A DNA stretch of 64,000 nucleotides from positions 2,155,472-2,219,471 of the forward strand of contig OX638353.1 in the NCBI GenBank assembly GCA_951813255.1, in the 5' to 3' direction. The DNA is from an uncultured Dehalococcoidia bacterium (GTDB lineage Bacteria > Chloroflexota > Dehalococcoidia > Lucifugimonadales > JAAXIE01). The position numbers were made by a program, and so were the translations under genes. Below, in pieces: positions 1-64,000 of this stretch. Position 1 is the first letter of the stretch. Each line of letters begins with the position of its first letter. Below the pieces are notes generated by a model, which was not told the DNA's origin, did no database searches, and saw only the letters and a program-made list of their open reading frames with translations.

Positions 1-1
1 G

Positions 2-1897
2 ATTGCAGGGCTGGTGGCATGCCTTGCCCTTTCCTTCTGGACTCTCGGTTCCGTCGTCAACCACCATGGTGACCTCGGGTTCCAATCGCACCACTGGCTG
101 TCCGTCGGCGGTATCGACATCCGCATGGGTCTGATCGTAGACCAGTTGACTGCCATCATGCTGGTTGTAGTGGTGCTGGTCAGCCTGATGGTACAGGTCT
201 ACTCCCACGGGTATATGCGGGAAGACCCTAGCTACGCCCGCTACTACGCTTTCATGTCCCTCTTCACTGCCTCGATGATCGGGCTGGTACTCGCCTCCAA
301 CATCATCCAGCTCTACGTTTTCTGGGAACTGGTAGGCCTCTCCTCCTACCTGCTCATCGGCTTCTGGCATCACCGCCCAGCGGCCGCGGCCGCTGCCAAG
401 AAGGCCTTCATCGTGACCCGCTTGGGCGATTTGGGCTTCCTCATTGCAATACTGTTCCTCTTCTTCAACAGCGATGCCTATTCCAACCTTGGCCTCAACT
501 TCCTCGAGATAGGCGACATTCAGAAAGGCGCCGCCTTGGGCGTGCTGGGCGGTCTGTCGGCTACCGGGCTGGCCATCGGCATCTTCTGCGGGGCTGTGGG
601 CAAGTCGGCCCAATTCCCGCTGCACGTGTGGCTGCCCGACGCCATGGAAGGCCCCACCCCCGTCAGCGCCCTCATCCATGCCGCCACAATGGTCGCGGCT
701 GGTGTATTCCTGATCGCCCGCTTCTTCCCAGTATTCGAGGCATCAACGGATGCCATGACCACGGTGGCCATAGTCGGCGCTTTCACCGCCCTGCTGGCAG
801 CCACCATGGCTTTGGCCACCAACGACATCAAGCGCGTCCTCGCCTACTCCACCGTCAGTCAGTTGGGATATATGGTGGCGGCCTTGGGACTCGGAGCCTA
901 CGGCATCGCCCTCTTTCACTTGTTCAACCACGCCTTCTTCAAGGCCCTGCTCTTCCTCGGCGCAGGCAGCGTGAATCATTCCACGGGCACCTTCGACATG
1001 CGCTACATGGGTGGGCTGCGGCATGTGATGCCTGTCACTTACATCGTGACTCTGCTGGGAGGTCTCAGCCTCATCGGCATATTCCCGCTGGCAGGCTTTT
1101 GGAGCAAGGACGAGGTGTTGCGCCACGCTTGGAGCGGGGCGGGAGCAGTCGACAGCATCGCCTTCTACATGCTGGCCGTGGCCGTGTTCCTCACGGCGGT
1201 GTACACCACTCGCATGATATGGATGACCTTCCACGGCGACTTCAAAGGCGGCGTGGAGCAGGAAGCCAGCGACGCAGGCACCCCCGCTCCGACCGATTCC
1301 CACACCGGCGTACACCTTGCCGAGTCGCCTCTCGTAATGATCGGACCCATGGCATTTCTCGCCGTGGCCGCCGTGGTCTCCGGCTATCTCGCAAACCCGG
1401 AAAACGCATTCCTAGGCATCGACGCCCACTGGTTCGTGAGCTTCCTCATTCCTCCGGAAGCGGCGCTGGCCTACGCGTCGCTGGACCATGGCGAGGTAGC
1501 AAGCGGCGTCGACGTGACGCTGGCTATCGTTGTCATGGGCATCGCTGTCGCCGGTATGGCGGTCGCCCTCCTGTTCCAGTGTTGGTCCGGCGGGCCGCTG
1601 GCCTCTTTGATTTCCCGCCCCTGGGAGGCTGGACGCACCCTGCTGGCACGCAAGTATTACATGGACGACCTGTACGAAGGCATCGCTGTGCGCCGCCTCT
1701 TCTACGCCCTCCTAGCCGCCGCAACCCACTGGTTCGACCGCACCGTGGTCGATGGCGCAGCAGAGGGCGTCGGCCTCTTCTCCCGCAACATCGGCCGGGC
1801 AGTAAGTCTGTTGCAGTCAGGGCAGGTCCAAGCCTACGGCATAGCCATAACCGTCGGCATTCTGGCCATATTGCTGGGCTACCTGGTGTTGGGATGA
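2..1897 (+). CDS. nuoL: NADH-quinone oxidoreductase subunit L (complex I antiporter-like subunit). It is 5'-truncated by the window edge: the open frame starts at nt 2, and about 50 N-terminal residues lie upstream.
   Basis: Translation shows multi-TM NuoL/Mrp-antiporter motifs (WLPDAMEGPTPVSALIHAATMV, AYSTVSQLGYM) and a long C-terminal arm. The frame is open from the window start. Confidence 0.9.
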   Translation: MAGLVACLALSFWTLGSVVNHHGDLGFQSHHWLSVGGIDIRMGLIVDQLTAIMLVVVVLVSLMVQVYSHGYMREDPSYARYYAFMSLFTASMIGLVLASNIIQLYVFWELVGLSSYLLIGFWHHRPAAAAAAKKAFIVTRLGDLGFLIAILFLFFNSDAYSNLGLNFLEIGDIQKGAALGVLGGLSATGLAIGIFCGAVGKSAQFPLHVWLPDAMEGPTPVSALIHAATMVAAGVFLIARFFPVFEASTDAMTTVAIVGAFTALLAATMALATNDIKRVLAYSTVSQLGYMVAALGLGAYGIALFHLFNHAFFKALLFLGAGSVNHSTGTFDMRYMGGLRHVMPVTYIVTLLGGLSLIGIFPLAGFWSKDEVLRHAWSGAGAVDSIAFYMLAVAVFLTAVYTTRMIWMTFHGDFKGGVEQEASDAGTPAPTDSHTGVHLAESPLVMIGPMAFLAVAAVVSGYLANPENAFLGIDAHWFVSFLIPPEAALAYASLDHGEVASGVDVTLAIVVMGIAVAGMAVALLFQCWSGGPLASLISRPWEAGRTLLARKYYMDDLYEGIAVRRLFYALLAAATHWFDRTVVDGAAEGVGLFSRNIGRAVSLLQSGQVQAYGIAITVGILAILLGYLVLG

Positions 1898-1909
1898 GGG
1901 CTTTCCAGC

Positions 1910-3451
1910 GTGTTTAACCTCGCCATGTCGGACCCGGTCGAGCTTCCTTTCAGCGGCGTGCTGACAGCCACCGTATTTCTGCCTGCCGTAGCCGCACTCG
2001 TCATCGCACTCCTGCTCAAACACCGCGACCACATCCGCGCCACCGCCTTGCTGATCGTGGTGGCAGACTTGGCGCTGGCCATATATGTCATGGTCCGCTA
2101 TGACATCGCCATGGGCGGATACCAGCTTCGAGACCAATTGGACTGGATTCCCGGCGACACCCTCAACGCCACCTACCATCTGGGAGTCGACGGGCTCAGC
2201 GCGCCTCTCGTGCTGCTGACGGCTCTCATAGGTCTATGCGCCGTGCTAGCTTCTTGGCGCGTGGAGCACCGCATGAGGGAGTACTTCGTCTGGCTGCTGG
2301 TCCTGCAGACCGCAGTTATGGGAGTGTTCACCTCACTGGACTTCCTGCTCTTCTTCCTCTTCTGGGAATTGGAACTGCTTCCGATGTACCTGCTCATCTC
2401 CATTTGGGGCACAGGGCGCAAAGAGTACTCAGCAATGAAGTTCCTCATGTTCACCATCTTGGGAAGCGCCTTCATGCTGGTGAGCATCGTGGCCATATTC
2501 GTGGCCCCAGGCGGTACATTCGACATCGCAGAACTGTCCGAGGCGGGCGTGGGTCACTTGGACATGGCCATCCCCACAGCATTAGCCTTCTGGTTCTTCC
2601 TCGTGGCCTTCGCCATCAAGCTCCCCGTCTGGCCTGTCCACACCTGGCTGCCCGATGCCCACACCGACGCTCCCACTGCCGTCAGCATGATACTCGCCGG
2701 CGTCCTACTGAAGATGGGTGGCTACGGCTTCATCCGCATCTGCGTCGGCCTCTTCCCCGAACAGGCCAGCTACTATGCGCCCGTGCTTGTAGCCCTCGCC
2801 GTCATGAGCGTGCTCTATGGGGCAGTGGTGACCATGCGTCAAACGGACCTCAAGCGTCTCATTGCCTACAGCAGCGTCAGTCACATGGGTCTTGTGCTCC
2901 TCGGCGTCGCATCGGTCCATGTGCTCAAGGACGGCACCCTGAGCAGCGTCGGCCTCACGGGCGCATCGCTACAAATGTTCACCCACGGCACCATCACCGG
3001 ACTGTTGTTCCTGCTTGTGGGCCTGGTATACGAGAAAACACACACCCGCTACATACCCGACATGGGCGGCCTCGCAGCCCGTATGCCCCTTCTTGCGGGT
3101 GCCTTCCTGCTCGCGGGCTTGGCATCCTTGGGTCTGCCAGGCCTCAGCGGGTTCGTCTCCGAACTTCTCGTGTTCCTAGGCGCCTTCAAGGTCTTCGCGT
3201 GGCCCACGGCTCTAGCCGTAATAGGCATCCTGCTGGCGGCGGGCTACATCCTGTGGATGATGGAACGGGTCTTCTTCGGAAGACCCAAGCCCCACTTGGC
3301 CGAAGTGCAGGACGCAGATTGGGTTGAAGCAGTCCCCATCGCCCTGCTAGCTGCTAGCATCCTCGTTATCGGCATATACCCCAAGCTGCTCACCGACCTG
3401 TTCGAAGTCGGGGTCCAGCCCATCATCGCCTTGGTCGGTGCGCAGGCGTAG
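1910..3451 (+). CDS. nuoM: NADH-quinone oxidoreductase subunit M
   Basis: 513-aa polytopic protein with WLPDAHTDAPTAVSMILAGVLLKMGGYG and AYSSVSHMG motifs. It immediately follows nuoL. Confidence 0.9.
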   Translation: MFNLAMSDPVELPFSGVLTATVFLPAVAALVIALLLKHRDHIRATALLIVVADLALAIYVMVRYDIAMGGYQLRDQLDWIPGDTLNATYHLGVDGLSAPLVLLTALIGLCAVLASWRVEHRMREYFVWLLVLQTAVMGVFTSLDFLLFFLFWELELLPMYLLISIWGTGRKEYSAMKFLMFTILGSAFMLVSIVAIFVAPGGTFDIAELSEAGVGHLDMAIPTALAFWFFLVAFAIKLPVWPVHTWLPDAHTDAPTAVSMILAGVLLKMGGYGFIRICVGLFPEQASYYAPVLVALAVMSVLYGAVVTMRQTDLKRLIAYSSVSHMGLVLLGVASVHVLKDGTLSSVGLTGASLQMFTHGTITGLLFLLVGLVYEKTHTRYIPDMGGLAARMPLLAGAFLLAGLASLGLPGLSGFVSELLVFLGAFKVFAWPTALAVIGILLAAGYILWMMERVFFGRPKPHLAEVQDADWVEAVPIALLAASILVIGIYPKLLTDLFEVGVQPIIALVGAQA

Positions 3452-3454
3452 ACG

Positions 3455-4972
3455 ATGCAACTCCATGATGTATACCTGCTGGCGCCTGAGCTTGCCCTCG
3501 TCGGGCTGGCATGTCTGGTTGTCGTCCTCGACTTGGTTGTCCAGCGCAAGGGCTGGATCAACCTTCTGGCTGCCATCGGGCTCCTTGTCCCGCTGGGCCT
3601 GACCTTCACACTGTGGGCCGACCCCAACGGTCTCGTCGCCGATGATCCCACCGGCCCCTTTGGGACCCTGCTCGTGGACAAGTACGCCCTGTTCTTCAAG
3701 GCCCTGGTCCTGGTCGCCTTGGGACTGGTCGTCCTCACCTCCACCGACTACGCCAGAAAGCTGGGCAGGTTCCAAGGCGAGTACTACGCCCTGATGATGT
3801 TCGCAGGCAGCGGGATGATGCTTCTGGCTGCCACCACCGAGTTCATCTCCATCTACCTCGCCCTGGAACTGGCCACCCTGCCATTGGTAGCTCTGGCAGC
3901 ATTCCTAGGCCACTCCCGGTCTGGCGAGGCGGGACTGAAGTTCTTCTTGATGAGCGCCGTAAGCTCGGCGGTGCTGTTGTACGGCATCGCCTTGGTATTC
4001 GGCTTCACCGGCACAACTCATCTGGAGCATATCGCCTCGGCTCTATCCAGCGGCAGCGATGCCGAAATGGCTTTCGGCTCCTACGCAGTGCTGCTGGGCG
4101 TGGTGTTGATGGTGGCAGGGTTCGGCTTCAAGCTCTCTGCCGTCCCGTTCCAGATGTGGGTGCCCGATGTGTATGAAGGCTCACCCACCCCCGTGGCCGC
4201 CTTCCTTTCGGTAGCCAGTAAGGCAGCCGCCTTCGCCGTGGTGCTCCGCGTATTCTACGTTGCATTTCCCGGCAGCAGCCTCGACTGGAGCCTGGTATTC
4301 GCCGGCATCGCAGCCGCCTCCATGACCATCGGCAACATCGTTGCCATAGGACAACAGAACATCAAGCGGCTACTCGCCTACAGCACCATCGCCCACGCCG
4401 GCTACCTGCTGGTCGGAGTGGCCGCCGTCACCCAATCGGGCTGGAGCAGCGCTGAGGCCGCCTTCGGGCCCAGCAGCCTCCTCTTCTACATCGGGGCCTA
4501 CACGGTGACCAATCTCGCGGCCTTTGCTGCCGTCATCGCCATCTCCAACAAGACCGAGAGCGACATGATCGACGACTTCGCTGGCATGGGACGCCGCGCA
4601 CCCTACTTGGCGGCGGCCCTTGCCCTCGCCATGGTCGCTCTCATCGGCATACCGCCTTCGGGCATTTTCATCGCCAAGCTGTACATCTTCAGCGCCGCAG
4701 TCCACAGTGATCTCGCCTGGCTGGCTGTGGTAGGCGTGGTCAATAGCGTGGTGTCAGCCTACTACTACCTGCGGGTGGTCAGGACGATGTACGTCACCCC
4801 GCCAACCTCCGAAGAAAAAGTGCCGTCTTCCTACGCCTTTCGCTTGGGATTGGTCGTGGCAATACTGGCAGTCCTGGGGTTGGGCATCTACCCGACACCC
4901 CTGCTGGAAGTATCAGAGGATGCCGTTGCGCCCCTGCTGCGGGCAGCAGGTGACATAGTGGGGACACCCTGA
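3455..4972 (+). CDS. nuoN: NADH-quinone oxidoreductase subunit N
   Basis: 505-aa polytopic protein with the VPDVYEGSPTPVAAF and LLAYSTIAHAGY motifs. It follows nuoM with a 3-nt gap. Confidence 0.9.
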   Translation: MQLHDVYLLAPELALVGLACLVVVLDLVVQRKGWINLLAAIGLLVPLGLTFTLWADPNGLVADDPTGPFGTLLVDKYALFFKALVLVALGLVVLTSTDYARKLGRFQGEYYALMMFAGSGMMLLAATTEFISIYLALELATLPLVALAAFLGHSRSGEAGLKFFLMSAVSSAVLLYGIALVFGFTGTTHLEHIASALSSGSDAEMAFGSYAVLLGVVLMVAGFGFKLSAVPFQMWVPDVYEGSPTPVAAFLSVASKAAAFAVVLRVFYVAFPGSSLDWSLVFAGIAAASMTIGNIVAIGQQNIKRLLAYSTIAHAGYLLVGVAAVTQSGWSSAEAAFGPSSLLFYIGAYTVTNLAAFAAVIAISNKTESDMIDDFAGMGRRAPYLAAALALAMVALIGIPPSGIFIAKLYIFSAAVHSDLAWLAVVGVVNSVVSAYYYLRVVRTMYVTPPTSEEKVPSSYAFRLGLVVAILAVLGLGIYPTPLLEVSEDAVAPLLRAAGDIVGTP

Positions 4973-5074
4973 CCCCCATGTTATACTGAGACGCCCCCTC
5001 AGATTCTCTAATGAACTATCTGTGCTTGGTGGCCCGGCCCAGCAGCCCAGACCCTGCAAGAAGAGGAGCACATC

Positions 5075-5254
5075 GTGCGCGCAGGCTTGACCGTTTTGAT
5101 CGCTCTATCACTGACTCTGGCCCTTGCGTGCGGTGGAAGCGAGTACGATTGCTCCCAGGAAGAATACGACCGCTACGAGAGTATCCACGCCGTCGAGGGT
5201 ATGACCGAAGAAGTCAGCAAGTGGATCGACGAGTGTGGGAGCAGGTTCGAATGA
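5075..5254 (+). CDS. Small secreted/lipoprotein-like Cys-rich protein (59 aa, GTG start). It is not in the ORF track because it is under 60 aa.
   Basis: Strong SD AAGAGGAG sits 6 nt upstream of GTG at 5075. Product is VRAGLTVLIALSLTLALACGGSEYDCSQEEYDRYESIHAVEGMTEEVSKWIDECGSRFE: a signal peptide with an ALAC lipobox-like site and three further Cys. The overlapping Arg-rich ORFs (5011..5328 and the opposite strand) look like GC artefacts. Confidence 0.5.
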   Translation: MRAGLTVLIALSLTLALACGGSEYDCSQEEYDRYESIHAVEGMTEEVSKWIDECGSRFE

Positions 5255-5320
5255 AGCCCGAGAGTGCATTGGTTCCCCAACCCAGTGCTGCCAGACAACC
5301 CTTCTCCCTGCTGACACGCT

Positions 5321-6223
5321 ATGGCTAACCTCCGGCCTCTTGGCATCGTCTACAACAACCTGTCCACGGCCGCCTGCGACATGGCCAACATCGTGGCCGA
5401 GTACCTGCGAGTCGACGAGTCCGACTGGATCAGCCCCGCCGAAGATCTGGACTCACTGGCCCCCCAAGCCAAGGACACCAAACTGGTGATAACCGTGGGA
5501 GGCGACGGCACCATCCTCCGGGCTACCAAGCTAGCCAGCACCTACGGCATTCCCATTCTGGGCATCAACATGGGACGCCTCGGCTTCATGACCGAACTGG
5601 AAAGGCACGACGCCTTGGAGCGGCTCCCTCATTACCTCGACGGCTCCCCATGGGTGGAGGAGCGGGCCATGCTCCAAGTCCAGGTTGTGGACGAGGCCGG
5701 AGTCCCCCGCCCCGACATACCCGCACAGCACGCCCTGAACGACGCCGTCATCGGCCGCGGTGTTGTCTCCCGCGTGATAACCGTCATGGCCAGCATCGAT
5801 GGGGTCCAGTTGACCACCTACCGCGCCGATGCTGTCATCGTGTCCACCGCAACGGGTTCCACAGGATACAACCTCTCGGTGGGAGGCCCCATAGTCTACC
5901 CCCAAGCCGAGGCCATGATTATCGTGCCCGTCGCGCCCCACTTGGGGCTCGCCACGGGTCTGGTCGTGCCCGGCACATCGGTCCTCCAGTTCACGCTGGA
6001 ATCCGACGTGGAGGCTCTTATAAGCGTCGATGGCTACCTGAACGTCCCCTTAAGGCGCGAGGACCGCATACAGATCCAAGCCAGCCCCTTCAAGGCGCGC
6101 TTCCTGCGAACACAGCCAGCCAACAGCTTCTTCCATACCCTCACCAGGCGTCTCGACTTCGGTGGCGCTATTCCCAAGCCTGCCCTGACCCCCGATGAAG
6201 AGGCAAACTCTCAGGAGCAGTAA
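5321..6223 (+). CDS. nadK: NAD+ kinase
   Basis: GGDGTILRA and NMGRLGFMT signature motifs, 300 aa. Confidence 0.9.
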   Translation: MANLRPLGIVYNNLSTAACDMANIVAEYLRVDESDWISPAEDLDSLAPQAKDTKLVITVGGDGTILRATKLASTYGIPILGINMGRLGFMTELERHDALERLPHYLDGSPWVEERAMLQVQVVDEAGVPRPDIPAQHALNDAVIGRGVVSRVITVMASIDGVQLTTYRADAVIVSTATGSTGYNLSVGGPIVYPQAEAMIIVPVAPHLGLATGLVVPGTSVLQFTLESDVEALISVDGYLNVPLRREDRIQIQASPFKARFLRTQPANSFFHTLTRRLDFGGAIPKPALTPDEEANSQEQ

Positions 6224-6226
6224 CTT

Positions 6227-6769
6227 ATGTCCGAGCCACAAAACGAGCCGACCCTGTCCACCCGGCTTGCCTTCGAAGGCAAGCTGTTGAATGTGCGCGT
6301 CGACACTGTTTCCCTGCCCCGAGGCAGGACTTCCATCCGGGAAATCGTGGAGCACGTCCCCTGCGTGTGCATGGCCCCTGTGGACGCTGGCGAAGTGCTC
6401 CTGGTCCGCCAGTACCGCAAGGCAGTGGAGTCCTCCCTGTTGGAGGTGCCCGCGGGAGGCATGGAACCCGGCGAGTCGCCGGAAGACGCCGTGGTCCGCG
6501 AACTACAGGAAGAGACGGGCCACACCGCAGGAACCCTGACACACCTTCAGAGCTTCTACATGTCCCCCGGCTACTGCACAGAGGAGATGCACGCCTTCCT
6601 CGCCACCGACCTTCGCCCAGCACGCCTCGACCCCGACTTTGACGAGGACATAGAAGTCGTGCGCGTCCCCATCAGCGAGATACCCGCCCTCCTGCAAAGC
6701 GGCCAGGTCCGCGACGCCAAGAGCATCACCACCCTCCTTCTGACCCTGCAAGCCCTCCACCAAAGCTGA
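6227..6769 (+). CDS. NUDIX hydrolase (ADP-ribose pyrophosphatase-like)
   Basis: Nudix box GGMEPGESPEDAVVRELQEETG. 4-nt spacing after nadK. Confidence 0.85.
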   Translation: MSEPQNEPTLSTRLAFEGKLLNVRVDTVSLPRGRTSIREIVEHVPCVCMAPVDAGEVLLVRQYRKAVESSLLEVPAGGMEPGESPEDAVVRELQEETGHTAGTLTHLQSFYMSPGYCTEEMHAFLATDLRPARLDPDFDEDIEVVRVPISEIPALLQSGQVRDAKSITTLLLTLQALHQS

Positions 6770-7218
6770 ACCCACTCCCTCCTCCATTCGTCCTGAGCGA
6801 AGTCGAAGGACCCCATGACAAAAACTCCCTTGACAGAACTCACACATGTGTTCTATATTCAATCTACGCGTCGACGCCAACCCCCCGAAGGGCATTCCAG
6901 ACGAAAGGAACCAGAGCAAGGCACCGCCAGCCCATCCTTCCCGCTCCCACAGGAACGGGAACCCTGGTCCCAGAGCTGATCAAAAACTCAGACGGGGCTA
7001 ACCGGGCTGGCCCAAAATCCCGCTCCGGCTACCCACGCCAGCCAGGCAAGCGGGAATCCTGCAGGAGAACGTAAGCCCTTGAAAGCCTTAACAGCCCTGT
7101 CAACAGAAAACCGGGGGGAACTAAAGGTCTCATGAGGCCGCCACCCAGCGGCAAGCTATCCCAACGCGGCCTTGCCGCTCAAGTCGCCATGGTTCAAATC
7201 CGGACCTCAGCTTCAACC

Positions 7219-7250
7219 GGGGCCGTAGCCTCACGGATAGCTACGGCCCC
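7219..7250. other. Stable stem-loop in the long sdhA leader: 11-13 bp perfect stem, 10-nt loop, no U-tract.
   Basis: GGGGCCGTAGC-ctcacggata-GCTACGGCCCC. The flanking CC/GG extend the stem to 13 bp. Confidence 0.5.
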
Positions 7251-7768
7251 GGCCTGCTCCGTTCAGCGCTACGAACACCCCAGGAGAACACTAGGATGCC
7301 CCATACCCGCATTGCAGAGACCACGAATAAAATTCCCCCAACCCCCGGCCTGGGCTCCCTCAAAGCTGGCTCCTATCTGCCCAGCTACCAATCCCGTGCC
7401 ACGAGAATGCACCGGGATTGCCACGAGAATGCACTGGGATCGCCACGGGTATGCCAAGAGGATGCACCGGGAATTGCACCGTTTGTCTACCGTATTACCA
7501 CGGGAATGTTACAAATGTGCAACAATGGTCCCACCCCCCCCGCTACGAACGTGAGACCACGGTCCCGCCAATGTTCCCACCCCCCAAACTACGAACGTGT
7601 CACCACGTTCCCGCCCTTGGCGTACTTCTGCGCCCCTCATCCCTTTGTACGCCTCTCCCCTGCCCAAGCACGTCCTGCCGATTCTGCCTCTACCATGGTA
7701 TACTGGCCCACGGTCTTGGCCCGTCCAGCGGGTCCCGGCCGCAATGTTTGTTGACTTGGGAGGCCAAG

Positions 7769-9448
7769 TTGCTTGAGCATGACGTTTTAGTGGTCGGCGG
7801 CGGGCTGGCCGGTATGCGGGCTGCGCTGGCAGCCCATGCCAACGGGGCCAACACCGCCCTCATCAGCAAGCTCTACCCTGTGCGCAGCCACTCCTGCGCT
7901 GCCCAGGGTGGCATCAATGCAGCCTTGGTTGACCGGGGCGACGACTGGGAAGAGCACGCCTACGAGACGGTCAAGGGCAGCGATTATTTGGGAGACCAGG
8001 ACGCCATCGAAGTCATGTGCCAGATGGCCGGAGGCGAGGTCATCGCCATGGAGCACATGGGCGTGGCATTCAATCGCGACGAGGAGGGCCGCTTGGGCAC
8101 CCGTCGCTTCGGCGGCCAGCAGCGCGCCCGTACCTTCTTCGTCGCCGACTTCACGGGCCAAGCCATGCTGCACGTGATGTTCGAGCAGCTCATGAAATCG
8201 GGCGTCCGCGCCTACAACGAGTGGTTCGTCACCTCTCTTATCATCGAAGACGGCGAGTGCTGTGGTGTCACCGCCATGGAGATACGCACCGGCAGCGTCT
8301 TTGCCATCCGCGCCAAGGCAGTCATCCTCTGCACTGGCGGGTTGGGCCGGCTTTATGAGCCCAGCACCAACGCCATCACCGTCACCGGCGACGGCATGGC
8401 CTTGGCCTACCGCGCCGGCGCCCCCCTTATGGACATGGAAATGGTCCAGTTCCATCCCACCACCCTCAAGGGCAGTGGAGTCCTCATCACCGAAGGGGCC
8501 CGCGGCGACGGCGCCTACCTCATTAACAAAGACGGCGACCGCTTCATGACCAACTACGCCCCCAACATGATGGAATTGGCCTCCCGCGACGTTGTGTCAC
8601 GCGCCGAGACCCGCGAGATCGCCGAGGGCCGCGATACCGACGGCTGCGTCTTCCTTGACTGCCGTCACCTCGGTGAGCAGTTCATCAACGAGCGCCTGTC
8701 CCAGATTCGCGAACTCGGCAAAGACTTGGTCGGCGTCGACATCGTCCACGAACCCATCCCCATCTGCCCCGGCATGCACTACCAGATGGGCGGCATCAAG
8801 ACCGATGTCGACGGGCGCACTCCCCTGCCCGGCGTCTACGCTGCTGGTGAAGCAGCCAACGTCAGCGTCCACGGCAGCAACCGTCTGGGGGCAAACTCCC
8901 TATTGGACACCATCGTCTTCGGCCGCCGCTCCGGTGAGCATGCCGCCGAAGCCACCCGCGGCGTCGATTTCAAGACCTTCAACATAGAGGGCTGGGTAGA
9001 GCGTGAAGAAGAACGTCTCAGAGCCCTCCTAGCCCGCCAACCCAATGGCGACCGCGTCGCCTCCATACGCTTCGACCTCGGCACCGCCATGAACGAACAC
9101 ATAGGCGTGGTCCGCAACGAGGAAGGAATGAAGGAAGGGCTGGAGAAGTTCTATCAGCTCAAGCAGCGATACGAGACGGTGCCAGTTGAAGACAAGGGCC
9201 GCACCTTCAACACCGACCTCGTATTCGCTCTTGAACTCGGCTACATGCTCGACTGCGCCGAGACCATCATCAACGGGGCCATCGAGCGTAAGGAGAGCCG
9301 AGGCGCCCAGTTCCGCAGTGACTACACAGACCGTGACGATGAGAATTGGCTGAGGCACATACTGGTCACCCGCCAGGAAGACGGCCCTGTCGTATCCCAT
9401 CTCCCCGTAGTCATTACCCAATGGCAGCCCCAAGTGAGGAGCTACTGA
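7769..9448 (+). CDS. sdhA: Succinate dehydrogenase / fumarate reductase flavoprotein subunit
   Basis: TTG start at 7769 sits 6 nt after GGGAGG. The N-terminus [22 protein letters not shown] carries the FAD Rossmann motif. Covalent-FAD region [13 protein letters not shown] is present. The upstream extension in the ORF track (7418..) is Pro/Arg-rich and not coding. Confidence 0.9.
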
Positions 9449-10413
9449 TGCCCGTTACAGTCAAGGTCAAGCGTTACAACCCCGAGGCTCCCGAGGCCTC
9501 CCGCTCCGGGTGGCAGGAATACCAGGTCGAGGTCAACCAGTTCTCCACTGTCCTCGACACCCTGATGCAAATACGCGAGCAGCAGGACGGCACCCTCGGA
9601 TTGCGCTGCTCCTGTCGCAGCGCCATCTGTGGCTCCTGCGCCATGCGCATCAACGGCCACGCCGGCCTCGCTTGCAAGACCAAGGTCAGCGATGCCGTGG
9701 GCTCTGGTGACTCCATGACTGTGGAACCCATGGGCAACCTGCCGGTCGTGAAGGACCTCATCGCCGACCTCACCCCCTTCTGGGACAAGGTCATGGCGGT
9801 GGAACCCTGGATGCAGCCTGCCGGCCCAGAGCCTGAAGGCGAGTACCTCGCTCCCAACGAAGCCATGCTGCACTTGGCTGGCGTCATGGACTGCATCCTC
9901 TGTGGGGCCTGTGTATCCGACTGCACCGTGATGGAAGTCGATCCCAACTTCCTCGGCCCAGCGGCCCTCGCCAAGGCCTACCGCTTTGTGGCCGACCCCC
10001 GCGACTCTGCCGATGACCACCGTCTGCAGGAACTCGGCAAGTACGCCGGCATCTGGGACTGCACCCGCTGCTTCGAGTGCGTCGATGCCTGCCCTAAAGG
10101 CGTGGCCCCCATGGACCGCATCATGGCCCTGCGCGACCGGGCCATAGAAGCCGGCTACGACAAGAATCCCGGCGCACGCCATGCCGAGGCTTTCGCCGAC
10201 TCAGTGGGACATTCCGGCACCCTGGACGAACTCAAGCTCCCAATAAGAACGGCGGGCCTCATGAACCTGCCCGTGCTGCTGGGCTACGCCCCGGTGGCCC
10301 TGCGGGCCGCTTCCAAGGGCAAAATGCCGCCCCTGATCCATAAAGGCTTGCCTGGAGACAACGCCCGTAACGTCCGTCGTATATTCCGAAAGGTCGAAGA
10401 AGAACAGAAGTAA
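9448..10413 (+). CDS. sdhB: Succinate dehydrogenase iron-sulfur subunit
   Basis: ATG at 9448 overlaps the sdhA stop (TGATG). 2Fe-2S motif CRSAICGSCAMRING is followed by two Cys clusters, CILCGACVSDC and CTRCFECVDACP. Confidence 0.9.
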   Translation: MPVTVKVKRYNPEAPEASRSGWQEYQVEVNQFSTVLDTLMQIREQQDGTLGLRCSCRSAICGSCAMRINGHAGLACKTKVSDAVGSGDSMTVEPMGNLPVVKDLIADLTPFWDKVMAVEPWMQPAGPEPEGEYLAPNEAMLHLAGVMDCILCGACVSDCTVMEVDPNFLGPAALAKAYRFVADPRDSADDHRLQELGKYAGIWDCTRCFECVDACPKGVAPMDRIMALRDRAIEAGYDKNPGARHAEAFADSVGHSGTLDELKLPIRTAGLMNLPVLLGYAPVALRAASKGKMPPLIHKGLPGDNARNVRRIFRKVEEEQK

Positions 10414-10466
10414 TAGTCTCTCCCGACCTCTAAGTCACTTCAGCCCTCATTCTAGGAGGTCCCCAG

Positions 10467-11354
10467 TTGAAATATGCCTTCTATCCTGGTTGCGTCTCCC
10501 GTGGCGGCTGCCCAGAGCTTTATCCGGCCGCGATGCAGGTCTGCCACAGGCTGGGCATTGAACTCGAGGAAATGACCGGCGCATCCTGCACCGGTGCGGG
10601 CGTGCTCCAGGAAAAGAACCAGTTGCTGGGCGACACCCTGAACGCCCGCACCTTTGCCATGGCAGAGAAAATGGGCCTCCCCATCATGACCATCTGCAGC
10701 ACCTGCCAAGGCGTCATGAGCCAAGCCAACAATCGCCTCAAGCGGGACCCCGACCTGCTTGCCAAGGTGAACGGCTACCTAGCAGAGGAAGGGCTCGAAT
10801 ACAAGGGCACCGCCGACCCCAAGCACCTGCTCTGGGTACTACTCGAGGATGTGGGCATCGATAATCTCAAGGAGCACTTCACGTTACCTCTCAAAGAGGT
10901 ACGGCTGGCTCCTTTCTACGGTTGCTACATCATGCGTCCCAGCGAAGCCCTCGATTTCGAGAACCACCCCGAACGCCAGACCTCCCTCGAGACCATCATC
11001 GAAGCCTTGGGCGCCGACTTGGTAGACTTCGAGGGCAAGTCCCGCTGCTGCGGCTTCCCCATCCTGACCATCAACGAGAAAAACTCCGTGGCCATGGTTG
11101 CTAAACACACCTCCACCGTCGCCGATCTCGGAGCCGACGCCATGGTCACTCCCTGCCCCCTTTGCCACCTCAACCTGGACGGTTTCCAACCCAAGGCCCA
11201 AGCACAAGCCCAGCGCAATATCGACATGCCCATCCTCCACCTCCCCCAAGCCATCGGCCTAGCCATGGGCATGGACCCCGCAGACCTGGGCCTCCAGCGC
11301 CACATAGTCGCCCCCATCACCCTGCTGGGCAAACTCGGTCTATCAGTCGGATAG
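10467..11354 (+). CDS. Type-E succinate:quinone oxidoreductase CCG-domain subunit (heterodisulfide-reductase-B-like, SdhE/SdhC-type)
   Basis: TTG start 7 nt after AGGAGG. Two Cys-rich CCG-type domains are present (CSTCQGV...; RCCGFP). It follows sdhB directly, and no membrane-anchor sdhC/D genes are present. Confidence 0.8.
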   Translation: MKYAFYPGCVSRGGCPELYPAAMQVCHRLGIELEEMTGASCTGAGVLQEKNQLLGDTLNARTFAMAEKMGLPIMTICSTCQGVMSQANNRLKRDPDLLAKVNGYLAEEGLEYKGTADPKHLLWVLLEDVGIDNLKEHFTLPLKEVRLAPFYGCYIMRPSEALDFENHPERQTSLETIIEALGADLVDFEGKSRCCGFPILTINEKNSVAMVAKHTSTVADLGADAMVTPCPLCHLNLDGFQPKAQAQAQRNIDMPILHLPQAIGLAMGMDPADLGLQRHIVAPITLLGKLGLSVG

Positions 11355-11396
11355 ACCCCCTGCGAACACCCACTGTTTCCTACGGAGGAGTGTAGA

Positions 11397-12701
11397 TTGG
11401 CGGAACAAGAGGCCGGACACTCCCGCGACCTGCTCTCCCAAGCATGGGACTACCCCTTGGGACAGGCCATCGCCGGGCGTCGCTCACGCCGGTTCGGGTT
11501 GGGCATGGAACTGCCAGGCGGTCCCATGGCCTTCAAGTCCCGGCATGACCCATTCCCTCTCTCTGAGGCCGAACAGACATTACTGATCTGCGCCGCCACC
11601 GGCGTGACTGGCTGGAACTTCGGCATCCCCTACACCACTGGGACTCCTGACACCCACGCCAGCTACGCAATGCGGTTCACAGGTCGCGCTTCTCCCACTG
11701 GCGCCGCCGTTGGCACACCCGAACTGTTCTACACCGACGACCACGGCATCTACATGGTAAAGACCCGCGACCTAGCACCCGAAATCGAGCAGCCAGCCAC
11801 CGAGACAGACGAACTCCAGCAGATGATGCGGCAAGTCAATGGTGCCACAGTCAAGCTGTCGGACACCCGTCTACAAACTCCTCGCCAAGCGCCCCACATC
11901 AGCGAGCACAACCTCTGGAACGCCAACCTGCCCGGCACAACTCTCTTCATGCCCGTCACCGACCTCTCGGAGCACCTTTTCTCCGCCCTCACCATGCGCC
12001 TCATCAGCGGCTACTACGTCTACGACGACATAGCCAAGTGTCCAGCGGGCGACCTTGAACCCTACGTCCGCTCCGGACTTGTCTCCAAGGATAAGCCCGC
12101 TGCCCTCTCGCTGATGGAGCAGAACCTGTACGTCACCGGAATCGGAGCCATCGCCCCAATGGCCCACAACATCACACTGACCATGCAATCCATCGGGCTT
12201 GGAGGGTGGATGTTCACTGGAATCGGTGGCCACTCGGCCATGGGAGCATTCGACGGGCCGGGATTCGAGAGCCTCGGCTTTCGCTATCTCCGCGACGAAC
12301 GATGGAACACGCCCAACCCAGTGGGGCTGGACGGCCACTACGAGGCCGTATGTCCACCCTACTACCCCGACATGCGCGCCGCTGCCAGGGAAATAGCCCG
12401 CCGCAAATTCGGAGAAGGCGGTGCCTACGATCCTGATACCGATGGCCCCTTCGCCGACAACCGTCGCGTGAAAAGCAGCGTCGCCCCTTACTCTGAGGAA
12501 TTCGTCGAATGTCTTGGAGAGATCGCCCAGTACATATATGATACCTACGGAAGGTTCCCCGGGACCGTGCCCACCATGCTCATGGCAATCTACGTGCAGG
12601 CCCAGCACATAGACTTGGAGTTCTACGACGCCCACTACAAAGACGGGGCATATCTGGACACACACCGCCAACATATGGCACGCTGGCACAATCGGGCCTG
12701 A
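11397..12701 (+). CDS. Nitroreductase-fold protein with a long internal insertion (SagB/ThcOx-like); function unknown.
   Basis: N-terminal RRSRRFG motif and C-terminal QSIGLGGWMFTGIG region are typical of the nitroreductase superfamily. GGAGGA lies 7 nt before the TTG start. The gene is 42 nt downstream of the CCG subunit. Confidence 0.5.
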   Translation: MAEQEAGHSRDLLSQAWDYPLGQAIAGRRSRRFGLGMELPGGPMAFKSRHDPFPLSEAEQTLLICAATGVTGWNFGIPYTTGTPDTHASYAMRFTGRASPTGAAVGTPELFYTDDHGIYMVKTRDLAPEIEQPATETDELQQMMRQVNGATVKLSDTRLQTPRQAPHISEHNLWNANLPGTTLFMPVTDLSEHLFSALTMRLISGYYVYDDIAKCPAGDLEPYVRSGLVSKDKPAALSLMEQNLYVTGIGAIAPMAHNITLTMQSIGLGGWMFTGIGGHSAMGAFDGPGFESLGFRYLRDERWNTPNPVGLDGHYEAVCPPYYPDMRAAAREIARRKFGEGGAYDPDTDGPFADNRRVKSSVAPYSEEFVECLGEIAQYIYDTYGRFPGTVPTMLMAIYVQAQHIDLEFYDAHYKDGAYLDTHRQHMARWHNRA

Positions 12702-12731
12702 TCCCCCAAGCCGAGCCAGACAGGAGGAGCG

Positions 12732-13349
12732 ATGACTACCAACGCTAGCTGGACTCTCAAGGGCGAATACTTCGAGAACTGCAACTGTGAGGTTCTCTGT
12801 CCCTGCATCGTTCAGGGAACAGGCATCGACCCCACTGACGGCCACTGCGACGTAGCCTTTGCCTTCCACATCACCGACGGCCAGTTCAACGGCGTGTCCC
12901 TAAACGGCCTGAGCTTTGTGGCTGCCTGTCTCACCCCCGGCCCCATGGAAGCCGGCAACTGGACATCCGCCTTCTACGTCGACGAACGTGCTGATGCCCA
13001 GCAGCGAGAGGCCATGGAGCAGGTCTTGTCAGGCCGCATGGGCAGCCCCGCCGAACGCTGGCTCGCCATGACCACCGACTTCAAGGGCATCAAGTTCGTC
13101 CCCATCGACTTCAAGATCGAGGGCAACACTCGCAGCGTGACCATCCCCAACATCATCTCCTTCAACGTTGCGGGCATCACCAAGCGGAACCAGCCTGACG
13201 ATATGCTGCTGCGAAACACCGGCCACCCCGTCAACACCGACCTCTACCTAGCCAAGGGCACAGCCAGCACCTACACCGACCACGGCATGACTTGGGACAA
13301 CACCAACCGCAATGGCCACTACGCCCCTTTCGACTGGCACTGGCCCTAG
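12732..13349 (+). CDS. DUF1326 family protein
   Basis: Characteristic ENCNCEVLCPCIVQG Cys motif near the N-terminus, ~205 aa. Confidence 0.6.
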   Translation: MTTNASWTLKGEYFENCNCEVLCPCIVQGTGIDPTDGHCDVAFAFHITDGQFNGVSLNGLSFVAACLTPGPMEAGNWTSAFYVDERADAQQREAMEQVLSGRMGSPAERWLAMTTDFKGIKFVPIDFKIEGNTRSVTIPNIISFNVAGITKRNQPDDMLLRNTGHPVNTDLYLAKGTASTYTDHGMTWDNTNRNGHYAPFDWHWP

Positions 13350-13395
13350 TCGCAGGGTTCTCTCTGCCATATCAGCAGGATAAAGCGCAAAAAGT

Positions 13396-13435
13396 GAGTC
13401 GCCGGTTCAGGGATACCCTCCTGAACCGGCGACTC
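13396..13435. terminator. Bidirectional hairpin terminator between convergent genes. 16-bp perfect stem. A U-tract (ACUUUUUGC) follows on the minus-strand transcript.
   Basis: GAGTCGCCGGTTCAGG-gataccct-CCTGAACCGGCGACTC. AAAAAG lies immediately 5' on the plus strand. Confidence 0.65.
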
Positions 13436-13487
13436 CTGTCTCCAACGCATCTACTAAATGGCAGGGCCTGCTGCGGCTGTCTATCCC

Positions 13488-14786
13488 CTAAGTTCGGATC
13501 TCACTGATCGACTGCCCGAACGCCTCAATCGTGCGGTCCACGTCCTCGTCCGTATGCGCCAGCGAGATGTAAAACTTGCTGGGCCAGCCCTTGAGAACGC
13601 CACGGTTCAACAGTCCCACATTGAACTGCTCCGTGATCCCTCGGTCATTCGCCAGCGTCGACCGGTAGTCCGACACAGGCTGGTCCATAAACAGTATGTC
13701 GAAAGTGGGGTCCTCACCCGTAGTCAGTGCCGGTAACTCCGCCTCGCTGCAAAGGGTCTCCAACGCCTCCCGCAATCGGCGTCCAGTCCCATGCAGCCTC
13801 TCATAGGCCCCAGGCTTCCGCAACTCCGCTAGAGTCGCCAGCCCGGCCGCAGCAGCAACATGGTTCCCATTCAGCGTTCCCACCTGGCTCACGAACTCAT
13901 CCGGCTCAGCCCGGCTCGAGTCGTATACAGCCATGATTTCATCCCGTCCAGTAACGGCCGCCAGCGGAAAGCCACCACCCACTATCTTGCCCACCGTAGC
14001 CATGTCCGGCGTCACACCATAGAACTCTTGGGCACCGCCATAAGCAAGCCGGAAGCCTGTCACCACCTCGTCAAAAATCAGCGGTATCTGGTAGTGCGCC
14101 GTGATATCTCGAATAGCCTGCAGGAAGCCCGGCTTCGGTGCTAGCACCCGCTGCATCGGCTCCATGATCACGCAGGCCAGCTCGTCGTGGTTCTGCTCAA
14201 TGATCTGGGTAGCAGTCTCGGCATCGTTGAAAGGCGCAATCAGCACCAAGTCCTCAATCGCCTTGGGTATGCCCGCACTGTTGGGCACAGGATGCGGGAA
14301 GTTCCCCCCGCGCTCTCCCGGCGTCACGCTCATCAACGCATAATCGTTGCTGCCGTGGAACCCGCCCTCGAATTTCAGGATCTTGTCCCGCTTGCGGTAC
14401 GCCCGCGCCACCCGCATGGCTTGGAACGTGGCATCAGTACCCGATGTGGTGAAGCGGACCTTCTCAGCGCAGGGCATTGCCTCCACGATCTGCTCCGCCA
14501 GCAGCACGGCACGGTCGTTGGTTGCAAAGAAGGTGCTGCCACCCTGCACCGCTTCCGTCACAGCCTCCACCACCGCAGGGTGTGAGTGACCCAGCACCAT
14601 GGGCCCTGACCCCAGCAGGTAGTCGATGTACTCCTTACCGCTGACGTCCCACACATGGGAGCCGACGCCCCGCTGCAGAAGGAATTGTCGCTCAGGCTCA
14701 TGCTGTACGTTTCCGTTGTTCCCGCCCGGCAGGTAACGTCGGGCCTTTTCCAGTAGTTCCAGTTCTTGCGCGGAACGATTTGCCAT
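13488..14786 (-). CDS. Class-III (aspartate aminotransferase family) aminotransferase, glutamate-1-semialdehyde aminomutase-like
   Basis: N-terminal LEKARRYLPGGNNGNV resembles the HemL-type PGGVNSPVR motif. 432 aa. A PLP-enzyme fold is inferred. Confidence 0.7.
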   Translation of the reverse strand: MANRSAQELELLEKARRYLPGGNNGNVQHEPERQFLLQRGVGSHVWDVSGKEYIDYLLGSGPMVLGHSHPAVVEAVTEAVQGGSTFFATNDRAVLLAEQIVEAMPCAEKVRFTTSGTDATFQAMRVARAYRKRDKILKFEGGFHGSNDYALMSVTPGERGGNFPHPVPNSAGIPKAIEDLVLIAPFNDAETATQIIEQNHDELACVIMEPMQRVLAPKPGFLQAIRDITAHYQIPLIFDEVVTGFRLAYGGAQEFYGVTPDMATVGKIVGGGFPLAAVTGRDEIMAVYDSSRAEPDEFVSQVGTLNGNHVAAAAGLATLAELRKPGAYERLHGTGRRLREALETLCSEAELPALTTGEDPTFDILFMDQPVSDYRSTLANDRGITEQFNVGLLNRGVLKGWPSKFYISLAHTDEDVDRTIEAFGQSISEIRT

Positions 14787-14817
14787 TGAGCGACCTTTCC
14801 TCCTATCGTAAATTCAG

Positions 14818-15768
<951 letters not shown>

Positions 15769-15857
15769 CTAGCCCGGACGATTTACCTTTGCGACTGTGG
15801 TCGCCCGGGTCAAACTCCTGTCCCCCAATGGAGGAACGTTAGGCGGGGATTTACGTA

Positions 15858-17060
15858 CTAGCTATTGACGTAGGCTTCCCAGCGGGAGTCGAGACTGGAG
15901 TCATTGACGGTGGCTACCACATAGTCCCCGAACTCCTGCCCCGTCGCTCCATTGGAACGCCCGGTCATCACAACACTGCGCTCATACTGACCGCAGACAT
16001 CCAGAGCCCGGTTCAGCTTGCCACCCAACTCCGTGTACCCCAAGTGGTCCAGCATCATCGCCCCGGCGCGCATCATGGAACTCGGGTCGGCATACTGGGC
16101 GCGTCCCTCGCGCACCATCCGGGGCGCGCTGCCATGAATCGCCTCGAACATCGAGTACTGCTTGCCCACGTTCGCGCTTCCAGCCGTGCCCACACCGCCC
16201 TGGATCTGGGCAGCCTCATCGGTCAGGATGTCGCCATACAAGTTGGGTAGCGCAAGCACCTGGAAGTCCTTCTGACGGGCCGGATTGATCAGAGCAGCCG
16301 TCATTAGGTCGATGTACCAGCCCTCCCAGGATATCCCAGGGTAGTTCTCCGACACCTCGCGGGCGATGTCTAGGAACTTGCCGTCCGTCGTCTTCACCAC
16401 ATTGGCCTTGGTCACGATGGTCACATGGTCCTTGCCAGTCCGTTTGGCATGGGCGAAAGCCGCGTCGATAATCCGGCGCGAACCTTGGGTAGTAATCACT
16501 CGGAAGTCTATCGCCAAGTCGTCGGTGACATTCAGGCCCTGGCTCCCCACGGCGTACATGTCTTCCGTGTTCTCACGGAAGAACGTCCAGTCGATGCCCT
16601 GGGCTGGCACACGCACCGGGCGCACATTCGCGAATAGGTCGAGATGCTTACGCATGCTCACGTTCGCGCTCTCGATGTTGGGCCAGCCGTCACCCTGCTC
16701 CGGGGTATGCGTGGGGCCCTTCATCGTGACATGACAGGCCCGGATCTCCTCCAGCACATCGAGTGGTATGGACTGTAGCTGGGCAGCCCGGTTCTCGATG
16801 GTCAGTCCCTCAATGGTGCGGAACTGCACCTTGCCCGCCGCCACCTCGTCGGCCAGCAACTGCTCCAGCACACGTTGGGCGTCGGCGGCGATATAAGGGC
16901 CGATCCCGTCGCCACCGAGGTTTCCGATGATGATGGGAGATATATTGGAGTAGTCCATCCAAGGGCCTTCCCGCTTCATGGCCTCGACACGCGCAAGCTG
17001 CTGTTCCAGCACTGTGCCGAAGTGTTCTTTTGCCGCATTAATGTCTTGGGCTTGTGCCAA
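15858..17060 (-). CDS. icd: Isocitrate dehydrogenase (NADP-dependent, Icd-type)
   Basis: NLYGDILTDEAAQIQGGVGTAGSANVG and FEAIHGSAPRM are close to E. coli Icd motifs. 400 aa. Confidence 0.8.
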   Translation of the reverse strand: MAQAQDINAAKEHFGTVLEQQLARVEAMKREGPWMDYSNISPIIIGNLGGDGIGPYIAADAQRVLEQLLADEVAAGKVQFRTIEGLTIENRAAQLQSIPLDVLEEIRACHVTMKGPTHTPEQGDGWPNIESANVSMRKHLDLFANVRPVRVPAQGIDWTFFRENTEDMYAVGSQGLNVTDDLAIDFRVITTQGSRRIIDAAFAHAKRTGKDHVTIVTKANVVKTTDGKFLDIAREVSENYPGISWEGWYIDLMTAALINPARQKDFQVLALPNLYGDILTDEAAQIQGGVGTAGSANVGKQYSMFEAIHGSAPRMVREGRAQYADPSSMMRAGAMMLDHLGYTELGGKLNRALDVCGQYERSVVMTGRSNGATGQEFGDYVVATVNDSSLDSRWEAYVNS

Positions 17061-17294
17061 GGGTGGCTCCTTTCATACACGCGTACCCCGTCCCAGTGTT
17101 CGCAATTCCGGGACGGCGCGAATTTGTAGGCAATTATACCTGTGCGTAGCACGCCGGTATAGGGCCGCCTCACGAGCGCCGGTTAGACGCTCAGGTTTGA
17201 CACTGCCACTGGCACCGCATAGCATGCGTCTGCGAGAAGAAGCACTCACATAAGCTAATTTCTGGCATCCAACGATGCCTATGAGGAGGACGAC

Positions 17295-17813
17295 GTGCCC
17301 GAGGAGAGGACGGGAATTGTCACCATGGGGGGAAACCCGGTCACCCTGGTTGGACCTGAAATCAAGGCAGGCGGCCAAGCTCCAAGCTTCACAGCCATCG
17401 GGAAAGACATGGCCCCCGTAAATCTGAGCGATTCCAATGGCAAAGTGCGGGTAGTTGCATCGGTGCCCTCGTTGGACACCGGAGTATGCGCCGAAGAGAC
17501 CATTCGCCTGAACCGTCTTGCGTCTGAACACCCTGACAACGTGGAAGTCGTCACGGTCAGCATGGACCTCCCCTTTGCCATGGGGCGGTTCTGCGGAGCT
17601 AACGACATCAACAACGCAAAGACACTATCCGACCATCGCACCGCCTCTTTCGGCGAGGCCTACGGCGTGCTGATGAAGGAGAACCGCCTGTTGTGCCGGG
17701 CTGTCTTCGTGTTGGACGGCAATGGAGCCGTTACACACGCCCAGTACGTCTCCGAAATCAGGGACCACCCCGACTACGATGCAGTGACGGCAGCGGTACA
17801 GGGACTGCTCTAG
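17295..17813 (+). CDS. tpx: Thiol peroxidase (atypical 2-Cys peroxiredoxin Tpx)
   Basis: GNPVTLVG, SLDTGVCA, DLPFAMGRFCGA and HPDYDAVTAAV match Tpx. GTG start after AGGAGGA; an internal ATG at 17325 is an alternative start. Confidence 0.85.
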   Translation: MPEERTGIVTMGGNPVTLVGPEIKAGGQAPSFTAIGKDMAPVNLSDSNGKVRVVASVPSLDTGVCAEETIRLNRLASEHPDNVEVVTVSMDLPFAMGRFCGANDINNAKTLSDHRTASFGEAYGVLMKENRLLCRAVFVLDGNGAVTHAQYVSEIRDHPDYDAVTAAVQGLL

Positions 17814-17823
17814 GCCTGGTCTA

Positions 17824-19866
17824 CTACTGGTCCAGCTGCGCTACCAGGTCTGCGGGCGCAGTCACCGGCAACTGGCACGTGTAGTTCTGGCAGACGTATG
17901 CCGTGGGACGGCCGTCTATGAGGCCCCGGCCCTCCAGAAGAGGGATGCCGGGGCCTTCGTCCGTTCCGTCGCCTCCGGCAATCACCTTGTTGGGGCGGTA
18001 GCCTCCGTGTACGGTCTCCAGCAACTCCCGCGTGCCGGGGTCGCTCGGCGGCCCTATCACCACAACTTCTTTCACCGGACTCACATAGAAGTCGAGGGCT
18101 GACAGCCAGTTGCCCATCCCCATGGGATGCTCCGCCACGATATTCTGCACACCCCTAAGGGTGGTAGCGGCCTTCTCCTCATAACTGGAATCCCCGGTGA
18201 AGACCGACAAACGCTGCAGCAGTAACGCCGCCATCGAGCCTCCACAGGGTATAGCGTTGTCGAACAACTCCCGTGGACGCACCACCAACTGCTCCGCATC
18301 CTTGCCCGTCTCATAGAAGAACCCCAAGTCCTCATCCCAGAACAACTCAATCATCTCATCGGCCAAGGCCCGGGCTTCGTCAATCCACCGCGGGTCGAAT
18401 GTCAACTCGTACACACACAGCAGCCCCTCTCCAACAAAGGCATAGTCCTCCAAGTAGCCCAGCACCCGGGCCTGTCCGTCCTTGTAGCTGCGCAACATAC
18501 GCCCATCCGGGCGCATCTCCCTCAGCAGGAAGGAGGCGTTTTCAACAGCGACGCGCTTGTAGTCGTCACGGTCCAGCACGGCCGCCGCCTCTGCAAACGC
18601 CTGCAGCATGAGCCCGTTCCACCCGGTCAGAATCTTGTCGTCCCGCGCAGGGTGAATCCTCTTTTCCCGTGCCTCCAGCAGCTTCCCTCTCGCACCATGT
18701 AATGTTTCCCCAAGCTGCTCCGCATCCATACCCACTGCATCCGCGAACTCGTCCATATCATTCGGTAGGTGCAGGATGTTGCTACCCTCGAAGTTGCCCA
18801 ACTGACTGGCCCCGAAATACGCCCCCACCAGTTCCCCCTCTTCCGTTCCCAACACCTCCGCCAACTCCTCCGGGGTCCAGATGAAGAACTTGCCCTCCTC
18901 CCCCTCACTGTCCGCATCCTGACTGGAGTAAAACCCGCCAGTAGGATCCGTCATCTCCCGGACAACGTAATCGAGGATGTCAGTAGCGATATGCCGGTAC
19001 ATGGCATCCCCGGTCGCTTGGAAGGCATGGAGATACAAGCGTACCAGCAGCGCATTGTCATACAGCATCTTCTCGAAGTGGGGCACCAGCCAAGACCGGT
19101 CAGTCGAGTACCGGTGGAACCCGCCACCCACTTGATCATATATCCCACCACGGGCCATGGCCTGCAATGTCGCCTCTGCCATCTCCAGCGCCCGCGGGTT
19201 GTTGGACATGTGGTAGTACCTGAGCAGGAACTCGTAAGCCATGGGCTGCGGGAACTTCGGCGCGTTACCGAATCCTCCAAGCTCGTGGTCGAAAGCTGGG
19301 GCCAACGCTTGGAAGGCCCGGTGCATGGTGTCATTAATCAGTGGCTCCAGTGAACGGGGAAGCCGGGCCGACTGCCCCAAGTGCCCCATTAGCTGGTTGA
19401 TGGATTGTAGGACTTCACCACGACGCGTCCGGTAGGCATCAGAAATGGCCGACACCAGCCGCGGGAATCCAGGCATGTTGCCCCGGTCCGTGGGAGGGAA
19501 ATATGTCCCCCCATAGAACGGCCGTCCGTCCGGCGTCAAAAACACCGTCATCGGCCAGCCCCCGCTGCCAGTCAGCGTATGCACCGCCTCCATGTACACC
19601 GCATCAAGGTCGGGCCTCTCCTCCCGGTCCACCTTGATGTTCACAAAGTGCTCGTTCATCAACGCGGCGATCTCTTCATTCTCGAACGACTCCCGCTCCA
19701 TCACATGGCACCAGTGACAAGCCGAGTAGCCGATACTGAGGAGAATAGGCTTGTCCCCCTCTTGCGCCCGAGCCAACGCCTCCTCGCCCCACGGGTACCA
19801 GTCCACCGGGTTGTTCGCATGCTGGAGCAGGTAGGGGCTCGTCTCATCGATCAGCCGGTTGGGCAT
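17824..19866 (-). CDS. Thioredoxin-domain protein of the DUF255/YyaL family, with a C-terminal six-hairpin glycosidase-like domain
   Basis: N-terminus [21 protein letters not shown]...[13 protein letters not shown] is the DUF255 thioredoxin-like signature. 680 aa. Confidence 0.8.
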
Positions 19867-20005
19867 GACTCGTCACCTTACAGTCCGAAAATGGGAATAG
19901 ACCGGGGTTCACGGGGCCAGCCCATGCTAACATCAAGCAGCACGACACGACTACCTAGCGACTCCCACCCGCTCTGTTTATACTATGTGACATAGCAGCA
20001 ACACC

Positions 20006-21019
20006 ATGAATTACCGCACCCTACCTAGGACAGACTTGACCCTCTCCGAAGTCGGCTTCGGCGTGTGGACAGTGTCCACCCCAGGCTGGGGTACCTCTCA
20101 CGTCGAAGACCAGCACCTCCTGCTACGTACCGCCTTCGAGTTGGGCGTCACCTTCTTCAACACCGCCGACCTCTACGGCGAGGGCTACGGCGAAGAAGTC
20201 CTCGCAGCAGCCCTCCCCAAGGAGCGCCACGACATCATCATCGCCACCAAGGGCGGCTACGACTTCTACGACAAGCTCGACCCCCTCCCCGGTCCATGGC
20301 CACGCCAGAAATTCCAGCCCCATTTCATTCGTGACGCCTGCGAGCAGAGCCTGCGGCGTCTGGGGACCGACTACATTGACCTTTATCAGCTCCATTACCC
20401 CGACATGTGGGCCCTGGAAGATGAGGAGCTGTTCGGCACCTTGGAAGAGTTGGTCAAGGAGGGGAAGATACGCTACTTCGGCGTGGCCCTTGGCCCCTCC
20501 CTCAATGTAGAGGGAGGCAGACTGGAGGAGGCCCACACCGCTATCTGCGAGCGGCGGGCTTACTCGCTGGAGATACCATACAGCATCCTGGAGCAGCAGC
20601 CAGGGCTACAGGTGTTCCCCATAGCCGCCGATATGGAAGCAGGCATCCTCGTGCGGGAACCCCACGCCCACCAGGTACTCACCGGCAAGCTGGCTGTAGC
20701 AATATCCACATCCACGGAGCAACCGGGCTGGAGCCCGCACGAAACCCAGATGGCCCTCGCCCTGAAGCATGCGCAAGAGCTGCAGTTCCTGGCCGAGGAC
20801 ACAGGCCGCACGCTGGGTCAGAGTTCATTGCGTTTTTGCTTGGCCCAACCGGCCACCGTCTCTGTGCTGCCCAATATCACCCGGTTGGATGAATTGGCCG
20901 AGTACGTGGCAGCCCCCGACACCGCCGCCCTCTACCCTGAAGAAGACGAACGCCTCCAAGAGCTCTGGGAGGAGCTCTTCTGTCCCGAACAATACCGCCC
21001 CCGCGAGGAGGAATGCTGA
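20006..21019 (+). CDS. Aldo/keto reductase
   Basis: AKR-fold N-terminus and overall length (337 aa); [16 protein letters not shown] motif. Confidence 0.75.
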
Positions 21020-21184
21020 GCGCCTCCGTTTATCTGCCCAGCATTTCTCCCGCAAGGCGACAGCCTTGTCGTCGCCAGCCATCCTACGGTTGCCCTATAC
21101 TCCCTTTGCCTGTCATGACAAACAGCCGCGCGCATCGGCACACCCTGCCCGCGTAACCAGCCTAGGCAAGAAAGGCGGACCAGC

Positions 21185-23896
21185 ATGGCCCAGACCCCCA
21201 AGATGGTGTACCAATTCGACGAGGGCGACGCTCGCATGCGCGACCTTCTGGGAGGCAAGGGCGCCAACCTGTGCGAGATGGCTGGCCTCGGCCTGCCCGT
21301 CCCTCCCGGCTTCGTCATCACCACCGAGACCTGCCGCGCCTACTACGACGCAGGCGGACGCTTCCCCGACGGCCTTTGGGGCGACGTCCAGTCCTACATG
21401 TCCCACGTTGAGACCTCCGCAGGCCGCGGCTTCGGTTCCGCCGACGCCCCCCTCCTCGTCTCCGTCCGCTCCGGCGCCCCCATCTCCATGCCCGGCATGA
21501 TGGACACCATCCTCAACCTCGGCATCAACGAGCAGACCGTCCACGGCCTCGCCCGGCTGATGAACAACCAGCGTGTCGCCTTCGATGCCTACCGCCGGTT
21601 CGTCGACATGTACGGACGCATCGTCCTCGGCATCGACGGCAGGGTCTTCAACGAGATCCTCGACCACCACAAAGCCCAAGCTGGTGTCACCCAGGACCAG
21701 GAACTCAGCGTAGACCAGCTACGCGGCATCGTCACCGACTTCCAAGCCGCCGTCAGACGGGAGGTTGGCGCCGAGGTCCCCCAAGACCCCTGGCAACAGC
21801 TTGAAGGCGCCATCGACGCCGTCTTCAGCAGTTGGAACGGCGCCCGCGCCATCACCTACCGCAACGCCCGCGGCATTTCCCATGACATGGGCACGGCCGT
21901 GAACGTCATGGCCATGGTTTTCGGAAACCTTGGTGACGACTCCGGCACTGGTGTGCTGTTCACGCGGAACCCCTCTACGGGACAGCGGGTCCTTTTCGGA
22001 GAGTACCTGGTCAACGCCCAAGGCGAGGACGTGGTGGCAGGCATCCGCACACCCCAGGACATCTCCAGCCTGTCCCAAGTCCTCCCCAACGTCTACACCG
22101 AGCTTGAAGGCCTCGCCAACGGCCTCGAAGCCCACTACCGCGATGTCCAGGACATCGAGTTCACCGTGGAAGCAGGACGCCTCTTTGTCCTCCAGACCCG
22201 CAACGCCGCCCGCGCCCCCCAAGCCGCCGTCGCCTCAGCCGTCGAGATGGTCGGCGAGGGCCTCATCACCCGCGAGGAAGCCCTAGCCCGCATCGACGCC
22301 GAGGACCTCGCGTCGCTCTTCGTTCCCCAGTTCCAGTCCACCGAGAAAGACCGCGCCGCGCCCCTAGCCCGCGGCACCGGCGCATCCCCCGGAGCCTGCG
22401 CTGGTCACGTCTACTTCGACAGCGAAGCCGCAATAGCCGCTTCTCAGGAAGGCATCAACGCAGTGCTCGTTCGCCCCGAGACCGATCCCGAGGACATCGG
22501 AGGCATTCTCGCCTCCGTCGGAGTCCTCACCAGCCGGGGCGGCGTCACCAGCCACGCCGCCGTCGTCACCCGCGGCTTGGGCAAAGCCTGCGTCGTCGGC
22601 TGCGAGGAAATCCGCGTCGACCTCCAAGCCCGCGAGTTCGTCGCCAACGGCCGCACCATCCGCGAGGGCGATCAGATCAGCATGGACGGCGCAACCGGCG
22701 AGGTCTTCGCTGGTCTCATACCCACCTTCCAGCCCGACTTGGAGCAACAGGAAGACGCTCAGGTCGTCCTCTCCTGGGCCGACCAGTCCAGCCGTCTCGG
22801 CGTGCTGGCGAATGCCGACACCCCCGACGATGCCCAGCGTGCCCGCGCGATGGGTGCTCGCGGCATCGGTCTCTGCCGCACCGAGCACATGTTCCTCGGC
22901 GACCGCGTGCCCCTCGTCCGCCAAGCCATGCTCCACGCCGCCGAGGCCGAACGTTGGCTCCAGCAGCCCCACGACGAAGGCGCCCCTGAGCCCATCGACG
23001 TCCGTGAGTACCGCGACGCCCTCGCCCAGTTGCACAAACTCCAGACCGACGACTTCATCGGCATCCTCCGCGCCATGGACGGCCTCCCCGTAATCATCCG
23101 CCTCCTCGACGCCCCCTTCCACGAGTTCATGCCCGACCACGACGACCTCGCCCGCGAACTCGAAGCCCTCTCCACTCGCGAGATGCCCGACGCCGAAGTC
23201 GAGCGCGAGATTCAACTCCTCAAGCTCGCCGAATCCGTCATCGAAGCCAACCCCATGCTCGGCCACCGCGGCTGCCGCGTCGGCATCACCTTCCCCATGA
23301 TGTACGACATGCAGGTCGACGCCATCATCACCGCCAGCATCCAGGTCCAGAAGGAAGGCCTCCACCCCAGGCCCGAGGTCATGATTCCCCTGGCATCTCA
23401 CGTCAACGAGATGACCTGGCTGCGCCAACGCCTGTTGGCCGTCATAGAGCGGGTGCAACGCGAGGCTAGCACAGAGGTCCACTGCCCCTTCGGCGCCATG
23501 ATCGAGACGCCCCGCGCAGCCATCACCGCCGACCAGGTCGCTAGGGAGTCTGACTTCTTCAGCTTCGGCACCAACGACCTCACCCAGATGGCCTACGGCT
23601 TCAGTCGCGACGACGCCGAGGGCAAGTTCCTCCGCTTCTACGTCGAGACCGGCATGCTGCCCACCGACCCCTTCGTCAGCATCGACCCCGAAGGCGTGGG
23701 TGAACTCGTCCGCATCGGCGTGGAAAAGGGCCGCTCCACCAGGCCCGGCATGGAAATGGGCATCTGCGGCGAACACGGAGGCGACCCTCGCAGCGTCACT
23801 TTCTGCCACGAAGTAGGCCTCGACTACGTCAGTTGTTCTCCCTTCCGGGTGCCGACGGCGCGTCTCGCGGCAGCGCAGGCTGCGCTGCGTGGGTAG
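21185..23896 (+). CDS. ppdK: Pyruvate, phosphate dikinase
   Basis: 903 aa. N-terminal ATP-grasp region (GGKGANLCEMAGLGLPVPPGF), phospho-His domain (GGVTSHAAVVTRGLGKACVVGC) and a C-terminal PEP-utilizing domain. Confidence 0.9.
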   Translation: MAQTPKMVYQFDEGDARMRDLLGGKGANLCEMAGLGLPVPPGFVITTETCRAYYDAGGRFPDGLWGDVQSYMSHVETSAGRGFGSADAPLLVSVRSGAPISMPGMMDTILNLGINEQTVHGLARLMNNQRVAFDAYRRFVDMYGRIVLGIDGRVFNEILDHHKAQAGVTQDQELSVDQLRGIVTDFQAAVRREVGAEVPQDPWQQLEGAIDAVFSSWNGARAITYRNARGISHDMGTAVNVMAMVFGNLGDDSGTGVLFTRNPSTGQRVLFGEYLVNAQGEDVVAGIRTPQDISSLSQVLPNVYTELEGLANGLEAHYRDVQDIEFTVEAGRLFVLQTRNAARAPQAAVASAVEMVGEGLITREEALARIDAEDLASLFVPQFQSTEKDRAAPLARGTGASPGACAGHVYFDSEAAIAASQEGINAVLVRPETDPEDIGGILASVGVLTSRGGVTSHAAVVTRGLGKACVVGCEEIRVDLQAREFVANGRTIREGDQISMDGATGEVFAGLIPTFQPDLEQQEDAQVVLSWADQSSRLGVLANADTPDDAQRARAMGARGIGLCRTEHMFLGDRVPLVRQAMLHAAEAERWLQQPHDEGAPEPIDVREYRDALAQLHKLQTDDFIGILRAMDGLPVIIRLLDAPFHEFMPDHDDLARELEALSTREMPDAEVEREIQLLKLAESVIEANPMLGHRGCRVGITFPMMYDMQVDAIITASIQVQKEGLHPRPEVMIPLASHVNEMTWLRQRLLAVIERVQREASTEVHCPFGAMIETPRAAITADQVARESDFFSFGTNDLTQMAYGFSRDDAEGKFLRFYVETGMLPTDPFVSIDPEGVGELVRIGVEKGRSTRPGMEMGICGEHGGDPRSVTFCHEVGLDYVSCSPFRVPTARLAAAQAALRG

Positions 23897-24183
23897 CCAA
23901 GGCCTCTGAGCGTAGAGGCGTGGGAAGTTCATGCACTGCCCGGCCGTAATGGCGCCGCCGGAGAGTAGGCGGGCCGCCATACTGGCCATGCAATTCCAAG
24001 GCATGCCTCTAGCTGAGGGGCGTGCAATGGCGTGGGACTGTCGAGCCGAGTTGCAGGGCCACGGTTCGTCGGCTAGGGCCGGGGCGGAAGTCCGTAGACC
24101 TCTCCCTCGCTGTAGCTCAGCTTAGTACTCAGGCCGGGGGTACCAAGAGACATGCGATGGGTTAGAGACTCCGCCCATCGCGG

Positions 24184-25989
24184 TTATGCAAGAGTTTCCT
24201 GCATGGGATACGCCCTTTTGCTCTCCTTCCAGTTCCTAGCCTGAAGTAACATTTCCGAGGCGTTGGTGCGGGTCGCACCGCTATCGGAGCCTAGCATCTG
24301 ACTGAGTTCCGTCACCCTGTCCTCGCCGTCCAGGACCTCCACCAATGTCACGGTCCTGTCATGTGAGGCGAGTTTTGTAACCTTAGCGTGATGGTCTGCA
24401 TAGCACGCTATTTGTGGGAGGTGAGTTACACATAGCACCTGGTGGCTATTGGACAGACCCCACAGTTTCTCACCCACGACACCCCCGACTCGGCCTCCTA
24501 TTCCCGCATCGACTTCGTCGAACACGAGTATCGGAATCTGGTCGGCACTCGATAGGATTGTCTTTATGGCGAGCATCAGTCTGGAGGCTTCTCCTCCCGA
24601 GGCGATCCTGGCTAGAGGTCGTGGGGGTTCACCCGGGTTCAGAGAAATCAGGAATTCCACAGAGTCTACACCTGTCCCGTTGAACGCGAGGTGCCTGACG
24701 GACTCCCCGCCCAAAGAAGGTTTTGCGCTGGAGCCCGACTCCACGGTCCCAACGGGCACACCGTCATCCGAGTCTGATTGACGGATATCCACAATCACTT
24801 GAGCGTGTCCCAAGGGCAGTCCTGCGACCTCTTCCTCTATGGCATCAGACAAGCGCGTGGCTGCCTGTTGCCGGGCTTCGGAGAGCTGGCCCGCAAGTCT
24901 GCCAACCTGCGTTAGAAGCTTGGTCTCTCGGGATTTCAATTCCTCAGTACGCTCTTCGCTGTTATGCAGGGTTTCCAACTCCTGCGAGACCGTCTCACCA
25001 AAGGCCTGGATTTCCTCGATAGTACCGCCATACTTCCTCTTGAGACTGTTGATCAAGCCCAAACGCTCCTCGACCTCCTCAAGACGGTTCGCGCTATGTT
25101 CGATGCCATCACGATAGCCTCGGAGAGCACGCGCCAACTCCTCTACCTGGTGGGTCAAGGCGTCTGCCGACTCACGGTTCTGATTCAACGAGGGGTCCAG
25201 TCGTTCCAGCTCGGAAAGGTCCTTGGACACCTGTCCGATAAGGTCCATGACCGATTCGTGCCGACCAGAGCCATCGGATAACGCCCTGTAGGCTTGGTCG
25301 GAGAGTGTGATGATTCGCTCTGCGTTCGCGGCTCGGTCCCTTTCCAGTGTCAGATCATGGTCTTCAGTTGGCTGCAGATTCGCGGTGCTGATCTCCTCTA
25401 CCTGGTATCTCAGATAGTCCATGCGTTGACCGAGCTCTTCTTCATCCTTCAAAAGCTTGTCCAACTCTTGGCGCGCCTCCGCTAGTTGACGGACTTTCTC
25501 CGCCACCTCGCCGCGAAGTTGCCATAGCCCTCCATACTTATCCAGGATATCCATATGCTCACGCACACGGAAAAGGGACAAGTGCTCATTTTGGCCATGG
25601 ATGTCTACCAAGTATTGGACCACTGAGCTTAGCATCCTGAGAGGTACGATTCGCCCATTCACACGGCAGGTGTTGCGTCCATCAAGATTGACCTCCCGCG
25701 CGAGAATTATCTCCCCTTCGGATACGTCAATCTCGTACTCAGCAAGAGCAACATTGATTCTCTGAAACACGTCGTCCCGAAGTAGGAAGATGCCCTCTAC
25801 CCTAGACTGCCGAGCACCGGAACGTACCATGCCCACATCGGCACGTCCTCCGAGTAGAAGGCTCAGCGCGTCCACGATGATCGACTTGCCCGCCCCCGTC
25901 TCCCCGGTTAGCACACTGAAGCCCGGCGCGAACTCGATTTCAAGCTGTTCTATGGTGGCCAGGTTGGTGACACTAAGAAGCCTTAGCAT
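24184..25989 (-). CDS. recN: DNA repair protein RecN
   Basis: N-terminal Walker A (LTGETGAGKSIIVDAL), long coiled coil, C-terminal Walker B / signature region. 601 aa. Confidence 0.85.
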   Translation of the reverse strand: MLRLLSVTNLATIEQLEIEFAPGFSVLTGETGAGKSIIVDALSLLLGGRADVGMVRSGARQSRVEGIFLLRDDVFQRINVALAEYEIDVSEGEIILAREVNLDGRNTCRVNGRIVPLRMLSSVVQYLVDIHGQNEHLSLFRVREHMDILDKYGGLWQLRGEVAEKVRQLAEARQELDKLLKDEEELGQRMDYLRYQVEEISTANLQPTEDHDLTLERDRAANAERIITLSDQAYRALSDGSGRHESVMDLIGQVSKDLSELERLDPSLNQNRESADALTHQVEELARALRGYRDGIEHSANRLEEVEERLGLINSLKRKYGGTIEEIQAFGETVSQELETLHNSEERTEELKSRETKLLTQVGRLAGQLSEARQQAATRLSDAIEEEVAGLPLGHAQVIVDIRQSDSDDGVPVGTVESGSSAKPSLGGESVRHLAFNGTGVDSVEFLISLNPGEPPRPLARIASGGEASRLMLAIKTILSSADQIPILVFDEVDAGIGGRVGGVVGEKLWGLSNSHQVLCVTHLPQIACYADHHAKVTKLASHDRTVTLVEVLDGEDRVTELSQMLGSDSGATRTNASEMLLQARNWKESKRAYPMQETLA

Positions 25990-26392
25990 GGCTATGTCCG
26001 GACCTCCACCCTTCCTAGCGGTGCCCTTGGCCTACCAAAATACTGGTCACATTTGCGCCCATGCAGATGCAACGTCGAGATGTAAGCGAGGGACGGAGCC
26101 CCGCTTGTTCAAGAATTATGAGGTCAATCCCAATAAATCGAAAGACCTTCGAGTTAACGGCCAAGTCGTCCGCCCGTGATACTGCGAGAGTCCTGCTACA
26201 TATCTTCCGTGGTCCATCCTGCCCGAGGAGAGCTCCAGTGCTACTCGAAGTCTGGGAAGACAACTCGGCGGACGAAGCCCACAACGTCCGGAACACGAAG
26301 CATCCTGAAGCCTCTTGCCATCACCATTCTGGCGCGCATGTCATCTCAGGGAGTGGTGCTCATTGAACGGACTACCGAATGAGAGGGGGATG

Positions 26393-26467
26393 TGGAGCCG
26401 GCGAGGGGATTCGAACCCTTGACCTGCGGTTTACGAAACCGCTGCTCTGCCACTGAGCTACGCCGGC
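26393..26467 (-). tRNA. tRNA-Thr (anticodon CGU)
   Basis: The reverse complement is GCCGGCGTAGCTCAGTGGCAGAGCAGCGGTTTCGTAAACCGCAGGTCAAGGGTTCGAATCCCCTCGCCGGCTCCA. It has a 7-bp acceptor stem, anticodon loop TTCGTAA, a TTCGAAT T-loop and encoded CCA. One A-C mismatch sits in the T stem. Confidence 0.85.
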
Positions 26468-26472
26468 AGTCC

Positions 26473-26507
26473 TATAATTATAGAGAGGCCAGCCTTGGGT
26501 TAGCAAA
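26473..26507 (-). promoter_or_regulatory. Putative sigma70-like promoter for tRNA-Thr. On the minus strand: -35 TTGCTA, ~18-nt spacer, -10 TATAAT about 9 nt before the mature 5' end.
   Basis: Reverse complement of 26470-26510 reads ...gTTTGCTAacccaaggctggcctctcTATAATtataggact|GCCGGCG. Confidence 0.4.
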
Positions 26508-26618
26508 CGCATAGCCCGCCCCGCTGGAATTCGCGTCGGGCTACCAACAACGTGCAGCTTGTCCTAAACTACCGTCAAACCACGGTGACCAATTCAACCC
26601 GGCGACGGAGGTGCCCGA

Positions 26619-27479
26619 TTGGCGCTACAGCAGGTGACCAGCAATGTGTTCACGGATATAACGTGCAGGGGGTGTAATTTCGGGTTTCTGACGACCTCGG
26701 ATGGCATCGTTATGTTCGATAGCCCCCACAAGCCCAGCGATGCCATGGCACTCAAGGCGGAGTTGGCGCGCCGGGGAGAGTTGCGCTACATCATCAATAC
26801 CGAGCCCCATGGGGACCACTGGACGGGCAACTCCTTCTTCGATGTGCCAGTGATCGCCCATGAGGGAGTGCGACGGCGCATCCTGGAGACTGACCTTGAA
26901 CAGCATGTGCAGCGGACAGCCTCCTTTGGCCCCGACGAGCCCCAGTACATGGAAGGCTACCAGTTCAACGCTCCTGCCATCACCTTCGAGAACGGCATGA
27001 CCCTGAGGGTCGGCGACCACACCATCCAGATCATCCACATGCCCGGGCACACCGCCTACCAAGCGGCCATCTGCATCAAGGAAGAGGGCGTGGTGTGGAC
27101 CAGCGACAACGTTTTCAACAAGGTGCAGAGCTTCCTCCAGGAATGCAGTCCTGACCAGTGGCTAACTGCGGTGGAGTCGCTCCGTCGCTTGGACGAGGAG
27201 ATATTCGTTCCGGGTCACGGCGAAATTTGCGGCAAGGAATACCTGGACGAGCAGGGCTCTTATATCCAGGAATGGAAGGACTACGTGTGGAATGCTGTGG
27301 AGCGGGGCATGAGCAAGGAGGATGCCATCTACAGCCTGACCAACCTGACGGAGCGGTATCCCATGGAAGCAGCCCACCAAGATGCAGCGGCTGTCATGCG
27401 GATGAACGTGGCTAACCTGCACGACTACCTCACGGGAAACTGGGTGCCATCGAACCCCCAAGCCCCTCCGGCCCGGTAG
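26619..27479 (+). CDS. MBL-fold metallo-hydrolase
   Basis: EPHGDHW (HxHxDH) zinc-binding motif, 286 aa. Confidence 0.75.
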   Translation: MALQQVTSNVFTDITCRGCNFGFLTTSDGIVMFDSPHKPSDAMALKAELARRGELRYIINTEPHGDHWTGNSFFDVPVIAHEGVRRRILETDLEQHVQRTASFGPDEPQYMEGYQFNAPAITFENGMTLRVGDHTIQIIHMPGHTAYQAAICIKEEGVVWTSDNVFNKVQSFLQECSPDQWLTAVESLRRLDEEIFVPGHGEICGKEYLDEQGSYIQEWKDYVWNAVERGMSKEDAIYSLTNLTERYPMEAAHQDAAAVMRMNVANLHDYLTGNWVPSNPQAPPAR

Positions 27480-27555
27480 GGGCTACGCTCCCTGTGCCAG
27501 TAGACGGGAGATGGATGCGAGTTTAGCTTTCCCATCCATCTCCCGTCTCTTCATC

Positions 27556-28656
27556 CTACAGGTTGTACAACGCTTTCGGATTGTGGCAGAGAATGCGCTC
27601 CCGGGTGGCCTCGTCGATGCCGTCCATGCCCCTGAAGATGGAGATGGCATCGATCTCGCTGGACGGGTCGGTGTGGCCGTAGTCGGTGCCGATGACGATG
27701 GAGTTGGGGCCAGCGTATTTCAGCACATACGGGATGTCGTCGTCGGTCTGGCAGGTGACGTATATCTGCCGCTCCCCGAACATGTCCTCGGGCTGAGCCA
27801 TACCCCGGGCTTCGTAGCGACGGGCCACCTCGTGGTGTATCCATGGCACCCACTGGGCCGAGGCCTCGATGATCCCCCACCGCAGCTTGGGGAAGAGCTT
27901 GGGCGCCTCGCCCATCAGCAGGGCGTAGGTCGCAACAATCGTAGGCACCCGGAAGAGGGCGAAGGCCATCGTGTTGAAGCCCTCAGGGAACCCGCGCAGC
28001 AGTTGGACATTGGTTGGATTGGCATTGGCGATGTGCACGGCCACGGCCATGTTGAGGTTGGTGGCCTCCTCGTACACTGGGTAGAAGTAGGGGTCGGTCA
28101 GCGAGCGGTCGCCTTCGAGGGGACGCATGCAAACGGCCACTGAGCCGTTCTCTTTGGCGAAGCGCATCTGGTTCACGGCCTCGTCGAGGGACAGGGTGGG
28201 TATCACGCAGGACCAGTTCAGACGCCCGTTCGACTGCCGGTAGACATCGGCCAGCCACTTGTTCCAAGACCGGCAGAGAGCGGCCTCGCAATCGGGGTCC
28301 TGCGTTACCTGCTCAATCCACATCGTGTTGTGCAGCACTTGCACGTCGATGCCCAGTTGGTCCATGTGGTGGAGGCGCAGCGATACGTCGTCGAGTTCGC
28401 GAGCGGCCTTGGGGGTGGACATGTCCCGGTTGGCCTTGCGCGATAGCTCCTCCAGTTGCTCCTCGCTCAGGTCGGCGAAGCGAAAGCCAGCAGTTGCTCC
28501 GTGGATGGCCCACATCTGGCGCTCCGCGTCATAGGGGTTGGGCAGCAGCACGGGGCGGAACTTCTCCTCCGCGGGTTCCAGATAGTCCCAGGTGCGCTCG
28601 GTCTCGATGACATGAGCATCAGCGTCGATAACCTGTAGCTTGGTCTGGGTCGCCAT
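27556..28656 (-). CDS. Amidohydrolase-2 family protein (ACMSD-like metal-dependent hydrolase/decarboxylase)
   Basis: N-terminal IDADAHVIE metal-binding motif, 366 aa TIM-barrel size. Confidence 0.65.
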   Translation of the reverse strand: MATQTKLQVIDADAHVIETERTWDYLEPAEEKFRPVLLPNPYDAERQMWAIHGATAGFRFADLSEEQLEELSRKANRDMSTPKAARELDDVSLRLHHMDQLGIDVQVLHNTMWIEQVTQDPDCEAALCRSWNKWLADVYRQSNGRLNWSCVIPTLSLDEAVNQMRFAKENGSVAVCMRPLEGDRSLTDPYFYPVYEEATNLNMAVAVHIANANPTNVQLLRGFPEGFNTMAFALFRVPTIVATYALLMGEAPKLFPKLRWGIIEASAQWVPWIHHEVARRYEARGMAQPEDMFGERQIYVTCQTDDDIPYVLKYAGPNSIVIGTDYGHTDPSSEIDAISIFRGMDGIDEATRERILCHNPKALYNL

Positions 28657-28865
28657 TAAGCACCTCCTACCGGTTCTTGAGTAGAAGACCCTGTCTTAAG
28701 GGGCATTCTAGCAGGGGGGCAGGTTGGTGCAAAGCAACGGCCTCCAAGGATCGATCCGGGCCTTGGTCAAGCCCTTTCGCCAGCCGCTATAACCAGCCGC
28801 TATAATCAGTAACGCCATCCCAGTTGTCGTAACCGAGCACGTCCCCAAGCAACTTGTACTAGCTT

Positions 28866-29930
28866 ATGCACGAAGAAACGGCACACCAAAACCTGCCCCA
28901 GCCCCGCATATCCAGACAGCGAGCAGGAGGGCTCCGTGCCCTGCTGCTCGCGCTCAGCATCCTGACCCTCTTCGCCCTCTCCTTGACATGCGGCACATCC
29001 CCCGACGTAACCCCCAGCCCAACCCCCACCCTACTCCCTCTGCCTACTTCCGCAGCCACTTCCGAGCCACCCCCGCTCACGCCCACGCCAACCGTACCGG
29101 AGCCACCACCAGCCCCATCCTTACCCGCAACAATACAACCAGTAGCCACACCCGCGCCGGAGCCACCACCTGCTACCCCCACACCCACGACGGAACCACC
29201 TCCAGCTACCCACGCGCCCACGCCGGAACCACCACCAACCACGCCCGAACCTACACCAGAGACGCCACCAGCCACGCCCGAACCTACACCAGAGACGCCA
29301 CCAGCCACCCCCGAACCTACACCAGAGCCGCCACTAGCCACGCCCGAACCCACACCGGAGCCGCCACCAACTACGCCCGAACCCACACCGGAGCCGCCAC
29401 CCGCTACCCCCGAACCTACGCCAGAGCCGCCACCCGCTACCCCCGAACCCACACCCACCCCCGAAGTCGGCACCAGCATCGGCAACCTAGCCCCAGACTT
29501 CCAGCTACCCTCCGCCCAAGGCTCCAACCACTTCCTGGCATCCTATCGCGGCGAGAAAAACCTGGTCCTGGTGTTCTACCGCGCCTTCTGGTGAACATAC
29601 TGCCGCAGGCAGCTGGATCAGCTGTCAAATAACTACGACGACATCACAGCCCTCGACGCCGAAATACTCGCCATCAGCGTCGACGACCTCAGCGGCGCCA
29701 CCGACATCGCCGACAGGGTAGGCATCCCCTTCCCCGTCCTCTACGACCCCGAAGGCACCGTCCCCAAGGCCTACATGGTCTACGGCCTCCTCGAACCCAA
29801 CCGCGCCGCCCCCTCCACCTTCATCCTCGACAAAAACGGCATCATCACCTGGAAATACATAGGCGCCACCATCTCCGACCGCACAGGCCCCTACAGCATC
29901 ACCCGCGAACTCCAAGCCATCCAAACCTAG
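28866..29930 (+). CDS. Putative selenoprotein: membrane-anchored Prx-like/AhpC-TSA-family thiol-disulfide oxidoreductase with an in-frame TGA (29592..29594) at the first position of the CxxC redox motif (FYRAFW-U-TYC).
   Basis: The 28866..29594 ORF has a signal/anchor (RISRQRAGGLRALLLALSILTLFALSLTCG) and ~190 aa of Pro/Thr/Glu repeats (TPEPTPEPPPA, about 8 copies). It ends at TGA exactly where the Prx_like/Bcp consensus (VLVFYRGxWCPxC) has the redox Cys. The same frame then runs without a start codon for 111 further codons encoding the rest of the thioredoxin fold (TYCRRQLDQL...ILAISVDD...GIPFPVLYDPEG...AYMVYG...STFILDKNGII) to TAG at 29928..29930. Hairpin-capable sequence lies just 3' of the TGA (GCCGCAGGCAGCUGGAUCAGCUGUC). 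Confidence 0.6.
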
Positions 29931-30204
29931 CATCTCCAGCACCCCCACTGCCCGCCTAGCCGCCGCCATAGGAGCCTTTGTCCCAAACTAACCACTTGCT
30001 ACAGCCGTCCATGGATTCCGCCTTCCACAGTTCGACGCAAGGTACCGTTACATTCCTTACGGTGTGCTAGGGTAAACTATCTTTGCATGATGTCATTTGA
30101 CAGCTATTGACATATACTACTGTACTGTACTAACCTGCCCCTGTAGCAATCGCGCAATCACCGGGAGGGGCCCTTTGGCAGACTCCGGCGACCCCGAAGC
30201 TCTG

Positions 30205-30645
30205 ATGTCGTTGCACGATGTGGCCCAATACCTGGCCATGACCGACCGCACCATCTACGACTGGGCCCAGACCGGCCGCATCCCCGCCTTCAAGCTGGGC
30301 GCCACCTGGCGCTTCCGCCGCTCCGAAATCGACGCTTGGCTCCAGAGCCAGCGCTCCGGCCCCGAAGTGTCCCCAGCCAAGCGTCAACCCTCGCAACCGC
30401 TGATACCCCGCACCGACCCCGAACCCACCCGGCGGCAACGGGTCGCTGCCTGCAAGGCAGAGATAGAGACGGCGATATCGGACTCCACGCGAACTACCTT
30501 CCTGATCAGCCAGTTCGAGGATGAGTTCGGCACGAACGTGGTGAGCGAGGCCCTTGAGGAACTGCGCAAGGAAAAGCGAATCACCGTCACCCACATCAAA
30601 GGCCGCGACGGCCTCAGAAATCGAGTCATACGAAGAAGGAGTTGA
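30205..30645 (+). CDS. Helix-turn-helix DNA-binding protein (excisionase/MerR-like HTH_17) with a ~90-aa C-terminal extension
   Basis: MSLHDVAQYLAMTDRTIYDWAQTGRIPAFKLGATWRFRRSEIDAWL matches the excisionase-family HTH. The ORF track extends to 30097, but the domain begins at the 30205 ATG. Confidence 0.6.
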   Translation: MSLHDVAQYLAMTDRTIYDWAQTGRIPAFKLGATWRFRRSEIDAWLQSQRSGPEVSPAKRQPSQPLIPRTDPEPTRRQRVAACKAEIETAISDSTRTTFLISQFEDEFGTNVVSEALEELRKEKRITVTHIKGRDGLRNRVIRRRS

Positions 30646-30648
30646 ACC

Positions 30649-31191
30649 ATGGGCATACTGGGATTCGGCAGAGCCAACAAGCTGGAAGACCTCAAGATCG
30701 ACGACCTTCGCCGCGAACGGGTGGTGCAGGAGGTCGAGCAGGACAACTCTCTCAGGGCCATCCGTCGCGCCCAGCAGGAATACGACCGGCGCCTCCAGTT
30801 GGCCTCTGAGCCAGGTGTATCCGACGCCGAGAAGGACGTAGCTGCCTACCGCATGAAGATAGCCCGGAAGACCAAGGCCAAGTCCGAGACTGACCTGCAG
30901 CAGACCATCACCCGCATGACGGTCCTGGACTCTGCCATCGACGTCATCCACTTGAAGCGCGACCTCCAGAAGAACGGCGTCTGGAAGCGCATCAACGACC
31001 TCGACCCCGAAACCCTCGAAAGGCAACTCAAGGACATCGCCGTCAAGACCAAGGGCTCCAACAACAAGCTAAAGACCATCGTCGACATCCTCGAGAAGGA
31101 TGAGGCCGACGTAGCCTATGAACGAGGCCCGGAATACGACGAGGCCCGGGCAGAAATTGAGCGCATGGCGCAGGAGAAGAGCGGCTGGTAG
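30649..31191 (+). CDS. Coiled-coil protein (180 aa). Possibly PspA/IM30/ESCRT-III-like, but fold unverified.
   Basis: ATG 8 nt after GAAGGAG, 3 nt after the HTH-gene stop. The N-terminus MGILGFGR is reminiscent of the PspA MGIFSRF start. Highly charged heptad-like sequence throughout. Confidence 0.45.
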   Translation: MGILGFGRANKLEDLKIDDLRRERVVQEVEQDNSLRAIRRAQQEYDRRLQLASEPGVSDAEKDVAAYRMKIARKTKAKSETDLQQTITRMTVLDSAIDVIHLKRDLQKNGVWKRINDLDPETLERQLKDIAVKTKGSNNKLKTIVDILEKDEADVAYERGPEYDEARAEIERMAQEKSGW

Positions 31192-31295
31192 TGCCGCGGT
31201 GATGGGTAGCGCACCGACAGCGAGTAGGCCTTCGCTTTCCTGTCTAGCAACGGGTGATGGGCACTTTCGTGCTCTGTCGGCAATGGGAGGTCAAT

Positions 31296-32705
31296 GTGCC
31301 CAAACGCAGGCGCAAGGGTCTATCAGTCATGGAGACAATGGCGGCATTGCTACTCCTGTTGCTGGCTTGGTTCATTGAGCATCCGTGGATTTCGTGGTCG
31401 CTTATGGGCTTCGCATCTGTCCTCGTGCTCATAGGCGCTTGGCGAAAACTCCACACGGACAGGCGCATCACCTCGTCCTTAGGGACATCACCTGCTAACG
31501 ACTCAAACCGAGCGACGCATGCTCCTAGCCCGAACGAGGCGCAAGAACTGGGGGTTTGCGTAAAGGAGGGCGCTTTGACAGACCATGACTCCCTGCTGTG
31601 GCCTGTAACCCCAAGATGGGGACACGTGACTGCCGAACCAAGTCAAGTCGGAATAGTGATGCGCAACGGCAGCTTGCACTCCCGCTGGCATGGGGGTAGG
31701 AAAGCAGTTCCCGTAACGGGTGAGATAAGAACCTACCTTGTGTCTACCAGGCCATTCGACATCCGCTTCAGTGTTTCGGATGCGACACCAGGCCCACAGT
31801 CTGCGCAAGCCATGTTGGAGGGGACAACCAGTGACCACTCGCCGATACACGGATCCGTGGAGGTGAGGCTACAGGTTAATGAGGAAGTCGCCGATTGGCT
31901 GTTGAACATAGGAGGCCAGGTAACTACGACCGACGTAGCACGCCATATCAGACTGGATGTGGCTACGGCCGTAGCGGCGGTTGGGTCTGAACATGCCGCA
32001 TCTGAATTCAGAGGTTATAGCCAAGACATCTCCGAATCGATTAGTGAGGAACTCGAGAAAGCTCTCAAGAGGCACGGCCTGGGGGTAGTGCGACTCTATG
32101 CTAATCTATCGGCTGGAACGCCCACCCTCGACTCAGGTCCCACGAACACCAAAACGGTGTCCACGGATTCCCCACCCCAACCTACCGTGCCAAACACTGA
32201 ACGAGCTTGGATTGTGCGAGGCAAGGCTGGTGGAAAATACTGGGTTGTCGACCAGTTTGTGGACAAGGAGGTCGTCTCGATCGGTTGGCCGGCGATGGGA
32301 GACTTATCGAGGTTCAGCGCCAAGGGAGAACTGAGAAGCGCGCTTAAGAGATTCCACCCTGAGTCGGGAGATGGAACGGTCAATATCCTTTGGGGCTTCT
32401 GCCGGGAAATCTGCGTCGGGGATGTGATTGTAACTCCGGCTCCGAACCCTCTTTCGGCGAAGCCTAGAACGAAGCCGTCGCAGATCGTGATTTGGCGCTG
32501 TATTGGCCCTTACGAGTATAACCCAGGGGTCATAGAGTGCAGCAAATACCCGTTTGCAAGCATCCGGAAAGTAGAGAGGGTGGCTATCGTCAGCGTGTCG
32601 AGGCTCTCACAGAAGCTCCAAGACCGCCTGCAACTACCACCCACAGTGTCCCCAATCAAGCAGCAAGAGTATGTACAGGAACTGGAGTCGGCGATCAAGA
32701 GCTAG
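31296..32705 (+). CDS. SPFH/Band-7 (stomatin/flotillin-like) paralog 1. N-terminal hairpin membrane anchor, SPFH domain, and a C-terminal domain resembling the N-terminal domain of many Mrr-type restriction endonucleases (RAWIVRGKAGGKYWVVDQFVDKEVVSIGWPAMGDLS).
   Basis: GTG start 5 nt after GGGAGG. Basic N-terminus KRRRK then two TM helices. The SPFH core (LLWPVTPRWGHVTAEPSQVGIVMRNG...RTYLVSTRPFDIRF...GSVEVRLQV...GLGVVRLYANLS) aligns with the two downstream paralogs and with HflK/stomatin SPFH motifs. Confidence 0.7.
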   Translation: MPKRRRKGLSVMETMAALLLLLLAWFIEHPWISWSLMGFASVLVLIGAWRKLHTDRRITSSLGTSPANDSNRATHAPSPNEAQELGVCVKEGALTDHDSLLWPVTPRWGHVTAEPSQVGIVMRNGSLHSRWHGGRKAVPVTGEIRTYLVSTRPFDIRFSVSDATPGPQSAQAMLEGTTSDHSPIHGSVEVRLQVNEEVADWLLNIGGQVTTTDVARHIRLDVATAVAAVGSEHAASEFRGYSQDISESISEELEKALKRHGLGVVRLYANLSAGTPTLDSGPTNTKTVSTDSPPQPTVPNTERAWIVRGKAGGKYWVVDQFVDKEVVSIGWPAMGDLSRFSAKGELRSALKRFHPESGDGTVNILWGFCREICVGDVIVTPAPNPLSAKPRTKPSQIVIWRCIGPYEYNPGVIECSKYPFASIRKVERVAIVSVSRLSQKLQDRLQLPPTVSPIKQQEYVQELESAIKS

Positions 32706-32738
32706 AGCGATATCAGGCGAGACCAAGAGAGGGCTCCA

Positions 32739-35252
32739 TTGAGCGAAGAACACCGCGACGACCTAGTATTAGCACCCGGCGAACCCCGCCGGGGCAACCT
32801 CATCATCTACCCCTACCATGTGGGCATCGTCATATGCAACGGAAAAGTGGAAGGCGTCTTCCCCGAAGGTACCAGACGCCTTCCTAGGGGCGATGTGCGT
32901 ACCTATGTGGCCTCCACCGCTCCCTTCAACCTCACCTTCTGGCTCCAAGACCCCGGCGACCCCTCCGAGCCGGGTGAGGGGATGGCATTGGACCAACCCG
33001 TCCTCACTGCCGACGGCCAACTCGTCACCGGCCGCATCGATCTCACACTCTCAGTAGTCCCCGACAACGCAGAACACCTGCTGCAACTCCTTAGCCCCGG
33101 CGGCGCCATCACACGACGCCATGTCGCCGACTCCATCAAGAGCGAACTGCTCGCCAAGGTCCTCGCCCTCGACCTTCACACCCACACCGCAGGCACCCTG
33201 CGCGGAAACCGCGACCTCTTCCAAGGTATCTATGCCTCCCTCGAAATCGAACTCGCATCCACCATCTCCCGCTACGGCCTCAAGCTCGACAACTTCTACG
33301 TCAACTGGGGCCTCATTCCCGAAGAGCGCGAGCGCATCAAGGAAGAACGCCACCAGAGCGTCATCCGCGACATCGAACGCGAGTCCGAGCTTGAGCGTCT
33401 GGGCGGTCGAAGGCCCGGCGGTCCGGGCGGCGGTGGCTCCTCAGTCGGCAGGTCCGGCGGAGCCCCAGGCGGCTGGTTCAACCTTCCACGAGGCATCGGA
33501 GTCCTAGCCCTCATCCTTTTCGCGGCCTTGATTGCAACCCTGTTGGCAGTCGACCCCGCCGGCTGGTTCGACGACTCGCCCGATGCAACGCCAGTCGCTG
33601 CTGCCACTCCCCAGCCCGCTCCAACGTCTGACCGCCCGCCGGCCCCCGCGCCCGCTCCCACCACTGAAGACATTCAGGCAGCAGTCGCCGCCGCCATAGC
33701 CCAACTGCCCCAACCCTCAGCCGGGCCATCCATGGACGAGGTGGCCGCCCTCGTCTCCGCATCCGTTGCGGAGGCGTCCGGCAATAACGCCTCCCCTGAG
33801 GAGATACAAGGCCTCGTGGCCGATACCATCGCCAAAGCCATGGCCAGCCAGCCCCAACCCGAATCCGGCCCCACCCGCGACGAAATCGCAGCCATCATCG
33901 CCGAGGCCATCCCCACTTCCGCCTCCAGCGAGGGCCCCTCTCCGGCAGAGATTCAAGCCATGATTCAGCAGGCCATCGCCTCCCTCCCCCAACCAACCCA
34001 AGCTGAAGCCGGTCCAACCTCCGAGGAAATCGACGCCCAAATTCAGGCAGCCCTCTCCTCCCTCCAACCCGGCATGACCCCGGAACAAGTGCAGGCCGCC
34101 GTGCAACAGGCCGTTACGGCCTCCATCGCATCCATGCCCACGCCGACTCCAGCCCCAACTCCCGCTGCCGCACCGCCTCCCGCAAGCTCGGCCACTCCCG
34201 CGCCCACAGCTACCCCTACTGCCGCGCCCACCGTCCAAGCAACGCCTACCCCCACTCCAGCAACCGAACCACGCGAAGCAGAACTCGTGTGGAGCTACGA
34301 CACGGAATCCGAGGTGTGGTCCTCTCCCGCCGTGTCGGAAGAGTGGGACGTCTTATATGTGGGCGCAAGCCATGGTTACTTGTACGCTTTGGATACGGTG
34401 ACGGGCCAGCTGCTGTGGCGGTACGGACCAGGAGCAACAACTTCCTGGCGATCATGGCCAGTTGTGGTGGGGAAGACAGTGTACACAGGAGGAAATGAGT
34501 ATTACGGCACCGATTTACTAGCCGTAGAAGCAGGGGAACAGCGGTGGGATGTTCGGTCGTGCTACATTTGTGTTGCACCCATTTTCTCCGCTGGGAGCAT
34601 CTACGTGGGCAGCTCGGGGTCGTTATATGCTCTTGACGCGGCCACTGGTGCACAACATTGGTACTACCGTACAGCGGTGAGAGAAGGTTCCATTCGGACA
34701 CGGCCGTCCGTAGTTGACAAGATGGTCTACTTCGGGGCTGATGACAAGCGCATATATGCTCTGACCACGAAAAAGGGCGAATTGATTTGGAGCTACGCCA
34801 CCAATGCCGCAGTCCGCTCTTCTCCTACCGTCGCTGACGGCATCGTGTATGCTGGCTCCAACGACGACCACCTGTACGCGGTGAACGCGGAGGCGGGCGA
34901 GTTCATCTGGCGGTACCGAACGGGCGGAGACGTCATTTCCTCTCCCGCAGTCGCAAACGGCATCGTCTACGTAGGTTCCAATGACGGCAGCCTGTACGCC
35001 CTCGACGCCACAACGGGCACGTTAGCCTGGAGCTACGAGACAGGCGGTGCGGTGGTGTCCTCACCTGCAGTGTCCGACGGGGTCGTGTATGTGGGGTCAT
35101 ACGACGGGTTCCTGTACGCCCTTGACGCCGCCACCGGATCACTGGTCTGGAGTTATGAGACCGAAGACAAAGTAGCGTCCTCGCCAGCCGTATCGGGCGA
35201 TAACGTGTACGTGGGGTCGGTGGATGGGCATGTGTACGCCTTCCGGAAGTGA
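32739..35252 (+). CDS. SPFH/Band-7 paralog 2 (837 aa). Domain order: SPFH domain, Gly-rich linker, single TM helix, seven ~23-aa amphipathic repeats (PS.EEIQA.I..AIA..PQP), a Pro/Thr/Ala linker, and a C-terminal PQQ-like/BamB-like beta-propeller.
   Basis: TTG start after AGAGAGG. SPFH motifs VLTADGQLVTGRIDLTLSVVPDNAEHLL and GLKLDNFYVNWG. TM helix GIGVLALILFAALIATLLAV. About 8 repeats of (V/I)Y(V/A)GSxDGxLYALDAxTGxxxW typical of the PQQ beta-propeller fold. Confidence 0.75.
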   Translation: MSEEHRDDLVLAPGEPRRGNLIIYPYHVGIVICNGKVEGVFPEGTRRLPRGDVRTYVASTAPFNLTFWLQDPGDPSEPGEGMALDQPVLTADGQLVTGRIDLTLSVVPDNAEHLLQLLSPGGAITRRHVADSIKSELLAKVLALDLHTHTAGTLRGNRDLFQGIYASLEIELASTISRYGLKLDNFYVNWGLIPEERERIKEERHQSVIRDIERESELERLGGRRPGGPGGGGSSVGRSGGAPGGWFNLPRGIGVLALILFAALIATLLAVDPAGWFDDSPDATPVAAATPQPAPTSDRPPAPAPAPTTEDIQAAVAAAIAQLPQPSAGPSMDEVAALVSASVAEASGNNASPEEIQGLVADTIAKAMASQPQPESGPTRDEIAAIIAEAIPTSASSEGPSPAEIQAMIQQAIASLPQPTQAEAGPTSEEIDAQIQAALSSLQPGMTPEQVQAAVQQAVTASIASMPTPTPAPTPAAAPPPASSATPAPTATPTAAPTVQATPTPTPATEPREAELVWSYDTESEVWSSPAVSEEWDVLYVGASHGYLYALDTVTGQLLWRYGPGATTSWRSWPVVVGKTVYTGGNEYYGTDLLAVEAGEQRWDVRSCYICVAPIFSAGSIYVGSSGSLYALDAATGAQHWYYRTAVREGSIRTRPSVVDKMVYFGADDKRIYALTTKKGELIWSYATNAAVRSSPTVADGIVYAGSNDDHLYAVNAEAGEFIWRYRTGGDVISSPAVANGIVYVGSNDGSLYALDATTGTLAWSYETGGAVVSSPAVSDGVVYVGSYDGFLYALDAATGSLVWSYETEDKVASSPAVSGDNVYVGSVDGHVYAFRK

Positions 35253-35308
35253 TCGGCAGTGGGCCGCGCCTATATTCCTTGCATGGAGGTTCTGACTTGA
35301 GGAATCCT

Positions 35309-36265
35309 ATGCCTGCCGACAGTGTATTGTGGCCCGCAAAACCCAAGCGTGGCTGGCTGACGGCCGACGTTCATCAAGTGGCTGTCGTCATGTGGGATGG
35401 TACCGTGGACGATGTCTTTTGGGCTGACCGGAAGAAGATGCGCGATGGCCGGGGTCCCTTCTATCTTGCCTCCACTGCCCCGTTTGAAGTCGCGTACAGC
35501 TTGAAGGCTTCTTCCCCTGGGGAAGAGTCGAGCGGGAGTCCGACATTGGACCAGTCAGTCTATACATCCGACGCGCAACCTGTGATGGGCCAGCTTACAG
35601 TCGGCTTGTCCTTGGCCCCCGAAAGGGTCGAACGTCTGCTCCCGTTGCGTGGCCGAGGACAATGCGTTACCAGTTGGGATATCGCCTTGGCCATCAAGAA
35701 TGACTGTGCAACAGCAGTAGCAGATGTAGTCGCTCAACATACCGCCAGTGACCTTCAAGGCAAGAGGCAAGCTATCCGGGAATCAATCCGAAACCAATTG
35801 GCTGCACCAGCAGCTCGCTTTGGCTTGCAGTGTGGGAGTGTTTACCCAAATCTTTCGGTCATTACATGCTCAACGCCACCGGTCATTACACGCCCAAAGC
35901 CACCAGTCATCACGCGCCCAACGCCACCAGTCATCACGCGCCCAACGCCACCAGTCATCACACGCCCAACGCCACCGCAGAGCGCCAAATGCCAAACCTT
36001 CTCACGTGCGCATACCCCTCAGGCCGAAGAGCGCTTTCAAGCGTGGATGCGAGCGAATCCCACAGGCTACGTCTTCAATCACTTCAGAGGCAGCAATCCC
36101 GGCTATAATCTGCTCCATCAACTGCCCTGTCCCAGCTTTCAGCGTCAGGCTACCACAGCAGTCCAAAAGTTCTGCTGCACCGACCGCGCCTGCATCGAAC
36201 GCACCATCCGCGAACTCCGAGGCGAATCCTGGCAATTGTGCGGCAACGGCTGCTGTCCGGGGTAG
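35309..36265 (+). CDS. SPFH/Band-7 paralog 3. SPFH domain, five tandem PPVITRPT octapeptide repeats, and a C-terminal 7-Cys domain.
   Basis: ATG 5 nt after GAGGA. N-terminus LWPAKPKRGWLTADVHQVAVVMWDG aligns with paralogs 1 and 2. SPFH end motif GLQCGSVYPNLS. The C-terminus is CQTFS...CPSF...FCCTDRAC...LCGNGCCPG. Confidence 0.7.
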   Translation: MPADSVLWPAKPKRGWLTADVHQVAVVMWDGTVDDVFWADRKKMRDGRGPFYLASTAPFEVAYSLKASSPGEESSGSPTLDQSVYTSDAQPVMGQLTVGLSLAPERVERLLPLRGRGQCVTSWDIALAIKNDCATAVADVVAQHTASDLQGKRQAIRESIRNQLAAPAARFGLQCGSVYPNLSVITCSTPPVITRPKPPVITRPTPPVITRPTPPVITRPTPPQSAKCQTFSRAHTPQAEERFQAWMRANPTGYVFNHFRGSNPGYNLLHQLPCPSFQRQATTAVQKFCCTDRACIERTIRELRGESWQLCGNGCCPG

Positions 36266-36315
36266 CAGCATAGGTCAGCATGGAACAGGACCGAAAGCCG
36301 CCTCACGCTGGGAAC

Positions 36316-36651
36316 TTATTCATTCACCAAGACGTCAATGGTAGTGCCGAGAGCACTCGCTATGCGGGCCAAGGCAGAGGTGGAGCCGGGTTTTCGGCCA
36401 CGCTCAATCTCGGAGATGTAACCTGTCGCGATGCCGGTCTTCTGGGACAGTTCCCTCAGGGTCATGCCTTGGTGGTCCCGAAACGCAACGATGGGCCTCT
36501 TTCCCCGCATGATTTCCAGTGCGACCTCGTGGGGAACGCGCGCACCGTCATCAGCGTCGCGGGCAGCCAGCATATCCTCAAGTTGGCTGTTGCGCTCAAC
36601 AAGCGCGTCGTACTCTACTCGAGACAAGGTTATGGTCTCTTCTCTAGTCAT
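36316..36651 (-). CDS. XRE-family HTH transcriptional regulator (Cro/C1-type), convergent with the SPFH genes
   Basis: C-terminal HTH MTLRELSQKTGIATGYISEIERGRKP. The start is most likely the ATG at 36651, preceded by TAGGAGAGAAG. The ORF-track start at 36705 is also possible. Confidence 0.7.
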   Translation of the reverse strand: MTREETITLSRVEYDALVERNSQLEDMLAARDADDGARVPHEVALEIMRGKRPIVAFRDHQGMTLRELSQKTGIATGYISEIERGRKPGSTSALARIASALGTTIDVLVNE

Positions 36652-36821
36652 AGGCTTCTCTCCTATGCCGGGGCTTCCCCCCCATGACAAAAACCACTTG
36701 CGCACCCCTCCTCCACTAGTCCATCATCAAACCATAGCCAAGCCACGCGCCATCAATCTAAGGCAGGAACCGAAACACCATGAGGACCAAATGGACACCC
36801 GAACAGCCAATTCCACCAGCC

Positions 36822-37140
36822 CCCGTCATTCCCGTACACCAGCCGTCATTCCTGCGCCCCAACCCGTCATTCCTGCGCAGGCAGGAATCCACGCGCCCCG
36901 AATCCACTGCTCCAACCCCTCCAACGACCCCGCCACCAAAAATGTCACACTGTGACACTCTGGTCAGCTACGAAAATGTCACAAATGTCACATTTCCCAA
37001 AATCTGTGACATTTTTCGTATCTGAAAAATGTCACACCCTTTCCGTATCTGGCCAGCTAGCAAAATGTCACAAATGACACACTTTTCAGCTACAAAAAAC
37101 AAATTTTAGCTACGATCGGTGTGACATTGTGACATTTCCG
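36822..37140. repeat. Composite repeat region upstream of the XRE gene: three degenerate copies of the palindromic REP-like unit (CGTCATTCC[CT]G...), then an AT-rich array of about 9 TGTCACA/TGTGACA palindromic sites with CAGCTACGAAAA motifs.
   Basis: 36865..36897 is CGTCATTCCTGCGCAGGCAGGAATCCACGCGCC. 36939..37135 contains AAAATGTCACA x6 plus TGTGACA x3. GC is much lower here than in the flanks. Confidence 0.8.
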
Positions 37141-37159
37141 GCCCGTCCAGGAGGCCCTG

Positions 37160-39475
37160 CTACCCCTCCACCGGCTCAAACGCCGTGATCGGCGGTGCCT
37201 CCCCCTCATACCGCTCCACCTGCACCAGCACCGTCTGCGCCGTCGGCGACTGCGCCAGCCTGCTCGTCCCCTTATCCCGCGTCAGCACATTCGGGTTCCC
37301 ATGCTTGTCCATGCTCTTCGGCTCCCCCGGATCAACCGGGTCATACCACGCCCCCGTCGAAAGCTGCACCACCCCGGTCCGCACCTCATCCGTAACATAA
37401 GCCCCCGCCAGGCAAGTCCCACGGTCATTGAACAACCTCACCACATCCCCATTCCCAATCCCCCGGTCCGCAGCATCCTTCGGGTTCATCCACACCGGCT
37501 CCCGGCCCGCCACCTTCCGGGCCTGGCTCAACGCCCCATTGTCCAACTGGCTATGCAGCCGGTACCGCGGCTGGTTCGAAATCATATGCAGTGGATACCT
37601 CTCCGCCAACTCCGACCCCAGCCACTCCGCCGGCTCCATCCAGGTCGGATGCCCCGGACAATCGTCATACCCGAACCCGTCAATCGTCTCCGAGAACAAC
37701 TCAATCTTCCCCGAAGGCGTCCGCAACGGACTATTCACCGGGTCATCCCGGAAAGCCTTCATAAAAATCTGGGGCGTCTCCGGCCCCGGAAACTCCACAT
37801 GCCCGATCTCCCAGAAGCGGTCGAAGTCCGGCACCTCCATGCCCTGCTCACCCGCCCGCTGCGCCGCCTGAGCATAGATATACCGCAGCCACTCCATCTC
37901 ATCCCGCCCCTCGGTATACTCCTCCCGGAAACCCAGCCTCCCAGCCAAATCAGCAAATATGTCGTACTCCGACCGCGCCTCACCCATCGGCTCAATCGCC
38001 TGCTGCATCGCAAACCAGAACCGGTCATAGGTCGAAGCCCCAATATCATTCCGCTCCATCGTCGTCGTGCACGGCAGCACAATATCAGCCCGCCGCGCAG
38101 CCGCCGTCCACCAAGGCTCGTTCACCACCACCGTGTCCGGCTTCTGCCAAGCCCGCAGCATCATGTTGATGTCCTGCTGCTTATGGAAGGGATTACCCCC
38201 AGCCCAGTAGAGCAGGTGAATGTCCGGGTACTCCATCCGTCGCCCGTTGAAGTCATACTCCTGCCGCGGGTTCAGCAACATCTCGCTGACACGCGACACC
38301 GGGATGAAAGCCTCCACATCACTCGCTCCCTTGGGCAGGGACGGCGGTGCCACCCGGGGACTCGGATTCCCGAACCCCCCACTGGAACCATACCCGAATC
38401 CAAATCCCCCACCCGGCAACCCCACCTGCCCCAGCATCGACGACAGCGCCACCGCAGCCCAGAAAGGCTGCTCGCCATGGTCGGCACGCTGCACCGACCA
38501 AGTCACGTTCATCAAACTCCGCGTCGATGCCATCCTCCGCGCCAACCCGCTGATCGTCCCAGCATCCACCTCGGTAATCTCACTCGCCCACTCCGGCGTC
38601 TTCACCACCCCGTCCGTCTCACCCATCACATAAGCCCTGACCCGCTCAAACCCCACGCAGTACTCACTCAGAAAAGCTTCGTCATGCAGGTTCTCGCTGA
38701 TAAGCGTATGCATCATCCCCAGCATGAAGGCCACATCCGTATTGGGCCTCAGCGGTATCCACTCCGCGTTGATATCCTTCGCCATATCATCCCGTATCGG
38801 GCTGATGCAAACGAACTCCATGCCCTTGTCCTGCGCCAGCGTCTGCCAGTCCCCTTGGTCGTGACTCCCCAAGCCATCCTTGGTCACTTGGGCATTCTTC
38901 GGCGACAACCCGCCAAACACCACCATCAGTTTCGTGTTCTCAGCAATCACCGGCCACGAAGTGCCAGGCCCGGTAACCGGCTCCAAGCTCCCGATCACCC
39001 GCGGCAGGATCACGCTGGCAGCCCCAAAGGAGTAGTTGGTCACATAGCCCACACGCCCGCCAAAGCTATTGAAGAACCGGGTGAGCTGCCCCTCAGAGCT
39101 GTGAAAAGCACCCGCGCTCCCCCACCCGGACGGCGCATAAAACGCCTCATTTCCATAGGTATCCTTAACCCTCTGCAACTCAGCAGCCAGCAAATCAAGC
39201 GCCTGCTCCCACGACACCTGCACCATAGGCTCCACTCCCCGCTTCGAGGTGTCGCTCCGATGCCCCTGCTCCAGCCAACCCCGCCGCACCATGGGATGCG
39301 CAATCCGTGCTTTGGAGTGCACCGCGCTCGGCACCGCATCAGCCAGAGGACTCGGACGTGCATCGCGCTCGAAGGGCCGTGTACCCACCACCTTTCCATC
39401 CTCCACCTCAACATCAAAGATGCCCCAGTGGTTGCCAGTGTGGTAACGCTTCGGTTCAGTGGTGGTCATGTTCAT
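37160..39475 (-). CDS. Molybdopterin-dependent oxidoreductase, DMSO-reductase family (BisC/TorZ-like S-/N-oxide reductase)
   Basis: 771 aa. N-terminal TGNHWGIFDVEVEDGKVV is BisC-like. Length and periodic Gly/Pro-rich MGD-binding segments match the family. Confidence 0.75.
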   Translation of the reverse strand: MNMTTTEPKRYHTGNHWGIFDVEVEDGKVVGTRPFERDARPSPLADAVPSAVHSKARIAHPMVRRGWLEQGHRSDTSKRGVEPMVQVSWEQALDLLAAELQRVKDTYGNEAFYAPSGWGSAGAFHSSEGQLTRFFNSFGGRVGYVTNYSFGAASVILPRVIGSLEPVTGPGTSWPVIAENTKLMVVFGGLSPKNAQVTKDGLGSHDQGDWQTLAQDKGMEFVCISPIRDDMAKDINAEWIPLRPNTDVAFMLGMMHTLISENLHDEAFLSEYCVGFERVRAYVMGETDGVVKTPEWASEITEVDAGTISGLARRMASTRSLMNVTWSVQRADHGEQPFWAAVALSSMLGQVGLPGGGFGFGYGSSGGFGNPSPRVAPPSLPKGASDVEAFIPVSRVSEMLLNPRQEYDFNGRRMEYPDIHLLYWAGGNPFHKQQDINMMLRAWQKPDTVVVNEPWWTAAARRADIVLPCTTTMERNDIGASTYDRFWFAMQQAIEPMGEARSEYDIFADLAGRLGFREEYTEGRDEMEWLRYIYAQAAQRAGEQGMEVPDFDRFWEIGHVEFPGPETPQIFMKAFRDDPVNSPLRTPSGKIELFSETIDGFGYDDCPGHPTWMEPAEWLGSELAERYPLHMISNQPRYRLHSQLDNGALSQARKVAGREPVWMNPKDAADRGIGNGDVVRLFNDRGTCLAGAYVTDEVRTGVVQLSTGAWYDPVDPGEPKSMDKHGNPNVLTRDKGTSRLAQSPTAQTVLVQVERYEGEAPPITAFEPVEG

Positions 39476-39523
39476 CCCCTCAAGGTATCGTCAGATTCGA
39501 AACCGCTCTTGCCGGACAATAAT

Positions 39524-39553
39524 AACAGAGCACGGGTCTTCCCGTGCTCTGTT
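39524..39553 (-). terminator. Hairpin terminator downstream of the MetE-like gene. 13-bp perfect stem with a tetraloop, followed on the minus strand by AUUAUUGU.
   Basis: AACAGAGCACGGG-tctt-CCCGTGCTCTGTT. Confidence 0.55.
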
Positions 39554-39618
39554 GCATTCTAGGTTTACGACTCATCCCCCTGTCTCGCAAAGGGAGAATC
39601 GGCGGGGCAATCGGGCCT

Positions 39619-40599
39619 CTACGCGATGCCCAGTTCGGCCTTGAGTTCGCTCACTGCCTGCTGCTGATTACGCAGCTTCCCGATGGCCTCATCCTCTTTC
39701 CGGGTCTTTAGACCACAGTCGGGAGCGATGAACAGCCTGTGCGGAGGCAGGTACTCCAAGGCGCGGCGGATGCCAGCCTTGATGTCTTCCACGGGCTCCA
39801 CCAAGTGGGTGTGGGAGTCACTGACCCCCATGGAGAGGTACTTGGACTCGGGCAGCGGGTGCTCGCGGAACATGTCCAGCAGGTCGTAGTTGCTGTTGGC
39901 GGTCTCCAGGTCGAACATGTCCACTGGCATATTTACCAGTTCATCGTACACCGCAGAGAAGTCGCCGTAGCAGACGTGGGTGATGGTGAAGGCGTCCAAG
40001 CCCTCGGTGACAACACCCAAGGCCCGCGATGCCAGTTCCATCTCCTCAGGACGCGTGGAGACGGCAGGCTCGTCGACCTGTATGTACTTTGCCCCAGCGC
40101 GCTGCAGATCAACCGCCTCTTCATGGACCACCCGGGCCATTTCCATGACGAGGTCGGCGAAGGTGGGGTAATACTCGTTGAAGGACCAGTCGGCCATGGT
40201 GTAGGGGCCCGTGAGCATCGCCTTGACGGGGCGCTCGGTCAGTCCTTGGGAGTACTTCCACCAGTCGAGGGATATGGGTGACGTGCGTCCCACAGGACCC
40301 ACGGCGATGGGCTTGCGGTAGTAGCGGTTGCCATATGATCGCACCAGACCGCTGATGCGAAATCCCTCCATGTGCTCCGAGAAGTAGGTGACCATGTCCC
40401 CGCGGTACATCTCCCCATCCACCAGCACATCCATGTCGAGCTCTTCCTGGACGCGTATCCAGTGCTCGGTAGCCTGCTCCTCCAGCTTGTGAAGCTCCGC
40501 AGCTTCCATGCGGCCTTGGGCAACCTGGTTTCGGGCGCGGAGTATGTAATCGGGCTTGGGATAGCTGCCTACGGCGGTGGTGATAAGTCCTTGGGTCAT
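39619..40599 (-). CDS. Cobalamin-independent methionine synthase II-like protein (short MetE C-terminal-domain homolog, Meth_synt_2)
   Basis: VGSYPKP, TGPYT, IQVDEPA, HVCYG and PDCGLK motifs. 326 aa. Confidence 0.75.
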   Translation of the reverse strand: MTQGLITTAVGSYPKPDYILRARNQVAQGRMEAAELHKLEEQATEHWIRVQEELDMDVLVDGEMYRGDMVTYFSEHMEGFRISGLVRSYGNRYYRKPIAVGPVGRTSPISLDWWKYSQGLTERPVKAMLTGPYTMADWSFNEYYPTFADLVMEMARVVHEEAVDLQRAGAKYIQVDEPAVSTRPEEMELASRALGVVTEGLDAFTITHVCYGDFSAVYDELVNMPVDMFDLETANSNYDLLDMFREHPLPESKYLSMGVSDSHTHLVEPVEDIKAGIRRALEYLPPHRLFIAPDCGLKTRKEDEAIGKLRNQQQAVSELKAELGIA

Positions 40600-41570
40600 G
40601 ACAACACCTCCTGGGCCTGCTTGGCGCCTTCGACCAAACGGACCAGCTTTTCTCTAGCTGTAACGCGGGGCAGGAACTCCAGTCCTGCGCTGGGGCTCAG
40701 GTAGAGCCGGTCCAGGGATACGTGCTGGGAGATGCGGCGGACGTTGTCCACCAGTTGGTCGACGGTCTCCATCTTGGTATTGCGAGCATCCATGACACCT
40801 GCCGCCAACTCCCGATCATCGGGCAGATGCTGCAGGACATCGTAGTTCTTGCTGCCCATCACGAAATCCAGCCCGAAGACCTTGAAGGGCAAGCCGAAGA
40901 ACTGCTTCTCGATGCCCGCGATGTCCTTGAAGAAGGTGCAGATGCCCGTCTTGGTGGTGAGGCCAGCGGTGAGCGCCTCTGAGGCACGCTCAAGCAGCCC
41001 TATGTCCTGCTTGGCGGCTAGAATGCACGGCTCGTTGAACTGAATAAAGGGGGCGCCTGCCTCCTGAAGGGCTAGGGCTTCTTTGTTCAGGGCATGGGCC
41101 AAGTCCATCACCAGCGAAGGAAGATCATCGTAGCAACCCAGTTGGGAGAGGGCAGCCAAGCTGTAGGGGCCGGTGACGACGGCCTTGACGGGGCGGGAGC
41201 TTTGGGCGCTGGCATATTCGTACCAGTGGACCGAGATGGGCTGCGCCCACTCGATTTTCTCGCGAGGCATTGGCTGTCTATAATAGGTATTGGTGTCGAA
41301 ATAACGGATCAATCCGGTGATTTCGAAACCATTGAGGCCACGTGCGAAGGGGGTCTGACCGTCCTCCCAAGCTATTTGACCATCGGTAGGGAGGTCGATA
41401 CCGGCGTCGATCTGCTCCCGGATCACGTCGGAGGTGACATCGCGAATGACCCGCTCCAAGTCCTCCCGGCTGCTGGCGCCGGTATCCATCTGCGAGATAG
41501 TGCGTCGGATATTGGGCCCATCGGAAGTGGGCGAGAGTTTTGGATGGTTTCCAATTACGGTAGTTAGCAA
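40596..41570 (-). CDS. Second, paralogous short MetE-like (Meth_synt_2) protein
   Basis: VIGNHPK, TGPYS, IQFNEPC and SPSAGL motifs. 324 aa. 4-nt overlap with the downstream paralog. Confidence 0.7.
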   Translation of the reverse strand: MLTTVIGNHPKLSPTSDGPNIRRTISQMDTGASSREDLERVIRDVTSDVIREQIDAGIDLPTDGQIAWEDGQTPFARGLNGFEITGLIRYFDTNTYYRQPMPREKIEWAQPISVHWYEYASAQSSRPVKAVVTGPYSLAALSQLGCYDDLPSLVMDLAHALNKEALALQEAGAPFIQFNEPCILAAKQDIGLLERASEALTAGLTTKTGICTFFKDIAGIEKQFFGLPFKVFGLDFVMGSKNYDVLQHLPDDRELAAGVMDARNTKMETVDQLVDNVRRISQHVSLDRLYLSPSAGLEFLPRVTAREKLVRLVEGAKQAQEVLS

Positions 41571-41706
41571 AAAACGCTCCTAGTTGGCGGATATCGTAAC
41601 TGGGGCATTCTAGTACCTATTAGCAAAGGCTTCAACCTCGGCCTTGGTGTGACAATCGCCGCGACATGCTAGAATCCCAGCGAGATAATCATCGAGAGGC
41701 AACCTC

Positions 41707-42249
41707 ATGGCCAGAAACTACTGGATGGTGGTGCTCTCTCCGGAGAACTTCGCCATCACCCGTCAACAGAATTTCTCCCTTCAAGGATTGAAGGGGCAGC
41801 AGGGCCGCAAGGTACAGAGGGTAGGTCCCGGGGATCGGGTGCTGTTTTACCTGTCGCAACAGCGCTGCTTCGCCGCCGCCGCCACGGTCACCTCGCAATG
41901 CGTCGAGGCCAGGGATCTGCCGTGGCTGGTGGAAGACAACACCGAATGGGCTTACAAGTTCGGAATCCAGCCCGATTGCGTGCTGGCGCCCGAAGACTAC
42001 ATGGAAGCGCACTACATAGCCCCAAGGCTGGACTACGTTAAGAAGTGGATACCCGAAGAGTGGTATCTGGCCTTCCAAGGCAACCTGCACCTGCTGCCCA
42101 AGAAGGACTTCCAGCTTCTGGAAGACGAGATGCGAAAGGTGCACCGCAAGCGGTCCAGTGGGAGGTCCGGCGAACGCCGGTACCGCCCTCCCGCGGCTGC
42201 CGCAACCGGCACGAGCCCCGCAACGGCAGCCACCGCCGCGGAAGACTAG
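41707..42249 (+). CDS. EVE/PUA-like domain protein
   Basis: N-terminal NYWMVVLSPENF...GDRVLFYLS pattern resembles the EVE domain (YWLxKSEP...GDxVxFYHS). Confidence 0.5.
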   Translation: MARNYWMVVLSPENFAITRQQNFSLQGLKGQQGRKVQRVGPGDRVLFYLSQQRCFAAAATVTSQCVEARDLPWLVEDNTEWAYKFGIQPDCVLAPEDYMEAHYIAPRLDYVKKWIPEEWYLAFQGNLHLLPKKDFQLLEDEMRKVHRKRSSGRSGERRYRPPAAAATGTSPATAATAAED

Positions 42250-42267
42250 GACATTCAACTGGCGCCG

Positions 42268-42993
42268 ATGCCAATGGCACCCACGCCGGCTGGGTCCCGC
42301 GAAACCCAGCCCACAGCAGCGTTGATCGCATCGCGCTTTCTGCACCGCCTCAACCGATTTGCCGCCTTGGTGGACCTGGGTGGCCGCGAAACTCTGGTGC
42401 ATGTGGCCAACTCGGGTCGTATGCGGGAGCTTCTGGTGGTGGGCAACGTGTGCTGGCTGCGCCCTGCCGCTGGCGAGCACCGCAAAACTGCCTACGACCT
42501 CGCCTTGGTGGACATCGGCCACACCCTCGTCTCCGCCGATGCGCGGCTACCCAACCACTTGGTGCATCGCGCTTTTCGTGAAGGACGACTGGCCCAATTC
42601 GCCGATTACGACGAGTGTCACCCCGAGGTCACTTACGGCGATAGCCGACTGGACCTAGCCTTGCGTGGTCCGGGCGGTGCCTGCTTCGTGGAGACCAAGT
42701 CCGTGACCCTGGTGGAAGAGGGCGTTGCGCTATTCCCAGACGCCCCCACGACCCGTGGGCGGAAGCATGTGTTCAGCTTGATGAATGCCACGGCCGAGGG
42801 ATACCGCGCCGCCGTGCTCTTCGTCATCCAGCGCGAAGACGCCAAGTCTTTCAAACCCCACGATAGTGCTGACCCTGCGTTTGGTCAGGCCCTGAGGCAA
42901 GCGGTGGAGGCAGGAGTGGAGACGCATGCCTACACCTGCAACGTGTCGTTGGACGAGGTCCGCTTGCTTGAGCCTGTGGAGGTGCGGCTCTAG
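42268..42993 (+). CDS. sfsA: SfsA-family DNA/RNA nuclease (sugar fermentation stimulation protein homolog)
   Basis: RFLHRLNRFAALVDLGGRETLVHVANSGRMRELL and downstream motifs match SfsA. The true start may be downstream of 42268, which has a Pro-rich leader. Confidence 0.75.
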   Translation: MPMAPTPAGSRETQPTAALIASRFLHRLNRFAALVDLGGRETLVHVANSGRMRELLVVGNVCWLRPAAGEHRKTAYDLALVDIGHTLVSADARLPNHLVHRAFREGRLAQFADYDECHPEVTYGDSRLDLALRGPGGACFVETKSVTLVEEGVALFPDAPTTRGRKHVFSLMNATAEGYRAAVLFVIQREDAKSFKPHDSADPAFGQALRQAVEAGVETHAYTCNVSLDEVRLLEPVEVRL

Positions 42994-42995
42994 TC

Positions 42996-43703
42996 ATGCC
43001 ATCAGAGGTCGTGGAGCAGCACATCGACCTGATGGAGGTATTCCAGCGACTGTACAACGAGTACGGGCCGCAGCACTGGTGGCCCGCCGACAGCCAACTG
43101 GAGGTGGTACTGGGAGCGATTCTCACCCAATCGGCGGCATGGGGCAATGTGGAGAAGGCTTTGTCCAGCCTCAAGGAAGGCGGTGGCTGGTCGGCGGGCG
43201 CTCTGCGGGATGTGCCCGAAGAGCACCTGGCGGAACTCGTGAGGTCATCAGGTTACTTCAACGCCAAGGCCCGAAAGCTCAAGGCCTTCATCTCTCACCT
43301 GTGGCAGCAGCACGATGGCGACCTGCAGGCGATGTTGTCCCAAGGGGGCGCAACTCTGCGGGAGGAACTGCTCTCCATCCACGGCATCGGCGACGAGACT
43401 GCCGACGACATCCTCCTCTACGCGGGTGAACACCCCTACTTCGTCATCGACACCTACACGCGGCGCATACTGGACCGCATGGGAATCATGCCAGACGCTC
43501 CCACCTATGCCGGGTATCAACGCCTCTTCCACCACAATCTTCCCACCGATGCGCCCTTGTACAACGAGTACCATGCTCTGCTGGACCGGCATGCTAAGGA
43601 GGCCTGCCGGAAGTCGCTGCCTGCGTGCCAGTCATGCTGCCTGCGGGACATCTGCGCCACGGGACGTAATGCGCTGGTGGAAGCCGCCCGGCAAGAGAAG
43701 TAG
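42996..43703 (+). CDS. HhH-GPD superfamily base-excision DNA glycosylase (endonuclease III-like) with a C-terminal 4-Cys cluster
   Basis: HGIGDETADDILLYA helix-hairpin-helix/GPD region. C-terminal CRKSLPACQSCCLRDIC FeS-type loop. Confidence 0.65.
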   Translation: MPSEVVEQHIDLMEVFQRLYNEYGPQHWWPADSQLEVVLGAILTQSAAWGNVEKALSSLKEGGGWSAGALRDVPEEHLAELVRSSGYFNAKARKLKAFISHLWQQHDGDLQAMLSQGGATLREELLSIHGIGDETADDILLYAGEHPYFVIDTYTRRILDRMGIMPDAPTYAGYQRLFHHNLPTDAPLYNEYHALLDRHAKEACRKSLPACQSCCLRDICATGRNALVEAARQEK

Positions 43704-43752
43704 ATGGTGGGCATCACTATGCCCCAATGGAGAAGGCTGTGACTGAACGCAT

Positions 43753-44316
43753 ATGAACTGGACGCATATGAGTAGATTTCACCGAGACCTGACGCCCGCC
43801 GCAGCTCTCACCGCTTACGCCTTCGTCTTCGTAGCCGTGTTCGCTTGGGCCTACCAGGACACCGCCATCGCCGGAGTCGTCGATGGCGGATGGCTCTGGC
43901 GACTGTGGCACATAGGCACATTGGTAATCGCCATCATCGGTGTCACAGCAGCGTGGCTGGTGACCAAAAACTGCCCTTGGGTACGTGGCGTGGGACTGTG
44001 CGTATTCACGGTCGCTGTCTTCCTTAACGCATATCACGGCGACCTGTTCGGCATCTACTCCGGCACCATATGGCATACGGCGAACTCCCTCTTCATCGGC
44101 TTCACCAACCTGGCAGCGGTTGTCCTCTTGCGTCGGCGTGACTACCTTCTGGCCATTGCCGTGATTGTCATCGGCTATGGCATTCGCATAAACGGCCTGC
44201 TATTCGATGTACCAGTAATATGGGATATCATGAACCCCTTGATCATGTTGACGGCATTGGCCTGCGCAGTCGATGCCTTTCAAACCAAAACCGCCCCGGA
44301 GGAACCTGTCTCCTGA
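43753..44316 (+). CDS. Hypothetical polytopic membrane protein (about 5 TM)
   Basis: Hydrophobic segments throughout, no recognizable motif. Confidence 0.4.
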   Translation: MNWTHMSRFHRDLTPAAALTAYAFVFVAVFAWAYQDTAIAGVVDGGWLWRLWHIGTLVIAIIGVTAAWLVTKNCPWVRGVGLCVFTVAVFLNAYHGDLFGIYSGTIWHTANSLFIGFTNLAAVVLLRRRDYLLAIAVIVIGYGIRINGLLFDVPVIWDIMNPLIMLTALACAVDAFQTKTAPEEPVS

Positions 44317-44394
44317 CCCCTAAGGCAAATGCCGGCCCTCTTCTGAGAGAGACAACACACAACCAAGCCGGAATCTGGCCAAGCGAGGAGCAAG

Positions 44395-45348
44395 ATGGCA
44401 CTGCTGCTGACCGACGCCCAAGTACGAGAAGCCGTGACCATGGACGCGATGATGGACGCCGTGGAGGATATGCACCGCCACTACGCCATGGGCGAGGCCG
44501 TCCTAGCCGAGAGGCGCAACGTCATCATCGGCGACAGCCAGCTTGCCCTCATGGGCGGTGGCCTCACATACCTCGGCCTCTACGGCTCCAAGACCTACAC
44601 CACAGTTGGAGGTCGCCAGCAGTACCACGTCACCCTGTACGACGCTTCCACTGGACGACTCATGGCCTTCATTCACGCCAACTGGCTCGGCGCCCTCCGC
44701 ACAGGAGCCACCACGGGCGTCGCCGTGCGCCTACTCGCCAATCCTGACGTGAGGGTCCTCGGCATGATCGGCACCGGCTACCAAGCCCACACCCAGGTGC
44801 TCGCTTCCACCCGTGCCCGCCGCTTCGAAGAGATCAAGGTCTTCAGCCGCCGCCCAGACCCCCGCAACGCCTTCGCCCAAGAGATGACGCAGGCTTTGGG
44901 CCAGCCAGTCCGGGCCGTGGAGAGCAGCCAAGAGGCGGTCGAGGGCAGTGATGTCGTGGTCTGCCTCACCGTCACCAGAGACCCGGTGCTGGACGGTGCA
45001 TGGCTGGAACAGGGCGCCTTGCTGGTCAGCGCTGGACCGGTCACCGTGGACCGCCAGGAAGTTGACCGCACCAGCGTCATGCGGGCCGCCCATATCATCG
45101 TCGACTCCATAGAGCAGGCACCCTATGAAGCAGGCGAACTGCTGGCAGCCGTGAACGACGGCGATATCACATGGGAGCAGGTGCTCACCCTACCCCACGT
45201 AGTCGCTGGCATGAGCCCCGGCCGCACCAGCCCCACCGAGAACATCTACGTGAAGCACTTCGGCATCGGCGTAGTCGACATCGTCGCCGCCAAGCTCGCA
45301 TATGACGAGGCCACCAAGCGCGGCATCGGGCTGGAAGTCGATATCTAG
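44395..45348 (+). CDS. Ornithine cyclodeaminase/mu-crystallin family protein
   Basis: 317 aa, Rossmann-like GMIGTGYQA motif. N-terminus typical of OCD/ketimine reductase. Confidence 0.7.
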   Translation: MALLLTDAQVREAVTMDAMMDAVEDMHRHYAMGEAVLAERRNVIIGDSQLALMGGGLTYLGLYGSKTYTTVGGRQQYHVTLYDASTGRLMAFIHANWLGALRTGATTGVAVRLLANPDVRVLGMIGTGYQAHTQVLASTRARRFEEIKVFSRRPDPRNAFAQEMTQALGQPVRAVESSQEAVEGSDVVVCLTVTRDPVLDGAWLEQGALLVSAGPVTVDRQEVDRTSVMRAAHIIVDSIEQAPYEAGELLAAVNDGDITWEQVLTLPHVVAGMSPGRTSPTENIYVKHFGIGVVDIVAAKLAYDEATKRGIGLEVDI

Positions 45349-45482
45349 CCCTAGGACGACTCGGCACGACCAGACGCGAGGTGCCCTCCCCATGGAGTCT
45401 CTACGTCTTTCTCATGTGCCCCAAGTCTTCACCAAGGCCCAGGTTCTTCAGAAAGGCCCAGGTTTTTAGAAAGGAAGAAGCA

Positions 45483-46310
45483 ATGCTGCCAAGTGAACTT
45501 TGGCGCAAGATGGTGGAAGAAGAGCACGCCCAGTCTGACGCCCGGCGCGGGCCGGAGCCGCCGCCTGCGGACCACTGGGCCCCCTTTGCGGCCAATTTTG
45601 CTGCCGACCCCCGCCGCTCCGACGACCAACTGATCGGCCCGCTGGGACGTGACCTCGAACCCACGGACACGTTGATGGACGTCGGGGCGGGTGGCGGACG
45701 CCATGCCCTGCCTCTGGCCCTGCGTTGTCAACAAGTGGTTGCGGTGGAGCCATCACCCAGCATGTGCGCCGTCCTTCTGCAGTTGACCTCGGCCCACAGC
45801 ATCAAGAACGTCACCATCGTGCAGTCCACGTGGGAGGACGCGGAGGTCGAGCCCGTGGATGTTGTCATCAGTTGTCATGTGGCCTACGTGGTACGGGACA
45901 TTGCCGGTTTCCTGCGCAAGATGGACGCCCATGCCCGCAAGATGGTGCGCATCATCCTGTACCCCTTCTCGCCCCAATCTGAGGGCTTCGAGATCTGGGA
46001 GAGGGTACACGGCGACAAGCGGCTCTCTCTGCCGGGACTACCACAGTTGTTGGACGTGATGGAGGAGCTGAAGATACCCTTCGAGTCGGAGCCTCTGAGC
46101 GCGAACCATCCCCGTACCTACGCAACGCCGCAGCAAGCCTTGGAGCAGACCGCCCGCAGGCTATACGTCCAGCCGGGCGACCCCAAGATGCGCGAAATCG
46201 AATTGGCCTTCGAGGAGTTATTGATCGAGGAGGACGGAGGCTACCGCATCAAGGGGGCGCCGGTGCTGGTTCCCCACATGGTGTCGTGGAAACCGTCTAC
46301 GGCCCGCTGA
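45483..46310 (+). CDS. Class I SAM-dependent methyltransferase
   Basis: [16 protein letters not shown] motif I. ATG at 45483 follows AAGGAAGAAG. The ORF-track start at 45381 is unlikely. Confidence 0.65.
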
Positions 46311-49300
46311 GGTAGGCAGTCACCGGTTTCACACTGTAGTAGCGGTTCCCCATCGTCAGGCTCTCCACCGCAGCCCGCGCCGTATCCAGCGAGGTGAAAC
46401 AGGGGATGCGCCTCTCGGCAGCAGCCCGCCGTATCTCGAACCCATCGCGCAGCACGGAAGCATGCTGGGAGATGGTGTTCACGATGGCCTGCACCTCCCC
46501 CCGCTCCGTGACATCTACCACATCAGGATGCCCCTCGCCAATCTTGAGAGGAACATACGCGACTTCGCACCCCAAGGCCTGCGCCATGGCGGCAGTGCCT
46601 TCAGTAGCGTAGATGGGAGTCCCGGCTTCCGCCAGCCCGCGTACCAGAGGCACCGCCTCCGATTTGTCCCTGTCAGCTATCGAGAGCAGCACCGGCCGGT
46701 CAGGACGCAGCGTGAGGTTGGCCGCTGTCAACACCTTGCCCAAGGCTCCTTGGAAGGTGTGGTCAATACCCATGACCTCTCCCGTCGACTTCATCTCCGG
46801 GCCCAGGAACCAGTCTACCCCCGTCAGCTTCGACATGGAGAACACCGGGGCCTTGATCCCCACAACCCTCTGGCGCTTCCACAGTCCTCCGCTATAGCCC
46901 AACTCCTTCAGCGTCCTCCCCAGCATCACCTTTGTTCCAATGGAGGCCACCGGCAGCCCCGTCACCTTCGATATAAAGGGAATTGTGCGACTGGCTCGCG
47001 GGTTTACTTCCAGGATGTAGACCTCGTGGTCGTCCGTGTCGCTGCCATCGCGCATGCGCGGGCTGCGGTAGGCTTCTCCGCCCAGTATGACCACCTGCAG
47101 ATTGAACAGGCCCCGCACACCCAGTCCCAGACCCACACGGGTCGTGTAGTCCACGATGGTGTCAACTTCCTGCTCGGTTAGGTTCAGCCCGGGGTAGATG
47201 GCCATGGAGTCGCCCGAGTGCACTCCCGCCCGCTCGATGTGCTCCATGATGCCCGGCACTAGCACCTGCTCACCATCGCAGATGCCGTCCACCTCAACCT
47301 CTTTACCCTCCAGATACCGGTCCACCAGAATCGGCCTGCCCTGCCCCACCTCCGTTGCCATCGTCAGGTAGCGGATCAGCTCAGAAGCGCTCTCCACAAT
47401 CTCCATGGCTCGTCCGCCCAGCACATAGCTTGGCCGGACCACCACGGGATACCCCACCTCCTGCGCCACCCGCAGCGCCTCCTCCACTGATGTCACCGCC
47501 GAACCCGGAGGTCGGGGTAGCCCCAGCCGGTTCAGGAACGCCTCGAACTTGTTCCGGTCCGAAGCACGGTCAATCGTATCGGCGCTCGAACCCAGCACCG
47601 GCAAGCGGGCCTTGGAAAGCCCCTGCGACAGGTCGATCGCCGTCTGCCCTCCGAATTGCACTATGGAAGGCGGCGCATCCCCGCCCACGCTCTCGTTGTC
47701 CAGCAGGTCTCGCACCGCTTCATCATCCAGCGGCTCGAAGTACAGCCGGTCGCTCGTATCAAAGTCCGTCGATACCGTCTCAGGGTTGGAGTTCACCAGA
47801 ATGCTCTTGACGCCCTGCTCCTGCAGCGCCCAAGCAGCATGCACGCTACAGTAGTCAAACTCTATGCCCTGCCCGATCCTGATCGGTCCGCTCCCCACAA
47901 CTAATGCCCGCGCCCCCTCCAACGGCGGCGCCTCATTCTCCTCTTCATAGGTGGAATAATAGTAGGGAGTAGCCGCCTCGAACTCGGCAGCACAGGTGTC
48001 CACCATCTTGTATACCGGCCTGATCCCCCACTGCCTGCGCAGGCTCCTCACCCGCTCCGGGTCGACGTCTGACAACGCACCAATCTGTCGGTCCGCAAAC
48101 CCTAGGCGCTTCGCCTCCCACATCAGTTCCCGCGTCAGTCGACGGCTCAGCAGCAGCCGCTCCATCCCCTCAATCCGCGCCAGAGCACTCAGGAACCACA
48201 AATCAATGCCCGTGCTCTGGGCGATGGACACCACGTCTTTACCTCGGCGCAACGCGCTCATCAGTCCCCACAAACGCTGGTCCGTCGGGGCTAACCCGTC
48301 GGCGCTCTGGGTGTTCGCGTCTTCCCACAACAGCGACCGGCCCCCAATCTCCAGCGACCGCACCGCCTTCTGCAACGCCGCCTCAAAGGAGCGGTCAATT
48401 GCCATCACCTCCCCGGTCGCCTTCATCTGCGTGGTCACCGTCCGGTCGCCCGTGGGGAACTTGTCGAAAGGCCACCTCGGTATCTTGACCACGCAGTAGT
48501 CCAGCGCAGGCTCAAACGCCGCCATCGTCTGCTGCGTGACCGCATTGCTTATCTGGTCCAGTGTCCGCCCTACCGCAATCTTGGCCGCTACCCGGGCAAT
48601 CGGGTATCCCGTGGCCTTGCTCGCCAGCGCCGAACTCCGGCTCACTCTGGGGTTCACCTCAATGATGTAGTACTCTGCCAACTCCTCATTTAGCTTGGGC
48701 AATGAGTCGCGCACTACCGGATGTGGGGCCAGCGCGAACTGCACGTTGCATCCGCCCTCCACTCCCAGCGCACGGATAATCCGCAGGCTGGCCGAGCGGA
48801 GCATCTGGTATTCTTTATCCGTCAGCGTCTGGCTGGGGGCCACCACGATGCTGTCCCCCGTATGCACCCCCAGCGGGTCCAGATTTTCCATGTTGCACAC
48901 GGTGATGCAGTTGTCCGCCCCATCCCGCATCACCTCATACTCGATCTCCTTCCATCCAACCAGCGACCGCTCCAGCAGCACCTGGCTCACCGGGCTGGCC
49001 TCAAGCCCCCGCCGCACCACCTCCTCGAACTCCTCTTGCGTATGCGCAATGCCCCCGCCCGTACCCCCAAGAGTAAAAGCAGGACGCACCACCAAGGGCA
49101 GACCCAACTCATCCAGTGCCCGGCGCGCCGCCTCCATGGTCGAAACGCAGTCGCTGGGCAACACCGGTTCGCCCATGTCCGCCAGCAAACGGCGGAACCT
49201 GTCCCGGTCTTCAGCATCCTCAATCGCCCGCAACGGAGTCCCAAGCAATCGCACCTTGTGGTGCTCCAGCACGCCCGCCTGCGCCAGGTCCACCGCCAGA

Positions 49301-49584
49301 TTCAGCCCCGTCTGCCCCCCCAGCGTGGGCAGCAACCCCTCCGGCCTCTCCTGCGCGATGATCCGCTCAATCACCTCCACCGTCAGCGGCTCTATATAGA
49401 CGATGTCTGCAATGCCCGGGTCGGTCATGATCGTTGCAGGGTTGGAGTTGACCAGCACCGTGGTCACTCCCTCCTCCCGGAGCGCCTTGCAGGCCTGTGT
49501 CCCCGCATAATCAAACTCAGCCGCCTGCCCAATCACAATGGGCCCGGAGCCGATCACAAGCACCTTGCTAGGCATCTGAGCCAT
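46297..49584 (-). CDS. carB: Carbamoyl-phosphate synthase large subunit
   Basis: [32 protein letters not shown]-terminus, duplicated ATP-grasp halves, ~1095 aa. The ORF-track start at 49650 would overlap carA, so the ATG at 49584 is preferred. Confidence 0.9.
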
Positions 49585-49603
49585 TGCGGGGGATGGACTT
49601 GAA

Positions 49604-50707
49604 TCAGGCACTGCTGACCATTTCCAAGAACCGGTCAAACATATGCTCATTGTCCAGAGGCCCAGGCGAAGCCTCCGAGTGATACTGGATCGTCAGCAGC
49701 GGGTAGTCCCGGTGGCTCAGACCCTCCACCGTCCCGTCATTTATGTTCACCTGCATGACCTGCAGTCCGCCCTTCACCGATTCCGCATCCACCGCATACC
49801 CATGGTTCTGCGCCGTGATGTACACCCGCCCGGTCGCCAGATCCTTCACCGGATGATTCGCTCCCCGGTGCCCAAACTTCAGCTTGAACGTACTGGCCCC
49901 CAGAGCCCGCGCCAGAAGTTGGTGTCCAAGGCATATCCCCAGCACCGGCACCCGCCCCACCAGCCTCCGGCATTCATCCACCGCATAGTCCAGCAGCGCA
50001 GGGTCCCCCGGCCCAGGCGACACCACCACTCCGTCCGGCTTCAGCCCAAGGATTTCATCCGCACTGGTGGCCGCCGGCACCACTGTCACCCGGCACCCGC
50101 GTCGCGCCAGGTTCCGCAGGATGTTGTACTTCAGCCCGCAATCCGTCACCACGATCCGGGGCCCCGGCCCGTCCGCGTCTCCATCCCCCCACTGGTACGA
50201 CTCCCGTGTGCTTATCCCCGCCACGAAATCGGTGCTATCGTACTGGGGCCCTTCCAACACCCTGGAAAGCGCTTCCTCCGGCTCGCTCGCCCCCAAACTT
50301 CCCATCATCACACCCTGCGTCCTCAACCGCCTCGTGATGGCCCGAGTATCCACGTCCCATATCCCCGGCACCCCCTGCGACGCCAGGTACTCATGCAAAG
50401 TCATATCGCTCAGCCCATGGCTCGGCGTCGCACAATGCTCCCGCACCACCAGACCCGCCACCTGAATCCGCGCCGACTCCACATCCCGCGCATTGATCCC
50501 ATAATTCCCCGCCAGCGGGTACGTCAACACCACAATCTGCCCAGCAAAAGACGGGTCCGTCAGCATCTCCTGATACCCCGTCATACCCGTACCGAACACC
50601 ACCTCCCCAAAAGCCTCACCAGCCGCGCCAAAAGCGCGGCCAGAAAACACGGACCCATCCTGAAGAACCAAATACGAAGGGCTGGTCATAAAGCGTACAT
50701 CCACCAT
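49604..50707 (-). CDS. carA: Carbamoyl-phosphate synthase small subunit (glutamine amidotransferase)
   Basis: [19 protein letters not shown]-terminus, GICLGHQLL catalytic Cys region. The true start may be the internal ATG (MTSPSYL...) at ~50689. Confidence 0.9.
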
Positions 50708-50708
50708 T

Positions 50709-50740
50709 CGTCATTCCCGCGAAGGCGGGAACCCACGGCC
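50709..50740. repeat. Single copy of the REP-like palindromic unit CGTCATTCCCGCGAAGGCGGGAACCCACGGCC, immediately upstream of carA
   Basis: Identical to units in the arrays at 53094-54442. It forms a TTCCCGC-GAAG-GCGGGAA hairpin with a GNRA tetraloop. Confidence 0.85.
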
Positions 50741-50828
50741 AAGACCGCCAAGCAACCAACTCTCACGCAGGCCGTCCCGTTTTGTCCCTTGCTTGGTGCC
50801 AAGGCTATGGAGAGTTCCTTCACAGGAA

Positions 50829-51947
50829 CTAATCGTCATTATCGCCCACATCGTCGACCTCGACTTCATATTCCGACGTCGCAACAGTGTCCTGTTGCTG
50901 CACGGCGTCATACACGGCTTGGATGAGCCCAATCAAGGTGTTCCTGTGCGTATCCCAATCGGGAGCGGTCAATCTGAACTGGATTTCGGTTCCAGGCTCA
51001 AGGGGATTTCCCTTTCGTCCCTTCGGATATGTATCGAATGGTATATCTCCAATAGCTTCCTGAAACCCGTCCGGGCACAGCTCAACGGCGCGAGAATAGA
51101 ACAACAGGTCCACCCTGTGTTCGTGCGCGGCCACGCGAGCGTATGCTAGGTATCTACGCCGGGATATGTCAGACATATCCCGCAGATACAGACCAATGCG
51201 GCGTGTGCCAACGTTTTCATCGTGTACTGTCCAATTTCTCCGAAAGGTGGACACGGCTTCCACAAATAGATCATGCACTCCGAGGTCCTTAGCTAAATCG
51301 ACGAGGTGCTCCCATCTCTCAGCCTTGCTCGGCGTGTCGCGTCTCCCAGCACCATTGCCGACCCCACTGGTGCTTTCGACATTCAGCTGTCGGGCCAAGA
51401 GTGTCTTGCCTTCGTAGGAGAATCCATAGAAAGTCAGCAGCGAAATATCCATGCCACTGCTCTTGGCGAGGAAAGTTACCATTCGCTCAGTCCTATTATC
51501 GACGCCGAGTCCTACCAATACTGTCCGTATTGGGCGCAGGGATTCCAACCCATCTCCCTGCGCATTGTCACCATACCATTCTTCAAAGTTCTCTATTCTC
51601 TCGATACCGTGCCTAGCCGAATTGTGAGAGATATGCTGGCATAGTTCACCATCATCCAAGGAGTCCAAGTACGAAGCATAATCGATCACCTGGGCAACAG
51701 CGTCACGCGACAACGTGCCCCGCTTGAGTTCGAACACCACCAAGCGACCTTCCTCGTCTACACCAAGCAGGTCTAGTGGGCCTCCTTCTGTTGGAGTTTG
51801 CCTCCCTACTAATCGAAGGCCCGGCATAAGCAATTCGGGATGAGCAACTAAGGTTTTTTCAAGCAGTGACTCCGACGCCACCGCATCAGATGCCTCCACC
51901 GGTGCAACACCAACATCATCAACCGACCAAATCTTGATCTGATCCAC
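50829..51947 (-). CDS. PD-(D/E)xK nuclease with a NucS/EndoMS-type catalytic motif at the N-terminus and a ~270-aa C-terminal region of unknown function with an acidic tail
   Basis: LEKTLVAHPELLMPGLRLVGRQTPTEGGPLDLLGVDEEGRLVVFELKRGTLSRDAVAQVIDYASYL matches the NucS C-terminal nuclease-domain pattern. The rest has no recognizable motif. Confidence 0.6.
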   Translation of the reverse strand: MDQIKIWSVDDVGVAPVEASDAVASESLLEKTLVAHPELLMPGLRLVGRQTPTEGGPLDLLGVDEEGRLVVFELKRGTLSRDAVAQVIDYASYLDSLDDGELCQHISHNSARHGIERIENFEEWYGDNAQGDGLESLRPIRTVLVGLGVDNRTERMVTFLAKSSGMDISLLTFYGFSYEGKTLLARQLNVESTSGVGNGAGRRDTPSKAERWEHLVDLAKDLGVHDLFVEAVSTFRRNWTVHDENVGTRRIGLYLRDMSDISRRRYLAYARVAAHEHRVDLLFYSRAVELCPDGFQEAIGDIPFDTYPKGRKGNPLEPGTEIQFRLTAPDWDTHRNTLIGLIQAVYDAVQQQDTVATSEYEVEVDDVGDNDD

Positions 51948-52006
51948 TGTAGCTACCCCATAGCGTTAGTAGCGGTAGCGGAACTCTCCCCCTACCATCG
52001 TCCCCA

Positions 52007-52273
52007 CTACCTTACCCCTAAACCCAGCCCCGTGAAAGGGGGTGTTCCTCCCCTTGGACGCGAACGCAGAGTATCCTCGGCGCTCAGCACCTTCCCCGCT
52101 TCCTCGAACGAAATCCGCGTCCGCGTGCTCGCCTCAAGGAACAGCGTCATCACCACCTTGCCCCGCAGCGGAGGCACCTTCTTGATGTCCCGCCGCAGCA
52201 CCTCCTTCATCGCCTCGGAGGTCTGCAACACCTGCTCTATCTCATCAGCCGAAAAGTCGTCCAGGTCCAGCAC
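52007..52273 (-). pseudogene. pyrB: Truncated aspartate carbamoyltransferase (pyrB) remnant. Only ~60 N-terminal codons are PyrB-like.
   Basis: [55 protein letters not shown] matches the PyrB N-terminus (carbamoyl-phosphate-binding STRTR motif). The sequence then diverges and terminates, and the nuclease gene starts 60 nt downstream. Confidence 0.7.
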
Positions 52274-52337
52274 ATGCTATCTCGCCGGCAGCCGCCCCAC
52301 CTCCGGCACGCCATCCACAACCGCCGGTTCGGTGCTC

Positions 52338-52934
52338 CTAGCAGTTGTCGCCATTCCCTGCCTCCCTCTCATCATCTTTTTCGAGAATGGGGAGACCCAG
52401 TATCCGCTTGCTCACCACCACCTCGTCGATGCTGTCCACCTCCAGCAACCGCACCTTCACCATCTCATCCCACTCCGTGGCCAGCGTGCGCCCCACGTAA
52501 TCAGCCCTGATGGGAAGCTCTTGGTGCCCCCGGTCCACCAGTATCGCCAGCTGCACCTGCCCCGGCCGCCCGAAGTCCATCAGAGCATCCAAGGCCGCCC
52601 GTATCGTCCGCCCCGTGAACAGCACATCGTCCACCAGCACCACCCTCTTCCCATCAACCCGGAACGGCATCTGCGTCGGCCTAACCAGCGGCTGCGCCCG
52701 CTCCTGCAAATCATCCCGGTACAGGTTGATATCCAGCGCCCCCACCGGGACCTCCGTCCCTTCCAGTTCACCCAAGTCCGACGCCAGCCTCGCCGCCAGC
52801 GGAAACCCCCTCCGCTGTATCCCAACCAGCGCCACATCCGCCAGCCCCCGGTTCCGCTCCACCACCTCATACGCGATACGCGTAAGCGACCGCCGCATAT
52901 CCTCCGCCGTCATAACCTGCAATTCTTGTTCCAC
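52338..52934 (-). CDS. pyrR: Bifunctional pyrimidine operon regulatory protein / uracil phosphoribosyltransferase PyrR
   Basis: [15 protein letters not shown] and PRPP-binding [17 protein letters not shown] motifs. 198 aa. Confidence 0.85.
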
Positions 52935-53093
52935 GTCAACCTTCGAGGTGTAGTAGCCCCTCAGCCGAACAGCACAATATCTTGTGGCTCAGAGCCAAGC
53001 CCAATTATTGGCGGAAAGCGGGCTATGTCAAGGCAACCTGCCCCCAACCTTGAGACCCGGCGTACCGCAAGAGCCCCCACGAACCACGCTCCC

Positions 53094-53359
53094 CGTCATT
53101 CCCGCGAAGGCGGGAACCCACGGCCCCCAGACACAGCCCACGTCACCACTCCCAAGCAGTCAACCCACACCCCGCCATTCCTGCGCAGGCGGGAACCCAC
53201 GGCCCCAGACACAGCCCACGTCACCACCCGAAGCAATCAACCCACACCCCGTCATTCCCGCGAAGGCGGGAACCCACGGCCCCAGACACAGCCCACGTCA
53301 CCACCCCGCAGCAATCAACCGCCCTCCCGTCATTCCCGCGAAGGCGGGAACCCACGGCC
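53094..53359. repeat. Tandem array of four ~77-79-bp units. Each holds the 32-bp palindromic REP-like element (CGTCATTCCCGCGAAGGCGGGAACCCACGGCC) plus a near-identical 45-bp linker.
   Basis: Copies at 53094-53125, 53173-53204, 53250-53281 and 53328-53359. The linkers (CCCAGACACAGCCCACGTCACCAC...) are more than 85% identical to each other. Confidence 0.85.
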
Positions 53360-53501
53360 TGGACGATGAAACAAGTCGCCACGCCCCCCGCATCGACACC
53401 CTCTTCCGCGTCCTCGACACCCTCGACCTCCGCTCCTCCCTCCGTTCATCGCGAGCGAAGGGAGCGGGACCTACATCCCACCCCTGTATACTCACAACGT
53501 C

Positions 53502-53786
53502 ATGACCCCCTGCGTCTATATCCTAGCTAGCGGCACCAAAGGAACCCTCTACATCGGCGTCACATCCGATCTCCCCCAACGCCTGTGGCAACACATGAGC
53601 GGCTACGGCAGCCATTTTGCCCGCCGCTACGCCGTAGACCGCCTAGTCTGGTACGAAACCCACGAGTCCATGATCAGCGCCATCTCCCGCGAAAAAGCCA
53701 TGAAGAAATGGCGTAGGGTCTGGAAAATCAGACTAATCGAAGAAACCAACCCATCCTGGTCCGACCTATCCGACAAGCTGGGCTAA
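53502..53786 (+). CDS. GIY-YIG nuclease family protein (94 aa, stand-alone)
   Basis: VYILASGTKGTLYIGVTSDLPQRLWQH is the GIY-YIG motif. It sits between the two repeat arrays. Confidence 0.75.
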   Translation: MTPCVYILASGTKGTLYIGVTSDLPQRLWQHMSGYGSHFARRYAVDRLVWYETHESMISAISREKAMKKWRRVWKIRLIEETNPSWSDLSDKLG

Positions 53787-53810
53787 CTCCAACCACCCAT
53801 CCAACCCCAC

Positions 53811-54442
53811 CGTCATTCCCGCGAAGGCGGGAACCCACGGCCCGAACCATCCCCCAACTCACTACTCCCTAGCCAACACCGCCAAAACCCTCAACGCCCA
53901 TCCATCCCCCGTTCATCCCAAGCGAAGACACCCTGCCCGTCAAACAACGAACTCAGCCCGAATCTTGACCAACTCAATACCCCACCGTCATTCCCGCGAT
54001 GGCGGGAACCCACGGCCCGGACCATCCCCTAACTCACTACTCCCCTAACCAACTGTGCCACCGTCATTCCCGCGGAGGCGGGAACCCACGGCCCGGACCA
54101 TCCCCTAACTCACTACTCTCTAACCAACACCCCCAAAACCCTCCACGCCCCCCCATCCCCCGTTCATCCCAAGCGAAGACGACCTGCCCGCCAAACAACG
54201 AACTCAGCCCGAATCTTGACCATCTCGCTACCCCACCGTCATTCCCGCGAAGGCGGGAACCCACGGCCCGGACCTTCCCCTAACTCACTACTCCCTAACC
54301 AACACCCCAAAACCCTCCACGCCCCTCCATCCCCCGTTCATCCCAAGCGAAGACACCCTGCCCGTCAAACAACGAACTCAGCCCGAATCTTGACCAACTC
54401 AATACCCCACCGTCATTCCCGCGATGGCGGGAACCCACGGCC
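53811..54442. repeat. Second tandem array: ~175-bp unit repeated about 3.5 times plus one 76-bp partial copy. Each unit begins with the same REP-like palindrome.
   Basis: REP copies at 53811, 53986, 54062, 54237 and 54411. Periods are 175, 76, 175 and 174 bp. Units are more than 90% identical. Confidence 0.85.
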
Positions 54443-54859
54443 CGGACCACCCCCTAACTCACTACTCCCTAACCAACGCAACCGGCTCCTCCACGTTCTT
54501 CCCTACACGACCCGGAAGAACTACGCAAAAGACTAAGCGACCGTATTCTCCAAGTCATAGGGCAAGGCCCCCTAGCCAATATTCACCCATAACTGCGCGC
54601 TCCTACATCGTTGATGCGTTCAGCCCTAGAGCCCCTAGCCATGCCACCCCTTTGACAATTCCCACACATTCGTTCTATACTGCCTACAGAGCGCGCTGGG
54701 GACTGCCTGCCCCGGACCCCGATCCGGGGACCCCAAAGGTCACCCCAACGCGCTTTCTTTTGCCAACCGCTCTCAAGGAGACCCGACCATCGGAATCCCA
54801 AGCGACACCCGGATCGACCCCGGCTTGCAGGCCGGTTCCACGTTCACGCTCCCTGTGAC

Positions 54860-55160
54860 CATTGCAGAAATTGCAGAGAAATTAGCTACGAAAAAACTCC
54901 CGCCAGCTACGACCAGTCTGCAACACGCAAAGCCCCTCCCTAGCCAGCCCAATCTCTCAATCAGACGAAATGGGCACAAATGGAACGAAATTCAAGGATT
55001 ACACCACCCCGCTGCACCAAATACTGCAAATAGGTTCAACAATCCCTATCTGGCCAGCTACAGCAGTGAGACCAATGAGCCTATTTTCAGCTACGAAAAA
55101 CGCATTGCAGCTACGCTGGCGGTATCACGCAACTGCGCAAGAGCCCCGTGGGCATCCAAA
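54860..55160. repeat. AT-rich dispersed repeat (copy 2), homologous to part of 36921-37140
   Basis: Shared segments are TATCTGGCCAGCTA and TTTTCAGCTAC(G/A)AAAAAC...AGCTACG. Also contains TTGCAGAAATTGCAGAGAAA. Local GC is far below the flanks. Confidence 0.65.
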
Positions 55161-55249
55161 TTGACGCCCCTCACAGCCCGTTGTTAGACTCGCCTCGAAT
55201 GGCGTCCCTCTTTGCAGGGCCGCTTCTCCCCCTGAAGGAGGTATAGCCC

Positions 55250-56929
<1,680 letters not shown>

Positions 56930-56992
56930 GAAGTCGCCCCGTCATTGCGGCAAAGGCCGCGATCCAGGGACGTATGATAGAAGAGGGCACCT

Positions 56993-57778
56993 TTGAAAAT
57001 ACTGGTAACCAACGACGACGGCATCAACTCCCCCGGCCTCTGGGCCGCCGTCCAAGCAGTCCGTCCCTACGGCGAAATATTCGTGGTGGCCCCCGACCGT
57101 GAGCAGAGTGGAGTCGGTCCCTCCCTGACCCTCCACATCCCCATCCGGGCCACCGAAGTCACTCCCCAGTTGCCCGGCTCGATTCGCGCCTTCGCAGTCG
57201 AGGGCACCCCCGGCGACTGTTCCGTTCTCGCGCTCGAGAAATTGGCAGGCTCCGTCGACCTGGTCGTATCCGGCATTAACATGGGCTCCAACCTCGCCAG
57301 CGACATCTTCGTCTCCGGCACTGTCGGAGCCGCCCTCCACGGTTACATGCGCGGCTTTTCTTCCATCGCCATGTCGGTGGCAGCCGTAAAAAACACCCGT
57401 TTCGACGCAGCCTCCACCATCCTCGGTGTCCTCGTCGGCCGCCTCCAGGAGCGCGAGGTGACCGGCCCCTTTCTCCTCAACGTCAACGTCCCCAACGACC
57501 CCATTGAGAACATCAAGGACATCAAGCTCTGTCGGCTTGCAGGCAAGAGTTACAGCGAAAACGTGCGCGAAGGTGATGATGGAAGAAGAAAATATTATTG
57601 GATAACACGCAACAAACCGATGCACCGGGACGAGGGCGAGGACACCGACGTCTGGGCCCTGAAGAACAACCGGGTCTCCATCACCCCGCTGGACTTCAAC
57701 CTTCAGTCATCCCACGCAGCCCTCTTCGAAGACGTGGTAGGGAACCTGCTGCCAAAGGCGAGTACCAGCCCAGTCTAG
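56993..57778 (+). CDS. surE: 5'/3'-nucleotidase SurE
   Basis: MKILVTNDDGINSPGL N-terminus is the SurE signature. Confidence 0.85.
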   Translation: MKILVTNDDGINSPGLWAAVQAVRPYGEIFVVAPDREQSGVGPSLTLHIPIRATEVTPQLPGSIRAFAVEGTPGDCSVLALEKLAGSVDLVVSGINMGSNLASDIFVSGTVGAALHGYMRGFSSIAMSVAAVKNTRFDAASTILGVLVGRLQEREVTGPFLLNVNVPNDPIENIKDIKLCRLAGKSYSENVREGDDGRRKYYWITRNKPMHRDEGEDTDVWALKNNRVSITPLDFNLQSSHAALFEDVVGNLLPKASTSPV

Positions 57779-57785
57779 ACCTCAA

Positions 57786-58667
57786 CTACCCCTTGACCAT
57801 GGTCACCATGCCCTCAGGAGGGGCTTCCTGACCACCAATGAGGAAGTTGCGCACCACCAGGTTGAATGTCTCGACCCGGTATCGCATAGGGGAATGACCT
57901 GCGGTCTGCCTCTCATCGCTTTCGATGATGGCAAGACTGGAGTTGGGTATCGCGTTGGCCAGCACCTCGCCATGGCGCATGGGCACCAGCTCGTCGTCAC
58001 GTCCCCAGATGATCAGCGTTGGCGCCTTGATGTCGCCGAGCCTGCCCGTGAGATCGGGGTCGCTGGGGTTGGCCCCTGCAAGCGACGTGAGCACCTCACG
58101 CCCCTTCCACTGGCTCTCGAACTCCTCGTTGTTCTGCATACTCTCCGGTGTATCGCCGAAGTCGCCAGCCACGCGGATGCTCTCCATCTTGGTGAAGGCA
58201 GCCCCGTAGAAGGTCTCCCTGTCGATGTTTATCAAGTCTGCCGCTGGACGGTCCGGCACACTCACTCCCATGGAGTCCACCAGTACTAGCTGCGACACCC
58301 GCGAAGGATGGTCAGCGGCTAGGTACTGGGCAATCCAGCCTCCGATGGAATGGCCCACCACCACGCAGGATGATATCGAGAGGGCATCGAGGAACTCCAC
58401 CATCAGCTCGGCGTAGTCTTTCACCGATTGGACGCGTTCAGGCACGCGACCATCGCGCCAGCCGGGTAGCTGGGGCACAAAGGGACAGTAGTTGATGGCC
58501 AGACTGAAGATGTGGCGCTCCCACGCACCCCAACCACCAAGACCGTGGAGGTAGAGGAGGGGCTCGCCCCTCACACCCTTAAGGTAGAAAAGAGTGATGC
58601 CGCCAACACTGGCGCTTTCCCTGCTGAACTGGGAGCCGAATCCGGCAAAACCGCTGGTCGTCACCAT
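57786..58667 (-). CDS. Alpha/beta-fold hydrolase
   Basis: Nucleophile elbow GHSIGG (VVVGHSIGGWIA). 293 aa. Confidence 0.7.
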   Translation of the reverse strand: MVTTSGFAGFGSQFSRESASVGGITLFYLKGVRGEPLLYLHGLGGWGAWERHIFSLAINYCPFVPQLPGWRDGRVPERVQSVKDYAELMVEFLDALSISSCVVVGHSIGGWIAQYLAADHPSRVSQLVLVDSMGVSVPDRPAADLINIDRETFYGAAFTKMESIRVAGDFGDTPESMQNNEEFESQWKGREVLTSLAGANPSDPDLTGRLGDIKAPTLIIWGRDDELVPMRHGEVLANAIPNSSLAIIESDERQTAGHSPMRYRVETFNLVVRNFLIGGQEAPPEGMVTMVKG

Positions 58668-58715
58668 GATGCCCTCGAACCTCTGAGAGGAGAGCGGAGG
58701 AACCCGTCCCCGTGC

Positions 58716-59225
58716 TCAGGCGGAGATATTCATCCAAATCTTGTAGACTTCGAACTCGAAGTAGGAGCCCTCGGCGGAAAGGTCCGGTTCCGGCGCCCCC
58801 TCCGGGGTCGACACTCGGAGCCGTATGACGTGGTCCTTTCCAACCTCGGCTCGTTGCTGTAGGGCGACGGCTGCGTCGTCGGCTCTCTGGTCGGAAATAC
58901 TGGTGAACTGCTCGTACTTACCCTCGAACAACACCTTCTGGTCCTCGCCAGAGGCCAGGCTTGTCTCCACCCTGACATCGACGTCGCCAGCGATGGGCTG
59001 ATTGTCGTTGGTGGCCAGATGCAGGCGAAAAGCGCTGCCCCGCTGCTCGAAGTTGGGCCCAGCGAAGATGACCTTGAAGGGGATGCCGTCGGCCCCCGCT
59101 TGTGGCACGCGCATGTGCCATGTAGCGGCGACTTGGCCATCTTCCCGCTGCACCGTCCTACCCACCACCTCCTCGGAGTCACTGGTCAGCTTGTAGTTCG
59201 AGTTGTCGAATAGGGGAAGAGTCAC
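58716..59225 (-). CDS. Hypothetical protein (169 aa)
   Basis: Clean ORF co-directional with the next gene. No motif recognized. Confidence 0.35.
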   Translation of the reverse strand: MTLPLFDNSNYKLTSDSEEVVGRTVQREDGQVAATWHMRVPQAGADGIPFKVIFAGPNFEQRGSAFRLHLATNDNQPIAGDVDVRVETSLASGEDQKVLFEGKYEQFTSISDQRADDAAVALQQRAEVGKDHVIRLRVSTPEGAPEPDLSAEGSYFEFEVYKIWMNISA

Positions 59226-59269
59226 CGTGATTTCTCCTTAAGCATTAGCAGGGCATCAGTCCAAGGGCC

Positions 59270-60460
59270 CTACGCAGCCACTGGGGCCTGCGCGGGCAAC
59301 CTGGTTACGGGCGCCTCCGTGCCGGGCTGATCTAGGTTGATTTTCTTAAGTTCAGGCAGGCAGTACTTGGCGAACATCTCCTTCGACTTCATCACCTTGT
59401 CGTGGGACATGTTGCCGCAGCGGAACATGCATAGCAGGTTGCCGTAGCCTGCCACCTCGGCGTCTCGCTTCAACCATTCCGTCACATAGTCAGGGTCACC
59501 GCACACCATAACGCCTTTGCGACGCCTCTCGTCGAAGGGGATGTCGTTAGAGAGGGCGTCGACCCCGGCATCCTGGGTGAGGGTTCGATGGGAGAAAGAC
59601 CTGTCGGTCTGGTGACCCGGCAGGGCCGCTGGCGCGTTCAGGGGCCGGGAGAAGCCTTGGGGCCCGAACATATAGTCCAGCGCCGGTCGTGCCTCCTCAA
59701 TGGCCTGCTCGTTGGTCTCGGCCACATGTATGAATCTGGACCCCGTGAATGTGCTGAAGGCAGGGTTCCAGCCATATTTCTCCCGTGCCACGTTTCTGTA
59801 GGTGTCGAAACAGTCGCGGAACATCTCCGTGGGGAACCAGACCTGGCAGCCGACAATCCGGCGCTCTGCGCAGAATTCGATGCTCTCCAACGATCCCGTA
59901 GGCATCCAGAATGGGATGGGATTCTGGATGGGGCGTGGCCAGACGGAGACCTTGGTCAACTGATAGAACTTGCCATCATAGTCAAACTCCTCCTCAGTGA
60001 GGCACTTGAATATGATGTCGAAACACTCCTTCAGTTTTTCGCGGCTGCTGAAGGGGTCGACATTGTAGGAAACGTACTCTGCCGGTATCCCCCTCACTAT
60101 GCCACCGATGAAACGCCCGCCGGAGAGGCAGTCGATCATGGCGAACTCCTCGGCGGTGCGTATGGGATGGCGCAGGGGTATGACGTTTCCGATAACCCCC
60201 ACCTTGATCTCCTTGGTGAGCATGGTGACGGCAGTGGTGGTGATGTTACAAGCGGGCTGAATATTGAACGCCGTAAAGTGGTGCTCGTTGGTCATGATGC
60301 CATCGAACCCCTGCTCTTCGCTGCATGCCCACTGTTCCATGTGCTCCATGTAGGTCTGGTGCACCAGCTTAGGATCACAGAAGCGGTTGCTGAACCTAGT
60401 TTCCCAACCGATTTCTGGAACGTAGGGGTAGGTAAGCTCGTCAAATTGCAAAAGCTTCAT
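59270..60460 (-). CDS. LLM-class (luciferase-like) flavin/F420-dependent oxidoreductase
   Basis: GFDGIMTNEHHF motif. The ATG at 60460 (preceded by AAGGAA) avoids overlap with the divergent gene at 60643. The ORF-track start at 60862 is unlikely. Confidence 0.65.
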   Translation of the reverse strand: MKLLQFDELTYPYVPEIGWETRFSNRFCDPKLVHQTYMEHMEQWACSEEQGFDGIMTNEHHFTAFNIQPACNITTTAVTMLTKEIKVGVIGNVIPLRHPIRTAEEFAMIDCLSGGRFIGGIVRGIPAEYVSYNVDPFSSREKLKECFDIIFKCLTEEEFDYDGKFYQLTKVSVWPRPIQNPIPFWMPTGSLESIEFCAERRIVGCQVWFPTEMFRDCFDTYRNVAREKYGWNPAFSTFTGSRFIHVAETNEQAIEEARPALDYMFGPQGFSRPLNAPAALPGHQTDRSFSHRTLTQDAGVDALSNDIPFDERRRKGVMVCGDPDYVTEWLKRDAEVAGYGNLLCMFRCGNMSHDKVMKSKEMFAKYCLPELKKINLDQPGTEAPVTRLPAQAPVAA

Positions 60461-60642
60461 AACTCGTTCCTTCGGAAGCATATTGGGGAATGCACCGAGG
60501 GCCTCCTCGGTTCGCTCAGAGTAGCCATGGCACTTGAGGGTGTCAACATCGGTAGTATGACCCTCCGGCCCGGCTTGTCCTGGCACCGACGGCCTGTCCA
60601 TGGGAACATACGGGTAGCAAGAAACGGACGGGATGTGACACG

Positions 60643-61107
60643 ATGGCAAAGACAGTCTACTTGGCCAACCCCTACGGGTTCTCTGAGCAGCAGAAGACAC
60701 TGCTGCTGCCTCTGGTGGTGGCAGCATTGGAAGAACTGGGCTTAGAGGTGTGGGAGCCCTTTGCCCGCAACAATCAGGTCGATTTCTCCCAAGCAGGATG
60801 GGCCTACCGCATAGGGCAAGCGGACTTCGCCGATGTGCGGCATGCCGACGCCATTTTCGCAATCGTCAATGGTGTGCCACCGGATGAAGGGGTCATGGTG
60901 GAATTGGGCATGGCGATCGCCTTGGGGAAGCCCACATTCCTGTTCCGGGACGACTTCCGACGCCTCTCCGACAGCAACGAGTATCCCCTGAATCTGATGG
61001 TATTCACCGGACTGCCGGAAAACGGCTGGGAGGACTACTACTACACATCCGTGGAGGAAATCGTTGCAGCACACAGGCCGCTGGCCAAATGGGCCAGCGG
61101 CCTGTAG
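60643..61107 (+). CDS. Nucleoside 2-deoxyribosyltransferase-like protein
   Basis: MAKTVYLANPYGFSE...FAIVNGVPPDEGVMVELGMAIALGKP matches the NDT family. Confidence 0.7.
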   Translation: MAKTVYLANPYGFSEQQKTLLLPLVVAALEELGLEVWEPFARNNQVDFSQAGWAYRIGQADFADVRHADAIFAIVNGVPPDEGVMVELGMAIALGKPTFLFRDDFRRLSDSNEYPLNLMVFTGLPENGWEDYYYTSVEEIVAAHRPLAKWASGL

Positions 61108-61113
61108 CGACGG

Positions 61114-63114
61114 TTACCGGCGTCTCCATTCACCGATGTTCCACAGTTCGCTGTCCCAGCCATTGATGAACACGCCCAGCAGGGTATCGTGGTGTGCAGA
61201 CACGTAACCTCGGTTGACCAAGGGAATCTCGTAGTAGTTCTGCACCCAGATATCGTTCAACTGTTTGATCAGGTCTGAACGTCCCGGTCCGGGCCTGCTC
61301 TGGGCTAGTTGCTCGAATAGTTGGTCGTATTCTTCACTACACGCTCTGGATATGTTCCCGCCCGCCCAGTAGTTATCCCGCGTAGGGATCTCATGGCACA
61401 ACGACCCGGACAGATAGGACTCGGGATCGATATCGGAGCCACTGGCGTACATCTGGGCATCGGCGAAGAACCGCCGGTATGTGGCGGCAGCGTCTTCCAC
61501 TGGGTCGCCGCCGAAGAAGAGCCCACCATCGTGCTGCACCAACTCAGTTTCGATTCCAATCTGGCGCCACCAGTCCCGGACCAGTTCCTGCGTAGCTTCA
61601 CGAACGTCGTTCACTGAAGTTTGGAAGGTGAGCCGTAAGGGTAACCCTTGGTACTCACGAATCCCATCGCCATTGTGGTCCACCACCCCGTTGTCATCCA
61701 GGAGTTGGTTTGCACCTTCGATATCCTGCGTCAAGCAACCGTCTTTTGCGGTCGAGACATAGAGCACGGGGCCGGTGATGAAGTTGCATGTCGGCTCCCC
61801 CCCGAACCCGTACAATTGCTCGGATATAACTCGACGGTCAATGGCCATGGACATCGCTTGCCTGATCGGCTTAAAGCTCAGGACCGGATGAGGATTGTTC
61901 CCCCTCAGGTATTCCGAGCGGTCTTCGCCCAAGTCGGGGTCGGGGTTAGTCTGGTTCAGAACGATACGCTCGACCAAGCTGGCAAAGCCGGCAACGACAA
62001 CGCCCTGACCATCCACCTCCATCTGGCTCAGGATCTCTGGTTCCACCTGTAGGTTCCAAGCATAATCAGCGTCTCTTCTTTCCAACACGCGGCGAGCCGC
62101 TTCTTCAGCACTCGACGCACCACTAATCACCACCCGGTCGAAATAGGCAGGAGCGCCGTGGTAATAGGGGTTCCGCTCATATATTGCATGCTCGTTGGCC
62201 TCGAAGGTGGTGATGCGATAGGGACCCGTGCCCAGCGGAGCGTTATTCTCAGCGTGGCATCCTACCGCAGCAGCACCAATGCAGTCCCCGAATTGCGTCT
62301 CGCTGATGATAGGAGTCGTGGTGCTAACGAAGGCAGTGTAGGGATAGGCCCTGGGTGCGTCGAAGTCGATCCGGACGGTGCGGTCATCCAAGGCCGTCAC
62401 GGAAACGATGCCGTGGAAGGCCCCTTCCGCTGAGCAGCCCGTGTCTTCGTCCACACAATATCGCCACGTGAATACCACATCGGAGGCGGTCAGCGGAGTC
62501 CCATTGGACCACCTGAGGCCCTCTTTGAGAGCCCATGTGATGGAGGTAAGGTCTGCTGCAACACCACCATTGGCCACCGTAGGTATCTCTCTCGCTAGGG
62601 CGGGGACTAGATTACCGAAGGGATCGTACTTGGCCAAAGGTTCGAGGGTTACAGCAGCAGCATCCCGATCTTTGAAACCACCCGACAGGTAAGGACTGAG
62701 TATAGTCGGGGCCTGCCAGTAGAGCAGGCGCAACACCTGTTCTTCCTGCAACGTCGCGTCCGAGGCTCCCGGCGCACCGGACTGGCCTGGGGGCCCTCGC
62801 TCCCCAGTTGCACCGGTCTCGCCACGGGCTCCCGGAAGACCACGTTCCCCAGCATCGCCTTTCGGGCCTTGGGGACCAGGCCCACCCGGTTCACCTTGTG
62901 CGCCAGGCTCTCCAGCTTCTCCTCTGGGGCCTGCAGGGCCAGCCAATCCGGTGTCACCCTTGGGTCCTTGCATCCCGGTGGGGCCGGGTTCGCCTTGGGG
63001 GCCAGCAATTGTGGATTCATCGATCATCCGCTGGACCTCTTCTTCCGTAAGGCCGCCAGAGCAGCCCAAGGCCAGCAATAGGACAAGTGCAAGAAGCAGC
63101 GGAAGTACTTTCAT
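61114..63114 (-). CDS. Lipoprotein ABC-transporter substrate-binding protein (family 5, peptide/nickel type) with an N-terminal collagen-like stalk of 26 G-X-Y triplets
   Basis: [21 protein letters not shown] lipobox. Then [80 protein letters not shown], followed by ~560 aa SBP_bac_5-like sequence. Confidence 0.75.
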
Positions 63115-63520
63115 AGCAATACCACCCGGAAAAGCTGTTAGGCCGCTCTGCAAAAAGGGGAGGAAGTAGGCGGAGGGTCAATATCTATTATAGCGAAAGA
63201 CGGCGGAAGTATCCAGTCTGGTATCGGAACCATAGCTTGAGGTTCGCTAGCTTACCGGACTGACAGGTTTAATTGACCTCCAACTCGCGCCTGAGATGTA
63301 TCCTATCGGCCCCCCGATGGGCTTCAAAATTGACAGGCCACAAGGAAGGTATATAGAATGTCGAGGTATTGATTCTGAGTATCAGTGACCAGTGCGACAA
63401 TCAGGGGCTGAATATGGCCGATGCGAGCATCGGCCATTCCTTAAGGGCGTCGCGGACTGCGGCCCAACTCCAAAGAAGCTGCCCTCTTGCAGCTTTATCC
63501 CCACCCCAGCCGAGGTGTGA

Positions 63521-64000
63521 GTGTTGGCCACGCCAACCGTAAACGAGAACGTTCGCTACGAGCCGGACGACCGTCCACCGCATTTGGTATCCCTTGGGGC
63601 TGGTGCTCAAGCAGCCCTCATCACCCTCGCCCCCATAGTGCTCACGGTCGTCATCGTCGTGCGCATTGCCGAAGGCTCCGACAGCTACCTGTCTTGGGCC
63701 GTCTTTGCTGCCCTCGTAGTCAGCGGCATCACCACGGTCATGCAGGCTGTGCGTGTCGGACGGATTGGATCCGGCCACATCCTCATAATGGGTACGTCAG
63801 GGGCCTTCATCGCAGTCTGCGTCGCTGCCCTCGTCGAGGGCGGCCCCGCCACAATGGCCAGCCTGGTGGTCATCTCGTCCCTCTTCCAGTTCCTTCTTGC
63901 CTCACGACTTTCCCTGTTGCGCCGGGTATTCACTCCAGTGGTGTCGGGCACGGTGATCATGCTGATCGCTGCAACAGTGATGCCAGTGGTATTCGACACC
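63521..64000 (+). CDS. Nucleobase:cation symporter-2 (xanthine/uracil permease) family transporter, 3'-truncated by the window end
   Basis: GTG at 63521 or TTG at 63524 after GAGGTG. Hydrophobic helices LGAGAQAALITLAPIVLTVVIV... are typical of NCS2. The frame is open to the window end. Confidence 0.55.
   Translation, partial: MLATPTVNENVRYEPDDRPPHLVSLGAGAQAALITLAPIVLTVVIVVRIAEGSDSYLSWAVFAALVVSGITTVMQAVRVGRIGSGHILIMGTSGAFIAVCVAALVEGGPATMASLVVISSLFQFLLASRLSLLRRVFTPVVSGTVIMLIAATVMPVVFDT

Follow-up and report, generated by a model that had tools for sequence, protein, structure and literature searches.

The 64,000-nucleotide stretch of DNA analysed here (the window), from an uncultured Dehalococcoidia bacterium, carries, on its minus strand, a complete gene of 666 codons plus stop (61114..63114), recognised from its open reading frame and translation, from a 100% identical database copy (P0001) and from Pfam matches to Collagen and SBP_bac_5. 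Its 666-residue product is laid out, from the N terminus, as a signal peptide with a lipobox, a 19-residue motif, a run of Gly-X-Y triplets, a short hinge and an SBP_bac_5 solute-binding protein (SBP) domain. The longest open reading frame reaches back to a TTG at 63153, and the ATG at 63114 (MKV...) is favoured as the start because an MK/MR start is common to all orthologs, the stretch upstream is not conserved and a Shine–Dalgarno-like GGGTGG (63122..63127, minus strand), picked out by eye, lies 7 nt 5′ of it. About 70 nt upstream of the start, a consensus scan places a sigma-70-like promoter match, TGGATA-17-TATAAT (63187..63215, minus strand), with 10 of 12 positions matched; with 2 sites observed in the scan against 1.1 expected, the match weakly suggests that the gene has a promoter of its own.

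The signal peptide with its lipobox, LALGC (63061..63114, minus strand), comprises 17 residues followed by Cys18, the predicted lipid-modified N terminus of the mature protein. L16, G17 and C18 are invariant in an alignment of 7 full-length clade members, and the lipobox Cys is nearly invariant across 120 members of the family. With its signal peptide ending in a lipobox Cys, the protein classes as a bacterial lipoprotein, its lipidation being predicted. Between the lipid anchor and the collagen-like block lies a conserved 19-residue motif (63004..63060, minus strand), in which G21, L22, E24, V27, M30 and I31 are invariant in the same seven sequences and dN/dS is 0.14–0.45. The AlphaFold2 (AF2) model has a helix at residues 24–33 of the motif, at low pLDDT, and a similar acidic helix abutting collagen is found in only 1–3 of 120 unrelated collagen-like proteins. 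Examined as an amphipathic coiled-coil nucleator, the motif has a hydrophobic moment not above that of shuffled sequence, and it spans only about two heptads. We regard it as a candidate nucleation or trimerisation element.

The block that follows (62761..63003, minus strand; residues 38–118) consists of 27 uninterrupted Gly-X-Y triplets, 81 residues in all. A first-pass annotation had placed such a block between the lipobox and the family-5 SBP domain, as the translation and the Pfam matches bear out. It was also right that the run is unbroken, but it counted 26 triplets, where the final triplet GAS brings the number to 27, and its description of the block as rich in Pro, Glu and Lys holds for Pro and Glu and not for Lys (the 54 X/Y positions include P 15, A 9, E 7, Q 5, T 4, R 4, K 2 and D 2). 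The Pfam Collagen model PF01391 matches at 49.4 bits against a cut-off of 27.2, which places the protein among collagen-like proteins. Given a Gly frequency of 0.086 outside the repeat, the probability of 27 Gly in register comes to about 1.6e-29; allowing for every six-frame position in the window raises it to about 2e-24. The next-longest G-X-Y run in any frame of the window is 5 triplets. The same annotation called the block compatible with a collagen-like triple helix, and the evidence reaches just that far. If triple-helical, the block would form a rod about 23 nm long, and between 13 and 27 nm across orthologs. At its C-terminal end, a short variable hinge, DATLQEEQ (62737..62760, minus strand; 7–18 residues and not conserved in orthologs), joins the collagen to the first SBP β-strand, which begins at residue 127 in the AF2 model.

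Collagen-coding repeats are generally prone to slippage, and one explanation considered for the block was an error of assembly or sequencing, or else a functionless product of recent slippage in a single strain. We reject it, giving it almost no credence: searches with TRF and for repeats found that the DNA encoding the collagen contains no tandem repeat, and the identical protein P0001 comes from an independent 3.4 Mb record. Orthologs occur in several long-read contigs and in 3 species-representative genomes, with the reading frame intact across an ancient divergence at which dS is saturated. The first-pass annotation had itself offered an assembly artefact as a way in which its reading could fail; the use of all four Gly codons and the independently assembled contigs and chromosomes speak against this.

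Including the gene in the window, 11 orthologous sequences were compared, and all carry 15–31 triplets at the same site. They come from 8 protein clusters and from 3 GTDB species genomes, each labelled Dehalococcoidia. The clusters, formed at 90% identity and holding about 80 member sequences, and the 3 genomes share the lipobox, the motif, the collagen and the SBP domain. The syntenic orthologs, which have 68–93% identity in the SBP domain, all possess the collagen, contrary to the other way in which the first-pass annotation could have failed, namely that orthologs would uniformly lack the repeat. In a neighbour-joining tree of the SBP domain only (120 best matches, no bootstrap support), the collagen carriers form one clade, and no G-X-Y run occurs at the linker position in 112 close relatives or in 107 representatives at 50% identity. 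These instead have PT-rich linkers of 8–80 residues, propellers, RTX-like repeats or kinase domains; since relatives carry linkers or add-ons at this position, the stalk sits where a spacer is expected. Tandem double-SBP proteins (P0003–P0007) belong to the same SBP family. Among the relatives examined, the comparison shows the predicted collagen stalk to be restricted to one monophyletic, syntenic clade, and these data agree with the earlier reading of it as an unusual means of spacing or trimerizing an SBP, all other relatives having a PT-rich linker or another insert. When the mature N-terminal module (residues 19–125) was searched against a set of 5.8 billion proteins, only generic collagen-like proteins of <190 residues, of phage tail-fibre and Bacillus type, were returned and the query’s own cluster was not recovered, so that the search is unfit as a census of lipobox–collagen–X proteins. 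A scan of JGI metagenome contigs with patterns of the module gave no matches.

A codon alignment of 6 sequences, from the window and five orthologous loci, reveals how the repeat evolves. Gly is invariant in the core, triplets 2–25, with departures only in the first and the last two triplets, while synonymous sites among the orthologs are saturated. In each of two cluster sequences a single internal Gly is substituted (P0008, G to S; P0012, G to R), and the genome copy equivalent to P0008 keeps Gly at the substituted position. Indels between orthologs are always whole triplets. The X and Y positions change 2–6 times faster than the SBP domain, with a dN of about 0.35–0.68 in all pairs except the near-identical L001/L005, as against 0.05–0.21 in the SBP domain; for the window and the ortholog at L006 the values are 0.33 and 0.055. 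The dN/dS of the collagen is 0.12–0.39. Pairs of K/R at Y followed by E/D at the next X number 33 where 14.9 are expected, an enrichment of about 2.2-fold over 11 sequences that are related and thus not independent; K/R-G-E/D pairs are known to stabilise collagen triple helices. At the level of codons, these comparisons show the Gly-every-third-residue register to be under purifying selection.

This pattern bears on a simpler account, in which the block is a monomeric, extended PPII-like flexible tether equivalent to the Pro/Thr-rich linkers and the protein an ordinary monomeric receptor. The block does occupy the exact position of those linkers, its length varies two-fold among orthologs, its X and Y positions evolve fast, the motif before it is not a convincing trimerisation domain, and the AF2 monomer leaves residues 31–122 without structure at a pLDDT of about 30. 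A flexible tether, however, needs no Gly at every third residue, yet the core register is unbroken in 6 genes despite saturated synonymous change, every indel spans a whole number of triplets, the K/R-G-E/D pairs are enriched, and no drift to G-X-Y periodicity is seen in the other family members examined. We consider the flexible tether a real but minor possibility.

The remainder of the protein is a family-5 (cluster C) solute-binding domain (61117..62736, minus strand). Eight of its Cys are conserved (220/227, 278/286, 443/460 and 573/592). Its membership in SBP_bac_5 is clear (PF00496, 2.4e-58; 198.5 bits against a cut-off of 32.4, residues 169–539), and the best phmmer E-value in the PDB is 3e-19. 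In the AF2 monomer (pTM 0.71) the SBP part is mostly at pLDDT 70–97, and Foldseek matches it in the PDB to NikA, AppA, OppA and chitin-oligosaccharide SBPs with E-values of 1e-31 to 1e-28 and TM scores, normalised to the target (TM-t), of 0.75–0.84, the top-ranked matches having 0.66–0.81. The model and these matches together identify a bilobed binding-protein fold with the extra domain of cluster C. Identity to solved SBPs is only 15–21%, and the solved relatives are too distant for the ligand to be deduced from them. Among subfamilies with a named ligand (NCBIfam equivalogs for Opp4A, NikA, DppA, CntA and others), the best score is for Opp4A, at 99 bits against a cut-off of 650, with the others far below, and no riboswitch or other RNA clue to the ligand was found.

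The immediate neighbours of the gene encode a nucleoside 2-deoxyribosyltransferase and a divergently transcribed putative permease, whose weak identification comes from reading the window sequence and from a weak Xan_ur_permease match in locus L003. A gene order shared by the window and all six orthologous loci read continues downstream: nucleoside deoxyribosyltransferase, luciferase-like oxidoreductase, a 169-residue open reading frame, alpha/beta-hydrolase, SurE and methylmalonyl-CoA mutase. That no cognate ABC permease or ATPase gene adjoins, as had been claimed from the sequence, agrees with a Pfam scan of the 30 larger open reading frames of the window, none of which is an ABC transporter component, and the gene calls at the orthologous loci L001–L003 likewise include none. 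Among the frames scanned and at these three loci, the gene is not linked to permease and ATPase genes of Opp/Dpp/Nik type. Loci L004–L006 were compared by gene order, which is that of the window. Family members without collagen are found in unrelated gene contexts; one of them adjoins transporter genes, but of another type (Fur-ZnuA-ABC_tran-ABC-3). A positional ortholog with a PT linker was sought by way of the deoxyribosyltransferase, and where that neighbour is 79–83% identical no SBP adjoins it.

An orphan gene with a promoter-like site of its own, and with no ABC genes nearby at the orthologous loci read, could also encode a collectin- or Scl-like surface device that is not, or not only, a transporter receptor, its trimeric stalk presenting three heads for high-avidity binding of polymeric or particle-bound material, for adhesion or for signalling. 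Its order of anchor, short helix, collagen and head mirrors that of class A scavenger receptors and collectins. It also mirrors the Scl lollipop (PMC8968730). Two distant SBP-domain relatives, P0264 and P0265, are fused to Ser/Thr kinases, and the domain is thus also used in sensing. We hold this account to be quite unlikely. The head has a genuine cluster C SBP fold, conserved family-wide, and at least one family member (L009) lies directly after an ABC operon. It is common for orphan SBP genes to share a permease encoded at a distance. Features of adhesins are also absent: the C terminus (...NIGEWRRR) has no LPXTG, and the NCBIfam models for Scl1, Scl2 and Lcl score 52, 44 and 41 bits where their cut-offs are 400, 325 and 500, which leaves the protein outside these adhesin families.

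The interpretation that we favour, with moderate confidence, is that a homotrimeric triple-helical stalk takes the place of the flexible tether in a family-5 SBP lipoprotein and positions its three heads between the membrane and the S-layer. The host would be monoderm, with the lipoprotein anchored in its cytoplasmic membrane, and in one clade the ordinary Pro/Thr-rich tether would have been swapped for a collagen-like segment. Three lipid-anchored chains would associate, nucleation being aided by their co-localisation in the membrane and possibly by the 19-residue motif, and would zip from N to C terminus to give a homotrimeric triple helix. The resulting rod would resist proteases, measure about 1.5 nm across and have the length given above. 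On short flexible hinges, the rod would bear three binding heads of about 60 kDa and keep them within the wall/S-layer space, a fixed distance away from the membrane, and the local valency of the receptor would be tripled. Pivoting at the lipid anchor and at the hinge would bring loaded heads to an ABC permease of Opp/Dpp/Nik type, whose genes would lie in another part of the genome.

Several points weigh against this interpretation. The AF2 monomer shows no structure in the block, the motif is short and its hydrophobic moment unremarkable, two cluster sequences have lost a Gly, and no partner permease was identified in the window or at the loci of collagen-bearing orthologs. SBPs normally function as monomers; a helix of 27 triplets that lacks hydroxyproline may have no more than marginal stability; and a rigid 23 nm rod, unless tilted, would leave the heads far from a membrane permease. 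Trypsin-resistant triple helices are documented for bacterial collagen-like regions that have no hydroxyproline (PMC8968730). The Dehalococcoidia have a monoderm envelope with an S-layer, and in Tepidiforma, the one genus of the class imaged by cryo-ET, about 40 nm separate the membrane from the S-layer (PMC10284905, PMC10444878).

A more far-reaching version of the trimer model, which we consider rather unlikely, would make the protein the bacterial equivalent of collectins and scavenger receptors, with a lipid-anchored triple helix that gathers three heads into a ‘bouquet’, serves as a molecular ruler across the gap between membrane and S-layer and gives high-avidity capture of polymeric or particle-bound substrates at the cell surface. 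If true, no collagen-tethered, obligately trimeric ABC receptor would have come before it, nor any functional collagen helix from Chloroflexota; we found no literature report of a collagen-stalk design for a transporter receptor. SBPs are usually pictured as shuttles that work as monomers, on tethers that are passive linkers. A collagen stalk that is conserved and constrained in its register would mean that the geometry of the tether (length, stiffness and valency) is under selection in monoderm, S-layer-coated bacteria, and would add an uptake receptor to the few functions of prokaryotic collagens, which so far are for the most part those of adhesins and of the fibres of spores and phages, along with one efflux channel. 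Collagen engineers could be interested in an 81-residue, hydroxyproline-free candidate triple helix that comes from an environmental lineage and has natural length variants of 15–31 triplets. With no new pathway, no ligand and uncultured hosts, the immediate impact is moderate.

Compared with known systems, the protein is closest in its head to the OppA, AppA and NikA lipoprotein SBPs of monoderm ABC importers, with which it shares the lipobox anchor, the extracytoplasmic, bilobed cluster C fold and a tether from anchor to domain. As opposed to their short or Pro/Thr-rich unstructured linkers, the tether here is a collagen-like segment, which would imply a trimer where those SBPs are normally monomers, and no permease or ATPase gene is adjacent. 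Multiple binding domains near a transporter are also found in GlnPQ, where tandem substrate-binding domains are fused to the permease, but multivalency there comes from covalent fusion in one chain and not from oligomerisation through a collagen helix (PMC8025302).

In its stalk, the protein resembles Scl1 and Scl2 of Streptococcus pyogenes, BclA of Bacillus and Lcl of Legionella, which have uninterrupted G-X-Y repeats that show no clear dependence on hydroxyproline, contain much Pro and many charged residues and vary in length between relatives, and which are surface-anchored with a globular non-collagen domain in a lollipop design (PMC8968730). Unlike these, it has an N-terminal lipid anchor in place of a C-terminal LPXTG or exosporium attachment, a transporter receptor fold as its head where those have a V or C1q-like domain, no trimerisation domain of a recognised kind, and a free-living Chloroflexota host rather than a pathogen. 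By analogy, SR-A, MARCO, the collectins and C1q are built alike, with an N-terminal membrane anchor (SR-A and MARCO), a short helix, a collagen stalk and three C-terminal heads on hinges. The stalks of C1q, MBL and SR-A have about 20–30 triplets, a size similar to that of the stalk here; the heads are not homologous, and the eukaryotic proteins use hydroxyproline and serve in immune recognition. The only component of a transport machinery that we found described with an attached collagen-like triple helix is Bucl8 of Burkholderia pseudomallei and B. mallei, an outer-membrane efflux protein with an extracellular collagen-like extension (PMC7682875). Bucl8 is an intrinsically trimeric TolC-like channel with collagen decorating its outside, whereas in the protein described here the collagen tethers an uptake receptor to the cytoplasmic membrane and would itself create the trimer.

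The collagen-stalked lipoprotein is encoded by a 666-codon open reading frame (ORF) on the minus strand (window 61114–63114). ORF calling stretches this frame upstream to a TTG at 63153; we place the true start, as judged from sequence, at the ATG at 63114, because a Shine–Dalgarno-like GGGTGG lies 7 nt 5′ of it, the equivalent MK/MR is the start in all orthologs and conservation is absent upstream of that point. The N-terminal signal peptide ends in the lipobox LALG-C18 and is followed by a 19-residue segment, a Gly-X-Y block (aa 38–118; nt 62761–63003, minus strand) of 27 uninterrupted triplets, a hinge of 8 residues and a C-terminal family-5 solute-binding (SBP) domain of approximately 540 residues. 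The Pfam models Collagen and SBP_bac_5 score 49.4 bits (cut-off 27.2) and 198.5 bits (cut-off 32.4), respectively. Given a Gly frequency of 0.086 in the rest of the protein, 27 in-register glycines have p ~1.6e-29, and elsewhere in the window, over all six frames, G-X-Y runs reach at most 5 triplets. The first-pass annotation had described 26 uninterrupted triplets rich in Pro, Glu and Lys; the lack of interruption and the richness in Pro (15 of the 54 X/Y positions) and Glu (7, with Ala at 9) hold, whereas the count is 27 and Lys occupies only 2 positions.

The DNA encoding this block is unique sequence, neither a collapsible nor a slippage-prone array, since Tandem Repeats Finder detects no repeat in window 62600–63200, a repeat search over the collagen-coding DNA returns just two short imperfect pairs, and all four Gly codons are in use. 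An identical protein (P0001) is present in an independent 3.4 Mb record, and the same architecture recurs in seven more 90%-identity clusters (P0002, P0008–P0013) with 15–31 triplets. Scanning GTDB, at one genome per species, with the N-terminal motif pattern gave 465 pattern matches, of which exactly three were confirmed loci (L004, L005 and L006, all titled ‘MAG: Dehalococcoidia bacterium’), each holding the same collagen–SBP gene, with 27, 31 and 28 triplets. The first-pass annotation had named an assembly artefact, or orthologs uniformly lacking the repeat, as grounds for rejection; neither applies, and the repeat is not strain-specific. With no tandem DNA array, with collagen-bearing orthologs in other genomes and with nothing to count in its favour, an artefact or a product of recent slippage is hardly credible.

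The SBP-domain family is very large (>4000 matches, the best 120 at 60–86% identity). Of these best 120, 112 carry no collagen from the lipobox Cys to the first SBP strand; there they have a Pro/Thr/Glu-rich low-complexity linker of 8–80 residues, a PQQ-like beta-propeller insert of 450–580 residues or, in truncated or tandem-SBP proteins, nothing. The eight collagen-bearing clusters form a single clade without intruders in a neighbour-joining tree of the SBP domain alone, built without bootstrap support from the best 120 matches only; among these, SBP-domain identity is 68–93% inside the clade and 67–71% to the closest non-collagen relative. Searched exhaustively with HMMER, a set of 1.84 billion 50%-identity representatives yielded 447 matches at E ≤ 1e-30, and none of the 107 examined from the best 150 has a G-X-Y run, their N-terminal add-ons being Ala/Pro/Thr linkers, RTX-like GGxGxD repeats and Ser/Thr kinase domains. 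Because relatives hold linkers or add-ons there and the carriers form one clade, the collagen block sits at the usual spacer position of the family and, among the relatives examined, is restricted to one lineage. No positional ortholog with a PT linker was found, using the neighbouring deoxyribosyltransferase as a handle and the contexts of non-collagen members: deoxyribosyltransferase copies of 79–83% identity have no adjoining SBP, and the non-collagen contexts are unrelated to that of the window.

In this SBP family the N-terminus is an add-on hot spot, with PQQ-like beta-propellers, tandem double SBPs and a C-terminal Peripla_BP_6 fusion among relatives P0035/37/38/48/52/76/87/91, P0003–7 and P0065, and RTX-like GGxGxD repeats and Ser/Thr kinase fusions among representatives P0262/269/275 and P0264/265. 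The tandem SBP duplication (P0003–P0007) is another route to multivalency. Elsewhere in the window (31254–35252, plus strand), a Band_7/SPFH gene precedes that of an 837-aa protein with a C-terminal PQQ_2/BamB-like beta-propeller, the same type as that fused to SBP relatives.

A codon alignment of six orthologous collagen–SBP genes shows saturation at synonymous sites (dS about 1–3 or undefined). Core-repeat Gly is invariant throughout, with exceptions confined to the opening triplet and the final two, and length differences are always whole triplets. The X/Y positions have dN of 0.35–0.68, compared with 0.05–0.21 for the SBP domain, in all pairs but the near-identical L001/L005. Between the window and its closest genome relative, L006, dN is 0.33 in the collagen block (window 62761–63003; L006 10064–10315) and 0.055 in the SBP domain, an approximately 6 times faster non-synonymous divergence that resembles the hypervariable collagen regions of streptococcal Scl. 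The collagen-block dN/dS of 0.12–0.39 indicates purifying but relaxed selection. Pairs in which K/R at Y precedes E/D at the following X, which stabilise hydroxyproline-free triple helices, number 33 against 14.9 expected from position-class shuffles, in 11 related, non-independent sequences. Single Gly substitutions occur in two cluster representatives (P0008, G→S; P0012, G→R); at the P0008 site, the matching genome copy has Gly. A monomeric flexible tether, which we consider rather unlikely, agrees with the linker position, variable length and fast X/Y evolution of the block but leaves the conserved Gly register unexplained. We propose a triple helix chiefly because a long flexible spacer alone would not retain that register.

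Dehalococcoidia are monoderms with an S-layer; cryo-ET of Tepidiforma shows a membrane 7 nm thick that a 40 nm space separates from the S-layer, and SAR202 isolates lack peptidoglycan genes and have a visible outer layer (PMC10284905, PMC10444878). In a monoderm, S-layer-coated cell, an SBP must be lipid-anchored. Three anchored chains would form a homotrimeric triple helix approximately 1.5 nm wide and 27 × 0.86 nm = ~23 nm long (13–27 nm across orthologs), ending in three ~60 kDa heads on hinges of 7–18 residues. Bacterial collagen-like regions fold without hydroxyproline and are trypsin-resistant (PMC8968730). Compared with a PT linker, such a stalk would be expected to keep the heads at a fixed distance in the wall space, to resist proteases and to triple the local valency. 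The weakest step of the model is delivery to an Opp/Dpp/Nik-type permease encoded at a distant locus, for which the rod would have to pivot at the lipid anchor.

The earlier statement that no ABC permease or ATPase is adjacent was borne out: no such gene turned up in a Pfam scan of 30 of the larger window ORFs, and the gene calls of the orthologous loci L001–L003 include none. Upstream lies a divergently transcribed putative permease, identified by reading the window sequence and by a weak Xan_ur_permease match in L003. A promoter-like site approximately 70 nt upstream of the SBP gene, a consensus match only, suggests that the gene is transcribed alone, and no riboswitch was found 5′ of it. 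In the entire window, a tRNA gene (26396–26467, minus strand) is the one Rfam match to reach the gathering score. The downstream order common to the window and the orthologous loci is SBP, nucleoside 2-deoxyribosyltransferase, luciferase-like oxidoreductase, 169-aa ORF, alpha/beta-hydrolase, SurE and methylmalonyl-CoA mutase. The deoxyribosyltransferase (60643–61107, plus strand) is highly conserved, with homologs in the thousands of which the best 120 have ≥76% identity, and adjoins the SBP only in the clade with a copy at least 85% identical, synteny ending just outside it (loci L012–L014). The oxidoreductase (59270–60862, minus strand) is listed as a 530-aa ORF with a TTG start and is over-extended, its L001–L003 orthologs being 396 aa. 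Orphan gene status and architecture would also agree with a collectin- or Scl-like surface receptor or adhesin that supplies no transporter, a role we judge improbable: positive evidence is absent, Scl and Lcl models score far under their cut-offs and an LPXTG motif is lacking.

For the proposed trimer, the conserved 19-residue motif, in which G21, L22, E24, V27, M30 and I31 are invariant across the collagen clade, is the only candidate nucleation element; the helical hydrophobic moment of this short motif is not above that of shuffled versions. The AF2 monomer places a helix at residues 24–33, has pLDDT ~30 over residues 31–122 and models the SBP domain reasonably (pTM 0.71). The acidic motif (window 63004–63060) resembles short helices directly after collagen in the unrelated proteins P0135 and P0194: GLTQAEIEAIIDDV, TREELDAMIEER. 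Such an acidic helix abuts collagen in just 1–3 of 120 unrelated collagen-like proteins and could be a collagen-capping element that recurs.

The best PDB sequence match of the SBP domain has E = 3e-19, the best structural matches of the AF2 model are NikA, AppA, OppA and chitin-oligosaccharide binders at 15–21% identity, and every NCBIfam equivalog scores far below cut-off on the window protein. Eight family-wide conserved Cys, arranged as four close pairs, fit an extracytoplasmic, disulfide-bonded domain. In locus L009 (4315–9791), a Fur–ZnuA–ABC ATPase–ABC-3 permease operon is followed 33 nt later by the start of the non-collagen relative P0030. This context and the NikA-like structural matches hint at metals or metal chelates as possible ligands of the family.

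Cluster C SBP lipoproteins and bacterial collagen-like regions are each already known. In architecture, their combination comes closest to the class A scavenger receptors and collectins of eukaryotes, by analogy, not homology. The combination is absent from a review of how prokaryotic collagen-like domains are organised (PMC8968730), was not found in full-text literature searches and occurs in no SBP-domain relative examined outside the collagen clade. The collagen-stalked SBP is a well-conserved, unusual design. Its nearest precedent related to transport is Bucl8, an efflux channel of the outer membrane that bears a collagen extension on its extracellular side (PMC7682875). In GlnPQ, multivalency is achieved by substrate-binding domains fused to the permease (PMC8025302); the proposed collagen-stalk trimer would likewise raise binding-domain valency.
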